DNA from: Microthyrium microscopicum
Taxonomy: Eukaryota
DNA: 64,000 nt
Assembly (NCBI GenBank): GCA_010405405.1
Contig: MU004240.1
Span: forward strand, 1,022,882-1,086,881
Direction: 5' to 3'
The position numbers were made by a program, and so were the translations under genes. Numbering within the stretch: position 1 is the stretch's first letter; every line of letters starts with the position of its first letter. The notes under the pieces are model-generated. The model did no database searches, was not told where the DNA came from, and was given only the letters and a program-made list of their open reading frames with translations. This document shows positions 1 through 64,000 of this stretch, one piece after another.

Positions 1-919
1 ATCGGCGCCCAAGTCGATGTAACTGGTCTTTGCAAAGACGCCACCGACCTCGAAGGTCTTCGCCGTATAATCAGCAAGAAACAAAAGTCCACCAAAGACG
101 ATGCTGACGATGATACCGAGCCCATGACTATTATTCCCAGCCTCCCTAGCAGCGACGACGAATTCCAGGAACTCAGCGAAATGTTCAATGACGCAGAAAT
201 CGACATTGTCCGTAAACACGGCGGCCGCATGCATCCTCACACGATCGAAGATGAATACATCTCCCACCAATCGCTGACCAATCTCCCCATCCACACCCGT
301 GATTTCACACGCGACCCTTCACGCACTGTCATCGCTGCGGACGAGGACAATTCACCCTCCTTTTATCCGTCACCAACACGCGGCCGTCTCCTCAGTGTCT
401 ACCAAAACGTAAGTGGCCAAGTCCATATCTGAAAGTCCTCATTAACAATTCTAGTATCTGCTGTTGCGCCCAGCGCCCTCTCTCCGCATCCTCTTCGCGT
501 CCCCCGCCCTCCGAACCCCCGGCATGCTACAATCGCCCTTCCTCAGTCGTATCGGCGGCTCCGCCCGCGTCCGCGACGAACTCGCCGCCGCACTAACAGC
601 CGGCCGAGGCGTCACCGCCAAAGTCCGCTGGCTGCTATCAGGACGCGCAGCCCAAGACTCATCCCCCGGACGACCACGCTGGGTGCACTGCACGCCATTA
701 CTAGGCAAGGGCGGCGCAATTGGGGTGTGGATGGTGATCTTGGTCGACGAAGAGGAAGGAGCAGGAAGTAGTGAAAGACAGAGGGGTGGACGGTTCAAGC
801 TGGCGCCACCGGTTGGGGGTCGTATGGTTCGGCCGGAGAGCACGATGAGTCTGCGGTCAAGCAACCAAAATACGAGTAGGCGGTCGAGTATGGGGGGTAG
901 TTTGGTAATTGAGGAGTAG
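1..919 (+). CDS. 3' part of a fungal LOV/PAS-domain protein (RGS-LOV-DUF / phototropin-like family); 5' end lies outside the window
   Basis: Frame 1 opens IGAQVDVTGL (end of a LOV/PAC domain). Intron 409-454 (GTAAGT..TAG) joins YQN to YLLLRPAPSLRILFASPALR..RIGGS..GRGVTAKVRW..RWVHCTPLLG..IGVWMVILVD, the conserved C-terminal domain of fungal LOV proteins. Confidence 0.75.
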
Positions 920-1733
920 AGAGGCGCAGGAAAGGGTATTGCTGGATATGTGGGCTTATGATTTCATGGTTTGACGTGGGAATGATGCATTGGGACTTTT
1001 CTAATGGGTATATGGTTTAGCGCATCTATATTCCCCGGCCTATTGGCATTTGGCATGGTTGGTGTTTGGGCTGTGAGGCCCAACAAGGCATTATTGAGGA
1101 TTTAATGTATATGTACATGTAGGATATTATGGACACATACATTTGGTATAGACGTTCTTGTATGACTTAATAACAGAGTAATGCTTCACAGCAGGTTTAA
1201 ATCATATTTGGTGAACTAGATCTATGTGGTGACACTACCTACTTTTGTGCGATAACCAAGGAATTCTAATATGCTTTCATGTATGATCAAGACGCACAAA
1301 ATCGTCCTCACTTTCAGCTTGTTGTTTAGGATTAGTTGGCGTATAATGAAAACAGAATTACGTGTAGCTGTTACCATCAAATCCAAGCATTTCAGTCAAG
1401 GTGTTGCATTATCGTGGATGTTATATAGAACCCGCAGTTTCCATAATGCTGTTCTAGGAGATTCGAAACAGGGTGTAATTGGGTTTTCAACAATCTTATA
1501 GTCTAAAATGGTGGATCATGGCCGCCTACAAATGGAACTTGTAGAGATTTTCTAAGCAGTTCGTCTATCATATGTCGAAATTCTCGCGTGACCTGTATTG
1601 TCTTGACCTCTTCAATCGAGAAAGCCCTCAATCCTTTCCATCGTCAACATTCTCCACCTCTCCGAATATTGGATAGAAAAGCCTACAAGATATCACAAGA
1701 CCAACTGAAAATACAAAGACATCAAGGCAACCA

Positions 1734-2417
1734 ATGGCGCTTGCCAGCTTTCTCTTCATCTTCACGATGCTTGTCTCTTGTTGGATAACCCGCAGGTGCT
1801 TCAGACGACCAAATCCGCCTCCAACATCCCAGCACAGCAAAGACTACCTCCTTGCCATCAACATAGCTCCCAATGCACGCGAGTTTATCTTCTTGGTCCT
1901 ACAGATGGCTCATATTGCCCTGACGATTCAAGATCGAATAAGTCCCTCCTTGTTGTGCCCGAAGCCAGCCAACCTTAACGCCCAGTACTTCGCTTGGACG
2001 CCGTATACCTGCATTGCCTTGCTGGTGATACTTACTGCGGGCCCGTTTCGCATTTCAGCTTTTCGTCATCTTGGGACAGACTTCACATTTGAGCTGGCCA
2101 AGCCTAAGAGGCTCGTTACTTCAGGCATCTATCGATATGTTCAGCATCCATCGTACGTTGGAGACTACCTTGTGACCATGGCCAATTTTGCGCTTTTTGC
2201 GAACCCAGATGGGTGGATTGGTTGCTTTCTACCTGATTGGATTGTGGAGATGTGCGGAACATTGAAAAGTCCTGCATGGATAGCTTTGAATATGATATAT
2301 GTGGTGGCCATGGGTACTCGTGTTTTGCAAGAGGAGAAAATGCTTCACGATACGTTTGGGAGAGCATGGGAATCATGGCACAAGAAAACAGCTCGTTTCA
2401 TTCCTGGTATCATATAA
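1734..2417 (+). CDS. Isoprenylcysteine carboxyl methyltransferase (ICMT/PEMT)-family membrane protein
   Basis: Intronless, 227 aa, hydrophobic. Motifs LGTDFTFEL, LVTSGIYRYVQHPSYVG, RVLQEEKML..FG..W..W..KTARFIPG. Confidence 0.85.
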   Translation: MALASFLFIFTMLVSCWITRRCFRRPNPPPTSQHSKDYLLAINIAPNAREFIFLVLQMAHIALTIQDRISPSLLCPKPANLNAQYFAWTPYTCIALLVILTAGPFRISAFRHLGTDFTFELAKPKRLVTSGIYRYVQHPSYVGDYLVTMANFALFANPDGWIGCFLPDWIVEMCGTLKSPAWIALNMIYVVAMGTRVLQEEKMLHDTFGRAWESWHKKTARFIPGII

Positions 2418-2491
2418 AATCCACCAAAGTCGAAGAGTGCAATAATCATGCCATCGAATGCAGAAGTTCGTGGCCTATTTCTCCTTTGTTC

Positions 2492-5054
2492 CTATGGCAA
2501 AGCTGTTCGTTGCACTCCATTAGCAGCCCACGCATTCGAATCTGTGAGTTTATCTATCTGAACTTGCGGGGTGACCTTTGGCAAAGCAGCCTCAAAGTGT
2601 CGACGCATAACCACCTGCTGTTGGGTCTTATCCAGACGGCACTCCTCATAGCACGCAACGACAGCCAGATCGCAGAGCTGGGCCAGATCGGCTCCAGACC
2701 ATCCGTCAGTTTGCCTAGCAAAATTTTCGAGTACTACCGAGTCATCCAATGGAAGCTTTCTCGAATGGATTTTGAGGATTTCGACTCGAGCATCCTCATT
2801 TGGTCGTCCAACGTACACTAGTTTATCGAATCGACCAGGACGCAACAACGCTACGTCGATAAGTTCTGGTCTATTGGTAGCTGCAATAACAATGACGTTC
2901 GAAAACGTTTCCACTCCGTCCATCTCTGCTAGCAGCGCTGTCACTGGGCTGAGAGATGAGTGACCAGTATCCCTCTGGGCCATGGAGTCGAATTCGTCGA
3001 AGAAAATAGCTGCTGGAGCTGCTCTGCGAGCCTTCTGGAAAATTTGTCGAATGTTGTATTCAGTATCACCTACATACTTCGATATGAGTTCTGGACCTTT
3101 GACAGATAAGAAATTGAAGCCAGATTCAGTCGCAAAAGCTCTTGCCATGAGAGTTTTCGAGCAGCCAGGAGGTCCATGTAGCAAGATTCCTTTGCATGGG
3201 CGAATTGGAAGAACTTTGATCAATTCAGGATCCTGGGAATTGTAAGCAAAAGAAGTAGGTTCCTAGAATATCTACTTACTGGAATGATAGATGTCATCAT
3301 TCGACGGAAATCAGACTTTGCACCTTCAGAACCGCCAATATCAGACCAGTACACGTTGGGCACTTCTACTTGTACGCCATGCATTGCCGAAGGACGCACG
3401 TTTTGGAGCGCATGCTCAAAGTCCATCATGGTTATCCGCCCCAGTTTTTTGTCGGCAAGTAGTAATGCCATATTTTCCGGCTGCACTTTCACGTCTGGTT
3501 GAGAGGCCTTCAACTTCCCGCTGGAATATTCTAATGCTACTCGGCATAAACGCCTCAAATCTCTAGACACGTAGGCATGGGTCCGTTGCGCAACGTGCTT
3601 CAAGATATCTTCATCGCAGCTATTGCCCACGTGAACTTGAAGTAGTTGCAATCGTATGGTCGCGCTTGGAATGGATAATTCTATTTGTCGCTCGAAGTAG
3701 GACAACAAATCGGAATGTATGTCAAACATGTTGACTGTGGTTCCTACTACTTGTACGCGATGTTGCTCCAAGTTGGCTAGCTGTTCTCTGAGTATACTGA
3801 CTATATCTTCAGATTCTTCCTTTCCGACGAGCTGATGAAGATTGGGCATGATTATCAATGATGGCTGATGCTCTATGGCCTCAAGGAACAGTTTGGCGAT
3901 GCTGGATTCTGTTTTTGAAGAAACAGAGCTGACTTTTGCTTTGGAAATGGTAATGACTTTACGCCAGGACGCTGTTGATAGTTTCCTTAGCAAATTCGAC
4001 TTTCCAGTGCCGGATGGACCATGAATCAGAATTGGTGGTGAGAGATCCCCAAATGCCGATCCGCGATCTGGACGCATTCCTTCAGAAATCGCAGTCTTGA
4101 GATATTCCACAGTCTCATCGTGACCGATCAATCCGTCGAAGTTGAGTTTCAGATCAATGGCCCTGGGATTATCTGGGGATGTTTCCAGATTGGATTCGAC
4201 ATCATGTATGATGACTTGGCTGCTACAGTCAAAGAAGTAGGGAGTTTGAATTTCCTTGTCTTGATCTGCTGGTTCAATACTTTGCACTAGCAACCGCTGT
4301 TTTCTCATCTTCTTTGAAGCCACACGAGGAGTAACTTCGATCGTTCCGGTTGGATATATGCCTTCGACAACCTCTTCGAGCACATTTAGCCTTGCTTCTT
4401 CCAAAGGAAAATGGCGCGACCTACCTAGAGAATTTCTAGCAAACTGTATCAAGTTCGCAACTGGGATATGTGAATCAGGGCCAGTCACTTGGCTCAAGGT
4501 GATGGTTGATATTGCACGGGGGGTCCCATTCCATTTTTTTATGAAGCATTTATCTTTCAGCTCCAACGAATAGTAGGTTCTCAGCCAGTCCGATATCCTG
4601 AGACTCGGTGTTTTGCTTCCAGAACCGATATTGTCCGTTGATCTTTAGACCATATTAGCACAATCTCGCAACTCAAGCAGATAAAGCTGTGTTGCCCAGC
4701 GCAGTGCTTGTGGACCAATATGATCGATGCTAGCCAGCACACTCCATTGTAAGTATCACAGTACATAAACCAAAGCATTACATGTGAGCTTTCGCATCAT
4801 ATGGGCGCCAGCGCACTACTTGTGATCGAAAACTCAAGTAAAATGCAATCAGAGGAGGGCAATATTTACCTCCAAGCGATGGCTACACCAGCATTTTCCG
4901 AATGTTCACTCCGTATCGTGATGTAATCGCCTTGTATGAGCCCTTCTTGAGCCATGTCTGAAGGGGCAATGAAGACTCGTAGACCCCCTTCCAATGTAGA
5001 ATCGCCCGCAGGCGTTGCCTGGGGTCGCAAATTGTACCTGCGCTGAGCAGCCAT
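2492..5054 (-). CDS. AFG2: AFG2/Drg1/SPATA5-type double AAA+ ATPase (~762 aa)
   Basis: Exons 5054-4870, 4642-3280 and 3232-2492 splice in frame. D1 Walker A GPSGTGKS; linker VRPSAM..VEVPNVYWSDIGG; D2 GPPGCSKT, IFFDEFD, ATNRPE..D.ALLRPGRFD. GCSKT is typical of the AFG2 clade. Confidence 0.8.
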
Positions 5055-5852
5055 CGAAGAAGAATTTTTGCTTCACTTTGGCGAGCAGGGGCGATGGGAA
5101 TTTGAAAATGCGCTGGGAGGATGAAAGGGTGATGGTCAAGTTGAGGAAATTGGAAAAACAACGATTTTCAGATATTTGGCTGATTCCAGGACTGGTAGGA
5201 CTCGAAACTTCAAGGGAAGGTGCGCGTTGGAGCTAGAAATCGAGATCGATGTTTTCGATGATTCCAATGGTTTATGCGATGCAGCGATGTCGTATCGTTC
5301 TCATGATGACTTTGACGGAAGTTTGATGATTTGTTGCGGATATCGACCGCTTTGATGATGGTGAAGTTTTGCATTTCAAATTGTTGTGGTGGTTAAATTT
5401 TTCTCTCAACAATTCAGGCCCAAGATGAGGATACCAGGATCAAAATCTCCTTCTACAACTTATTTCCTAACAATTATACGATAATAAGCAGTCATAGAGT
5501 ATATTCAGCTGAACCGTTACTAGTAGTAAAATTTCAAATTAGTCGTCAAGAACTTATAGAGCATCTTTTTCATTCACTCCCAGACTCCACTCACACTTAT
5601 GTCGGTAAGGCTGGTGAATTTAGCATAGAGTACATCTCACTTTTTTCAAGGTATTTCAATATGTATTGTATTTTTGCGTGTTCTATGGGGAAAAGAGCAT
5701 TCGGCAAAACTACAGATTATGTGGGAAATAATTTCCTTCGTGTACTCCAGTCCACGACTTACTTTGACTCGTGGGGGTCGAAATGAACAACGCGTAGCAT
5801 CCAACACCAACTTTGCTACTAGTATCCACAACGACTAAAACTCCCAACAACA

Positions 5853-6298
5853 ATGTCCGTATCGCAGCTCGCATTTCCTCTCTCAGAACTATCCCAGACC
5901 AAAGTACATATTCATCTCACCCAGCACAGCCATGCGACCGTCCTATTCCTCACGACAACTGGTGAAGCAGGCTCCACAGCTTCATTAGGCAGCCTTGTTT
6001 ACGCCATTCCCATCGTATGTTTTCAAGCCTTTCAATTCCGGCTATTGTGGCTAAACAGATATAGCGAAATGACTCTTCTGCACTGCCTGTAAGCACGGCA
6101 TTATTTTCCCAGCTGGAAACCATTGATTTCGCGACACGACTGGCGAAGGTACTGGCAAAACGCTCTGGACTGCCAACATACGTTGGAAACTCGGTTTCTT
6201 TCGCGTCCATGTCAAGAGGGGGTGATTTTCAGGACGAAACCACGGCATTCGGTCAGATTGTTCAGGTGGTTCTTGAGCAGATTAAACCGGCAACGTGA
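5853..6298 (+). CDS. Proteasome assembly chaperone 4 (PAC4/Poc4)-like protein
   Basis: Intron 6015-6064 gives ..KVHIHLT..VLFLTT..LGSLVYAIP|..STALF..IDFATRLAKVLAKRSGLPTYVGNS.., ~130 aa. Confidence 0.7.
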
Positions 6299-6724
6299 TG
6301 AAGGGTCGAGTCCATGAAATCACCTGGCGCAAGAAGATTCATATCACATAGGCCATGTTGACATTTCATCGCTCATATCGGCATCGTGACTTCCCCGCTA
6401 CAGACCAGGCGATATTTGTGCCCAGCAGTTCCAATGCTCAGAGTGTTTGATAGCTGCCATAGAGAGGGCGACTAGTGTCCACACCTTGCCTTAAAGACGG
6501 CATTTCTTGGAAAGAAGAGACTTCATAGCATATCTATCGACTGCTACCCGGTTAACCCAAAGCTAACGGTTCCGGCATTAATGAATATGACAAACACTAC
6601 TATCCCAAAGAAATCCCATCATGCCATCGCACTGTGACATGTTTTCCATCGCGCCGTCAAACGCCAACGCCCATAACACAAGTGAAAGACAAGACGAAAG
6701 AATCAAAGCCGCCATCTCAACATC

Positions 6725-7397
6725 TCAAGTATCCGTGCTTCCCTCCTTGGCTTTGTTTTCCTTCAACTGCGCCTCCAGTTCAATAATCTTCTTCTTCAAC
6801 CGTTCATTCTCCATCTTCGCCTCCTCCATCTCCTGTCTTTGCAGCGCCAAGTCTTCTATCCGTGGCGTCGCCGGCACCGCACTCACCGACAACGACGTAC
6901 TTGCCGACCGCCCAGCATGTGGCATAAAAGTCGACGAAGCGTTCGACGTGCTCCTATTGCGTCGTGACCCTGATGGATGTGTCGGGCCAGTTGCTAGAGG
7001 GAGAGGCTGTATGTGGCTGCTTGCGTCTGCGGGGTCCAGAAGGAAGGGAGGCGCGTTGGAGGTTGAGGAAGTAGTACTTGCGACGGAAGCAGAGTGCGCG
7101 CGTAGAGCGGAGAGTTCGCGCGTGAGCCGGTTGACCTTTGGGATAATATGTTAGACATGGAGTTGGGAGAGGGGTGTGGATTGGGCTTACCATAGCTTCC
7201 TGCTCTTGCTCGAGCTCTGAGTGGAGTTCGGCGGCGGTGAGAGCACGCGGGAGACGGTGCGGCATGTTGTTCTCTGTTGGTGGGACACCGGGACTGATGG
7301 GTGGGAATGGTTGGTATGAGCTTCGGCGGCTCGAGGTGTGGGTGGTTGTTGCTGGTGGTGGCATGGAGCCAGGCTCAGGTGTGGGTTCGAGAGGCAT
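6725..7397 (-). CDS. Conserved fungal coiled-coil protein of unknown function
   Basis: Intron 7190-7136 joins ALTAAELHSELEQEQEAM|VNRLTRELSALR. C-terminal coiled coil EMEEAKMENERLKKKIIELE. Confidence 0.7.
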
Positions 7398-7795
7398 TTT
7401 GGTGTAGGCTGTGAAGCTCTGGTTGATTGCTTTGTGATTTGGATGAGGTTGTTGCGATCATGGCGGGTTTGGAGGGAGGTTGTTGGGAATGCGGGCTCAG
7501 ACAAGCCGTGAGAAACGAGGTGGAGTGATTGAATGCAGGAAGGAAGCACGGACAGGCCGTACTTTCAGCTTCTATGGTTTTTATGTGCTAAGGGAAAAAC
7601 ATATACAGATATTGGAGTCAAGACGCATTTATTTCATAAATACTCTTTTAGGCTAAACCTAAGTTTTTACATTGGGAAGGGGTTGATATCCCCTAAGCTC
7701 ATTCCATCATGTGAACCCCCAATGCCAGATGGACTTTTAAGGTCTATGTCGTTGATACTGCTACATGCAAAGAAAGACTACTCCTCCTGAACTCG

Positions 7796-9356
7796 CTAAT
7801 AAGTTCTAGCAAGATTACGCAGGTACCAATCCACCAGTCGCCGGCCCACTTTAGCTTCAGAAACATGGATAAGATCCTGAATAAGTTAGCATCGGTATTG
7901 TGGAGCATTGTAGCCTGAATATGGTATGAAGAATGAGACTTACCCCTTCTAAGGCATAGTCAAGATCACTACTATTGACTACTTCCCCATCGAGAAGACC
8001 ACGTTCCGTCCATCGTATTTGTCTACTTCGTTGTTTGTTGACAACCAACCAGTGTCTCAGCTGTTCTGGCTCCACATCCAAGAAACCGGCAAGCTTCTTC
8101 AGGTCCATGGTAGTATAGAGCTTGAGATAACTCTTAACAGTGGGGGACCACATGTTATTCTTGACCTCATCCATGAAGATGGCCAAATGATGCTCGACGG
8201 GGTCAAGGTTGAGTTCCGGATTGTCGAAATCTGGAGCAGTCGGCGATATGAACTTAGGGCACGCCTGTTTGAAGAGCTCCTTGAAGATTGGAAGTGAATC
8301 GGGTCCACCTCGTTGCATTCGATTGAACTGCTCTCCATACTTCTCACGAAGCGCGGTGTGAATGGTATCGTCAAGTCTAGTTGGCTGGAAAGCAACGCAG
8401 ATGGCGATGAGCGCATACATTTGATCATTCTTCTTCGCTATCGAGTCATATTGTGAGCTCTTTTGGAAGTTTTTCGTCCGTGAGACATAGATCAGGATAT
8501 GACTGAACATTCTAATGGCGTCCGAGTATCTTCGCATCATCATATATGAGAATCCGACATAATAATATGTCGTGAAATGAGCAGCCATGACACGGGCGAA
8601 CATGGCCTTTTTGTTCAACTCGATATCGTCCAAAGTCTTGAGGGCAAGGCTAAAGTCGCCCAACAGGCAGTGTACTCTAAGAAGACCAATAATTGAGAAG
8701 TAACCCAACATGCGATATAGCGGCCGACTGCCATATTCTCCAGCATATTTGACTGGATCCTCGTTGTGCTTCATGGCTTGAAGTTGTTCGCTGATTTGTG
8801 ACCGCTGAATGAGAGAGTATAGGACGTTTAGAACACTGTAACAACCCCAGACTTGTGGATTATCCTTGAGTAGCGAAATCTCCTCCTCGTTGTCATTCTT
8901 AAGGGCGACGCGTTGACGATAGCTACAAAAGCTGTTGAACTGGTAAATGAACTCGTCGATGACATCCCAGGCCCAGTAGTACTGGTCACAATTATTAGCG
9001 CAAGAATCCAAACAATGCAAACATCAACTCACAGATGGTGCCTCGATGTCCAGTGGTTGTGCAGAATTGAGAAGCTGGTGGAACATGCCACAGAAAGCAT
9101 CGTAGCTCGCGAATCTTGTCTCCAGTGTGGCTTGGAATTCTAGAGGCGCTGCAGCTGCAGCTAGTTGAGCGGATAAATCCTGTATGGCCTGTGGGCCTCC
9201 TGATGGAGCGCGATGAAGATCATTCTGATCGTCTTGTTCGTATTGTACGGCTTCGCGGTAGTCGTCGGCCAGAACGTCCTCATCCGCATCGGAATCTTCT
9301 GCAACCGCTCGAGCAGCGCCGTTCTGCTGATATCCGGGGATTGCTTGGAGACTCAT
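7796..9356 (-). CDS. EIF3L: Eukaryotic translation initiation factor 3 subunit L
   Basis: Exons 9356-9033, 8981-7944 and 7876-7796. Motifs WAWDVIDEFIYQF, LYRMLGYFSIIGLLRVHCLLGDF, SYLKLYTTMDLKKLAGFL; ends DLIHVSEAKVGRRLVDWYLRNLARTY. Confidence 0.95.
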
Positions 9357-9748
9357 TTTTGGGATATGCTAGCAGCTTTCTAATGGTGTATGGGTAGCGC
9401 AATCAAGCAGCCATCAGAGATTAAAGGCGACGGGAAATGTGGGTTGGTGTAGGAGTGGGTGGGATATATTTGGTGGTTTGCGAATTGCGATGAAGGCAGA
9501 GTGGGCCGAAAATGTGTGGGCAAGAGTCAATCTGGAGTGGGGCTCAAGATTGGCGCGGCCCATTTTAACAGTGCCGTGAGTAGGAACGCGGATTATTTGC
9601 AATGGACTACAACATCATAACGAGTTCCTGCAGACAATCCAACATGCAACTAATTCAACATCGGACCACTAAACACAGCTAGTTGATCGTCGACTATATT
9701 TCTACATCATCACGTCTGGTTCTTGAAACAAAACTCGGTCCTTCGAAG

Positions 9749-10716
9749 ATGGCATCCATACTCAAGGTGGCAGTGATTCAGCTCCATGCTGAACCAATGC
9801 AGATGGAGAAGAACTTCTCTCAGTCTGAATCGTACATCAGGTCGGCCGCTGCTCAGAATGCCGAGCTAGCTGTACTGCCGGAGTATCATCTCACAGGCTG
9901 GGTGCCAGATGATCCAGCTTACTTCAAGCTGGCCGATGAATGGGAGACTTATCTCAAAAAGTATCAAGACTTGGCGCGAGAGCTCAAAATCTGCATCGTC
10001 CCAGGTACTATGATTTCGCGAGTGCAGAACGACGATGGCTCTGATGTGCTGCTCAACATTGCATACTTCATCGGTAAGTCTGGCGAGGTCTTAGGCAGTT
10101 ATCGAAAGAAGAATCTATGGTAAGAATCAACAAGTCGTCAGAGCATACAAGGCTCTTACATAATCAGGCATCCGGAGAGAGATCATTTAGTACCAGGAAC
10201 GCAAGATCATGAAGCTTTTGACACGCCCTGGGGTAAAGTAGGTCTGTTGATATGCTGGGACCTTGCCTTTCCAGAAGCTTTTAGAGACCTCGTAACTCAA
10301 GGAGCCAAGCTCATTATCATTCCTACCTTCTGGGGCTTGCATGATTGCTCTGAGCAAGGTGCCGCCTACAATCCTAATGCTGAAGCCCTCTTCATCGAAT
10401 CTACTCTCGTAGCTAGAGCCTTTGAGAACACCTGTTGTGAGTGGTTATTTCCTACTTGAGATGCGCGACTAAACTTGTAGCCATCATTTTCGTCAATGCA
10501 GGTGCGCCAGCTGGTGACTCTATGATTGGGCTCAGTCAGGTTACAGTTCCATTCATTGGTCCTCTGGCCAAATTTGGTAGCTCGCTTCCGGGAATGATAC
10601 TGGTGGATCTGGACATGAATATCGCAGAGCATGCTGAGCAGCATTACAAAGTTCGTTCCGATCTGGCGAGAGTGGACTGGCACTATGGACCGAATCGACG
10701 ACCTACGTTGCCTTAG
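9749..10716 (+). CDS. Carbon-nitrogen hydrolase (nitrilase superfamily)
   Basis: Introns 10120-10167 and 10437-10480. E-K-C triad: VLPEY, YRKKNLW|HPE, LLICWDLAFPE; also ARAFEN. Confidence 0.9.
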
Positions 10717-10829
10717 AACACAGCAATCGCAAAGTCTTAATGGCTCGAATTTCCCTGATCTATTCTATGGTTTGTCTGCAGATCAAAGTAATCTATCTCT
10801 CAACCAGTATGCTGCTAGCTTGTTCAGTA

Positions 10830-12819
10830 TCAGTCAAGATCCATTCTTTCAGCCTGCCTGCGGTTCTTCTCATCCTCTATAGCTTTCTGTCGTTCAATAA
10901 TTCGATGATCATGAATGAACTGCAGGAGTACATGGCCAATTCTTCTAGTAAGAATAGGCGGGATTGCGTTGTTCACATCAATGTATTGTGACGACAGTGA
11001 ATGATAGAAAACCAAGTTATCCTCAAGTCCCTGAAGCCGAGCCAGTTCGCGAACAGTCAGTGCATCTCCCCGAACTACATTGACCAAAGAACATTCGTTA
11101 GTCTTCATTACAAATCATCCAGAAAAGGAAAGCACAACTTACGAGGATGATGATAAGAAGTGTCGCACGACAAGCCTACAGCTTTACTGTTCAGGTCTAT
11201 CGGCTGTGCCTTCGATATCGAATGGCCCAGTTGGTGGTTATATAGCACCTGCTGCGATATACTCGGCTTGCTTCCTAGTTCCTGGCTCGCGATCGGACAT
11301 GCAAAGCCTGTGATGCTATTTGGCGAAAGACTAGTTCGAGTATTCGAGCGAGGTAGGCCGTCAAGTACTTGTTCCACTGTGATTTCCTTTCGCTGCTGAG
11401 TAGTAGATGGCCAATCGATATGCCATGGCAATGGACCTGGCAGGGCCGACGCTACCAAAAGCAAGATTTTACGAGCTTGCGGAATCCCATGATCTGGCAA
11501 ATGGGCCAGTCTCATATGCACCGAGTAGCGTAGGTCCAGCAGTCTAAGAAGAGTGGCCGCGAACTTATCGGCTGCTTTAGACCGCAGAACTGCTGGCGAG
11601 ATGAGTAATACTATGAAGTCGGGGCCAAGGCTCGTGGCGAGAACAGACTCGATCTTTTCAAGTGGACGGCAGAAGCGCTCCACTGAGGGTAGTGGACTGT
11701 TCTTCTGGATGCGATAGGTAGTGTTTTCGCCGGCAATCACAGCCGTCAGGAAATGTCCTTCTGTGCGGGAAGGTACAGAGCCAAATTGGCCTGTGGCAAT
11801 ATCTTCCAGAACTTCTCGAGTGTGTCCGTCGAATACCTGAGTGGAGCTGTTACGGCCATGGCGACACATCCATGTCATATGTTGGGATGGATCGAAACCT
11901 ACGGCAGAGTGAATCTGATGACCAGCTTGAGCGAATCCTTCAGCTAGACCCAGAACTCTCGGCGACAAGTCCATAATAGCGGTTTTCGTGGGACTCGGAA
12001 ACTTGTGCCGTTTTGTTCCAGCTTGCTTAGATAGAAGGCTCGACTTGAGCGGTAGATAGCAAGCAACCTCATCCTGATTCGCATACTGCACAGCGAAGCG
12101 GCAAAAGTAAGTGTCATCTGAGTCTGGCCGACCAAATCAGCAATCAATATACTTGTAGTCGGACGAAAAAACAAACCTGGAACCTGCACAACATGCTCAA
12201 CACCACGCTCAGTGAGCTTTTCGCTCAACCCCCCAACACCAACGATATCAGCGAAGCAAATTGTCTCCGCATCATTAACTGAGCCCATTACATCTGCCCG
12301 ATCGAAATGCAATACTAGCTCTTGAAGCTTGATCTTCGAGTCTTTTTGCTCCATAGAGCGAAACGGGTACCTCGAGTGAAGGAACGAGTACTTTGTGATG
12401 ACGAGAGACCAAGCAGTTTCTGAATCTATGGCCCCTTCAGTCTTGACGATATTGTGTATTTTGACGACACATGCATACTCGGAGGCAAACGGTGGTCGTA
12501 AACGCAAGCTAGACTCAAATGTTAGTCAAATGTTGCTTTGACAAGCTACAGAACATGAACGACGAACCGGGCAAAAGCATTTTGGCTAAATTTGTACTTT
12601 AAGCGCGGATGGACATACTCCAGTATACTGAATACTGGTTTCTAACAGAGCGGTGGGTCAACAGACTTGAAAGACAAAGCGTGGGAGGACGTGTCGACAT
12701 ACTAAATCTGTAGCTCGCTTCCCACTTGGAGGAAATAATTGCTTGAAGGTACCCGGGAGCTCTTTCTGATGCCACTCTTCCCAAGATTGACTATCTGATA
12801 TTTTGGTTGCTTCTGCCAT
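10830..12819 (-). CDS. BAH-domain, C5-cytosine DNA methyltransferase-like protein with degenerate catalytic motifs (~582 aa)
   Basis: Exons 12819-12703, 12641-12568, 12508-12177, 12123-11143 and 11074-10830 splice in frame at GT-AG sites. BAH-like segment VVKIHNI..QELVL..YFCRF. MTase-like motifs GFAQAG, HGIPQARK, HP.RGDALTVRELARLQG, NAIPPIL. Confidence 0.8.
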
Positions 12820-13525
12820 GGATGGCTTTTCCAGCTTGAAATCATATAAAAGGACGAATAAGATGATATTCTCAATAATTGCGAGAATTGCTCAAGAAAA
12901 TGACTAAAACGATATTCATGGGAAAGCAATGGGATGGCAAATGAGCATTGCAGTGTTAGATTGTTGTCATTGTCTGAGATTCCAGTTCTATTGAGCCTTG
13001 CTGCTCATGCAAGTTGCCGTGCAAACGTGGAAGCTGTAGTCGTCCGAGTCGTCCTACTTCAGTACTTGCCTATTCAGGATAATGTACGGGCGTTCAAGTG
13101 TCTAAGATTTCTGCTGCCACCATAAATCAGTCAGTGACTATGCAATGCTGTATCATCAACCGCACAACCTGGGACACCAAAACCACGTAATACTGTAAGA
13201 AGGGGCTTGAAAAACATGTGCATTAGTCTAGTAATGCTGGGTATAATATACCGACAATGAAGAAAACCTCTGAGAGCACAACAAGTGTACCCAATGCTAA
13301 TTTGAACACACAATCATGGCTCACCAACCGCCGATCTAGCCATCGGTCCGTCTATACAAAACGGAAATCTAGTTTTTTGGTTTGTCCTTTTGGTCATGAG
13401 TTGTATTTTGGAACACCTTGCATATATATCGCATCGTTCTCAACGCAGAGAGATGAGCAGGCAATGTCATAAATCTTGTTCATCGTTCCTCTAAGGTGCG
13501 TGGCTTTATCCTTTTAGACGGGCCA

Positions 13526-15509
13526 TTATAGTGCAGAGCGGATTTCCTCTGCACATTTCCAGGCCTCTTCTACTTTGTCTGCCTTCATCTAGAGATTACG
13601 TTAGCAAGAAACTTGAGTGAGCGTCCGATGGAGGCTTACTCTAAGCAGCATTGTCTGCGATTTATCGGAATTTGGTATATGGCCGCGGAAGAATAGCGTG
13701 TTCACTCCTTCGGGTCGTTTTCCTTCTTTGTTCCCGAACGGGGAGTCCTTGGTGAAAGGTCCATTGAGGACTAGGCGGTTTGTGCCTTCTTGACGCATGA
13801 TCAATCGAGCGGTACGTCTCTTTCGCTTTGGCGTTGCCTGTGCGGTATCTTCATCATCAGCGCGGCGCTTCTTGCTGGTCTTGGCGGTAGGTTTGCTGTC
13901 CTTGGCGGCGGCCGCATCATCTTGAGCATCAGTGGCAGGCGTCGTATCGGCTTCTTCGTCGGCTTGCTCTTCATTTTGAGAATCGGAACCAGATGATTCG
14001 GACGGTTCTTCATACTCTTGCTCATTGGAAATATTTAGTTTGAAAACACCGCGGCCACATTCTTTCCAAGCTCCATCAAATAAGAAGAGCGTTCCCCGAT
14101 TGGCGAACATGGTCGTCTCGTTTTCCTCTCCAGTCTCTACTTCTTTTTGCACAAAGCGTGCGTCTTTAGTCTCGCTACTGCCGCCAAATTGAGGACCTTC
14201 GTTGTTGCCCTCAGCCTCAACGTTCTTATCGTCATCAGTCTCGGATGCATCACCATCCTCCTCCTCATCTGAAACGGGAGCTCCGAATGTTCGAGTAGGT
14301 TTGCTACCTAATCCAGTAGTCGGGGGATTGAGCGCAAAACCAGTGCTGCTGCTCCCAAAGGCCGATAGACCAGGTCTGCCAGATAGTGCGGAGCCGAACG
14401 GGCTAGCAGAAGAAGCTGCCAGGCCGCCAAATCCAGAACCTGGTTTAGCCGCTAGAGCAGAGAATCCAGACGTTGTGCTTGCAGCACCTCCGAAAGCAGA
14501 CTCTGTCTTAGCTAGTCCAATAATTGAAGGTGGTGATTTTGCTCCTGAGATTGCACCAAAAGGACTGGCGCTTCCAGAAGTGCTACCGAGAGCAGCAAAG
14601 CCAGAAGTCTTTGCATTCGCAAGTTTGCTGAAGCTGGAGCTTTCGAAAGCACTTTGTGACGTTGTTGTGTCTTTGGGGGCGGGGAATTTACTGCCGCTCA
14701 AGGCCGCGAAGGGTGAGATTGCAGAGGTATTGCTGAAGCCACCAGGTCCTGCAAGCTGAATTTACATTAGCGTAAGCCAAAAACCATGGAGGGAAATCAC
14801 ATACCTTGGAGACTATAGTGGCAGCCTCAGGGACTTGCTCCTCAAGATTTGGTGCTTCTACGTCGTTACTCTCGCCACCATCTCGTGGACGCTTCGCGCC
14901 ACGCTCATCACTAAGTTTCTCCTTGGGCTTATCGCTAGAAGCAGAATGGAGTTCATTGCTGAGGGATGGAATGTTGTCCTCCTTGAGATATTGATCTCTA
15001 CTTCGCTTTCCTTTAGGGCTCGTCATGGGTACATCGCCTTCAGCAGTATTGGAAGAGGGTTGGGCGCGGGGAGGAGTCGTTGTCGCATTGGCGGAGGCAG
15101 AACCATTCATGATGGTATCGGTATTAGCGGCATCTACAGAAGGAACAAGTTCAGGACTTTTAGAACTGCCATCTCGCGATCGTTTGCGTCCATGGCGTTT
15201 TGGGTCGGTCTGATCGCCATCCTCAGCATCCTGGTCAACTTCGTCACGACTTCGCTTTCCACGCAGGCTGCCAGAGCCTGAGCTTTCTGTGGTGCTCATG
15301 GCGTCTTCGGATTTGGTCGCGCTGGAGGGATCGTTGGAGGGATCGTTGGGTTTGCTATTAGCATCGATGGTTGTCTGTTCTAGTTTTTCGCGCACTGGGC
15401 TTTCGCGATGCTCATTGTCGTTGGTGGGAGGAGTGGTTGGCTCGGTCACTTGAGCTTGTGCAGCGCTGGTGACCTCCTTTGCGTCATGATCAGTATTCGT
15501 AGAGGACAT
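13526..15509 (-). CDS. Nuclear Ran-binding (RanBD1) protein, Yrb2/RanBP3-like
   Basis: Introns 14804-14756 and one starting at 13639. Motifs PVREKLEQTTI, basic NLS-like KRSRD repeats, SGF/SPFG-rich tract, ETGEENETTMF..LFLFDGAWKECGRGVFKLN..ARLIMR..RLVLN. Confidence 0.85.
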
Positions 15510-16672
15510 TTTGACCGGTGGATATCAAAATGGTTTGAAGGTTGACGCGTGGTATTCCTGGCGGAACAGGCGTAACTCAGTTGCAATTGACGTGAACGAG
15601 GAAGCGCCGGCTGGACGGATGGTAGGCGGAGCCAAGAACGGACTCTCAAAGCTGGGACGGAGCGTATTTAAAAAAGTAGGGACCAGTCTGGATAGCGAAG
15701 AATGATCCAGGGCAAGGCAAATGGGTAGATTCGAGAGTGGTTGGCTCAAACTGGCGGTTGGAAATTGGGAGCCTGAAAGACACGGCTGATGGCGTTGCTG
15801 TCAGGTTTTGAGTGGACGGACAGAAGAGAAGAAGGGGTGTCAAGCTTGAGAAACAAAGGCGGTGCTTTGCCAGTATAACAGAGAATATGCGGGCGTAATT
15901 GGAGACTGTTTTTGGTGAGACTTGTTGGGAAGAGAGGTTGTTGGTGGTGATTGACTTGGTCGAGACTTAGCGAGACAACTCATCCGTGGGTCTTGGCACT
16001 ATTCTTTGATAGGCCAATATTACCCGCAGGCAAAATTAATGGCCTTTTATAAAACAAAATACTTATTAAATATCCCGCCCTAGGCAATAATACGCGGTCA
16101 TTCTATCATTCAAGAAGCCCGATAAGAAAGCGTAATGGCGGACAATGGACTAGTACCAGCTACTCTGTGATATGAAATGCTACTCTACTGTCATTGTTTC
16201 CATTGCTTCCACCAGTTTGCTGTCGTCATGAAGACCAGATTGGTATGCACCACATTCACAGGTCTATTGGAGCAAAAAGTTTTGATGTAAAGTAGAGAGG
16301 AGAATTTTGCATTACTCTTCGAGTTGAACATACAAAATATGATACAGAAAGAACGCCATGCAATCCGCGATTTTGCCAAGGTCCCAGTCTATGCTTCTTC
16401 AATCCTTTCGCCTTTTGAACACACGCTGGTAAACAAGATCGGAACCATCCAAGAGCCTTTTATCGTGTCTCTGCTAGCTGTCCTTTCCTCTTGTACGACT
16501 GCTTCCGATTCACCCTTCTACAAAATACAAGAGGAGAAGAGTGTGAAGCCCGCTAAATATATACATGTACAAGAGTTAGAAAGGTATAGAGGTACAGACG
16601 TCGAAATGTGCCGTTGGGGAATCGAGAGAAGAATATTAATAAAACTTGTTTCAAACATTTTCAATGTTGCCT

Positions 16673-18843
16673 TCATGGCTTCTTCTCCTCGTTGGAGGAT
16701 TGCTCGCCAGGTTGTTGCGGTTGCTCACCCTGCGATTGGTTGTCTGACGTGCGGGACTTGTACATCTGATCGAAGAGGTTGAGGGAGGCATTTTGAAGCT
16801 CATCAACCTTCTCCTTGAGCTCGGCGGCTGTGACACCCTCGCCAGCTTGGCTCTTGGCTACCACTTCACGCAGAGTAGTGATGTTCTCACGGATCTTCTC
16901 GACTTCAGTCTTGTCAAGCTTCTCCTCATGCTCCTTGAGAGCCTTATCGGTATCATTAAGAACGCTCTCAGCGCGGTTGGCAGTTTCGATCGCATCCTTG
17001 CGCTCTTTGTCTGCCTCAGCATAGAGCTCGGCATCCTTTACCATGGAGTCGATCTCGTTGTCTGATAGACCAGATCCAGATGCAATAGTGATGGATTGAT
17101 CCTTGTTTGTGGACTTGTCCTTGGCGTGAACGTGGACAATGCTGTCAGCATCAATGTCGAACGTGACCTCAATCTGAGGCACACCCCGATGTGCTGGTGG
17201 GATTCCAACAAGTTGGAAGTTTCCAAGAAGCTTGTTGTCCCGGACAAGCTCACGCTCACCCTGGAATACCTTGATCTCAACAGCGCTCTGGAAATCCGCA
17301 GCAGTGGAGAAAGTCTGCGACTTCTTGGTTGGGATAGTGGTGTTGCGGTTGATCAGACGGGTGAAAACACCGCCTAGTGTCTCGATACCGAGGGAGAGAG
17401 GGGTGACATCGAGGAGGAGAATATCGGTAACGTTGCCAGCAAGAACACCACCTTGGATAGCAGCACCCATAGCGACAGCCTCATCAGGGTTAACCGACTT
17501 AGCTGGGTCACGGCCGAAGATACCCTTGACGGATTCGGCGACCTTTGGCATACGGGTCATACCACCGACAAGAATGACTTCTTGGATGTCCTTCGCTTGT
17601 AGACTGGCGTCCTTGAGCGCCTTGCGAACAGGGTCGATAGTCTTTTGAATGAGAGGGTTCACGAGATTCTCGAATTGAGATCGACTGAGTTTGCTGTTGA
17701 TGTGCTTGGGGCCGCTGGCGTCAGCGGTAATGAAAGGAAGGTTGATATCGGTTTGAGTTGCGGATGAGAGTTCGATCTTGGCCTTCTCCGCTGCTTCGCG
17801 GATTCGCTGGATAGCCATGCGGTCTTTGGATAGATCGATACCAGACTCTTTCTTGAATGCATCGAGCAGGTGGCGAACGAGTGTGATATCAAAGTCCTCA
17901 CCACCAAGATGAGTGTCACCATTGGTAGACTTGACCTCGAACACACCGCTCTGGAGCTCAAGGATGGAGATATCAAATGTACCACCACCGAGATCGTATA
18001 CAGCGACAATGCGGTCAGCTTCCTTCTCTAAGCCATAGGCGAGAGCAGCAGCAGTTGGCTCGTTGATCACACGGAGAACATTGAGACCGGAGATCTGACC
18101 AGCATCCTTGGTAGCTTGACGTTGTGAATCGTTGAAGTAGGCAGGGACGGTAACGACAGCGTTCTTGATACCCTTTCCAAGATAGGCCTCGGCGGTTTCC
18201 TTCATCTTTCCGAGAACGAAGCCACCAATTTGGGCCGGGGAATCTGGGAAGTAAGTTAGCATTATAGATCTTGTGTATCAGCTGATCGGAACATACATTT
18301 TTGGCCTTGCGCTTCAACCCACGCATCGCCATTGCTGTGCTGAACAATCTTGTATGGAACTTGTTGGATATCACGTTGGACCTCAGCATCAGTGAACTTG
18401 CGGCCGATAAGACGTTTGGTGGCGAAGAGGGTGTTTTCTGGGTTCACGACAGCTTGTCGTTTAGCAGCGATACCAACTAGACGTTCGCCATCCTTGGTAA
18501 AACCGACGACTGATGGAGTCGTTCGTGTGCCTGTACACTGATTAGCATGATATAGATGATAAAAGAATTCAAAGTATACCTTCGGCGTTTTCTATTATAC
18601 GGGGAGCTTTTCCGTCCATAACCGCGACGGCCGAGTTTGTTGTTCCCAGATCGATACCGATAACTGGGCCTTTAATCTTCTCATCTGAGTACTTGCGCGC
18701 CCATGATGAGCCCAGTGGAGATTTGAAGACGGGAGCGCGGACAACAGAGGTCGCGCGAGGAAGAAGCTGTTTCAATGAGCATGCGACGAATGTATGATCA
18801 GTAGAAAGGAGCTTACGTTTCTCGCTAGCCTTGACGACAACAT
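16673..18843 (-). CDS. SSC1: Mitochondrial Hsp70
   Basis: Presequence [16 protein letters not shown]..; [54 protein letters not shown]; no C-terminal EEVD or HDEL; three short 5' introns. Confidence 0.97.
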
Positions 18844-18992
18844 TTTGAGATATGAGGAGCAACAAGAACAATTAGATGATGAAGGAAGGAAAGGGAGAAG
18901 GAATGGAGCTGGATGGGAAGGGATTGATGGATGGTTTGGATGAAGAGAAAGCGAGTCTAGAAAGTCTGGTGATAAAAAATTTCGAGAGCAAG

Positions 18993-19007
18993 GTCCGAGA
19001 ATGTTCT
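18993..19007. promoter_or_regulatory. Candidate heat-shock element upstream of SSC1 in the SSC1/VMA6 divergent promoter
   Basis: gTCCgaGAAtgTTCt = three alternating nGAAn units with one mismatch, ~150 nt upstream of the Hsp70 ATG. Confidence 0.4.
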
Positions 19008-19314
19008 GCCAAGCAAAAGGGGCAATTGCCTGCGGCTGCACGGAAGCGTCAAAGCTCCTTCCGCCTGTACTCCGCTGCCCGCCAAGCCGCTGCTCTCCAA
19101 CCTCAGCTCTTGAACTTTAGGTCGCGATCATCTATCGGCAGTACACTCTCCCGGTAGCCTTTACGAATAAGATTGTTGATAAGTCGTAAGCATGCAGTAG
19201 TATTGCAGCTGAGCCCAAAACAGCAAACTAGAACCAAGGTCTCTACTTTGCCTCCATCAAACTCGTCTTTGCGAAAGACCGTCATCTACCAGCATCAACT
19301 CAGCAATCGCCGTC

Positions 19315-20558
19315 ATGGAGGGCATGTTCTATAATGTCAACTTTGGGTGAGTCTCTGGTAACCGTTAGTTCAGTGATAATAACTAACAGCAAATAGCTAT
19401 CTCGAGGGCATTGTACGGGGCTACCGAAACAGCTTGCTCACCTCTCAAAATTACAACAATCTTACCCAATGCGAGACGATAGATGGTCTGCTTTCTCTTT
19501 GATGTATAAAGAAGATTTTTGTTAACCGCATTAAAGATGTAAAGCTTCAACTCGGCCCTGCTTACGGGGATTTCCTCGCCTCCCTTCCTCCCAACCCGTC
19601 AACGTCGTCCCTCGCTGATAAGGCAACTGAAAAACTAGTTGCCGAATTCCGCTATCTTCAAGCCAATGCCGTTGGATCGCTTTCCAAGTTCATGGAGTAT
19701 CTCACTTACGGCTATATGATTGATAATGTGGCTCTGCTCATTACTGGAACCCTTCATGAACGAGACACCAGGGAATTGTTAGATCGCTGCCATCCACTAG
19801 GCTGGTTTGAGACTATGCCTGTGTTGTGCGTGGCTACCAACATTGAGGAGCTTTACAACTCAGTACTCGTCGAAACCCCTCTTGCTGCATACTTCAAGGG
19901 CTCTTTAAGTCACCAAGATTTGGACGAGCTCAATATCGAAATAATTCGAAACATGCTGTACAAGAATTATCTAGAGGATTTCCACAATTGGGTCAACACA
20001 CATCCAGATATCAGCGGAACCCCAACTGCCGAAGTCATGACCGAGGTTCTCGAGTTTGAAGCAGACCGAAGAAGCATCAACATTACCCTCAACTCCTTTG
20101 GCACCGAGCTATCCAAGCAAGAGCGTAGGAAACTCTATCCCAGCTTTGGCAAGCTTTACCCAGAAGGAACTCTAATGCTCTCCCGTGCCGAGGATCTCGA
20201 AGGTGTGAGGATCGCTGTCGACATGATCGCAGATTACAAGACATTCTTTGATCAAGCAGGTCTATCGCAAGGTGGTGGCGTCGGCAACATGGCCGGAGGA
20301 GGAGGAGATGATACCAAGAGTTTGGAAGACCTGTTCTATCAGAAAGAGATGGAGATTTCGAAGCTTGCCTTTACAAGGCAATTTACACATTCCGTAGTGT
20401 ATGCATGGGTTAAGCTACGGGAACAGGTACGTCGAACGTGTTATTACAGCTTATGTGCTAACTTTCAATTCCAGGAAATTCGCAACATCACCTGGATTGC
20501 GGAATGCATTGCACAACAACAGAAGGATAGAATAGGCAACTACATTAGTGTATTTTGA
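19315..20558 (+). CDS. VMA6: V-type ATPase V0 subunit d
   Basis: MEGMFYNVNFG|YLEGIVRGYRNSLL.., YMIDNVALLITGTL, CHPLGWF, FEADRRSINITLNS, EIRNITWIAECIAQ; three short introns. Confidence 0.97.
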
Positions 20559-21189
20559 AATCGAAGGACCAGCAGCCGCAAACAACTAATATCAGGAGGA
20601 CCAGTACGAATGGCGTTCAAAGGAATTTGCGGCGAATACCCGTGCAACGAAAGTTTGAGGCTCATCAGTGGTTAGAACTGTGGATATACCTGAAAAAGGG
20701 GTTTTCCTTGTTTGCAGCCCAGCTATGATAGATTTCTTTGAATGCCAAAGCTTACAGCTCCTCTTCAATAATCGATAATGACCCACGTTTTGCGTTAGCG
20801 AAACCTGGGATGATTTTCTTGAGGCTGCGATAGCTACTACTACGAACTGCTAATCTGTGAGGTAGATCAAGCTCCTGGCAGGTGTTGGATGTCTCTCAAG
20901 AAGCAGCCCATCACCGGATGAAGCTTTGGAATTTTCTGCTTCATTGTTTTATTCTCTACAAGGCGTTGTCGGCTATGGTTGAATTCTAGACCAAAAATCG
21001 TGACTAACATTTTATCAAGGACGGTATTGCGCAATTCTAGACTTCTGGTTGGCCGAGGTGCAGGGGACCACTGATCAGTGGCGGATCAACCTAAGACCGA
21101 AAATCTTCACTTAGCTCATCCCTCCCTCCTGGACATCAGTCACTTCTCCACGCTTTGTTGGATCTCTCTCTACTCTATTATCTTTCAAC

Positions 21190-21275
21190 ATGACTCTGAC
21201 TCCTCTCGAGTATGCTTACTTGTCCATCTGCGACAAAGACATCACCTAACATCCATCTTTCACAGGCCGCTTTGA
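21190..21275 (+). other. Spliced upstream ORF (MTLTPLEPL*) in the 5' leader of the PRPP synthetase gene
   Basis: ATG in tcaacATG context. Intron 21210-21265 (GTATGC..CCTAAC..CAG) splits a codon. Unspliced, it reads MTLTPLEYAYLSICDKDIT*. Confidence 0.45.
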
Positions 21276-21441
21276 CCCCGCAGTCACTGATTCCGTCATA
21301 ACACTTATCGTTTGACCCTCACGCGACTTGTCCCGCGTCCATTTAGCCAAGAGCTGCTCAGCGGTCTCCTCCGTCAGCCTTCTCTACCACTAATTAATTC
21401 CCCACAAAAATCTTTTTCGAGCAAGGCTACGCATCGTCACC

Positions 21442-22819
21442 ATGGTTCGCAACATTGTTGTCCTTGGCGGCAGCTCTCATCCCGAGCTCACTGAATCCAT
21501 CTGCTCAGCTCTAGGCATTCCTCCGGCCAAAGCTCTACTAGGCAAGTTTGCTGTTGGCGAAACTCGCGTCGAGATTCGGGAATCTGTTCGCGGAAAGGAT
21601 GTATTCATTGTCCAGTCTGGCGGTGGAAAAGTCAATGATCACCTGATGGAACTTCTCATTACCATATCGGCTTGCAAGATAGCATCTGCGTCAAGAATCA
21701 CCGCTGTTCTACCTATGTTTCCATACTCGAGACAGAGCGAAGTTCCCTACAACAAACCTGGCGCACCTTTGGTTCGTGGCGGCGCATCTCAAAAAGGCGG
21801 CTTCTATACATTCGACAGCCGACCTCAAACACCGCATGTTGGTCCTCATGACGAAAAGCAACTTGGCAATGGCGACAGCCTCCCACAACAAGTGAGCAAG
21901 CTACAACTTACCAATGGAATCAACGGGACCAACGGCACAAATGGAACCAATGGCCTCACCAATGGACATGCGAAGACGGCACATTTCGCTGAGAATGAGA
22001 AATCGAGCTCTGAAATGGCAAAGAACCAACTCCCAGTCTTTGAACCACAACGTGGATATCGGCCGTGGGTAGCGCAATCTGGAAAGCTAGTATCGGATCT
22101 CTTAACCGCTGCTGGTGCTGATCACATCATTACCATGGATCTTCACGACGCCCAATATCAAGGATTCTTCGACATACCCGTGGACAATCTTTATGGACGT
22201 CAGCTTCTGCGAAAATACATTGAACACTCTGTGCCCAACTATCGACAAGCTGTCATTGTTAGCCCTGACGCTGGTGGAGCCAAACGAGCAACTGCTATTG
22301 CGGATTCGCTGGGTATGCCGTTCGCTCTCATCCACAAGGTAATTTACTGCAGCCACAAGAGGTAAATTGGACTAATTGGATCAGGAACGACGACCTACTC
22401 AATTCTCTGAGCGGCAAACTGCCAGCATGATGCTTGTGGGAGATGTCATCAACAAAACTGTCATTCTTATCGATGACATGGCCGACACATGCACTACCGT
22501 CACACGAGCAGCCAATTTGCTAAAGCGAGAGGGTGCGACAAAAGTCTATGCACTAGTTACTCACGGCATATTGTCTGGCGAGGCAATAGAGCGGATCAAG
22601 TCCAGCGGCATTGATAAGATGGTCGTCACAGATTCTATCGACCAATCAGAGCACAAAGTATTGCTCGGCGACAAATTGGATATCTTGCCAGTTGGCAACG
22701 TCTTTGCAGAGGTAAAGTCAGCAATTGGCAACTACTTTCAATCGTACTAATTTATTATACAGGCTATTCGTCGCGTTCATCATGGGGAGAGCATTTCGAC
22801 ATTGTTCCAACACAACTAG
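21442..22819 (+). CDS. Ribose-phosphate pyrophosphokinase (PRPP synthetase) with a long N-domain insertion (Prs5-like)
   Basis: GGSSHPEL, ESVRGKDVF, VLPMFPYSRQ, ITMDLH..QYQGFFDIPVDNL, VSPDAGGAKRA, LIDDMADT, THGILSG; two introns; ends AIRRVHHGESISTLFQHN. Confidence 0.95.
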
Positions 22820-23198
22820 GAACTACACTAGAACAAAATCTTAGACGACAAAAGAACCGCATTTTGATTAGAACGGAAGGCATGGGTCCGATCGACGTTT
22901 TTGAAAACCAAAGAAAAGACGGCCTACCTAATGATTTCTACAGATCTCTATTCATTCATTGAGATCATATTTGATCTACACTTGCATGGGATTGGCGTTA
23001 TACTCTAGTCGGTTAAAGACACGGCTGGGCATATCGGGCATCGGTGTTTACAATTGAAATTTTCTCTATCTTCCTCCCAACTTCTGCTCATATCTGAGTG
23101 ATTATCCACGATTCAAAGGTAAGCAAAGCTAACTTCCCACAGTCACAGTTAGTCAACAAATCCAGCTACTCTCTTGCTCTATTTATACACCTGTTTGT

Positions 23199-23783
23199 TT
23201 ACATCTCCACCTTCCCCTGATACATCCCCTGATACCCATCCGTCTTCTCCGCCATCTCATGCACCACCATCTGCCCCAGCCGGGCATCGCGCCACAATCT
23301 CAGCCCGTATGGATTTATCACCTGCAAGAGCGCGCCTAACGCTCCGTGGTATCCACTGTCCATTACGCCGCCGCTTAGCAGTGCGCCGGAGCGGAATAGT
23401 GAACTGCGCACGTATAGCTCGCCCATGGCGTCGAGGGGCATGCCGAGCTTTTCGTTGAATTCGACGAGGTAGGCGCCTGCTGGGAGGTCGATGAAGCCTG
23501 GCTCCCTGGTCTCTGGGATACTTGTGTCAGTGACACTTGCATCGGACGCTGTGGCGGCGGTGGTGGTGGTGGTTGTGAGAGCAGGAGATGGCTGGAAGGG
23601 GATGATGGTGGTGTCGGCGAGTTTCCGCTGGCTGTTGTCAAAGTCGACGCTGCCGGAGGACGTAAAGGTGAGGACACGCTTAAGGGTGAGGTCGATGCCG
23701 CAGGGCTGGACTTGGGTGGCGCGGTTAACGATGCCGTGGGAGAGGATGTTTTTGGCTAGGGCGGTTTTGCCGGGGAGGATCAT
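23199..23783 (-). CDS. Trimeric dUTPase/dCTP deaminase superfamily protein (archaeal-dUTPase-like)
   Basis: Intronless. QVQPCGIDLTL, YVRSSLFRSG, GVMDSGYHG, ARLGQMV, C-terminal GYQGMYQG. Confidence 0.85.
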   Translation of the reverse strand: MILPGKTALAKNILSHGIVNRATQVQPCGIDLTLKRVLTFTSSGSVDFDNSQRKLADTTIIPFQPSPALTTTTTTAATASDASVTDTSIPETREPGFIDLPAGAYLVEFNEKLGMPLDAMGELYVRSSLFRSGALLSGGVMDSGYHGALGALLQVINPYGLRLWRDARLGQMVVHEMAEKTDGYQGMYQGKVEM

Positions 23784-24143
23784 GGTTGTGGAAAGAGGGT
23801 CGAGGGCGCTTTTACCAATTCTTGAAATGCTGAGCAAAATTGCAAGGTGAGGGTCAAAAATGTCTTTCGTTGATTTTTAAGCTGTGCTAATCAAAGGCTC
23901 TAAAATACGAACGACTGATTCTTCTGCTCTGAGTTCCTGCCAAAAGAAAATTGAAAAACGAGTTCCAAATCAAATCAGAGTCTGTTGAGAAAATAGAAGT
24001 AGAGTATCTCTCAGGCAACCAAAACCTACACGACAAGGGTGCTGTAGGATTTTGGCTTTTGCGAAGAAAATTGATCCTTTGAATAACGAGTCCAAGCCTT
24101 TCTAGTCACAATTAGGACGTTCCTTCGTTTCTGTCCCCATACT

Positions 24144-25681
24144 CTATCGTGGAAGCAGTACCTGCCATCTAGAAATGACCCGGAATGTGGACAGATCATC
24201 ATAGTCTCTCCCATCCTCATTGCCAATTAAGCCCACCGCTGGACACGTTGTCAACGCGATTCTTCTGCCTGTATACAGCGGCAACTTGAGGTGCTGAGAG
24301 TGATGAATATCATGAAAGTTCCAATCAAAGTGGACACTCGATTTAACGTCCTCCTCTGGAAGAGCCACAAGTAAGTGAGCTCCCCTGCTGTGTATTCGAA
24401 GGGCGAGACGAACGGCACGCAGGTAGATACGAGAAAGTACCACCGCGTCTGCCCACTCCATCGGCCTTTGAAGGAGTAGCTTGAGTGGTCCACGGACCAT
24501 TATGCCAACGGACTCTTCACATTTCTTGTTAAGAGAGTGTTTCATTTTATCCCTCACTAATGGGTTAGCTCCTGGGGAATTGCAGCCATGGAGAAAGTTC
24601 GCAAAGTCCTGTATTGTGTTTGCGCGCCAAAGCTGACTGGCTGGAAAGTCGCCTGGTAAAGTTAGCAAGTGGACATGGGATAGAGCGGGTGTGGAAACTT
24701 ACCTTTCATACGATGTTCGTACGAATCTGCGAAAGATAAGCCTGGGGGACGGTTTTGAGCATGGTCAAGTATCGACAAAGGTTTGCTGATGATCTCGAAG
24801 ACGAGGTTATACATGATCATGGCACTTGCTAAGTAGATCGGTGCTTCTTCCTGTTTGCTCAGGTCTCTCAGTGCGTAGTCCAGAGTATGTAGTTGAATGT
24901 TCTGGACAGCAATCGGGCTCCAGGCATTGCACAATATCTGAAAGTCGTCTAGGGTGTCTGCTCTGCTTTTAAGTTCATCAAATGTCGTGGAGCAGGTTTG
25001 GCGAGCCCATTTCTCAACATCATCTCGCATTTTACCCAAGAGGTACCCAATCTCTTTCTCTGTTATGGGGGGCTGAGGGTGAACGACCGAGTGGTGAGCT
25101 GGTATGACTCGGACAGGCGGCCAAACTTCTCGTTGTGGCTCTTGACGTAATGGTCTTTGACTGGCTTTTGCTGCCCGTGAAACATGCTGCCCAGAGTCTG
25201 TTTCTATATAATATCCGACGTATTCATTTTGATTTTTGTCGTTGTCCTGCTGAGTAGACCGGTTATCATTTACTGTCTGACTGGCTTTTGCTTCTCTTTG
25301 CTGCCTAGGGTCTGATTCGAAATGCCATCCGATTATTTCTTTTGGCATTTCACGGTTGTTCCCCTGGGTGGAATGGATATCCGTTACTGTCGTAGTATTC
25401 AGGAGCTTCGACCCTCTCTCATCGCCTTGGCCTAGTGGTGGGTTTCGACTCTGTGAACGAGCAAGAGATTTACTCCTTCTTCTTGCTTCTGGGCCAGGAC
25501 TTCGAGAATAGCTTCTTCTTCGATAATTCGATACTTGACATTGGCCCAAAAAATTCTGATCTGGCCGGTTTGACTGGACGTATCGATGATGTTGAGTTAC
25601 GTTTGGGGGATTGCACGCCGGGTTGAACCTCAGTTCGAATCTATATTCTGGGTAATCGTTGAAATCGTGATTATTTGACAT
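24144..25681 (-). CDS. Hypothetical protein: low-complexity N-half, helical C-half ending in a PAVGLIGNEDG.DY motif
   Basis: The 339-aa and 174-aa ORFs join in frame through intron 24702-24653 (GTAAGT..GCTAAC..CAG). Confidence 0.7.
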
Positions 25682-27080
25682 CTTGCAAGAGGCTGATAAT
25701 CGTAGCAGAAAATCGAAGATAGAGAGTTCTTCGTCTGTTGTAAATTTTATTTGTTCAGCACGGAAGATTTATTATGTGACAGGAACTAGTCAAGAACACA
25801 ACATTGCTAGGCATGGTAAGGCTTATATAGCCTCCAGATGGAAGAAAAGTAGTCAACTACGGATGAGCAAAGAACTAGCGTAGGCCCGGCGAGTACTTTC
25901 TCAGAGACTTTGCGATGTTTAGCCTTGGTACGATAAGCGTGTTCTCAATATGAAAAATGATGTTGGCTCTCGCCTAGCAGGCAAAGCTTTCATTTTTTCT
26001 TTGGTTGAAAAATATACGATGGTTCTGACCATAACTGTTAGTGAACCTAGACTCTTTAATCCGACCCAAAATCATCATCCAAATGTGAGATTATTGAAGT
26101 GGTACTCGGTAGGTAGCGATATGAAATTTAGCAACCGATGGGTCAAGTACCTTGAGTATCTGATGGAATAGATGTAGAAACCCAAAACACAACGTCTACG
26201 AAGAAGTTCTGTCATCTCAAGTTCTCAACTTAGCACAAGCCACAAGTTTACCCCATAGGTTCAACTTGGTTACGATAACATAGTAGAACTAACCGTAGGT
26301 ACCTTCGGCGATACCGCCAGGACAGGTGTTCATGAGAACTGAGAAATATCGGTACACTAACTCTTATCAGGACAAAAATTCTCTAGACTAGAACAGATAG
26401 CCAAACGGCGACCAAGGTTTCACTGAATATAAGTCCTTCGTATGACTAACTCACCTGCAGCAACATATGACTGGTGGCATTTTGGAACTGCAACGAGAGC
26501 AATCCTGCACCTTTATGAGTTTCTATGGCATGTTATGTAAGCCTTCTCTTCCGATCTGAGGATAAGTGAGGCACAATGATGTCTCCCACTTATCGAGGTC
26601 ACAGCCAGAAGACCTTCATTGTTGATGCAAATGTCTTTCAAGATTCACATTGATGTCAAATCTTGTCCTTATAACAGCACTACGTATGTGTTTGTGGCTT
26701 TGGGGCAATTTGATTGACTGCATTCGTGTTTTCTAAATGTATTGTTCAGTAGCAAGTTGGAAGATTAATAGGCCAAAGCAGGACGAAATGGCAACTTTGT
26801 AAAGTAAGAGAGGCTGATGCAATCACTCTGATCATATGTAGTATGACTTCTAGCGTCTTAACATCATTTATATTTCACAATTTAGCCAATATCACACCAA
26901 TCACGTTCTTGCGTTATATCATGGGATACGTTATTGTAATACGATCCATTCATTAGGCAGTCACTGTAGTCATGCTCTTGTGAGGAGGTATATAAAGGAG
27001 TCAGCTCTACTCATCGTGGGTTGTTTCGATCGGGCTTCTTGAACAAAAATTGAAACGAATTGCGATATTGAAGAACTACA

Positions 27081-28690
27081 ATGCAGGAAAACGCTTCAGC
27101 TGCCATCTGGCGCACAGTATTAGAGCCTCAATTGCGCATTCTATTGGAAGAGGTAAGATCACATAAATTGGTATGCTTAGCTCGATGTAGCATGGTACAG
27201 TAGCGATCGAATAGTTGCTGTTCTGAGAAGTGCTGATCTCCAACAATGTCCCAAATAAGTTGCCGATTTTTGTAGCACTTGATGGCAGATATAATGCGAA
27301 ATAGCATCCATGATACAATATGGGAGACTCAGGCTCATGGCTTAATCTAGGCAGGCAGCCAAGGCAGCGTATCGATTGAACCCACCATCGCGCGAGTTGG
27401 AGATCAGCTAGAGAACTATAAGATTCTTGGCCCTGCACCCAAGATTTCAGAAAATAAGCCCTGGTACATTTCCCCATTTAGTAGTTGCCGAGAGTCTATC
27501 ATCGGCTTCTGTGGCTCCCAGAACATACGGCGGTAGCCTTCGCGTGTCATGTATCACTGACATGCAACCGCGCCATGAGACTCCGAGGGCGCTATCTGAT
27601 ATCGAACTGTGAGCTGATAATAAACAGGCCGACAATCTTGGGAGAGGATCATACGCCTTTGCAATTGGAACTGAGCATCTCAAAATCGAAGATGGCGGTT
27701 CGCGTCATATTCGAGCCTATTTCTGCCACAACTGGCTCAAGTCACGACCCGATCAATTGGATCGCACCTTCAAAATACATCGTGCGCCTGGTAAACAAGA
27801 CCTATCCAGTGGAAATGCACTGGTATGATAGCCTGTGCTCCTACATGCTGCTTTGCTATCCCAATGATGCCCGGAAGAGCAGCCATGGGCTCTCGCAGCA
27901 AGTATTTGCTTTCGACGTAGATCGCCTTGGCCGCACTCGACCGAAGATGAAGGTCTACTTCAACCCGAACGCAAAGATAATGGCTGAGCTACATGTAGAC
28001 GAGGAACATAGACCCAGTTACCGTCAAACTCTGTTTAGGGATGCTTTGAGCTCCATTGGATTTGCTGAACCGTGGAGTCGTATTGAGGAATACCTGGTTC
28101 AAAGGGCTGAAAATGGTAAGCAAGTCTTCTTGGATGCTCTAAGCTGGGATACTTGCGAGCCCAGGAAGGCTCGGATGAAGATTTTCATACGATCCGATTG
28201 CACATCGCTCGAAGACTTGCTCTCGCACATCACTCTCGGTGGGACGCTGGCAAATGATAAGATCCACGAGACTGAACTTGCGGCGAAAGAAATGTGGAAT
28301 GCTTTCAAGAGTCATGAACAGGCCGTTACGGTAGCTTGCGGATACGAGTTGCGCCGTGGTCAGAACGAGCCAGTTGGTGTTGAGTGTAAGTGAAGATCTG
28401 ATGCTCGGTTGTCAGAAGTTTATTTAATTCTTCATGCAGTCCATTTCTATCTGAATGACTTCGGATCAAGCGATGAAGAAATCGCCCAGAAGCTTGATAG
28501 CTTTCTTGTTGGTAAGATGGGAAAATCGCCAGGATGGTACAAGGAGATGATTGAAAAGTTCTGCTCCTATCGACCATTGAGTTCTCGAACTGGGGTCCAG
28601 CTAAGTGTGGGAAGCACCGTCCGACATGGAAATTGGGATGTGACTGTTCATCTGTCACCCGAGGCGTACGCACCAGAGAGACGGATTTGA
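27081..28690 (+). CDS. DMATS/ABBA-family aromatic prenyltransferase, divergent (~397 aa)
   Basis: TATATAAA near 26990. Exons 27081-27152, 27351-27463, 27628-28385 and 28440-28690 are in frame. Motifs IW..L..LLEE|AG, LGPAP, W.TIL..DHTP, VRVIFEP..G..DPIN, KMKVYF, LSWD..ARMKIF, TLGG, YELRRG, SDEEIA. Confidence 0.75.
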
Positions 28691-28926
28691 GTGGGCGTTA
28701 AGTGCTAGATTATCAGCACATTACCAGAGGGTTCTGTCATAATCAGTTTACTGAAAGCTTATTTATTTATCTATCAAAGCCCCAAGGCCAGTCGGATGGG
28801 TTTGGTTACAGCGTGAGTCTGACATGCTAATTGATCAATAATACTCATTGTATGATACTTGGCACTTCAAGAATGCAGCAGCAAGGCACTGCATTCAAGT
28901 CAGCCAAGTCATGGGTTTCAGCACCA

Positions 28927-30202
28927 TCAATGTGATAAGTGAGCCGGAAACCACCCATACCAATCCGATCCAGGAACTGGGAGCTGTTGCTTTGCTTTGC
29001 GACGATACCGTACAAGTTCGTAGCTTTCACTGAGCCTTCTTAGATTCTCTTGCAACTTCTCTGGAGACTGTTGTAAAATGAACGTGTCATGGAGACAGTG
29101 AATATTAAGATTCCCATCTGGAAATTTCACTAAGTACGCCCCATCATGGTTTCGCGATGGACCTTCCATGAAATAGCGTAGAGAGATATTCTCGAGTTTC
29201 TCAAGCTTTGCCAGCGTACTAATGATGTATTCTGTTGGAGGGCCCGCTGGTGTCCAATACGATTGGAAATGGCTCCTCTCGACCACTTTCAGCGACGGGC
29301 TATGCCTGACCAGGAACTCTTGAAGATGATCCTGGGTCCAGTGAGGATCGGGGTTGACTCCGCAAAGGCTGAATCGAGGCTCATTAGGTGTGATCTCAGT
29401 GTCAAGAGGAAAATATATGTTTGGATGCCCGCTTGTCCCGGGAAATGTCTGCGGAAACACAAACGCCAATCGTTTCAGCTTGGGAAATGGAAGGCTAAGA
29501 AGCCAGCCCGGACTTGTCCTCTGCGCTAGATCTGCCAGATGAACACTGTCAGGCAATCGCTCCGGTCGGATAAGTGGGCTCGCTGAGTTGACAGACGACT
29601 AAAGCGTCCAGTAACATGCGTAGAAGGTAATGCCTTTCTAAAAGCCGCATGCGGTGCAATCCTATTTACAGTGGTGCCTATGTGAAGCCAGTGTGTATTT
29701 GAATTGGCAGTATAAAAGCCATCAAAGCAGCGAGACTGGCCAGAGAAGAACCATGAGTTCCTGTCTCAGTCAATGTGATTTTCCGAAGATTTGAAAGTCC
29801 TGAAAGAGCTTTGGCTAGTAGTACGACGTCTTGACGCCGTTCAGTTACATCGAGGCGATCCTCAAGCTCTCTATATAGAGGCTCGAGCAGACCAGATGAT
29901 AGGTATTTTTGAGGTAGTGGTAGATCAGCCCATGCAGTATTGGGATGAAGGGTCTCGCTGAGAATCAAATTTTGAGTCCAGCTGCCATCGCGGAAAATTG
30001 TGATTTGGTGACTTCAGCCAAGTTTTAAGCCCGTCACCAGTAAACTGAAAGCACTGTAAGACGAAGCATCGCTGGAAGATATGAAAAGTGATAAGCTGCA
30101 GTTCTCTGGATGTGAGCCTGAGTTGTTTGATGTCGTTCAAGTCAAGAAAGGAGAGGATCATGTAAAAAGTTTTGCCGGCAACGCGACAAGGGTGGGTTCC
30201 AT
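28927..30202 (-). pseudogene. Frameshifted F-box-domain gene remnant
   Basis: MEPTLVALPAKLF/YMILSFLDLNDIKQLRLTSREL is an F-box pattern that needs a +1 frameshift in a T run near 30165. Further frame breaks near 30025, 29995 and 29680-29560 have no clear intron signals. LRR-like tracts LSNLRKITL, FPKLKRLAF, LEKLENISL. Confidence 0.6.
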
Positions 30203-30532
30203 GATGCGTATGATGCGAAAGATGAAGAGAAGGCCTACATCTCGCTAACATTCGTATCCTTCTTATGTCGTGGTAAATCGATGGAAGTTGAGGGACCGAA
30301 AGCGATATTTAGAGCCTGATGAACTGGAGTTGGAGAACCATCTTATCTTATCCAATCTGTGGCCGGACTGTCTGTGCGCATTGTTTACATCCCCAAGTCC
30401 CACCTGCAACTCCCTGATCCTTTCAATTACACACCTTGCAATCGCAACCTCAAAGCAATCGCGACAATTCACCTTCCACAAACCAGTGAAGGAAGAACCT
30501 CCCCGCAGAGCACCTCGAACCAAGCAAGAGCC

Positions 30533-32055
30533 ATGCCTCCCCGCAAACCCAAAGCCCACATCTCCGCCCTCGTGGACCTCTCCGACGACGAACTCGGCTA
30601 CACCCAAACAGTCATGGCCGCCGACCCCGTCAAGCCAACTGGCACGCGCCGTCGTAGTCCGGCACGCGCGGTCAAGGCCGAAATACTCGAAAAATCCACA
30701 ACCGCGACTAAATCAAAAGCCAAAGCTGCCGCAGAACCAAAAGCGCGTCGCAATAACAAGCGCGCCGCACTGGACGATGTCACCAATACCGCGAATACAG
30801 AGGACACTGCAGATGATGTTGCTGCGCCACCAAAGAAGCGTGCTAAGAACGCGCCGAAAGCTGCTGCAAAAGGCCGCAAAAAGGCTGTTCCAGAGCCCGA
30901 GCCTGTGGAAGTGGAGGACAGCGAGCAGATGGACCTGACAGCTGCGGAAAGTACGGAGGTCGCTGTGTCGGTGGAAGAAGTTGTTGCACCGCTACCACAG
31001 ATTTCGTCTTCGCGGCCGGTGCCAGTAGCGCGAGCGCGATCGAGAAGCGCAAGTGTGGTACGAGAGCACATTCCCTCGTCAGCGCGGCGTAATGGAGGCG
31101 CGGCGGGCGATGCTGCTGTGCGGCGTAAATTGGGTGATCTGAGCAGCAAGTATGACGGGCTAGAGCTGCGATATAACAGTCTCCGGGATATCGCGACCGT
31201 TGAGGCGCAGACAAATTTCGAGAAGCTCAAGACCGCTACGGAAAAACAAACAAAAGGTGAGCCAACATTGCCAGATGCCTCTTTTCATGGAGCTAATAGA
31301 AACCAGCTCAAAATGAACTTATCGCGTCATTGCGCAAGCAAATTGCCTCGCAAAAAGACTTTATCACAGAAGCTAGTAATCTGCGCAAACAGCTCTCTAC
31401 GTCACAGTCGCAATATGAGAAGCTTTCGAACGAGACCAAGGTTCTTGCAGAACAGAATGACAGCTTGAAGCAGTCAAATACCAAGTCCCAGAACGATATC
31501 AAGGCCCTGCAGGCCAAGCTCGCCAGTGCAAGAGCTCAAGCAGAAAGTGCACAAAACGCAAAAGGCCCAGCAAACAAAACGACAGCCACGCCGAACGCGC
31601 TATCTGGAAAACTGAATGGCAATGAAATGTTGGCATTGAAAGAAGATCTTTACTGCGACGTTACGGGCTTGATAATTCACAGTGTGAAGCGCACAGATGA
31701 AGGCACGATTTATGACTGTTCACAGACTGGTCGGAACGGAAGTAAGTCTATCTTTCATCGCATATATTTGGAAGTTTACTAATGGCTTTTAGCACTTCGT
31801 TTCACACTCAACTTTAGGGAGAAGCCAGCCACTACGCCAGGAACATCAGTGTATGATGAGCCAGAGATTACTTACACGCCTATTCTGGATGAGAAGAATG
31901 ATAAACACCTGCTAGATATCCTGGAGGATTACCTGCTGGAGGAGATTGAGTTTCCACAGAACAATCTTCAACGACTATACACCACAATACGGGACGGTAT
32001 GACGAAGAAAGTTGTAATGGTAGATGAGGAGGACGATGATGACGATGACGAGTGA
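30533..32055 (+). CDS. PCS1: Monopolin subunit Csm1/Pcs1
   Basis: Introns 31257-31306 and 31742-31792. Coiled coil followed by KEDLYCDVTGLII..YDCSQTGRNG|TLRF..YTPILDE..LEDYLLEEIEF. Confidence 0.88.
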
Positions 32056-32455
32056 AACAAGCTGTTGATACTGGCTTGCAATGATTGACGGCTGGTGTAA
32101 TGGAGACTGGCAGCTGTCATCCATGATATATCTGCGGTTGAAAGAGGATTTTTGTCTTTAGCGTTGGTGCTTGGGTGATACCATTTGGGTTATCATAGGT
32201 CAATGGATTTCTGTTCGTTATTCGATCTCAGACTCTACACGTGAATTGTGCATGCTGAACTTCACGACATGTATATCACGCACAAAGAGGGGGACGAATA
32301 ATTGGCAATCAAGCCGCAACGAGATTTGACTCTCGAAGGGCGACACCTGGTTTGTGCAAATCGCTTGTAATTTTTGAGTTTTACCTGAACCACCTGTTTG
32401 GCAGTAATAACCCGGTCATGAAAAAGCCATTCACGCCATGCCCCAGTGATGCAAT

Positions 32456-33006
32456 CTACGTTCGTTGTTGACGATCGCCGTAGCGACGAGGGCGGTCCTG
32501 CTGTGCCTGTTGGGCAACAGCCTCGATGGTGGTTGGAATGCTGTCGAACTGTCGCAAATATCATGTCAGTAAATTGATTCACAACAGCAAAAGTTTGGAG
32601 AGGACGTACACCCATGCTCTTAAGCAAGTCCTTGGTATCTTGGTCGACGGTGATAGAGCCGGCCTCAGAGTAGTCGAGAGCAGAGACTTCAGGAACGTAT
32701 TGATCCTTGCGCTCACGCTCTTCTTCTTGGAGCTTGAAGGAGATACCGCGGACGGGGCCTCGTTGAATACGCTTCATCAAATGAGTGGTGAAGCCAGCAA
32801 TCTACCAAGCGCACTGTTAGCCTCTGCTCCAATTGGCAGGCTTGAAGACTCATTCTCACCTTGTTGCGCAGACGCTTGGAAGCAATGATGGCGATTTCAT
32901 CGCAGATTCGCTTGTTGGTCTCGAAGTCGAGGGTGAGCTTTGGGTAGTACCGCTCAATGATGACCTTGGCGGACTTTTTGACTGTCTTTGTTCGAACGCG
33001 ACCCAT
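32456..33006 (-). CDS. RPS17: 40S ribosomal protein S17 (eS17)
   Basis: [60 protein letters not shown]; two introns. Confidence 0.98.
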
Positions 33007-33579
33007 TTTGGCGACTTGTTGGAATGGCGGGACGGTGATGAGTGGTACTGTCTATCAAAGTTCGTGAGGATTGTGGTGGGTTGGTTGTAGATTTCTGTGT
33101 GGGCTTGGCGCGGACATTCTGGCAGTCCGTGCGCCAAAGCGGGGCGGAATCTCCTATCTTTTAGCGGAACTAACACAAAGTCTTGGCATAAAACAATTGT
33201 CAACAACAGGAGTGCAATAAACGTTAACATCTGCGGGTTGGATTGAAAATCATTAATCATTAGAAATCTCATTGGCTACTAGATACCACGCAAATCTGAT
33301 AAGCTAGCTTCTTCAAAAGAAAGCCACATTCATTTCTTCTTGCTTCCACTTTCCAAACTAAGATCAAATTGCCAGAGAGAATCCCACAACCCGCCCTTGC
33401 TTCGACCTCTGGCCTTGCTAGGCGATTCTACAGGTCCCCCAGAATTCGTCCGTGAAGGGGACATCCGAGATTTCGAGGGCGATGGGGTGGGTTCTTCTGC
33501 AAGTGGTGAAGTGGGTGTGTGACTTTCAGCAGGCTGGCCCTCCTACACATTGACAGTCAGCTCTTAGTCATTGCGAGAC

Positions 33580-36500
33580 TCATGGTCCGAAGAGCTGGTC
33601 TCGTCTAACCTCTTCATGATTCTGATTCGTCGCCTGCCCCTCTGAAGGGGCTGAGTTCTGCACGTTTCGTAAGCTCGAGGCTTGTGAAGTACTACGCAGA
33701 TGGCCCATTATGCCTAGGCTTTTTGGGGGGCTGCTGGCATTTTCAGGTGTGTCAGCAAGAGCTTCATCGGAGCCTGGCTTGCGAATGCCAAGTGCTGGCG
33801 CTAGTTGCCCACTCTTTTTGCTGTTTACGCTGCTACGTCGCGAGTCCAGACTCTTGCTGAGTTGTCGAGATACCTCATCCGCCTCACCAGGCTTCTTTTT
33901 GAGCATACGGATGCTGCCTTGAGCATCAACATTCGCTGCTGACACCGTGGCTTTTCCTAGCCCTGGCGTTGATGGAGCACCAGCCTTTTCCTCTTGAGCG
34001 TCAAGCATGTACCAACGAAGCCCATCACTGAGATCGAAAGGATTGTCATCATCAATGGAAGCACCACCCTCGCTTGTCTCGCCGATTGATCTTCCGTCAG
34101 CTGCCCTGGTAGATCCAACAGTCTTTGATAGATCTACGATTCGCTCTTCGACCTTGGTGATGCGAGCAACAAGCCAATCCTTATTTGCAAGACGATGGCC
34201 ATCCTGTTCACGGAGGAAGTAGTGCGGAGCGCCCACATTGAATGCAGCCCAGGGACGGGTGATTTGATTGCGTGTTGGGAGAAACAGCGCCAGGTCACCC
34301 TCTTTGAAGCCTCGATATGCAATTTTTTCATGAGAGTCGGATTGATACTTCCTAGATTTGTCCCGGTAAGCGCGAGCTTCTCGTTGCCATTTCCGAGCTG
34401 TGTGTTCTATATCACGCATACGTTTGGCAATAGCTTCGCAGAAAGTGTCAAGGTTAAATTGGTCGATTTTCCCAACAAACTCGGTGAATTTGGACTCTTC
34501 TTCCTTCGGTGACTCCTTCTCCATCCACAGTAAAGAGCTCAGGTCTGAGAGGTCGGCTAAAAGCTTTTTCGCCGGGGTAGATGCGGATTGTTGAACATGG
34601 AGCAATGTCGACTGCTCACCCAAAACACTGCTGTTACTGATCTTTGATGCGCGCTGGATCGTCATCGAGTCCTTCTCATAAATCACTGCAAAGCCGAGGG
34701 TCTCCAGTAGGCCAAATAGTCGGTCATTTTGCTTGTAGAGGCGATGTGTGATCTCTTTGGCACGCTGGGCTCGCTCGTCCAACCGAGTAGTTGCGGTCCG
34801 CGAAGATGCTTCCAAAGCTCGATGTCGAGATTGAAGGGATATCAACCCGACGTCTAAGCTGTTAATGTGAGACTTGGCTTCTGCAAGTTTAGAGCCTAGG
34901 TCAGTGACTTTGGCTTCCTCCTCTGCGAGGCGTTGACGAAGCGACTCTGATCCTGTCTCTCCATCTGTGAATTTTGCTCTCAGGTCCTGCAGATGGGTGC
35001 GCTCTTCTTCCAGCTGGGCCTCAATGGACGCAGCCTTCGCTCTCTCGGCCGCGAGATCCTCTTGCGCCTTGGTTATATCACTCTCTCGTGAATCCAACTT
35101 CATTGCAAGGGAAGAGACCTCTGCTTTTTGCGAATCGAGGGAGCTTTGAATGCTATCATTCTCAGATCGCGCTAAAGCCACTGCTTGCGTTAATTCTTTA
35201 GCTTGTTCAGCAGACTGATGGGCAGTCTCCTCCAATTCTCGCATAAGTTTTGTAAAATCGAGAGGGGCATCTACATTCGGCGACAAAGCACTGAGAATGT
35301 TGGTAAGATATTCCTTGACTTCGTTATCTCGACGGTCAGTGTCAGAGCGTTGGTCTTTGAGCTTGTCTTCGAGTGAGCGAACGCGAGCTGTTGAATCTCT
35401 TCTAGCTTGATCTAGCTCTGCCATAACCTCGTCGATACGACGTTCTGAGCCATTACGTTCATTGTCTCGACTTCCAAGAAGTCGATCCATCTCGTCATCA
35501 GCTTCTTCAACCTTGAGCTTTAGCTTCTCGATCTCGTCCTCCAAAGCTTTTCGCTCATCGCCAAATTCTTTCTGTTTTGATTCCATATTCTCCATGATAT
35601 CTTTCTTGGTAGATGTAGCTTCCTCAAGCTGAGTCCAAATAGTTTGTATTTCAATATCCTTGTCCTGTAAATCTTTCTCCAATGCAGTCCTGGCTAATTT
35701 TTGTTCGGCCAGTTGGGCTTCGAGTTGTACCACACGCCTTGCTGACACCTTGTCTTCTGATGGTTGATTTGAAAAGCGGCGTGATGCCATAGAGGGTCTT
35801 CGAGAGCCAGCCTCCGGAGGTCTTGGAGATGCTGATGCTGTCCGATCCGGGAACTCTGGAACTGGACCAGCTTCTTGATAAAGGCCATTTTGCGATGGGG
35901 AGACACTCGTGACTGACATGCGACTCAGTTGGCTTTGACGATGTAAGAGATCTTCCAGCTTGCGTACCCGGCTCTTGCTGCTCTTGAGCTCTTCTTCTAG
36001 TTTGGTAGCTACCTCTTTCAGCACTCGAGCCTCATCTTCACCTCGTAATAATAAGGAGCCTTTGCCAAAACCAGCCTCGTGAATGCTGCCATTCTTGAAG
36101 GCCTTTGCCCGTTTGACTTGCTGCCGGGTTGGTTTGTCAAGTTCTCGAATCATCTCATTAATAAATTCTATTGCTTCCGAAAGTCCTGGTAAAGCCTGTA
36201 GTGACCGGAGGTATTCTTCCAGATCCTTTCGACTCGCTGGTGGCCAGGCACTTTCTTCTCCGTGTAAATTAATCTCCAGTCCTAATACGGCCCCATCCAT
36301 GTGCTCTGGTACAATGTCCTTCATGCTCTTCAGCCACTTCTTACGTCGCCTATGCTCTTCTTCTTGGTATCCAGCAACCTCCTCCGCGAGATTGGATGAA
36401 TCTCTGCGCATTTTGTCGACCCACTCATGTCTTCGAATGGCTTCAATAAGAAGGGATCCATATATAGTTGGAATGTCGGACACAATGGTTATTCGGTCCA

Positions 36501-37734
36501 CTATTGTCCAGTCTTGGTCTGACATGCGCAAAGAATTTACGGCGTCTTTCAGAGTACCTTGCTGGGACTCTACACTGGCGACCATTTGAAGAATATCTGC
36601 TGCTCGTACAACCTGGGCATTCTTCTGCTCCACTGTTTGCCGAAGCAATTCGCCCATCTCCTTGGCACATTCCAGGAGATTTGGAAGCAAATTTTTGGTG
36701 TGTAGAAGCGCAACCCGCGAAGCCTGAGAAGTTGATTTTGGCTCATTGCGCAAACCCAAGATGGTCTCACAGTCGGAGGAGATCTTTTTTGCGATAGCCT
36801 CAATCTCATCGACAAGCTTTTGCGGTTCATGCTGGGCGTCAATCATAGAGCGACTTCGAGCAACATCCAGTCCACGTTTCAGCTCTTCCAGCTGCGCGTT
36901 GAGGTTTTTAAGAGACGTCTCGAAGTCATGGATCTGTGTTCCGAATCTTGAAAATATCTCCTTACTCTCTGCAACTGCAACCTCTGCAGCTTTATGGTCA
37001 ACAAACGCTGCTAGCGTAGTTGTGCCTCCCACGGACTTTCGCTTAGTCCCTTTCCCGGGACCTTGAACAAAGAATTTTTGGAAGGTTTCCAGGGCAGGTA
37101 CGCTATTCAGTTTGTCTAGGTTGACGTCGATCACGTTTGCTTTGGCAGTTGTGTCTCGCGATGTTTCTAATAGTCCATTCTGAAAGTCGCTCAGCTTCTT
37201 CTCGATAGATTTGATGGGCCCTTCGATGCTTGTAGTAGCAAGCCGTATACCATGTTCGACCACGATACGCTGTGACAGCAGACCCTCGGCATCTTGTTGT
37301 AGTGCTTTGCATCGCGCGAGCAGGTCATTCGCCCATTCTCGACGTTCTTTAAACAAGATCTGCCATGCCTTTAAGCTCTTGGAATCTAGGAGAGTATCGG
37401 GAAATGGCTCAGGATTGAAGGGGGTAGGTAATGGAGTCAAGTTGACATTGTCTAACGCGGTGCCTGTGGGAGAAAATAGAACGCGATCAAAGAGAAATAT
37501 CTCATTCTAAGCTCCAGTTAATAAGAGTGCGACCAGCCAGCATGATATACTCGCCTCGGTCAGGAAGTTCTGCAGCCGGAGAGGCTTTCCCTTGTTGGTC
37601 AGCAATATCTGGTCCTCGGCAGGAATATTGAAAGCTCGCTCAATCCAAGCGCGCAAGTCGTCGAGAGAGGTAGGCGCGGGCTGAGGAACTTGGAGAGAAT
37701 CCCCTGACGGGATGGCATAAATCTGGATCGACAT
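33580..37734 (-). CDS. ATG11: Autophagy-related protein 11 (~1368 aa; alternative last exon extends to 33330)
   Basis: Ubiquitin-like N-terminus (QILLT..GK), YGSLLIEAIRRHEW, long coiled coil, claw domain KIAYRGFKEGDLALFLPTRN..WAAFNVGAPHYFL..DDDNPFDLSDGLRWY. Intron 37554-37507. Confidence 0.96.
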
Positions 37735-39057
37735 GCAGACGGGACCAAAGCATTTCTCCCATCAGCACTTGGTCTGGGTTGGAAAATGGGGGGCAGTTGG
37801 GTAGGTAGTAGGTGGAGTAGTTGAGACGTGGGCAGTTGGATTACTAGATGAAGTGGAGAAGAAGCTTTGAGGTTTATCTTGGTACTCTAGTCTCTAGGGA
37901 TCTAGCATGGATCGTGCTTGATGCAGTTCCCTTGGAAGGTGAGGTCGACGTTCAACTGTGGCGCTGACAAAGCAAAGCCACCTGCCAGCAGCTGGAGGCC
38001 TCCAACATCAACTTCTATCCCTTTGACAACTAAGACATCTCCAACATCATCTGAGCCGTCCACCTGAAGTCTGTCTCACACAGCCTTGCCTATTCGTCAA
38101 TGTATCCTCCCTCAAGCAAACAAGGTTGCTAGTGTAACTCAACGAATATGTTGGCTGACTGGAGCAAATACCGCGAAGACACCGAGTGAATCATCAGGCC
38201 CTTCACGACTGAACACCAACATCAAAGACGCCTGACTGAACCAGTGATACCTTGGAGCGTTGGACTGGCATGATCGAGGTAGCTTGCTACGTTCCATAGC
38301 TCGAGTCTTGAACTTGTTTGCTTCATGTCAGGCTAAAATCTTGCCTGACAATTTCGAGTCCAGTGTAAACACGCAGGATCAACGCTATAAGACATGTGAC
38401 TACAACGGATTGTTATTCAAAAAGTCCCCACGGGAACTTGTTAAACAGCCTCAGACCACATATATTCAAAAGCAGGGATCTGTCCATCATCAAAGGGATC
38501 GAGTGACGTCCGAACCACCTCGCCCTACTCTACTTTTTGGACAACTGTGGTTTACTTCAGCCACTTGCCCTTTCCTAGCCCATGATTGCTTCATATCCTG
38601 AAGTCCCTTCTCTGTCAAACTCGCCAGCCAAGATGATATCGGAGATGAGATAGCTAAACTCAATCTTGGCAGAGTACGGATAGGCAGATCAGCAAATGAC
38701 GAGTAGCACATGATCTCTGGGTTACAAAAGATTGCCATCCTACCTTGTAATGAAAGTTTATCATCTGGTACTCAGCCCTATAGACGATCTCAAAATCTAA
38801 ATCATTTCGGACCGAGTTTGCTGAATGCTAATCCAACTTGCCAATATCACTTTGCAACGCTGGCGCGTTTGCGATCTTTCACTGTCACTAGGAATCAAAT
38901 CCTCGATGTGGTAAAGGCGCATTTTTATTTGGTAATATACATTGATTTCGATTACCAGTCCAGGTAGTATTTCCTCCTATCGTCTTGTACAGTGATCATG
39001 GACAAACTTCGTCCTGTCCACTTTTCATCGTTGGCGCCTGGAGAGAGCTTTATGCAT

Positions 39058-39285
39058 CTAGAACCAGTTGCGGTTGCGGTATTGGTCGCAGTAAGATGGG
39101 CGCTGGGAGCGTGGGATGTCGCGGCACATGTTTTCACGATCCCTCTCGCATTGTTGGTATCGTGCCTCACGGTCTCGTGGGATGCTCTGGCATGGATCCT
39201 GAGGAGCAGCAGCCTCAGCTGGAGCAGCGAAGGCGGTGGCGCTGAGGCCAATGGCGGCAATGATGAAGGTTTGGAGGAAATGCAT
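39058..39285 (-). CDS. Small secreted cysteine-containing protein (75 aa, effector/antimicrobial candidate)
   Basis: Signal peptide MHFLQTFIIAAIGLSATAFA, 4 Cys, intronless; TATATAAA at 39408-39401. Confidence 0.8.
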   Translation of the reverse strand: MHFLQTFIIAAIGLSATAFAAPAEAAAPQDPCQSIPRDREARYQQCERDRENMCRDIPRSQRPSYCDQYRNRNWF

Positions 39286-41416
39286 TGTCAATGCTTGGTG
39301 GTGTTTTGTAAAAGAGAGTAGTTGGGTTTGATTGTAGAACTGTGAAGTGAATGACTGAGCTGGTTGATGGTTCCTGTTTTAGACGGCATCGGCAAGAGTC
39401 TTTATATACCCAGCCGTTGCCACCATGATAGCTAGTACGATTGTTGCTCAACGGGGATATCTAGAGGACAGTCTGGCCGGGACAGCCGGCCAAGATTCTA
39501 TTTTGGTGAAAAATTTACCATTCACACGATCGCAATATACTACATGCAGAATATTACCACCTTGCCCCTAGTCTCAAACTGTCAAATTGAGAATGATATT
39601 GTTCACACGGGCCGACTCAATGACCTATGATCGTCGGATGGAGATACCATGGAACACACCTTTTGGAAAGACTAACTACAGCAACAGGTATGTTGACATA
39701 TGAATTGCGATTCTCTGTGGCCAGGCACACTGGAGCCCTACCTAACAGCTCGGTCAGTAGACAATAACCTTGAAGCAAATTACGACACGAGCTACGGGTA
39801 GTAACACCTAGTGACGGTCGTCGAAACATGCTGTAGCTCTAGCAGATCATAACTTTATTCCTTTTTCAGCCTCATCAAGAGCTCTTGAGAGTCTTAAGTC
39901 AAAGAAATGGAGGCCAGTAACCGTTGGAAGGTTTCTTTCTTTCCAGGCGAGAATTACAAATGTCCAAATATCTCTGTCAACATTCGATCTGTTCCAAAAT
40001 CAACAACATCTTAAGTCTGGACGATGACTACTTTGTGGTTTCCCGTCAGATGTGTCCAATATGCTCCAATATCGTCGTTGAATTTCCATTTTTGGCCCCT
40101 CGAAAAGAAGCTTTTCCTTGTTATAGGTCACTATCCAATATCCAATATAATTTGGCGTCTATTTCTCCAGAATGGCTCCCCTGCTGTCAATTCAAGTACC
40201 CGCACAAGTGTATTTATCACCCTTTGTGAATGATATACAACCACACAGGGCAGCCAGAGTTCCCAGTGTCCAGCTTTCAAAAAGCGAGCCGCTGTCAAAT
40301 GTGACGCATTGATGCCGTTTATAACCTGTTAATTTGTGATGTAACCGCCAGATTAGATTAAAATACCGAGAGTCAATATACCATTCAGAGGCAAAAAAGG
40401 CTTGCCCTGTTGGTACGGCCAAGCACTTTGAATTAACAAATGTCTTGACTTTTGACTTTGGTTCCTATCAGTTCCTAAACAAGCGATTTGCTCGACCCCA
40501 AATCGGGGCCATATGTATAGAGCAATATCTTCATATCATGTTCGATCGTCAATTTCTTGCCAAGCTGTAATTGTCACATATACCACATCTTTTGCAGCTG
40601 AAACTGTCCTGGCCCCAAACATAATCGGACAAGTTCTCGCAAGACAAGGATGGATACAATTGAGCGTTCTGATCGCCAATCTGGGCCTTTGTCTTCAACA
40701 CCGGCCATAAGATAGCCTCTTTGGTAGCTTTCAAGCCCCAGCAATCAAGTGATACGCTACTTCGACACACAGAATCAATTCAGCGCTGACCCAAGTTTTC
40801 TGCGTGATTAGAAAGGGGGAAATGATACTCTACTGTGACCTTTAAACAGGTAAATTGAGCGTTATTTGGTGATATTTTTGGATACTTGAAGATTACTCTA
40901 GAGTATTGCTTTACCCATATCCAGGTACGAGTGAAGCTTAATCTGCTCAGCTGTGGAGAGATATAGTACTTCATATGGCCTATATACTGACATGTAGCCA
41001 AATATAGAACAATTTGGCCAATTTTCAACAATTCGGGGTCCGGCAAGCCGCTATGATTTGACCGTGCGAGTTATTGACAAAAACGTCGTTCTAGAAAAGT
41101 TCGATAATATCAAGAAATCTAAAGATATGCCATCTCGTCCGTTTCAACGGTTCACGTCCTGGGTCACCGTACAACAAACCAATATATCGTAGCCACAAAA
41201 ATAGCTTTTTGACATGGAAAAAGGCCGGAGCGCCTGATATTGGAAACTCTCGCATAACCTCTAAGTTTACTTTTACAATGTTATGATCACACAATGATGT
41301 CTCAAATCTATGTTTCGTCAAATCTATGTTCCACTTCCCGAGACTCCCGTGCTCAAAAACGCTGCTCGCTCTGAAATGAAAATATCGCTATCGTAGAAAC
41401 GATGATTAAAAAGTCA

Positions 41417-42981
41417 TCAATGCGTTGTGGAAGACATCCCTGGACCAACTTGAAAGATACTGTTTCGCTCTCCTTCATCCCCTCTAGGAATACCACCGCG
41501 TTGAATCTCCTGATTAGGGTAGTAGAACGCGCTGATTGCAATGATCAGGTATACGAAGATGCATAGCAAGCCTTCCAGGTAGTTGCTCTTTCCGTCACGC
41601 ATTAGGTTGCCAACGACAATGATTGCGAGTATTAAGACTGCTGCGTCGAAGATCTCAAAGTTTAGGTCCATCGGAACTCCAATGCCCCATCCGATTAGGA
41701 CAATCAAAGGTGTGTTGAGCAAGGCAGTCTGAACTGAGGATCCGAGGACATGGGAAAGCGCAAAGTTAATGTGTCCATCCCAGGCCTCGTCGACGGCTGT
41801 GATGTGCTCGGCTGCTTTTTCCACCAACGGTACCAGAATCAGACCGAGGAAACTAATCTTCAAGTCAGCGACTGGATACACGGGATATCCCTCTTCGTTG
41901 ACGAATCACTTACGCATCTTTGATATGCCTCTCTTCAACAATAAAGTCAATACCATCTACTAGGAATATGGCCATGAATGTCACACAGATGATGCCCATA
42001 ACGACGGCCACAAGTGCTTCGCTAGCAGTCAATCGTCCCTTCTTTCGGTCTTTGTGCTCCACTTCATCTTTGTGCGATTCGAAAATATCGTTGTACATGC
42101 TATGATGCGAATGCATTTGAAACCAGACGTAGACGAGGTATGCGGCGAGTAGAATGACCGAAGTTCCTCTACTGATTTTGAGTACTTTGTTAACGACATT
42201 ATCAGTAGTGGATTTAGCGCTGCTGAATATTGCTGGCAAGACGAGTCCCACTGTACACAGTCAGTGTTACTAACAGATTGAACTGATATTGAGTCGAGAA
42301 TCTTACTTCCAGCAACCAACATCAGGCCATTGGCAACTTCACTGATAGCCTGGTGGAACTCCTGTTCTTCTCTTCTTATACCGCCTGCAAAGAAACATAG
42401 TCCTAAGCAGAGCAGTAAATTGGCCAGAATGCTTCCCAAGATAGCCGCTTTGATGACAGGGACATTCTTACTACCTCTGCGAACCAAAACGATGAGCAGA
42501 ATGAGCTCAACCAGTGATCCTAAAGTCGTTTCCAGCATAACTCCTATCACTCGTGGTAATTTGTTGGCCAATTCTCCTCCTGCGAAGCCTAGTAGATTTG
42601 CGGACGGAACCATGGCGATATATGGGAGTATAAAGTTGAGTAAATGATAATCCGGCTTTGCAAAGTGTAGTGCAAAAGCAAACGGCACGACGGGCCAAAG
42701 CACGTTAACTGCCTGTTCCTCATATCAGTTTTGCCTTCGCCATCGGCGTTTCTTGAACTTACCTTTGATAGCGTACATGAGCTTCTAAAGCATATAAGCA
42801 CAAACTTCAACGGATGAAAACCTCGCCGTCCACTCTCGCCCGCCGGATGAATATGCCACCCCCGTTTCTTTTCTTCATTATGAGTCGGCAAATCTCTCGC
42901 GCCATCATCTCTCTTCTCTCTCGACTCCAGCGACAACTGTGGCGAGTGAAAGGACGTAAGCGTATGCTGTGGATGCTCCAT
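41417..42981 (-). CDS. Vacuolar Ca2+/H+ antiporter (CAX/VCX1 family)
   Basis: GESGRRGFHP, AAILGSILANLLL, GLILVPLVEKAAEHITA, GSSVQTALL, DGKSNYLEG; three introns. Confidence 0.93.
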
Positions 42982-43974
42982 ATTGTGGCGCCGAAAAGGA
43001 GAGACGTCAAGTCCGGCCAGTGCTGAGCTTGGTCGCTGCTACGCGATAGCTGGAGCCGTGGGTCGGAATGGCAAATGGTACGGTGAAGGTGGTAGTGGCT
43101 TTTCGTCCATTATTTCTTTCTTGGTGCGACAGGTTTTTGTTCTATATTTGTTAATGTTTGGGGGGAGTGATGCGGAGGGCTCTGTGCTTGTGTTTCGGAT
43201 TCAAGCGTTCCTGTAAACAACGGTAATATATTTGGGAATCGAGCGATAAGGTACGCGGCTTTTAGGAGGAGGGCTTGAACGAATAAGCTGGTAGCAAAGT
43301 ACTGATAGGATGTGAAGTGATTTATGTTGTGGTTGAATTATGGGTGGGTGATGATCAAGCATTGGACATCTTTGACAGCCTTGGAAAAGCTTGTCTGTAG
43401 AAGAGCTGTTTTTTCAGTGGAAAGAACAACGGCTCCAAGTTCTTGATGTTTCGTTACGCAGGGCAAGCTTTGATGTTCAGGCAGGCGAGATAAGAATGCT
43501 GCTCTTGCTGGTGCGCATATGGGATCCTTCCTACCTCGAGTAAAGGCGGGCTTCCATACAGAGCCATTGCACAAGAATTCTTCTACTTCAGCGGATTAGG
43601 TATCCTAGTTCTTCTCTCTGAAAATATTAAGTAGCAAGTACCTAGCATATATGAAATGTGCTAGGAGGATGGCGAGATTGCATATCCTGTAGCATGAGAT
43701 GTTTCATTATGGTTGACCCAAAGATTGCACTGTTAAAGCCGCAAAAGTCAGCTCATTATCCTGTATCTCGTTATCAATATAAACAGACTCAGCTTTCGCT
43801 AGAGAAGAAAGGAAACAATTATGGTGTTCATGTTGAATTGTAGATCTAGTTTACCTACTTGCGCTGTAGTTGATCAATGAATTATATGCGCCGTGAAAAC
43901 AAGCTCCGTGAAATTTCCGCTAATTCCATTGTATGATTTGAGCTGGGACGAAATCTCCAGCCGTTCGAAGACGA

Positions 43975-46961
43975 TTAGAACATGCCATCGATCTCACCTG
44001 TAGCCGTGTCAACCTCAATGTTTAGGTATCCAGGGGCAGTTGGCAATCCAGGAATAGTCTGGATATCTGCCGCCAAAGCGTAGAGATAGCCAGCACCAGC
44101 GGCCATGCGAACGTCGCGAATTGGGACGACAAAGCCTGTTGGAGCTCCCTTGAGCGCAGGATCGTGACTAATGGAATATTGGGTTTTGGCGATACAGATT
44201 GGTAGGTTGCCGAATCCTTGCTTGACAAATGTCTCCACCTTCTTTTGTGCTAGATCTGAAAACTCGACTTTGTCGGCTCCGTAGAAGTTCTTGGCAATGG
44301 CTTCCATGCGTTCCAGCACCGTGCCATTAAGGTCATATAGAAGCTTAAAGTCCGGCTTGGGAATCTCACAAGCATCGAGCACTCCTTTTGCAAGATCAAC
44401 AGCTCCAGCACCGCCTTGAGCAAAGTGATTAGCGGGGATGGCATCGACGGCACCAGCCTTCATAGCTTCCTCGCGAACAACCTCAATCTCCGCATCAGTA
44501 TCAGTATGGAAGCGGTTGATTGCGACCACAACTGGAACTCCAAAGCTCTTGGCATTAGCGATGTGCTTAGCCATATTGACACATCCGGCTCGTAGAATTT
44601 CGACATTCTCAGTACGATATACTTCTGGCAATTGAGCGCCGGGTGTAATGTTAGGGCCGCCACCGTGGACTTTAAGAGCTCGGACTGTAGCAACCACCAC
44701 AACGCAGTCTGGTACAAGCCCAGATGCACGACACTTGATGTTGAAGAAACGCTCACCTCCCATGGTAAAGTCGAAACCGGCCTCAGTTATGACCACGCCC
44801 GACTTCTCTTTGGGATCTTCATCAGGTTCTGTCCCTGCGAGCTTGAGTGCTAGCTTGTCAGCCAGGATACTACTGTTGCCAATGGAGATGTTGGCGAAAG
44901 GACCAGCATGAACAAATACTGGCGTGCCTTCAAGCGTTTGCATCAAGTTGGGCTTGATGGCATCCTTCATGAGTGCTGTGAGCGCTCCACCACAGCCAAG
45001 GTCGTCACAAGTAATAGGATCTCCAGCTTTGGAAGATGCAAGAACCATTCTACCAAGTCGCTCACGCATATCATCCAGCGAGTTACTTAGCGCCAGAACC
45101 GCCATACATTCTGAAGCAACACTAATGTCAAAGCCGGTCTTTCTTGAGAGGCCTTTCTCGGTAGGAGCTTCGCCAACGGTGATACCACGAAGATGTCGAT
45201 CGTTGACATCAAGAACGCGGCGCCAAGTGATAGTCTCTGGATCAACATCCAATCGAGCAAAACGTGCAATCTCATCTGGAGTCAAATCGTCTGGATTTGT
45301 TTTGTCGATTCCAAGTTTCTTCAGCCGACGGAACATGACCTTTACAAATTGGCGCTTACCTCCTTTGACAGGCACTAAGCGTTTGTAGAGCGCCGCATTA
45401 CTCTGGGTAGATTCATGGAACATGCGTGTCTCTAGAGCTGCAGCTAAAAGGTTGTTTGCGGCAGTGATCGCATGGATATCGCCAGTCAAATGCAGGTTGA
45501 ACTCGTCCATGGGAATGACTTGGCTGTATCCACCTCCAGCAGCACCGCCTTTGATACCAAAGGTTGGCCCTTGGGACGGTTGACGGACGTCTGCAAAGCA
45601 TATGCGGCCCAAATGAGCTGCGATCGCCTGACTGAGACCAACGGTAGTAGTGGACTTTCCTTCTCCTAAGGGTGTCGGCGTGATGCCTGTTACCACAACG
45701 TATTTGCCGTTACGACGATGCGCCAAACGGTCTAGCAGGCTAAGATCAACCTTCGCTTTGAATGCGCCATACGGCTCAAGTTCATGTGGCATAATTCCAA
45801 CTTCCTTGGCGATCTCAGTGATTGGCTTTGGACATTGCTTTCGAGAAATAACATGGTCAGAAGGAATTGGTGATTCCAACTTGAGCGGTAGAGGCTCAAT
45901 TCTCCGAGACTTTTCTCGAGCAAAGAAAGCATCTGCTGAAGCGACTACATTGGAGAGGAGCATAGCCACGGTCATCGGACCAACACCACCAGGAACGGGA
46001 GTAATGTGAGACGCTACTTGAGAAGCAGACTCAAAATCAACGTCTCCAACAAGTCGTTGTCCAGATTTCTTCGTATCATCTGGGATGTAGTTGATGCCGA
46101 CGTCAATGACTATGGCTCCAGGCTTCAACCATGAGCCTTTGACAAATTGAGGTATACCAACGGCCGAGATGACGATATCTGCGGTCTTCATGATGCTCTC
46201 CAAGCTCTCTTGCGAAGTTGCACGATGGCAGATTGTGACTGTGGCGTCGGCATTTTTCAGAAGGTAACTGACAGGGCTCCCAACTATGTCACTTCGGCCT
46301 AGAACCACAGCATGCTTGCCAGCTAGATTGACGCCAGTTTCTTTGAGTAGAATCATGACACCCTTTGGAGTGCAGGGCGTAAAAAGTGGCTGTCCTCCCT
46401 TCTTGGCTAGTTCTCCAACATTTTCAATGCCAAAGCCGTCAACATCTTTGAAACCTGAGACCGCACTGGTGATAGCATGCTCAGATATGCTGCTAGGAAG
46501 CGGTAATTGGACGATGATTCCATGGACAGAGGGGTCGTTGTTCAGAGACACAATGTGTTGTAATAGTTCACCCTGACTGACCGTTTCTGGATATGAGTCA
46601 AGACGACATGCGATATTGGCCTAAGAGTAATAGATTAGCCAATTGCACCAGAACTGATATGCATTACTCAAATCTTACCTCTTCTGCTGCCTTGCGCTTC
46701 ATGCGAACATATGTACCTGCCGAAGTTAGTTTGAAATTGAAAGTCAGATGTTGTGTGGGGAAATACTTGAATCCGACTTATCACCAACTGAGTAAAATTA
46801 GTAATTGAATCACAATTTACAGACTTAGTGATCTTACCTTGGACAATAACCAAGGACGGTTTATATCGCGGATTGATTTCTTGTTTTTGGCGAATCTCGG
46901 ACGTGATACCATCACGAATCTTCTTCGCAATAGCGGTACCGTCTATCTTTTGCGCAGCCAT
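43975..46961 (-). CDS. ADE3: Trifunctional C1-tetrahydrofolate synthase (in-frame upstream ATG at 47225 adds a presequence)
   Basis: MAAQKIDG.., a 21-nt micro-exon (VGDKSDS), HGIIVQLPLP, KDVDG, PCTPKG, TPVPGGVGPMT, ITPTPLGEGKSTT, VHAGPFANI, PICIAKTQYS. Confidence 0.97.
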
Positions 46962-47809
46962 TGGTGTCTCTGTTGATGAGGGGTTCCAGGTTTGGGAATT
47001 CGAAGTAGAATCAGTGGCAATGGCAGCCTGAGAGTAGTTGATATTGGCGGAAGAGAATGGGCGCAAACAAGGGTTTAGTTGCTCGGCCAAGGGGAGAGAA
47101 TGCAAACGAATACTAGAGCAAGTACTGGTAGTAGAGGTTAGAGAGGCAGATTTCGGCGATATTCCCCGCAATCGCCATGTTGAGCTTCTGCTGGATCTCG
47201 CTGCCCCAAATCGCGCCTTCCACATGTCGCCTTTGACTAACAAGAGTCAGTCCGAGTTCTGCAACAATTGGGTGTTGACTTTGAACCGAAGAGTCAGACT
47301 GGTATTTACTGTAACCGGATATAAAGATTGAAGAGTCAAAGCAGATTTTTAGTATTTTGTGAGTCAAAGTCGGTAAACTGGTCAGCCCGGGGTCCAAGAG
47401 GAAGACTTGGTTGATGGTAACCAAGAAAACAGCAGCGCATCCATTGTTTTAGATTTTCACAGTGGCGCTGGAAAGGTGAAGGAGGTTGAAGCCACCTTTA
47501 GAACCATATCCCAGTTAGGAAATATTGAGATGGCGATGAGATGGATCCCGGTGCCAATTGCTGTGGTGTAGCATTAACTTTGGCAGCTATGGTACGAATA
47601 ATGACGCGTCGGTAGCGACTACCGCGTTTCTTGAGGAGGGAAAGAGCCGAGCAGTCATCACTCTTGCATCTAATCCATCTTTTTCTAGCCCCCCTGTCGA
47701 TTTAGCTCCTTTGCTCAGCCCCACTATTTTCCATTTGATCCCACACACTTGACATGTTCAAAAGAGCCGCCGCCGCTCCACCATCTTGATAATCAACTTC
47801 ACAAACAAA

Positions 47810-49022
47810 ATGCGTCCCGTACTATTATCGGGTCACGTATGTCTATTCTCCCTCTACCTGGTATACTCTTCTTGCTAACAATTTGATAGGAGCGTGCCCT
47901 TACCCAAGTCAAGTTCGCGACCCCTCCATCTTACTACGAGCCACAATTAACCATGCGCTAGATATTCCAGCGATGGCGATCTTATATTCACTGTCGCAAA
48001 GGATCAGATACCTTCTGTCTGGTTCAGCGCCAACGGTGAACGTCTAGGCTCCTACTCCGGTCATGTCGGTGCCGTCTGGACCGTCGATGTCAATCCCGAC
48101 ACCACCCTCCTCGCTACCGGCGCCGCAGACAATACCATGAGATTGTGGAATGTGAAGACTGGTAAACTCTTAAAGACATGGGAATTCGAATCATCTATCA
48201 AACGAGTCGAGTTTTCACCTGATGGCCGACAACTACTTGGTGTCACCGAGCGACGACAGAACGTTCTCCCCTCGATTATGGTATTCGATATCATCCCAGA
48301 TGTTGACGCAGAGCAATCATCCGAGCATGCGTTACGGATAATCTGTGACGAGAGCAAGGCGACTGTCGCAGGATTCAGCTACAATGCCAAATACATCATC
48401 GCTGGACACGAGGACGGCACTGTCACTCAGTACGATGGCAAGGTAGGAAGCATCCCGAGAAATATGCAATAATGATTCTAATTTCTGTAGACTGGAGAAT
48501 ATATCGACAACATACAGGCACACGAGGAAGAAATGCAAGTTACAGATCTTCAATGGTCCCCAGACCGGACTTACTTCATAACTTCTTCAAAAGACAAGTC
48601 TGCAAAGGTAAGGAGTGTTCCACAAATTTGCGACAGCATAATCTAACCAAGTCTAGCTCATAACCACGGACGATCTAGAAGTCCTCAAAACTTACGTCAC
48701 CGATACTCCCCTCAATAGCGCAGCCATATTTCCAGTCAAGGACTACGTGATTCTCGGTGGTGGTCAAGCAGCCATGGATGTCACAACCACAAGCGCCCGG
48801 CAAGGAAAATTCGAAGCGAGATTCTACCACAAGATCTTTGAGGACGAAATTGGCAGAGTAAGAGGTCATTTCGGTCCTCTCAACTACGTTGCCGTGGATC
48901 CTACTGGAAAAAGTTATGCATCTGGGGGTGAAGATGGTTATGTTCGCCTGCATCATTTCGATAGAACATTCTTTGACTTTATGTACGAGGTTGAGCGGGA
49001 AGCGGCTACTGGAAGACTCTAG
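47810..49022 (+). CDS. TIF34: Eukaryotic translation initiation factor 3 subunit I (WD40)
   Basis: [26 protein letters not shown].., [52 protein letters not shown]; four introns. Confidence 0.97.
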
Positions 49023-49971
49023 TATTATGCATTGCTACGAAGCTTCAGCCATGAAGACTTGATGCCTTTCGAGGGGCTGTGAACAAGCTTGGCTTGTTGA
49101 AAAAATATACCCTTTACCAACTTCAGTCCTAATCTTGAATCTTCTGCTTGAGGAGAACCACTTGTGTGAGCAAATACTGAACCATGTTTTAGTAAAACAC
49201 TGTTACTGATCAGTAGTCGGTGACTTGCAGTTTGCCAAACTGTAATGCTCGCAGTGACTTGAGACATCTGATATCGACTACAGATCAACTATAGGCCCTG
49301 ACCACCCATACTTGATCCTTCCGAAGCTTCCGTTATGGCAAGGGCTTTTATTCTAGTCATATTTGGAATGCTAACTTCTATAGGAATCGTTTCCAAGCGA
49401 CCAGGTTTGAAGATGAGAGTAATTATATTACTCGTGTCCTCTGGTAGCTGTCAGTCATACAATGGGCATGCTTTCTTGTCGATTTTATTAGTACTTCTCG
49501 ACGTTGTTTACAGTTCTCTTATCATGTTCGTTTTCTTTCTTTAGATGTCCAAAATTACGACTGGTACATTTTGATGGTCCACGAACTTTTGAGCCATGAA
49601 GAGAAAACTCGTAAACTGGTGATGGTCTTTCTATATTTGCCACGGCATCTCTTCTTTTTGTAGCGATGCTTGGAGCTCGTCTATTTGACTTCTTCCTTAA
49701 GCACGACAAAGGCTTGGAAAGGATATAAAACAAGCTTTACAAATTGTAGCAGTACGAGCGACTAGCCTGTCCTCTTAATAAGTAGTATGAGATTTAATCT
49801 ATAAGTCTAACATATCCCAATGCCCTTGATTGGCTTAATCGGGCCTTATCATATCTTAAATATGGCTGTACCCGGCGCGCGGGTCTGTTCAGGGAAATCT
49901 GAGACTGTTGAAGATTTGCAAGTGTCCGATCTATATTTGCTGTTGGTTTGATCAACCAGATCTCTGGTGCG

Positions 49972-51632
49972 ATGTATGCATTGTCTCTGCTCCTCCTGGG
50001 AGTGAGTGGTGGTTTCTTCCTCCCAGCAGTCCTGGCCGATACATGTAGTTCTCTGCAAGACAAACATCCGACAATATCTCTTGCAAAATCCACTGCGAAG
50101 GCCTACCAGGACTCGCAGACTGTCTACTGGAACATTGGATGTGGAACTGATCTCAAGCCTACATGTATACTCTACCCTAAGACGGTGGAGGAAGTAAGCC
50201 ATATTGTGAAGCTTTTGAATCAGAACAATGAGACGTTTGCCGTCAAGAGCGGTGGCCACTCGCCTAACAAGCGCTTCGCCAGGTATAGCAGTTGTCTTCT
50301 TTATATCGATATACACTCACACTAACGTACCTCACAGTATTGATGGCGGCCCACTCATCGCTCTCCAGGAGATGACACAACTGAATTACGACAATGCCAC
50401 GCAAACCATCGCCGTCGGTCCAGGAAATCGCTGGCAACATGTCGTGCAAGCAACGGGCAAATACGGCCGCAGTGTCGTCTCCGGCCGCCTCGGTCACGTA
50501 GGCGTCCCAGGTCTTCTTCTAGGAGGTATCTATGCCCCCTTCCACATCTCTATGCCTACAGTACTCATATCTCCTTTACAGGCGGACTAAGTTTCCTAAG
50601 CGCCGAAAGAGGCTGGGCCTCAACCCACGTCGTCGAATACCAACTCGTCCTCCCCAACGGCACCATAACCACCGCCTCCCGCACCCACAACCCCGACCTG
50701 CACCGCGCGCTCCAAAGCGGCGGCGGCCAATTCGGCATCGTCACGCGCTTTACGCTCAATACCTTTGAGCAGGGACCTGTCTGGGGCGGCGTGCGTTTCT
50801 ATAATGGCGACAAGACTCCGCAATTACTCGCTGCTGTGCGCGACTTTACAGAGTACTATCCCGATCCACGTGCAGGCTTGATTCTGACGGCGGAGACAAC
50901 GTTGTATGGATATGCGGATTTATGGGTAATGTTTTATTTTTGGAACGGCGCGAGTCCACCGGCGCATGTCTTTGAGAATTTTACGAAATTGCCGCCAATG
51001 ATTGATACGGTGAAGACGCAGAGTTATACGGATCTGGTATATGCGAACAATGCGTTTGTGTTGAATGGGTCGTATTATTCGATTGCGACGGAGACGCTGC
51101 CGTTGCCGGATGCGAAGAATGGGGTCGAGGTTATGACAGCTGTGCATAATCACTGGAAGAATACGAGCGCGCAAGTGTCGGATAAGATCTTTGGCAGTGT
51201 GGCGTCAGTTGCGTATCAGCCGATGCCGAAGTTGATCAGCCAGCAGACGAAGAAGTATGGTGGGAACGTGATGGACATGGGTGAGGATGGGCATCGGATT
51301 ATACTGGAGTATGATTATAGCTATATTAATGGGTTTGCGGAGAATGAACGGATTGGCGATAAGGCGAATCGGGAGCTGTATTCTGGTGTACGGTCGATTA
51401 TTCAGAAGTTTATGAATGATGGAAAGGTAAGAAGCATTTGAACTGATCGGAAGTGGTTAGCTAACGATGGGAACAGTTGCCAAATATATCGACGCCGCTG
51501 TTCATGAATGATGCATATCATGCGCAGGATTTTTGGGGTCGGTTCAAGGAAAGGGACTTTATGAAATCAGTCAAAGCAAAGATTGATCCAGGTGACTTCT
51601 TCGGTAAAAGAACACATGGCTGGAAGCTGTAA
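49972..51632 (+). CDS. Secreted FAD-binding oxidoreductase (VAO/BBE-like, FAD_binding_4)
   Basis: Signal peptide, P.CILYP..EEVS, FAVKSGGHSPN (flavinylated-His motif), VGVPGLLLG|GGLSF, GQFGIVTRF, C-terminal FMNDA..DP..FF. Introns 50283-50337, 50526-50581, 51427-51476. Confidence 0.9.
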
Positions 51633-51806
51633 TCATGAGTTAGAATATAGATTAGAAAGGAGAAGTTTCATACAAGCAGAGCTCGTGGATATCTAAGGGG
51701 TATAATGTTATAATACAGTGGTCTGCCAGTTCCAACACATGGCTAGCTAAATGCGTGACAATCTTAACATCCTATACATACAGATGGCATACCAGCTAGA
51801 CCATGA

Positions 51807-53993
51807 TCATTCAACAAGCTCTGGTGGTTGTTTGTCGAGCATTTTGAGAGTATAGTCTGTGATCTCGTAGCCAGCATTGATTTTTCGGGTCAAATACCAC
51901 ATTGCCCGGTCTTTGTTGCCAGCCTCTAAGAATGCTCCGATAAGGGTATCGCAAGGTGTGGTATAGTCGTTTGGAAATCGCTTCCACACCTCGTTCAGTA
52001 GCTTCTCTGCAGCCTGAAGTTGATTTCGGGTCGTCAGGGCTCGTACCATCAATCGCCAGGTATTCGCATCTGGTCCGGCTCGAATGATACCGCTACTTCG
52101 TCGTTCAGTCTCCGTCCACGACCGTGGCAGGTTCGCGTGTGGGTTATGGTTCTTGATCAACTCCGTCAGAAGGTCCATACATTCATTGAGGTAAGATGTG
52201 GGCTGTAACATCAATCCCTCAATTAAGACATTGTAAACCTCAGGTCCAGTAGTCATGATTCGAACAGCTTCATTATCGGTATGTAACAATTCCCGGAATC
52301 GAGTGAGTGTCTTGATAACAACATCTTCAGCAAACTTGTGGTCGTAAAAATGCCCCATCAACATGTATGAGAGGGTGATGCTGTTTCCGTGAGGCTTAGC
52401 CGGAGAACGATCCACAGAACATGGCAAACCAAGCAGTTCCAAAGCATCTGAACGAAACCATCGTTGGTATTCGATCAGTTTTGATTTGTACGATGGCATT
52501 TCCTCAAAAGCCTGCATGCCATAAAAAATATTGCTGAGATTGTATTCAACTCGTGCCTGGTCGAATTCATTTTCGGCAACGCTTCTAAGGTCATTAGAGT
52601 TGAACCTTAGCTTCTTCATAGCCATAAAAGCATCAGTGAAAACAGGTGGCCGATATTGACGGTTATCCAGGATAGATATCAAATGATGTAGTCCATCGTA
52701 GCTCCTGAAATGGACCAGAAATTGTATCAGCCGTCGAACAAGACCTTCATGTGGAGGTTTGAATGACATTATCGTATCTGCAACAATTCGAAGGTGGTCG
52801 TTCTCGCCCCTAGGCCATGGGGTCTTTTCAACTTCATTGAGGATTACGCATACTGTATTGTAGAGCTCTACCGATTGCGACACCAGTGGCCACTCGTAGG
52901 CAACTTTTTCAACAAGACGGAATGCTTCTGTGAACAAACCGCCAACAGCTAATTCCTGCGCAATAATGAGGTCTGCTTCCCAGTGGCGAAAAGTTGGCGG
53001 AAGAAATTGCAAAGCTTTCTCAAACTGAGCTTGTAGGTCCGGCGGGCATTTGTTCCTTAGAATGTAATGGGGGAGCAAATAGAGCAGCTCGGTCTTCCAT
53101 TTCTCCGAATGCGTTGAGAAAAGGTTGATTAATAGTGTATAGAAATCGCCATGAATGGTTGCAGTGCCCAGGCCTTGATGAAGAAAATGATAGTACAATC
53201 CCACAACTGTCCCATGAGAATCTAGATATGGCGATGTCCCCGATTTGCCCACATCGTCGTGTTCAGGGGGAAAAAGATCTGGTAGAAGTCTGGCCAGAAT
53301 GTTCGATACGCGCTCGTTCTGAAGCATAGCCCATTTTTGCTTTCTCAGCAATCTTAAACATCGTCGATGTATCATGAGTTTCAATAGCCCCGGACTGCTG
53401 AAGGTTGGCAGATTGTTCAGCTCATGCCTTAGCGCTGCTTCATTGCTGGTTTGCAATAACTCGTCCACAGTGGCATGCCAGTTATAAACACGCTGAGAAA
53501 ACTGATCTGGATTGAGATTGTCAAAACCGTCTAGCCATCGATAGCGCGATACCAACAAGAAGGACCCCAGGGTATATACGCGTTTCGAATGCGCCAGTCT
53601 GTCATGTGGAAGTAGCAAATCAAAGGTTCCACCAACAGCGCTTCCTTGGTAGGCACTGGTTAATACATTTGCGATGGGGTCACCCCATTGTGTTTTCGAG
53701 TGGAGCCTTGTGATGTCAGGGAATATCGGTAATTGGTCGTGATGCAGTACGCTGGGCCTAAAGCCATCGCTCTTGTCTGGCCACAGACTTCTGGAAGGAC
53801 GAGATGCCACCAAAGATTTTGCGCGAGTGAGTTCATCTATGAAGGCAACGGGGTTTTTATCATCGGGGCCAGTCCCGGATTGAAAGTCGCGTCTTCGTCT
53901 GAGAAGAACGGGTTGTGAGCTGAAGCATCGAGGCGCAAAAGGTTGATGAAGTAGACATCTATAGGAGGTTTGCTGGGGCGCAAAACGACGCAT
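51807..53993 (-). CDS. Mitochondrial pentatricopeptide-repeat (PPR)-like protein
   Basis: Arg-rich presequence ending RCFSSQP. PPR-like units near the C-terminus: NSITLSYMLMGH, EVYNVLIEGL, PDANTWRLMVRAL, CDTLIGAF. Intronless, 728 aa. Confidence 0.75.
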   Translation of the reverse strand: MRRFAPQQTSYRCLLHQPFAPRCFSSQPVLLRRRRDFQSGTGPDDKNPVAFIDELTRAKSLVASRPSRSLWPDKSDGFRPSVLHHDQLPIFPDITRLHSKTQWGDPIANVLTSAYQGSAVGGTFDLLLPHDRLAHSKRVYTLGSFLLVSRYRWLDGFDNLNPDQFSQRVYNWHATVDELLQTSNEAALRHELNNLPTFSSPGLLKLMIHRRCLRLLRKQKWAMLQNERVSNILARLLPDLFPPEHDDVGKSGTSPYLDSHGTVVGLYYHFLHQGLGTATIHGDFYTLLINLFSTHSEKWKTELLYLLPHYILRNKCPPDLQAQFEKALQFLPPTFRHWEADLIIAQELAVGGLFTEAFRLVEKVAYEWPLVSQSVELYNTVCVILNEVEKTPWPRGENDHLRIVADTIMSFKPPHEGLVRRLIQFLVHFRSYDGLHHLISILDNRQYRPPVFTDAFMAMKKLRFNSNDLRSVAENEFDQARVEYNLSNIFYGMQAFEEMPSYKSKLIEYQRWFRSDALELLGLPCSVDRSPAKPHGNSITLSYMLMGHFYDHKFAEDVVIKTLTRFRELLHTDNEAVRIMTTGPEVYNVLIEGLMLQPTSYLNECMDLLTELIKNHNPHANLPRSWTETERRSSGIIRAGPDANTWRLMVRALTTRNQLQAAEKLLNEVWKRFPNDYTTPCDTLIGAFLEAGNKDRAMWYLTRKINAGYEITDYTLKMLDKQPPELVE

Positions 53994-54361
53994 GAAAGAT
54001 TTAAGGAGAGGAGGACCACGGTGGCCACATGGCGATGTGAATAGAGGGAATATAAAGCGGCGGATATAGGGGTAGAAGCTGATATAGGAGTTTATTTGTT
54101 TGATTCAAGATATGTGAAGAGGAGAGGGAAAATGTCAAATAGGGAAGGAAGCAATGAAAAAAGTTGAATGCAATCTCCAGAACAGGCACGCGGACCTAAC
54201 GTTATAGGCACGCTAGTCTTAACTCCATCTACCTTTTAGGCCTTTCACGTTGTGACCTCGCGACAGAAAAATATCTTGCTGCCTTTTACTACTACTACCT
54301 GCTAACAATTCCGCCATTCTGAACCTGCTCTCCTGCTCTACCTAGACGATCTATCAGACAG

Positions 54362-54982
54362 ATGTCTTCCTCACAAACAACTCTCGCTTCGGCGGCCCAA
54401 GACCGAAAAGCAAGACTTGCCCAGTTGCGCTCCCTCAAACGGAAACAGCCTGAGCCCAGCGACGACGAACCTTCACAGACTCTCCCATCCGAAGAGCCCA
54501 CCTCGAAAGACACCGCCGAAACAGATGTCGAGGACGTTAAATTAAAATATCTTTCTGGACGCAACTACGACCATTCCACCGGTGGAGCCAAGCTTGGGTT
54601 TGAACACGCCCCTAATGAGAATCAAGACACGGTCGAAAAGCAAGCTGAACTCTTAGCTGAGCGCATACGGCAAGAAGCAAAAGAAGAAGACAAGAAGGAT
54701 GAACCTCTGGATTTATTCAAGCTCCAGCCAAAAAAGCCCAACTGGGATCTCAAACGTGATCTCAAGCAGCGAATGCAGGTGTTGGATGTTCGAACAGACA
54801 ATGCGATCGCAAGACTGGTGAGAGAACGGATAGAGGCACAAAACAAGAAGGCTGGTACTTCAGACGGAGCTGGACTGGAAGGTCCAGATTTGGTCGAAGC
54901 AGTACATGTCAAAGAGCGCGAAGAAGAAGAAGAAGCTCAGCGGGAAAGAGAATACGAGCAAGAGATGGAAAATGGGGATTGA
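54362..54982 (+). CDS. CWF18: Spliceosome-associated Cwf18/CCDC12
   Basis: RKARLAQLRSLKRK, LSGRNYD, LDLFKLQPKKPNWDLKRDL, TDNAIARLVRERI. Confidence 0.92.
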   Translation: MSSSQTTLASAAQDRKARLAQLRSLKRKQPEPSDDEPSQTLPSEEPTSKDTAETDVEDVKLKYLSGRNYDHSTGGAKLGFEHAPNENQDTVEKQAELLAERIRQEAKEEDKKDEPLDLFKLQPKKPNWDLKRDLKQRMQVLDVRTDNAIARLVRERIEAQNKKAGTSDGAGLEGPDLVEAVHVKEREEEEEAQREREYEQEMENGD

Positions 54983-55664
54983 TCTGTCTTCTGATAGCCA
55001 GGGAAAGTCTCCACTGGCAAAAAGCGTCTGTCTACAACGCGCAATGACTTCTCCATATCATGAACGCAATTGAGACCTAAAGATTGAGCTAGCTGACGAG
55101 CAAGCACTTGCTCATGCCACGGTGCTTTGGCATCCCTGATGCCTCGTGGTATGCGAATGATACGCAAACTGGCTTCCACTTCCGAGTTTGACAAACTGAT
55201 GTCCTCGGTACTAGTGATGACAAATTCATCAAAGAGGTTCAATGGCCTCAAGAGATTATCTTGACAACTCCTAGCTGTCCTGAAAGATTCATGTCAATCA
55301 TATGTAATGATGCCGAGTGGCATATTAGATCCAATTGAATCACAGGATTTGAGCCTCATAACTTCTTCACAATCTTAGATATACTCCCTCATTAGAGTGC
55401 CTACAAAACTAAGGATGTTTGCGTCTTTTCCAAACATTTCGCCCCGTTTCTATAAATGTTGACTCGAGCTTTAAAACCCGCAACTCCAAACGCTAAGAAA
55501 AAACTGACCGACCTCGTCCTCCCCCATCCAAATCCCTCCAACTACACCTCACCAATCTCAAAAATGAAGCACCCTTAGCCGCAAACTCTAATTCCCTCCC
55601 GAGACTCTCAACATCTCCAGCTACACAAAAACCCAACAAGCAAACATTCCAGAAACAAACCTCC

Positions 55665-56951
55665 ATGGCTGCCCCACCGCCCCACCTTCTAACGATCGCC
55701 CCGCTGGCCACATTTTCACCGGCCGGTACATCACGCGCCTGGTGCTCAGTCCCACACCCGTCCGCGCCCCTCCTCGCAACCGCCTCGTCCGACAAGTCCG
55801 CCCGTATCTACTCCCTAACCGACTACCGGCTGCACAGCATCGCCAGCGGCGGCCACAAGCGCAGTGTGCGCGCCGCTGCCTGGAAACCCGGTGTCAAGGG
55901 CGAAAGTGTGTTGGCGACTGGTAGCTTTGATGCTAGCGTTGGTGTATGGCGGCGCTGGGATGATGGGGAGATACAGGTGCACAAAGACCCAAGGGACGAA
56001 GATGAAGATGAAGACGAGGGAGTGGGGGAGGAGGAAGATGGGTGGCGGTTCAGTGTGATACTAGATGGACATGAGAGCGAGGTCAAGGGCGTGGCGTTCA
56101 ATGCGGGTGGACAGTATTTGGCGACTTGTAGTCGTGATAAGACGGTGTGGGTTTGGGAGGAGATTGAGGAGGATAATTGGGAGACTGTGGCGGTGTTGCA
56201 GGAACATGAGGCGGATATCAAGTGTGTGGTTTGGCATCCGCAGGAAGATCTACTGGCGAGTGGGAGTTATGATGATACGATCCGTTTGTATCGTGAGGAT
56301 TTGGACGATTGGGCGTGTATTGCGGTGCTCATGGGTCATGAATCTACGGTTTGGGGATTGGCGTTTGAGCCTATAGGGAATAAGAGCTGGGCTGGGAAGG
56401 GAGCTTTGTCAAGTGAACAGCAAGCATTCTTTGATGAGAGGGAGAAGAGTGGCCCAAGACTTATCAGCTGCTCTGATGACACTACGATCCGCGTATGGCA
56501 ACGGAAGCCAAAGGAACATGTTGAGGTACCGACTGGACAGGGCCGGATGCCTAGCATTTTGAGAACACACAACATCGAGGAAGACTGGTTTGAAGCTACT
56601 CGGCTTCCTCAGGCGCATTCACGTGCTGTCTATGCTGTTGGATGGAGTCCCATCACCGGGCGAGTAGTCAGCGCGGGTAGCGACGGCAAAATCACTGTTT
56701 ATGAAGAGCAATGGATTACCGAACCTCATTTGGATCACAGTGGTACAAGTGCAAGTACAACTGATCCAAATGCTCCTAGAACCGAGTGGGTCGTCGTAGC
56801 AGAACTGGACGGTGGCCATGGAGTGTTTGAAATCAATGATGTTTGCTGGACCAAACGGCGAGACAAGGATCGTAAAAATAACGACGAGGAAATCATAATC
56901 ACGACAGGAGATGATGGGGAAGTCAAGGCGTGGACAATGAACGAGAAATAG
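55665..56951 (+). CDS. CIA1: Cytosolic Fe-S assembly WD40 protein Cia1
   Basis: GGHKRSVR..AW, LATGSFD, LDGHESEVKGVAF..LATCSRDKTVWVWE, LQEHEADIKCVVWHP, GHGVFEINDVCW. Confidence 0.95.
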   Translation: MAAPPPHLLTIAPLATFSPAGTSRAWCSVPHPSAPLLATASSDKSARIYSLTDYRLHSIASGGHKRSVRAAAWKPGVKGESVLATGSFDASVGVWRRWDDGEIQVHKDPRDEDEDEDEGVGEEEDGWRFSVILDGHESEVKGVAFNAGGQYLATCSRDKTVWVWEEIEEDNWETVAVLQEHEADIKCVVWHPQEDLLASGSYDDTIRLYREDLDDWACIAVLMGHESTVWGLAFEPIGNKSWAGKGALSSEQQAFFDEREKSGPRLISCSDDTTIRVWQRKPKEHVEVPTGQGRMPSILRTHNIEEDWFEATRLPQAHSRAVYAVGWSPITGRVVSAGSDGKITVYEEQWITEPHLDHSGTSASTTDPNAPRTEWVVVAELDGGHGVFEINDVCWTKRRDKDRKNNDEEIIITTGDDGEVKAWTMNEK

Positions 56952-57486
56952 CACATATGATACCCACAATGATATTAGACTTCTCTATTGAACTGCACTG
57001 ATTCGGACGCGTGGAATCTTAGTATTCGGAATTTGAGTTACACATGCCAGAAAATGCTCCCATAGTTCCAGTCTATCTAATTGCCAGGATTGAAACATTT
57101 TTAAAAACATTTTGATTACAACCCCTGACGCCTTGCTGTGCTTGAAATGAATATAGACAGAAAGTTTTCAGCTTCTCCACAGCCGTCAAGATGTACACGA
57201 GCAAGAATGCTCCTGTGTGCTCCCATCTTACTAAAGTGCCGTGTCTTCCAACAAAAGCAGTACTTCTAGGTCCAGCCAGCTAAGAATCGGTAGCGGTCAG
57301 GCACGAAGTGACCCTTAAGGTACCATTGATACCATCGCCGATACTACGAGTACTCGGGGTGAGGAATCCAGCATTGAAAGGCGTTATCCTCAGTCAGCTG
57401 TTCCATCTGGACATTAGCACGACTGTGTCTACCGCCGTGGAGTGGGTCACGATACTTGGGTGCCTTTCGCTTGACGTGTTAGAGAC

Positions 57487-59727
57487 TCAAGTTGGTTTGA
57501 GTGTAGAGTAAAGTTCTTCCGTGCTCTTATCATTGCTGTCAATAACGATGTGAATGCGCTGATCTGGCGTAATATCTCCGTTGCAATCCAATGGCGTACC
57601 TGGCATGGAAACCGAGCCTTCACTCTCAGAGTCATCCAGATTTTCGTACGCCAAAGGTCCCCATATTCGCCAGTGAAGAATAAGCAAATGAGATAATTTG
57701 TTGGCGAGCTCGGTGTAGAGGTTTGGGGGGGAACCCATGCACTGATATACGACGGGCGCTGAGGTGCTGGTCGCAGGTAATATCGCCGTCGGCAATGGGG
57801 GTGGGGGCAACGAATTGGGCGAGGAATAAGGGACTAGAGCGTTGAAGATATCCCATAATGAGATTTGCATATATTTGTTGCCGGCAGCGAAGATTTGAGA
57901 GATTAAGGTGTGCCGAACCTGGAGTTGGACATCTTGGAATTCCTCGGAGTCGGGGAACAACCATTGCTCAAGCAGTTGCTGAGCCTCCTCCACAAGACGC
58001 ATGTCCACGTGTGCAGATGAATCTTCGCTTTCGCCCGACAATTGGCCAACCTGATGCGCTATTTCTACCGCGAGATTCGGTAAGGCTGAGGCAAGGCTGC
58101 AGCCATTCATAATTGCCTTCAGCCTTGCTTTGACAGCTTCCTCAGCGAGCCGTGGAAGTCGATAATTGTCAGGCGATTCTCCGTCTAAGCATTCTCGGAA
58201 GAGACGGAAGCAGATGGCCAAGTGGATTTCGCTGAGAATCTCACTCTGGATTGCATTGATTCGATTCAAGTCCAGGGAGAAGGTCGCGGGTAAGCGGACG
58301 CCGAGATCTTTCCCAGACAAAAGCTCGTCCACAAAGGTGATTACCAATGCCTGGAATGCGTTATTTGAATTTGCCTCGACTTTGCAGACTTCAACCTCGT
58401 ACGAGAACGAGACTTGCTGAAACCACTGGCGTGGTGGCTCTGGGTCGAACTTTGCCTTTTTGATTCGACCGATGTGATATCTCGTCTCGAAGTTTACTGT
58501 ATCCTCTATCAATAACGCTCGCAGGTGCCTTATTTGATGGTTCGCAACATCCAGTTTCATCGCTTCTAGAACAGCGAAAATCTCGCAAAGCCCAGCTGAG
58601 ACGCTCTTCGGGTCGCCCTTCCGCATGAGTGTTACCATGCCATCAATCATCACATCTCGCATTGGAGCGCAGTGAGTCTTGAGCAACTGTGCCAACCATT
58701 CCGCCTTGAGAACAAAGTTGAGCATAGTCCTCTCAATTTCCTGCATCATGATATCCACATCCAGGTTGTCGTGTACTTGAGACTGATCACGTTCTGGTAC
58801 GAGGGCGAGGAGGATCTCTTTGACGGCTTTAAACAGTTTTGGTAGCCTCCGCTGGCTTTTCTTAATAGCTCCGGATAGTGTCATCACCTCTGAAGCTTCT
58901 GTATCCAATCCTCGGAGAAGGATATTGTAGAGTTCGATCTCAGCTGTGATTGCAAGCCAATAGCTTCTCTGTGACTTGAACTTCCTTTTCGCATCATCTC
59001 CTTCTTGATTAGGGCGGAAATGTAGCTCTCGGTCGTAGTTGATATCATGTCTGAGCTTGCTGTATCTGATGTTAGTTTCTTTTTTTCTTGAGCTTTCAAT
59101 CAAGGTGTATAGGCATGACTGAATTGAATGCGCCAATCAGGATAAAGTACAAGATGAGTGAGATTGTAATCTTGGAGCGAGTCTGACAAGAAAATCCCGC
59201 TTCGGCCTTACCTATCCAGCCGATTGGATAGAAAAAGCGACAATGTAGTGGAAATGCGCAGTTTGTTCTCTGATCTCACCTGCGATCGGTCTGGGACAAA
59301 CGTACCTGTTGTTGACAATCGAGTTGATCTCTAGTTCACTCAACGACTGTTGGGTTATTGGAGGCTCCACATTGTCAGATGTGAAATGCTGGTACGCTTC
59401 TCGAAATTTGGGGTTGCCTCGACGTTCCAATAACTCAAAGAGATGTTGGCATAGTTCTCCATCGAAGGATGAGAAGTCCGGTTTTGTTCTTTTGGGTTGC
59501 CCCTTGCGTTGTCTTGGAGAAACACCCCTTGACCCTTTTACTGGTCTTCTGGGTTTGCGCTGCCCTGATAGAGACCTGGAAGCGGTGAATTGGGGCATGA
59601 AAATACCATTAGCACCTTCATATTCCAATTCACCCGGACATCTTGAATCCCTCGGCGCGGTAGGTTGGCGTCGGTTATTTTCATTGTAGGTACTAGCTTT
59701 GTCGCATTCCCACGCATCTCCTGCCAT
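57487..59727 (-). CDS. SOK1: SOK1 / T-complex 11 (Tcp11) domain protein; 5' end uncertain
   Basis: PPITQQSLSELEINSIVNNS|KLRHDINYDRELHFRPN via intron 59305-59060; LLKTHCAPMRD, VLEAMKLDVANHQIR, LHWRIWGPLAY. Confidence 0.92.
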
Positions 59728-62700
59728 ATCTTGACTATCACAAAGCATTGTCAGCAAAATGAGGTTTAAATCCAACGTCGGCCATACCTTGCAAGAAGAC
59801 GGCGAGCAGAATATAAAATATGAAATCGATAGGTTGGCTATTTGCCTACTATGACGGTCGAGTAACACTCCACTGGCGGGCCACCGGCTATAGCAAACCC
59901 CTATAATGTATCTGGTTAGAATACAATTGCTCGTATAACTGGGCTAATCTGAAAGTTCGCGAATGTCCGCTGGGCGATCGGATAATGCGTTCGCTGTGAC
60001 TCGGGTAGGCAAAAAGCTTACAAGTTTGCGAAGCTGAATAGCAAATGATCCAGCGGAATCATTCTGTCCCGGAATAATAGATGTCCTTACCTTGTGCCTC
60101 AATGTACCGCTTTGTATACCTAAACCGTTGTACGAAATGGCATGGTGATGTTCTCGTAAGGTAATGCTCGGAACGAACAATTAAGTTCTTGTGGAACAAC
60201 GGCCGGATGCAGTAAAAGGGAAGTGTCCGAAATTTTTGGACGCGACAGACAAAGGGATGATATGCGCCGAGATCAATTGCGTGTTAGCGAAGTCGAAAAC
60301 GATTGAAAAGAGACTATACTGGGTTAGCTCTCAAACAAAGACGTGTCATGAAGTGTTGCAGTCAAGCCTGCGACAAGTTGTTGAGAAAACAAACATTGTT
60401 TAGCGTTCAAGGGATACAACCTACTGTAGAGTAGAGTAGCAGTGGATGAAAAATCGCTCCTCGGGAATGCTGTAACTGTCCAATTGAATGATACTGGAAT
60501 CTGGAGTGTAAGACAAGCGTGGTAGTACACCTCTTGCTTGGATCAAATACTGAATATCTTGAATTGAGTCTGATTGCATGTATCCGCTGAATTGTATTGA
60601 GTTGTTTTGACTTTTTTATAGGAGATGTTTATACGAAGAATGAGGCAGCGTATGAAATTTGAAGACCAGGATGTTCAGCCACTCATATCCTACAAGAGAA
60701 AGTGGCTTTTGAGACTGCGAGAAAAGCAAAAACGACACTGGCGCTGTCAGTAAGAGCTTTAGCAAATCGCGACCTATTAAAAAGTGCCTCAAGAAATGAA
60801 GTGGTTGCAAGATGTACGATAGGAAGCTCGGTATTCCAACAACGTGGGATACGTTACTCAAGAACCTTTTAACATCGGCTCCCCCCATACACCGAGTCAA
60901 TGTAGGCCTGAGTTCTTTTACATCGACGGTAGAGTCAAGTATTAAGCAAGCGGTGAGATAGTGGCGTATCTGTATGTAGCGCCACTTCCCAGCTGTGAGC
61001 CGGGCTGTGCCACTGGCCACAACCAACTGCTCGACGTGTCCGGCAGGTCCGCTTCGCCTGCAAAGAATGAACAATCAGCTGCATGCTGATGTGTTCTTCC
61101 GACTTTCAAAGCGACCTGAGACTTTTGCACTTCTTGGACGTTGGTAGGTCAACACAAAAGGATGATTCATCAAACCGCCTAGTTGGGGCGAAAGGTATGG
61201 CAGCGTTGGAAAGGCTACAAATCAAAACCGTTTACTATTGCCGACATGTAGGTATGCGGTCAGTTTGACCACGTCGCCAGGGCAGATGAGATATCGCTTA
61301 TCAACAACGTTACCCTGCATAGGTATAAGTTTTAAAGTACCGGAGGTACATACTCCTAGAAGCTGATATGCGACTAAACCCAGAGTAGGAGATGCGGAAG
61401 GCGAAGGCCGCGAGAGCATGATTTAGTCGCGCCTTGCTCTTGGATCAAGTATAATCATCAATCTTGGAAGCAAGTCAGTCACGCCTCATCGAATTATTTG
61501 CTGTGCCATCCCGCATTCGATGAACACCGGTCATCCCTTCTGTCCGGTGCTAAGCATCACGAGTGAGGTACAAAGGCGACAATGAGGAGGCCGCAAGCCA
61601 TTGGTCCATCACTGATCTGGGGTTGCTTTGTGAAGCATATATCTTAAGTAGGTAGGCGCTGCAGATCGCTTGTCCGCGTAACAGGCAGTATTCGAGATTC
61701 CAAAAGACCCAGCGTTCTGGTTGATCCTCTACGGAACGGACCCGAGAAGACAAGGTTGTTCCATCTCTCCATGTTGTAAACAGCTTTTCTTTCTCAAGCA
61801 AGGAGATAGTGACGAGGGAGGAAATCTTCCGTTTTGATCTTTGGCCAAGATGGATTCACACACCCTCCCTATGAAGGTGACGCAAAGGTCCGCCCGGGGC
61901 GTGTTCGATCCTATGTTCGGGAATATGGGTTGAGCTTTGCTCTCGACATCTTCTCTCGATGTGCAGTTAACTTTGCAAGTTGCTAGACATGGATCATGGC
62001 GGCTGAAAGAGTTGCGTTCGGAAAGGATCATCATTGAATTTTGGGCTTCGTATGCTGTTGAAGCAAGATATGAAGATAAACGTAAAAGAGGTTGCGGTGT
62101 TCTGGGAGTAGGATGCGATTGCGAGGGGGTGAGGCGAGCGGCGATCGCTGCCGCGGTCCGTAGCAGTTCATAAATAGTCCCCTCGTTGATATCAAGGCAG
62201 CGAGGCGCTCACGTTGAAAGACCGGTCAAGATTCATGATACCACTAGTCAAGGATCATGCCAGTTCCAACTCGAAGTTTAATCCTGATTTTTAGATTCTA
62301 TTCGATGAGATTGCCTTGTGAACAAACATGTAAGTCAGTACCTGCATTCAATGAATGCTTCACTCAACTCCAGTGCTTTATTTGTGTATGTTGTACTTCG
62401 GCATCCCAGGGTAATCTCTGTTCAATGCTGGACGAGGCAGCCGATGGCGATACAGTGTCGTTAAGATAAGCTCTGGCACGCAAATACACACATACTCTGG
62501 CACGATGAGAAAGTACCGAATCGCTCGATCATTCCCAATGGGGAAGTCTTTTGTTGGTAACCCCCGTCCCCCACAGTTTCAACCTGTCAACCACTCCTTA
62601 TGTACTCTACTATTCTCCGGCTGCAATGATTTGCTTTGCATTGCATCCCGCTGTCAAATTCCTCCGCACTCATTCCCATATGTTGAAGATTTTTGGTACC

Positions 62701-64000
62701 TTGCATCTGAATCCTGAAGTCCCTTTTGGTTTGTTGGCTAACTACACCGGTACACTCCTAGAGTATATATCGATCCATTTCACCACTCCTTTGATTCTTT
62801 CAGTCCCCCTTTTGACATTCAATTGGGTATTATTCAGAGCTAAAGTCCCTGATACCAGCGATTTGGAAAAATCACAGGCCGAAACTATGCTTGCGCAGCG
62901 AAGATCGTGTGGCCCTACACCACCACTGCATTACCTTGCCGATCCTTAGCCTCACTTTTTTCGAACACAGTGGCAGAGACATGCCCATGTTGATTTTGGC
63001 ATTGGCTTCGATGTTGATAGTTCGATTGTATAGCAAAAAACATGCTCGCTACTGAGTAAGGTATCTGTGATAAATTTGTCTTCGAATTATGCACCTGGTC
63101 GACCATGAGAGCAGTACTCTGATCTCTTGGCCTGGCTCATCATTGACAATATAAAAAAACTTAGCATTTGGCTTGTGATGACTTGCTACCCATCTAGTCT
63201 AGAAGTTAAGACTTCCTTGAATAAAGCTCCAGAGTCAGCTCTAACCATTGTTAGATAGGTTTTGATTGTTTCAAATGAGAGTATGAAATCCATTGAGAAC
63301 TCGAGGCTACCAGATGCTAACGCACGGCTTCAAGATAGGCATAGGATATTCAAGTCCGTATCAAAAAACATGTCCTTATGCTCGCTCAGGCTCTGTTGAC
63401 ACTGGAGGTATTTTGACATATCTCTAGATATACCTTAGGTATGTATGACCAACCTGGTATGAACAGTGTAAGGCGTGATTTTAGTGGCAGCATCATCTAT
63501 ACTAATGCACAGTACCAGGTACAATGACTCATAGGGAGTGGAAACAGGATGTTTTCACCACTCAGACGTGATACTCTATCTCTTGCCCATCACTTTTCTT
63601 TTCTACCTATCCTAACATGCCTGATAACAAGGACGATAACTTAGTGTTTTGCCTTTCAACACAGTACCAGGTTGATCCTGTTATGATTGGATCCTCTACC
63701 TTCAAACCACCGGGTACTGGAGGATATTGCTCTCCTGCAATAATGCCGATGAGATTTCAATCTTGTTGATGGAAAGGCGGGAGAACAGCCAGCCGAGTCC
63801 ATCTGAGTGACGCTCATTGACCGCCTAACATCTCAACAACCAACTTCCTCCCAGATGCTCGAAGATCATTGTGCCGAAACTCAAGACACTACACGACTGA
63901 GAACGCAAAGCCATGTCTATTCCCCAGCTCTACGCCCTTCCGCCCTGCACAACTGCTTGCATACTTCACTGACGCTAGGTAAGTACTTACTTACCTGGTC

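Follow-up and report, generated by a model that had tools for sequence, protein, structure and literature searches.

For fungi, surveys of DNA methylation name five families of DNA methyltransferases (DNMTs), DNMT1, DNMT2, DIM-2, RID and DNMT5, as is stated outright in PMC9676040. PMC13297926 and PMC7862722 are consistent with this view in what they report, and an orphan, DnmtX, has been added to it (bioRxiv 10.1101/2023.01.30.526367). DnmtX of Kwoniella (Tremellales) is described as a BAH domain joined to a Dnmt catalytic domain that belongs to none of the five standard families (bioRxiv 10.1101/149385; bioRxiv 10.1101/2023.01.30.526367), and it is active in vivo as a de novo methylase (bioRxiv 10.1101/149385). 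DNMT3L is reported to be a DNMT-fold paralog that lacks catalytic residues (PMC13297926; bioRxiv 10.1101/2020.04.09.033167). In prokaryotes, MORC and paraMORC proteins have been linked to cytosine methyltransferases (bioRxiv 10.64898/2026.09.30.754977).

The locus analyzed here lies in a 64,000-nt stretch of Microthyrium microscopicum DNA, called the 64-kb window below, and its product is very probably a conserved pseudo-DNMT. Compared by published description only, the window protein shares with DnmtX the order of a BAH(-like) and a DNMT domain, whereas DnmtX is active and the window protein has no catalytic motifs. With DNMT1, MET1, CMT (ZMET2) and DIM-2, which are its best structural matches, it shares, in its predicted structure, a putative BAH-like beta domain directly before a bilobal C5-MTase fold. 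It differs from them in having one BAH-like domain only, no FxGxGG, PC or ENV, and just the first Arg of motif VIII. The likeness to DNMT3L of mammals is that of a retained DNMT-fold paralog without catalytic residues. Arabidopsis DRM3 is likewise a retained, catalytically dead DNMT paralog.

The gene is on the minus strand, as are all its features given below, and has five exons. The coding sequence (10830..12819) runs from an ATG at 12819 to a stop codon at 10830-10832, and its spliced translation of 582 aa is identical, letter for letter, to hypothetical protein BT63DRAFT_69784 of M. microscopicum (P0001). Exon 1 (12703..12819), placed by contig joints and the spliced translation, encodes aa 1-39. 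It carries the conserved residues D9, W13 and W16, which in long relatives come after the linker, and upstream of the ATG the frame is closed by a stop at a distance of 24 codons (ORF 12658..12891). Exon 2 (12568..12641; joints 12641/12703 and 12508/12568 in the contig) encodes aa 40-64, the last codon being split, and begins the BAH-like domain. The BAH-like beta domain continues in exon 3 (12177..12508; aa 64-175), which is placed by the contig and is all-beta in the structural model. According to the contig and the translation, exon 4 (11143..12123; aa 175-502) holds the end of this domain and most of the MTase-like domain. Exon 5 (10830..11074; aa 502-582 and the stop), supported by the contig and by Pfam PF00145, holds motifs IX and X and the C-terminal helix. 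Introns 1-4 measure 61, 59, 53 and 68 nt, and all four have GT..AG ends.

One 6403-nt contig of public run X1 maps to 10300-13400 with 0 mismatches and lacks exactly these four introns; this is a single contig from a run whose RNA type is a guess (the label reads 'RNA?'), and no RNA run is on record for the gene. The same contig also lacks the GT..AG intron at 10437-10480 of the plus-strand neighbor, so that five introns are absent in all. Since the contig skips exactly its four introns, the gene is taken to be transcribed and spliced. An earlier note, made from the sequence alone, had read an intact gene of five exons and about 582 aa with canonical splice sites, and both the identity with P0001 and the contig bear this out. 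The note had also said that a dN/dS of ~1 with no expression would count against its reading; the contig shows a spliced transcript. A shorter splice model (donor 12618, 565 aa) was ruled out by the contig joints and by the alignment with a relative, P0002.

The neighbors are housekeeping genes, encoding eIF3L/Paf67, a CN hydrolase, a RanBP1-domain protein, Hsp70 and V-ATPase d. RIP-like composition was not found, the RIP indices of the gene being equal to those of the 64-kb window. Because of these neighbors and the window-level indices, a mobile element, Starship cargo or a RIP-affected region was rejected as the setting of the gene.

All motifs quoted in the earlier note were found in the protein, and the alignment A2 confirmed its claim that motifs I, IV and VI are lost and that only QxR is left of motif VIII. 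In the same columns of A2, the true DNMT rows show FxGxGG, PCQGFS, ENV, PQxRxR and GNAVPP. The motif I remnant DLSPRVLG (aa 226-233; 11948..11971) replaces the FxGxGG SAM loop, with SPRVLG standing against FCGAGG or similar in true DNMTs. In the motif IV remnant IAGENTTY (aa 304-311; 11714..11737) the Pro-Cys is a gap in the alignment, IAG--ENTTY standing against GGP-PCQGFS, and the loop has no Cys. LISPAV (aa 348-353; 11588..11605) replaces the ENV of motif VI (LI-SPAV versus xEN-V). Motif VIII, GIPQARK (aa 387-393; 11468..11488), lies within HGIPQAR(K) at aa 386-393. It retains the family-conserved Q390 and R392, and its second Arg is replaced by Ile (PQARKI). Only about 115 aa separate motif VIII from motif IX, a short stretch by comparison with the DNMT1, MET1, ZMET2 and DIM-2 group, and HHPLRGDALTVRELARLQG spans the exon 4/5 junction. 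Motif IX, LTVRELARLQG (aa 507-517; 11028..11060), is strongly conserved by sequence comparison, and the motif X remnant NNAIPP (aa 536-541; 10956..10973) corresponds to GNAVPP in the true DNMT rows.

The loss extends to related proteins. Motifs were classed by our own regex classes in the 109 of 151 listed matches that were aligned in A2. Motif I was degenerate in 46 of these rows and intact in 19, the other 44 not covering it; the corresponding numbers were 64, 20 and 25 for motif IV, and 76, 20 and 13 for motif VI. The replacements are themselves conserved in the family, as DLSPxVLGxSEGF, AGxNxxFRL and PPAxLH. Such a conserved, non-random surface could mean a new site, and the protein might then still be an enzyme, with a remodeled pocket, another cofactor or substrate and a different reaction on DNA or RNA. 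We consider this very improbable, as the protein has neither the Gly-rich SAM loop nor the nucleophilic Cys, the Glu of ENV or motif VIII's second Arg, and the catalytic loop shows no conserved Cys across the family. Judged from its motifs, the protein, with its BAH-like domain and C5-MTase fold, is predicted to be unable to bind SAM or to transfer a methyl group. In active C5-MTases the enzyme mechanism assigns certain residues to holding the flipped cytosine. Because these residues are gone here, binding of DNA in the enzyme mode is not assured.

A C5-MTase fold with a preceding BAH-like domain is present in the predicted structure of the window protein. The AlphaFold2 model has a pLDDT of 90.7 and a pTM of 0.91; its MTase fold is partly inherited from true DNMTs, because these were included in the input alignment. 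The best Foldseek matches to the model were DNMT1, MET1, ZMET2 and DIM2 (E 1e-20 to 1e-17). With VIA-align, DNMT1 (4da4_B) reached Z 21.3 with 440 residues aligned (model 42-557), DIM2 (9baz_A) Z 20.5 with 423 aligned, and ZMET2 Z 18.9. Of the bacterial enzymes, 3g7u gave Z 21.0 and rmsd 2.8 A over 297 residues, HaeIII Z 20.3 and HhaI Z 18.9; the three superpose on model residues 220-561 with Z 19-21 and rmsd 2.8-3.0 A. The earlier note had named a failure to predict an MTase fold as a result that would overturn it, and the predicted model has that fold.

The C5-MTase-like domain comprises about aa 220-560 (10899..11989, a span that includes intron 4), as placed by the structure and PF00145. 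The Pfam DNA_methylase search suggested in the note gave PF00145 at 36.7 bits (cut-off 22), covering only profile positions 113-321 of 324, i.e., motifs VI to X; exon 5 alone scored 24.9 bits (profile positions 277-322). Over motifs VIII-X, the best PDB sequence matches were MET1/DNMT1 (E 1.8e-5), and the 30 matches of P0001 listed from the PDB by sequence at E<=1 included no DIM2 chain. Apart from PF00145 and one sub-threshold unrelated match, Pfam found nothing in P0001, i.e., no ADD, RFTS, CXXC, chromo or other reader domain.

The BAH-like domain covers about aa 40-215 of the predicted structure (12002..12641, including introns 2 and 3). The BAH-bearing DNMT1, DIM2 and ZMET2 align over 423-447 residues, involving model residues 36-215, whereas bacterial MTases align over 262-297 residues, in model 219-562 only. 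The BAH-bearing chains start aligning at model residues 36-57 and thus add about 130-170 residues, as seen in the full-length model. An Atlas structure search matched residues 1-575 to a cluster with BAH in 98% of its members. The Pfam BAH model (PF01426) had no match in P0001 or P0002 at E<=1, nor in 18 relatives at E<=0.01, so that the domain is assigned only from predicted structure. The N-terminal BAH-like domain of the earlier note is thus a putative one, seen in the predicted structure, and its Pfam BAH check gave no match.

A homolog search with exon 4 returned nothing at near lengths and two proteins at longer lengths. P0001 and P0002 are 37% identical over 561 columns (E 7e-93), and the nearest relative is 35-37% identical. 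There were 41 matches at E<=1e-10, of which 40 are named, and databases automatically name members of the family 'DNA (cytosine-5-)-methyltransferase' or 'hypothetical protein'. The family is spread over Chaetothyriales, Eurotiales, Onygenales, Sordariomycetes, Dothideomycetes, Leotiomycetes and one lecanoromycete. Chaetothyriales, a Eurotiomycete order, are the richest, and black yeasts carry two old paralogs per genome. Collectively, the family is old and widespread in filamentous ascomycetes, and apparently undescribed. We found no description of a GHKL-BAH-dead-DNMT family in the literature searched, where supplements may show the clade unnamed, e.g., PF00145 tree S9/S5 of PMC12543289.

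In a 49-row tree, which contained no DIM-2 sequence, the 37 rows with degenerate motifs, including P0001, group together as a single clade (SH-aLRT 100). Sister to this 37-member clade (support 90) is the motif-intact P0043, the only one of these proteins to keep FxGxG, PCQ and ENV. P0043 shares an N-terminal module with P0004 (25% identity, 736 columns, E 2e-31), and because this module is common to both, the sister relation has independent support. P0043 scores 30.4 bits against DIM2 (9baq_A) versus 105.6 bits against DNMT1, so that the window protein is probably no DIM-2 ortholog. An ESM Atlas search with P0043 returned one unnamed cluster with no taxa. Decay confined to one lineage, which the earlier note had set against its own reading, is not what is seen: by their aligned motifs the 36 other clade members share the degeneration, so the motif loss is not lineage-specific decay. 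The note had presented a single odd paralog; a DNMT paralog it is, but it belongs to a large family whose usual form carries a GHKL module.

The earlier note had missed this module. The majority of relatives, with a length of about 1200-1460 aa, have an N-terminal GHKL (Hsp90/topoisomerase-like) ATPase module, and in the usual family order the GHKL ATPase module precedes the BAH-like domain, which is followed by the dead MTase. The long relatives show a Bergerat-fold ATPase and a transducer-like domain, with ExxxNxxD and GxxGxGxK boxes in sequence. By fold, the module matches Hsp90/TRAP1 (Z 13-14.7) and the ATPase regions of topoisomerase II/VI-B (Z about 12); no Pfam HATPase family was found in 18 long relatives at E<=0.01 or in P0002 at E<=1. 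In 4 further proteins the module is joined to the BAH-like part alone, and in 8 it stands without either part; the unit of BAH-like domain and dead MTase therefore behaves as a separable accessory module.

P0001 has no match to the N-module. Its start coincides exactly with the domain boundary, residue 8-9 aligning with about residue 790 of P0002. Coding for the N-module was not found in the 64-kb window either, where tblastn with the first ~750 residues of 15 long relatives (E<=1) gave only four chance-level matches (E 0.13-0.94). The window protein is thus an N-terminally short family member, without the ATPase module in the gene and in the 64-kb window. The start at the boundary would suit a two-component split, in which fission of a family member left this gene as the C-terminal half, working in trans with a GHKL ATPase encoded elsewhere in the genome and rebuilding the clamp. 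Other fungi, among them the dothideomycete Zopfia, do have MTase-less proteins with the GHKL module, but the empty tblastn search of the window speaks against a split, and we regard it as unlikely.

The shortened form raises the question of constraint. The terminal branch of P0001 is long, 1.07 versus a median of 0.56, and because of this branch and the lost ATPase module, which most relatives have, relaxed constraint would also fit. The gene might then be a decaying relic, functionless since the loss of the module though still transcribed. This is doubtful, since the 582-codon frame is open over five correctly spliced exons, the model is very confident at pLDDT 90.7, and P0001 agrees with the family at 70 of the 75 positions whose conservation among the other 36 members is 85% or more, a mid-rank value for the 37. 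The retained, inactive DNMT paralog proposed in the earlier note is supported by these conserved positions together with the spliced transcript, the motif loss and the fold.

The note had gone further and suggested an analog of DNMT3L. By analogy of architecture only, a retained inactive DNMT-fold paralog might pair with an active DNMT (DIM-2, DNMT5 or RID) and stimulate or target it, with the BAH-like domain reading chromatin, and the strong conservation of the fold core and the motif IX-X region agrees with such a cofactor. However, the domain is of the DNMT1/bacterial type and not of the DNMT3 type, Pfam detects no ADD or other reader domain, and members are usually fused to a GHKL ATPase and not to a DNMT. 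The family is also richest in Chaetothyriales, while Dim2 is reported to be nearly absent from Eurotiomycetes (PMC12543289). A DNMT3L-like cofactor is therefore improbable. Because the usual family form carries the GHKL ATPase module, a context like that of MORC or of an ATPase clamp is indicated, and not one like that of DNMT3L. The likeness to MORC/GHKL ('GHL') ATPases is judged by fold and holds for the long relatives only, in which a Bergerat-fold ATPase and a transducer-like domain are joined to a DNMT-fold module. Unlike the MORC and paraMORC proteins that neighbor cytosine MTases, the fungal parts are fused and the MTase is dead, and the window gene has no ATPase module.

The best overall explanation, to which we give a probability of roughly 55%, is that the gene encodes an expressed and structurally intact pseudoenzyme, an N-terminally short member of a GHKL-BAH-pseudoDNMT family that serves as a non-catalytic DNA or chromatin module. 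The non-catalytic DNA/chromatin-binding role, taken by itself, is suggested by the fold and the fusion partners, and we hold the odds on it to be even. The dead MTase and the BAH-like domain would act together as a reader or targeting module for DNA or chromatin, without catalysis. In most relatives an ATP-driven clamp would carry this unit at its substrate end, and in Microthyrium it might work alone or with a separately encoded partner. A bolder extension, which we put forward as speculative and unlikely, is that the family is a sixth, so far unnamed DNMT-derived lineage of filamentous ascomycetes and a fungal counterpart of the MORC-type ATPase clamps. Its dead MTase would be a DNA sensor in a pathway of genome defence or heterochromatin, recognizing for instance cytosines that are methylated, mismatched or damaged by RIP. 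A few members, P0043 among them, would have stayed active enzymes, and in Microthyrium the sensor half would be a free-standing gene.

For the pseudoenzyme reading as for the family at large, the catalytic death predicted from the motifs has a practical side. Genome surveys that count PF00145 matches may miscount family members as methyltransferases, because the cut-off is reached through motifs VI-X alone and because of the automatic naming. If the family acts on chromatin, the GHKL fusion would mean that fungi connect readers derived from DNMTs with ATP-driven clamps, and the black yeasts (Chaetothyriales) and tractable Sordariomycetes are natural test systems.

The window gene lies on the minus strand at 10830-12819 and has five exons (minus-strand positions 12703-12819, 12568-12641, 12177-12508, 11143-12123 and 10830-11074 in the spliced model), separated by four introns of 61, 59, 53 and 68 nt that all start with GT and end with AG. 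The spliced frame encodes 582 aa and is identical to P0001, the NCBI hypothetical protein BT63DRAFT_69784 of the dothideomycete Microthyrium microscopicum. Evidence of transcription comes from X1, the sole public sequencing run with this stretch, which is stored as contigs and whose label 'RNA?' is a guess. One 6403-nt contig covers 10300-13400 with 0 mismatches and omits exactly 11075-11142, 12124-12176, 12509-12567 and 12642-12702, each bounded by GT..AG on the minus strand. Within the adjacent carbon-nitrogen hydrolase gene (plus strand, frame end 10716), it likewise omits 10437-10480, bounded by GT..AG on the plus strand. As these five introns are removed exactly and on the right strands, the contig derives from spliced RNA; therefore, the window gene is transcribed and the 582-aa model is correct, which confirms the five exons, canonical splice sites and ~582 aa of the earlier note. 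The contig informs on intron joints, and not on expression level or transcript ends. An alternative model with a shorter second exon (565 aa) is wrong, as the contig joints fit 582 aa. Upstream of the ATG (12820-13400), the contig runs on without a joint towards a RanBP1-domain gene (13601-15524, minus strand). The carbon-nitrogen hydrolase and DNMT-like genes converge with stop codons 113 nt apart, and since the one RNA-derived contig spans both, their transcript 3' ends probably overlap.

Other neighbours are an ICMT-family methyltransferase, AAA ATPases, eIF3L/Paf67 (7857-9023, minus strand), Hsp70, V-ATPase subunit d and PRPP synthetase. With such ordinary neighbours, and with GC content and RIP indices equal to those of the whole window, a transposon island or mobile cargo is not supported. 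Further away, the open frame 27485-28393 (plus strand) matches tryptophan dimethylallyltransferase (PF11991, 122 bits) and may belong to a secondary-metabolite cluster. For the long frames 24662-25768, 14688-15524 and 28927-29598 (minus strand) and 6591-7154 (plus strand), of 187-368 aa, Pfam returns nothing at E<=0.001.

Residues ~220-560 of the window protein are predicted to form a complete C5-MTase fold. The AlphaFold2 model has a mean pLDDT of 90.7 and a pTM of 0.91, from a 109-row input alignment that included true DNMTs, a caveat on the predicted fold. Foldseek against the PDB ranks DNMT1, MET1, ZMET2 and DIM2 first (E 1e-20 to 1e-17). VIA-align superposes model residues 42-557 on mouse DNMT1 (4da4_B, chain 747-1600; Z 21.3, 440 residues aligned), residues 47-561 on DIM2 (9baz_A; Z 20.5, 423 aligned), the protein on ZMET2 (Z 18.9), and residues 220-561 on the single-domain 3g7u, HaeIII and HhaI (Z 19-21, rmsd 2.8-3.0 A). 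These alignments support the fold proposed in the earlier note. The best PDB sequence matches are MET1/DNMT1 chains (E 1.8e-5), aligned over HGIPQARK (motif VIII) and HHPLRGDALTVRELARLQG...NNAIPP (motifs IX-X). In the Pfam search suggested in the earlier note, PF00145 (C-5 cytosine methylase) matches at 36.7 bits (cut-off 22), limited to residues 352-550, i.e., profile positions 113-321 of 324, leaving the half with motifs I-IV unmatched, and BAH (PF01426) has no match at E<=1. Residues ~40-215 are all-beta in the predicted model and sit where DNMT1, DIM2 and ZMET2 have their BAH domain(s). The N-terminal domain is therefore called BAH-like only, as the sequence model misses it and its fold comes from the model of the whole protein.

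Every motif observation of the earlier note proved correct in the columns of A2, the 109-row protein alignment. Where true DNMT rows read DLFCGAGGLSLG in motif I, GGP-PCQGFS in motif IV, xEN-V in motif VI, GVPQxRxR in motif VIII and GNAVPP in motif X, the window protein reads DLSPRVLGLAEG, IAG--ENTTYR, LI-SPAV, GIPQARKI and NNAIPP. It lacks the Gly-rich SAM loop, the catalytic nucleophile (Cys), the Glu of ENV and the second of the two motif VIII Arg residues, elements whose roles are given by the established C5-MTase mechanism.

This loss is shared by a family. An exhaustive phmmer search of 1.84 billion representatives gave 719 proteins with E<=0.001, of which 106 reach E<=1e-10 and 25 reach E<=1e-30. 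A2 holds 109 of the 151 listed matches, the 42 omitted being mainly short fragments. Classified by our own regular expressions, these 109 are degenerate, intact or not covered in 46, 19 and 44 cases for motif I, 64, 20 and 25 for motif IV, 76, 20 and 13 for motif VI, and 44, 18 and 47 for motif X. The motif-intact rows are low-ranking ordinary DNMTs together with P0043 and P0062. Among 41 matches at E<=1e-10, 40 have names. They come from Chaetothyriales (Fonsecaea, Cladophialophora, Exophiala, Rhinocladiella, Phialophora, Knufia, Capronia), Eurotiales (Aspergillus hancockii, A. sclerotialis, Talaromyces pinophilus), Onygenales (Malbranchea), Sordariomycetes (Colletotrichum, Podospora, Lasiosphaeris, Immersiella, Pleurostoma), Dothideomycetes (Zopfia), four genera of Leotiomycetes (Cadophora, Phialocephala, Cudoniella, Bisporella) and the lecanoromycete Pleopsidium; several black yeasts have two old paralogues.

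A tree of 49 proteins, each covering the stretch from motif I to motif X, was computed with IQ-TREE (quick search, LG+G4, 566 columns), and in this set the window protein falls within the degenerate clade. Close orthologues keeping FxGxG/PCQ/ENV, which would have counted against the reading of the earlier note, were not what we saw: all 37 degenerate proteins form a single clade (SH-aLRT 100, stem length 1.18). Within it, Sordariomycete members stand apart (support 98) and the Microthyrium protein groups with Eurotiomycete members (support 93), as vertical descent would give. The window protein has a long terminal branch (1.07 against a median of 0.56), and its nearest relatives are 35-37% identical. 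Of 75 positions with at least 85% conservation among the other 36 members, it retains 70, which is mid-rank in the family, and so appears free of decay at these positions. By alignment and tree, the window gene is a member of a motif-degenerate family and not an isolated oddity.

Most relatives are 1200-1460 aa long, and the window protein is homologous to their C-terminal ~560 aa. The preceding ~750-aa N-module has no recognised Pfam family; it occurs in long relatives P0002-P0021 and P0152-P0170, and its consensus has an ExxxNxxD box (RELYQNWKDA) and a GxxGxGxK box (AGxHGEGFK). The predicted model of P0176, which is the N-module alone (pLDDT 80.2), matches Hsp90/TRAP1 (Foldseek E ~1e-8, VIA Z 13-14.7) and, in their ATPase regions, topoisomerases II and VI-B (Z ~12, 225-245 residues aligned, 3.9-5.0 A). 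These fold matches identify the N-module, at the level of predicted structure, as a GHKL-type ATPase with a transducer-like domain. The usual DxGxG position reads ELxNFxAxL in the long relatives, which makes ATP binding uncertain. The deposited C-terminus of one relative, P0014 (Aspergillus hancockii, 1373 aa), carries an amino-acid permease fragment (PF13520, 28.7 bits), probably a gene-model fusion with the adjacent gene.

The motif-intact P0043 is sister to the degenerate clade with support 90 at a join where long branches meet. This placement is independently supported, because P0043 shares the N-module with the degenerate proteins (25% identity, 736 columns, E 2e-31); the module was not found in the next intact proteins outward, P0138 and P0062. 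P0043 (1413 aa) keeps FSGCGG, SCQGFS (with Ser, not Pro, before Cys), ENV, QHRKR and GNAVPP, scores 147 bits on PF00145, 105 bits on DNMT1 and only 30 bits on DIM2 chains, and could be a GHKL-DNMT fusion with enzyme activity.

Additionally, the N-module occurs in other combinations. P0172-P0175 have the N-module and BAH-like part only, and P0176 and P0178-P0184 have neither BAH-like nor MTase part. Given this variety, the BAH-like and dead-MTase unit behaves as a separable accessory module. Among P0171-P0184, all with the N-module and without the MTase part, four keep the BAH-like stretch, and in eight the C-terminal part differs or is missing. They come from Zopfia, Pleopsidium, Colletotrichum, Aspergillus sclerotialis, Capronia, Malbranchea, Cadophora, Phialocephala, Cudoniella and Bisporella, and those of Leotiomycetes carry an extra C-terminal 300-400 aa of unassigned nature. 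Within this family, the window gene is an atypically short member. The N-module was not found within P0001, an in-frame stop lies 24 codons upstream of the ATG, and tblastn of 15 long relatives against the 64-kb window gave no N-module match beyond four at chance level (E 0.13-0.94).

Collectively, our results show an expressed, intact protein of BAH-like and predicted MTase fold, without catalytic and SAM-binding motifs, in an old constrained family. We put the probability that it is a conserved pseudo-DNMT at about 0.9. Family conservation is strongest in the core of motifs IX-X, at Q390 and R392 in motif VIII, in DLxFxNxR and YNHxTG between motifs VIII and IX, and in the remodelled motif I stretch (D226..P229..LG..EGF), a pattern that fits a preserved bilobal scaffold with a specific surface and not a random wreck. 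The protein would then act without catalysis. Since the unit is usually joined to a clamp-forming GHKL-class ATPase, our preferred reading is that it would serve as a DNA/chromatin-binding or targeting module, in Microthyrium expressed alone, a role we consider an even bet. A DNMT3L-style cofactor that assists an active DNMT is conceivable by analogy but unlikely. The window MTase-like domain is not of DNMT3 type, and the family thrives in Chaetothyriales, a Eurotiomycete order, while PMC12543289 reports Eurotiomycetes as almost devoid of Dim2.

In the sections consulted, fungal DNMT families number five (PMC9676040), the only ones named being DNMT1/Masc2, DNMT2, DIM-2, RID/Masc1 and DNMT5 (PMC13297926, PMC9676040, PMC7862722); Rid1, Dim2 and Dnmt5 are covered in PMC12543289, and orphan DNMTs, among them Kwoniella DnmtX, have been added (bioRxiv 10.1101/2023.01.30.526367). 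DnmtX is described as an active de novo enzyme with BAH and Dnmt domains (bioRxiv 10.1101/149385), whereas the window protein combines a BAH-like domain and an MTase fold with missing catalytic motifs. The family's proteins are already public under automatic database names. DNMT-fold pseudoenzymes are an already known kind, and the family in which a dead DNMT is fused to a GHKL ATPase, of which we found no description in the main texts searched, is apparently new to that literature.
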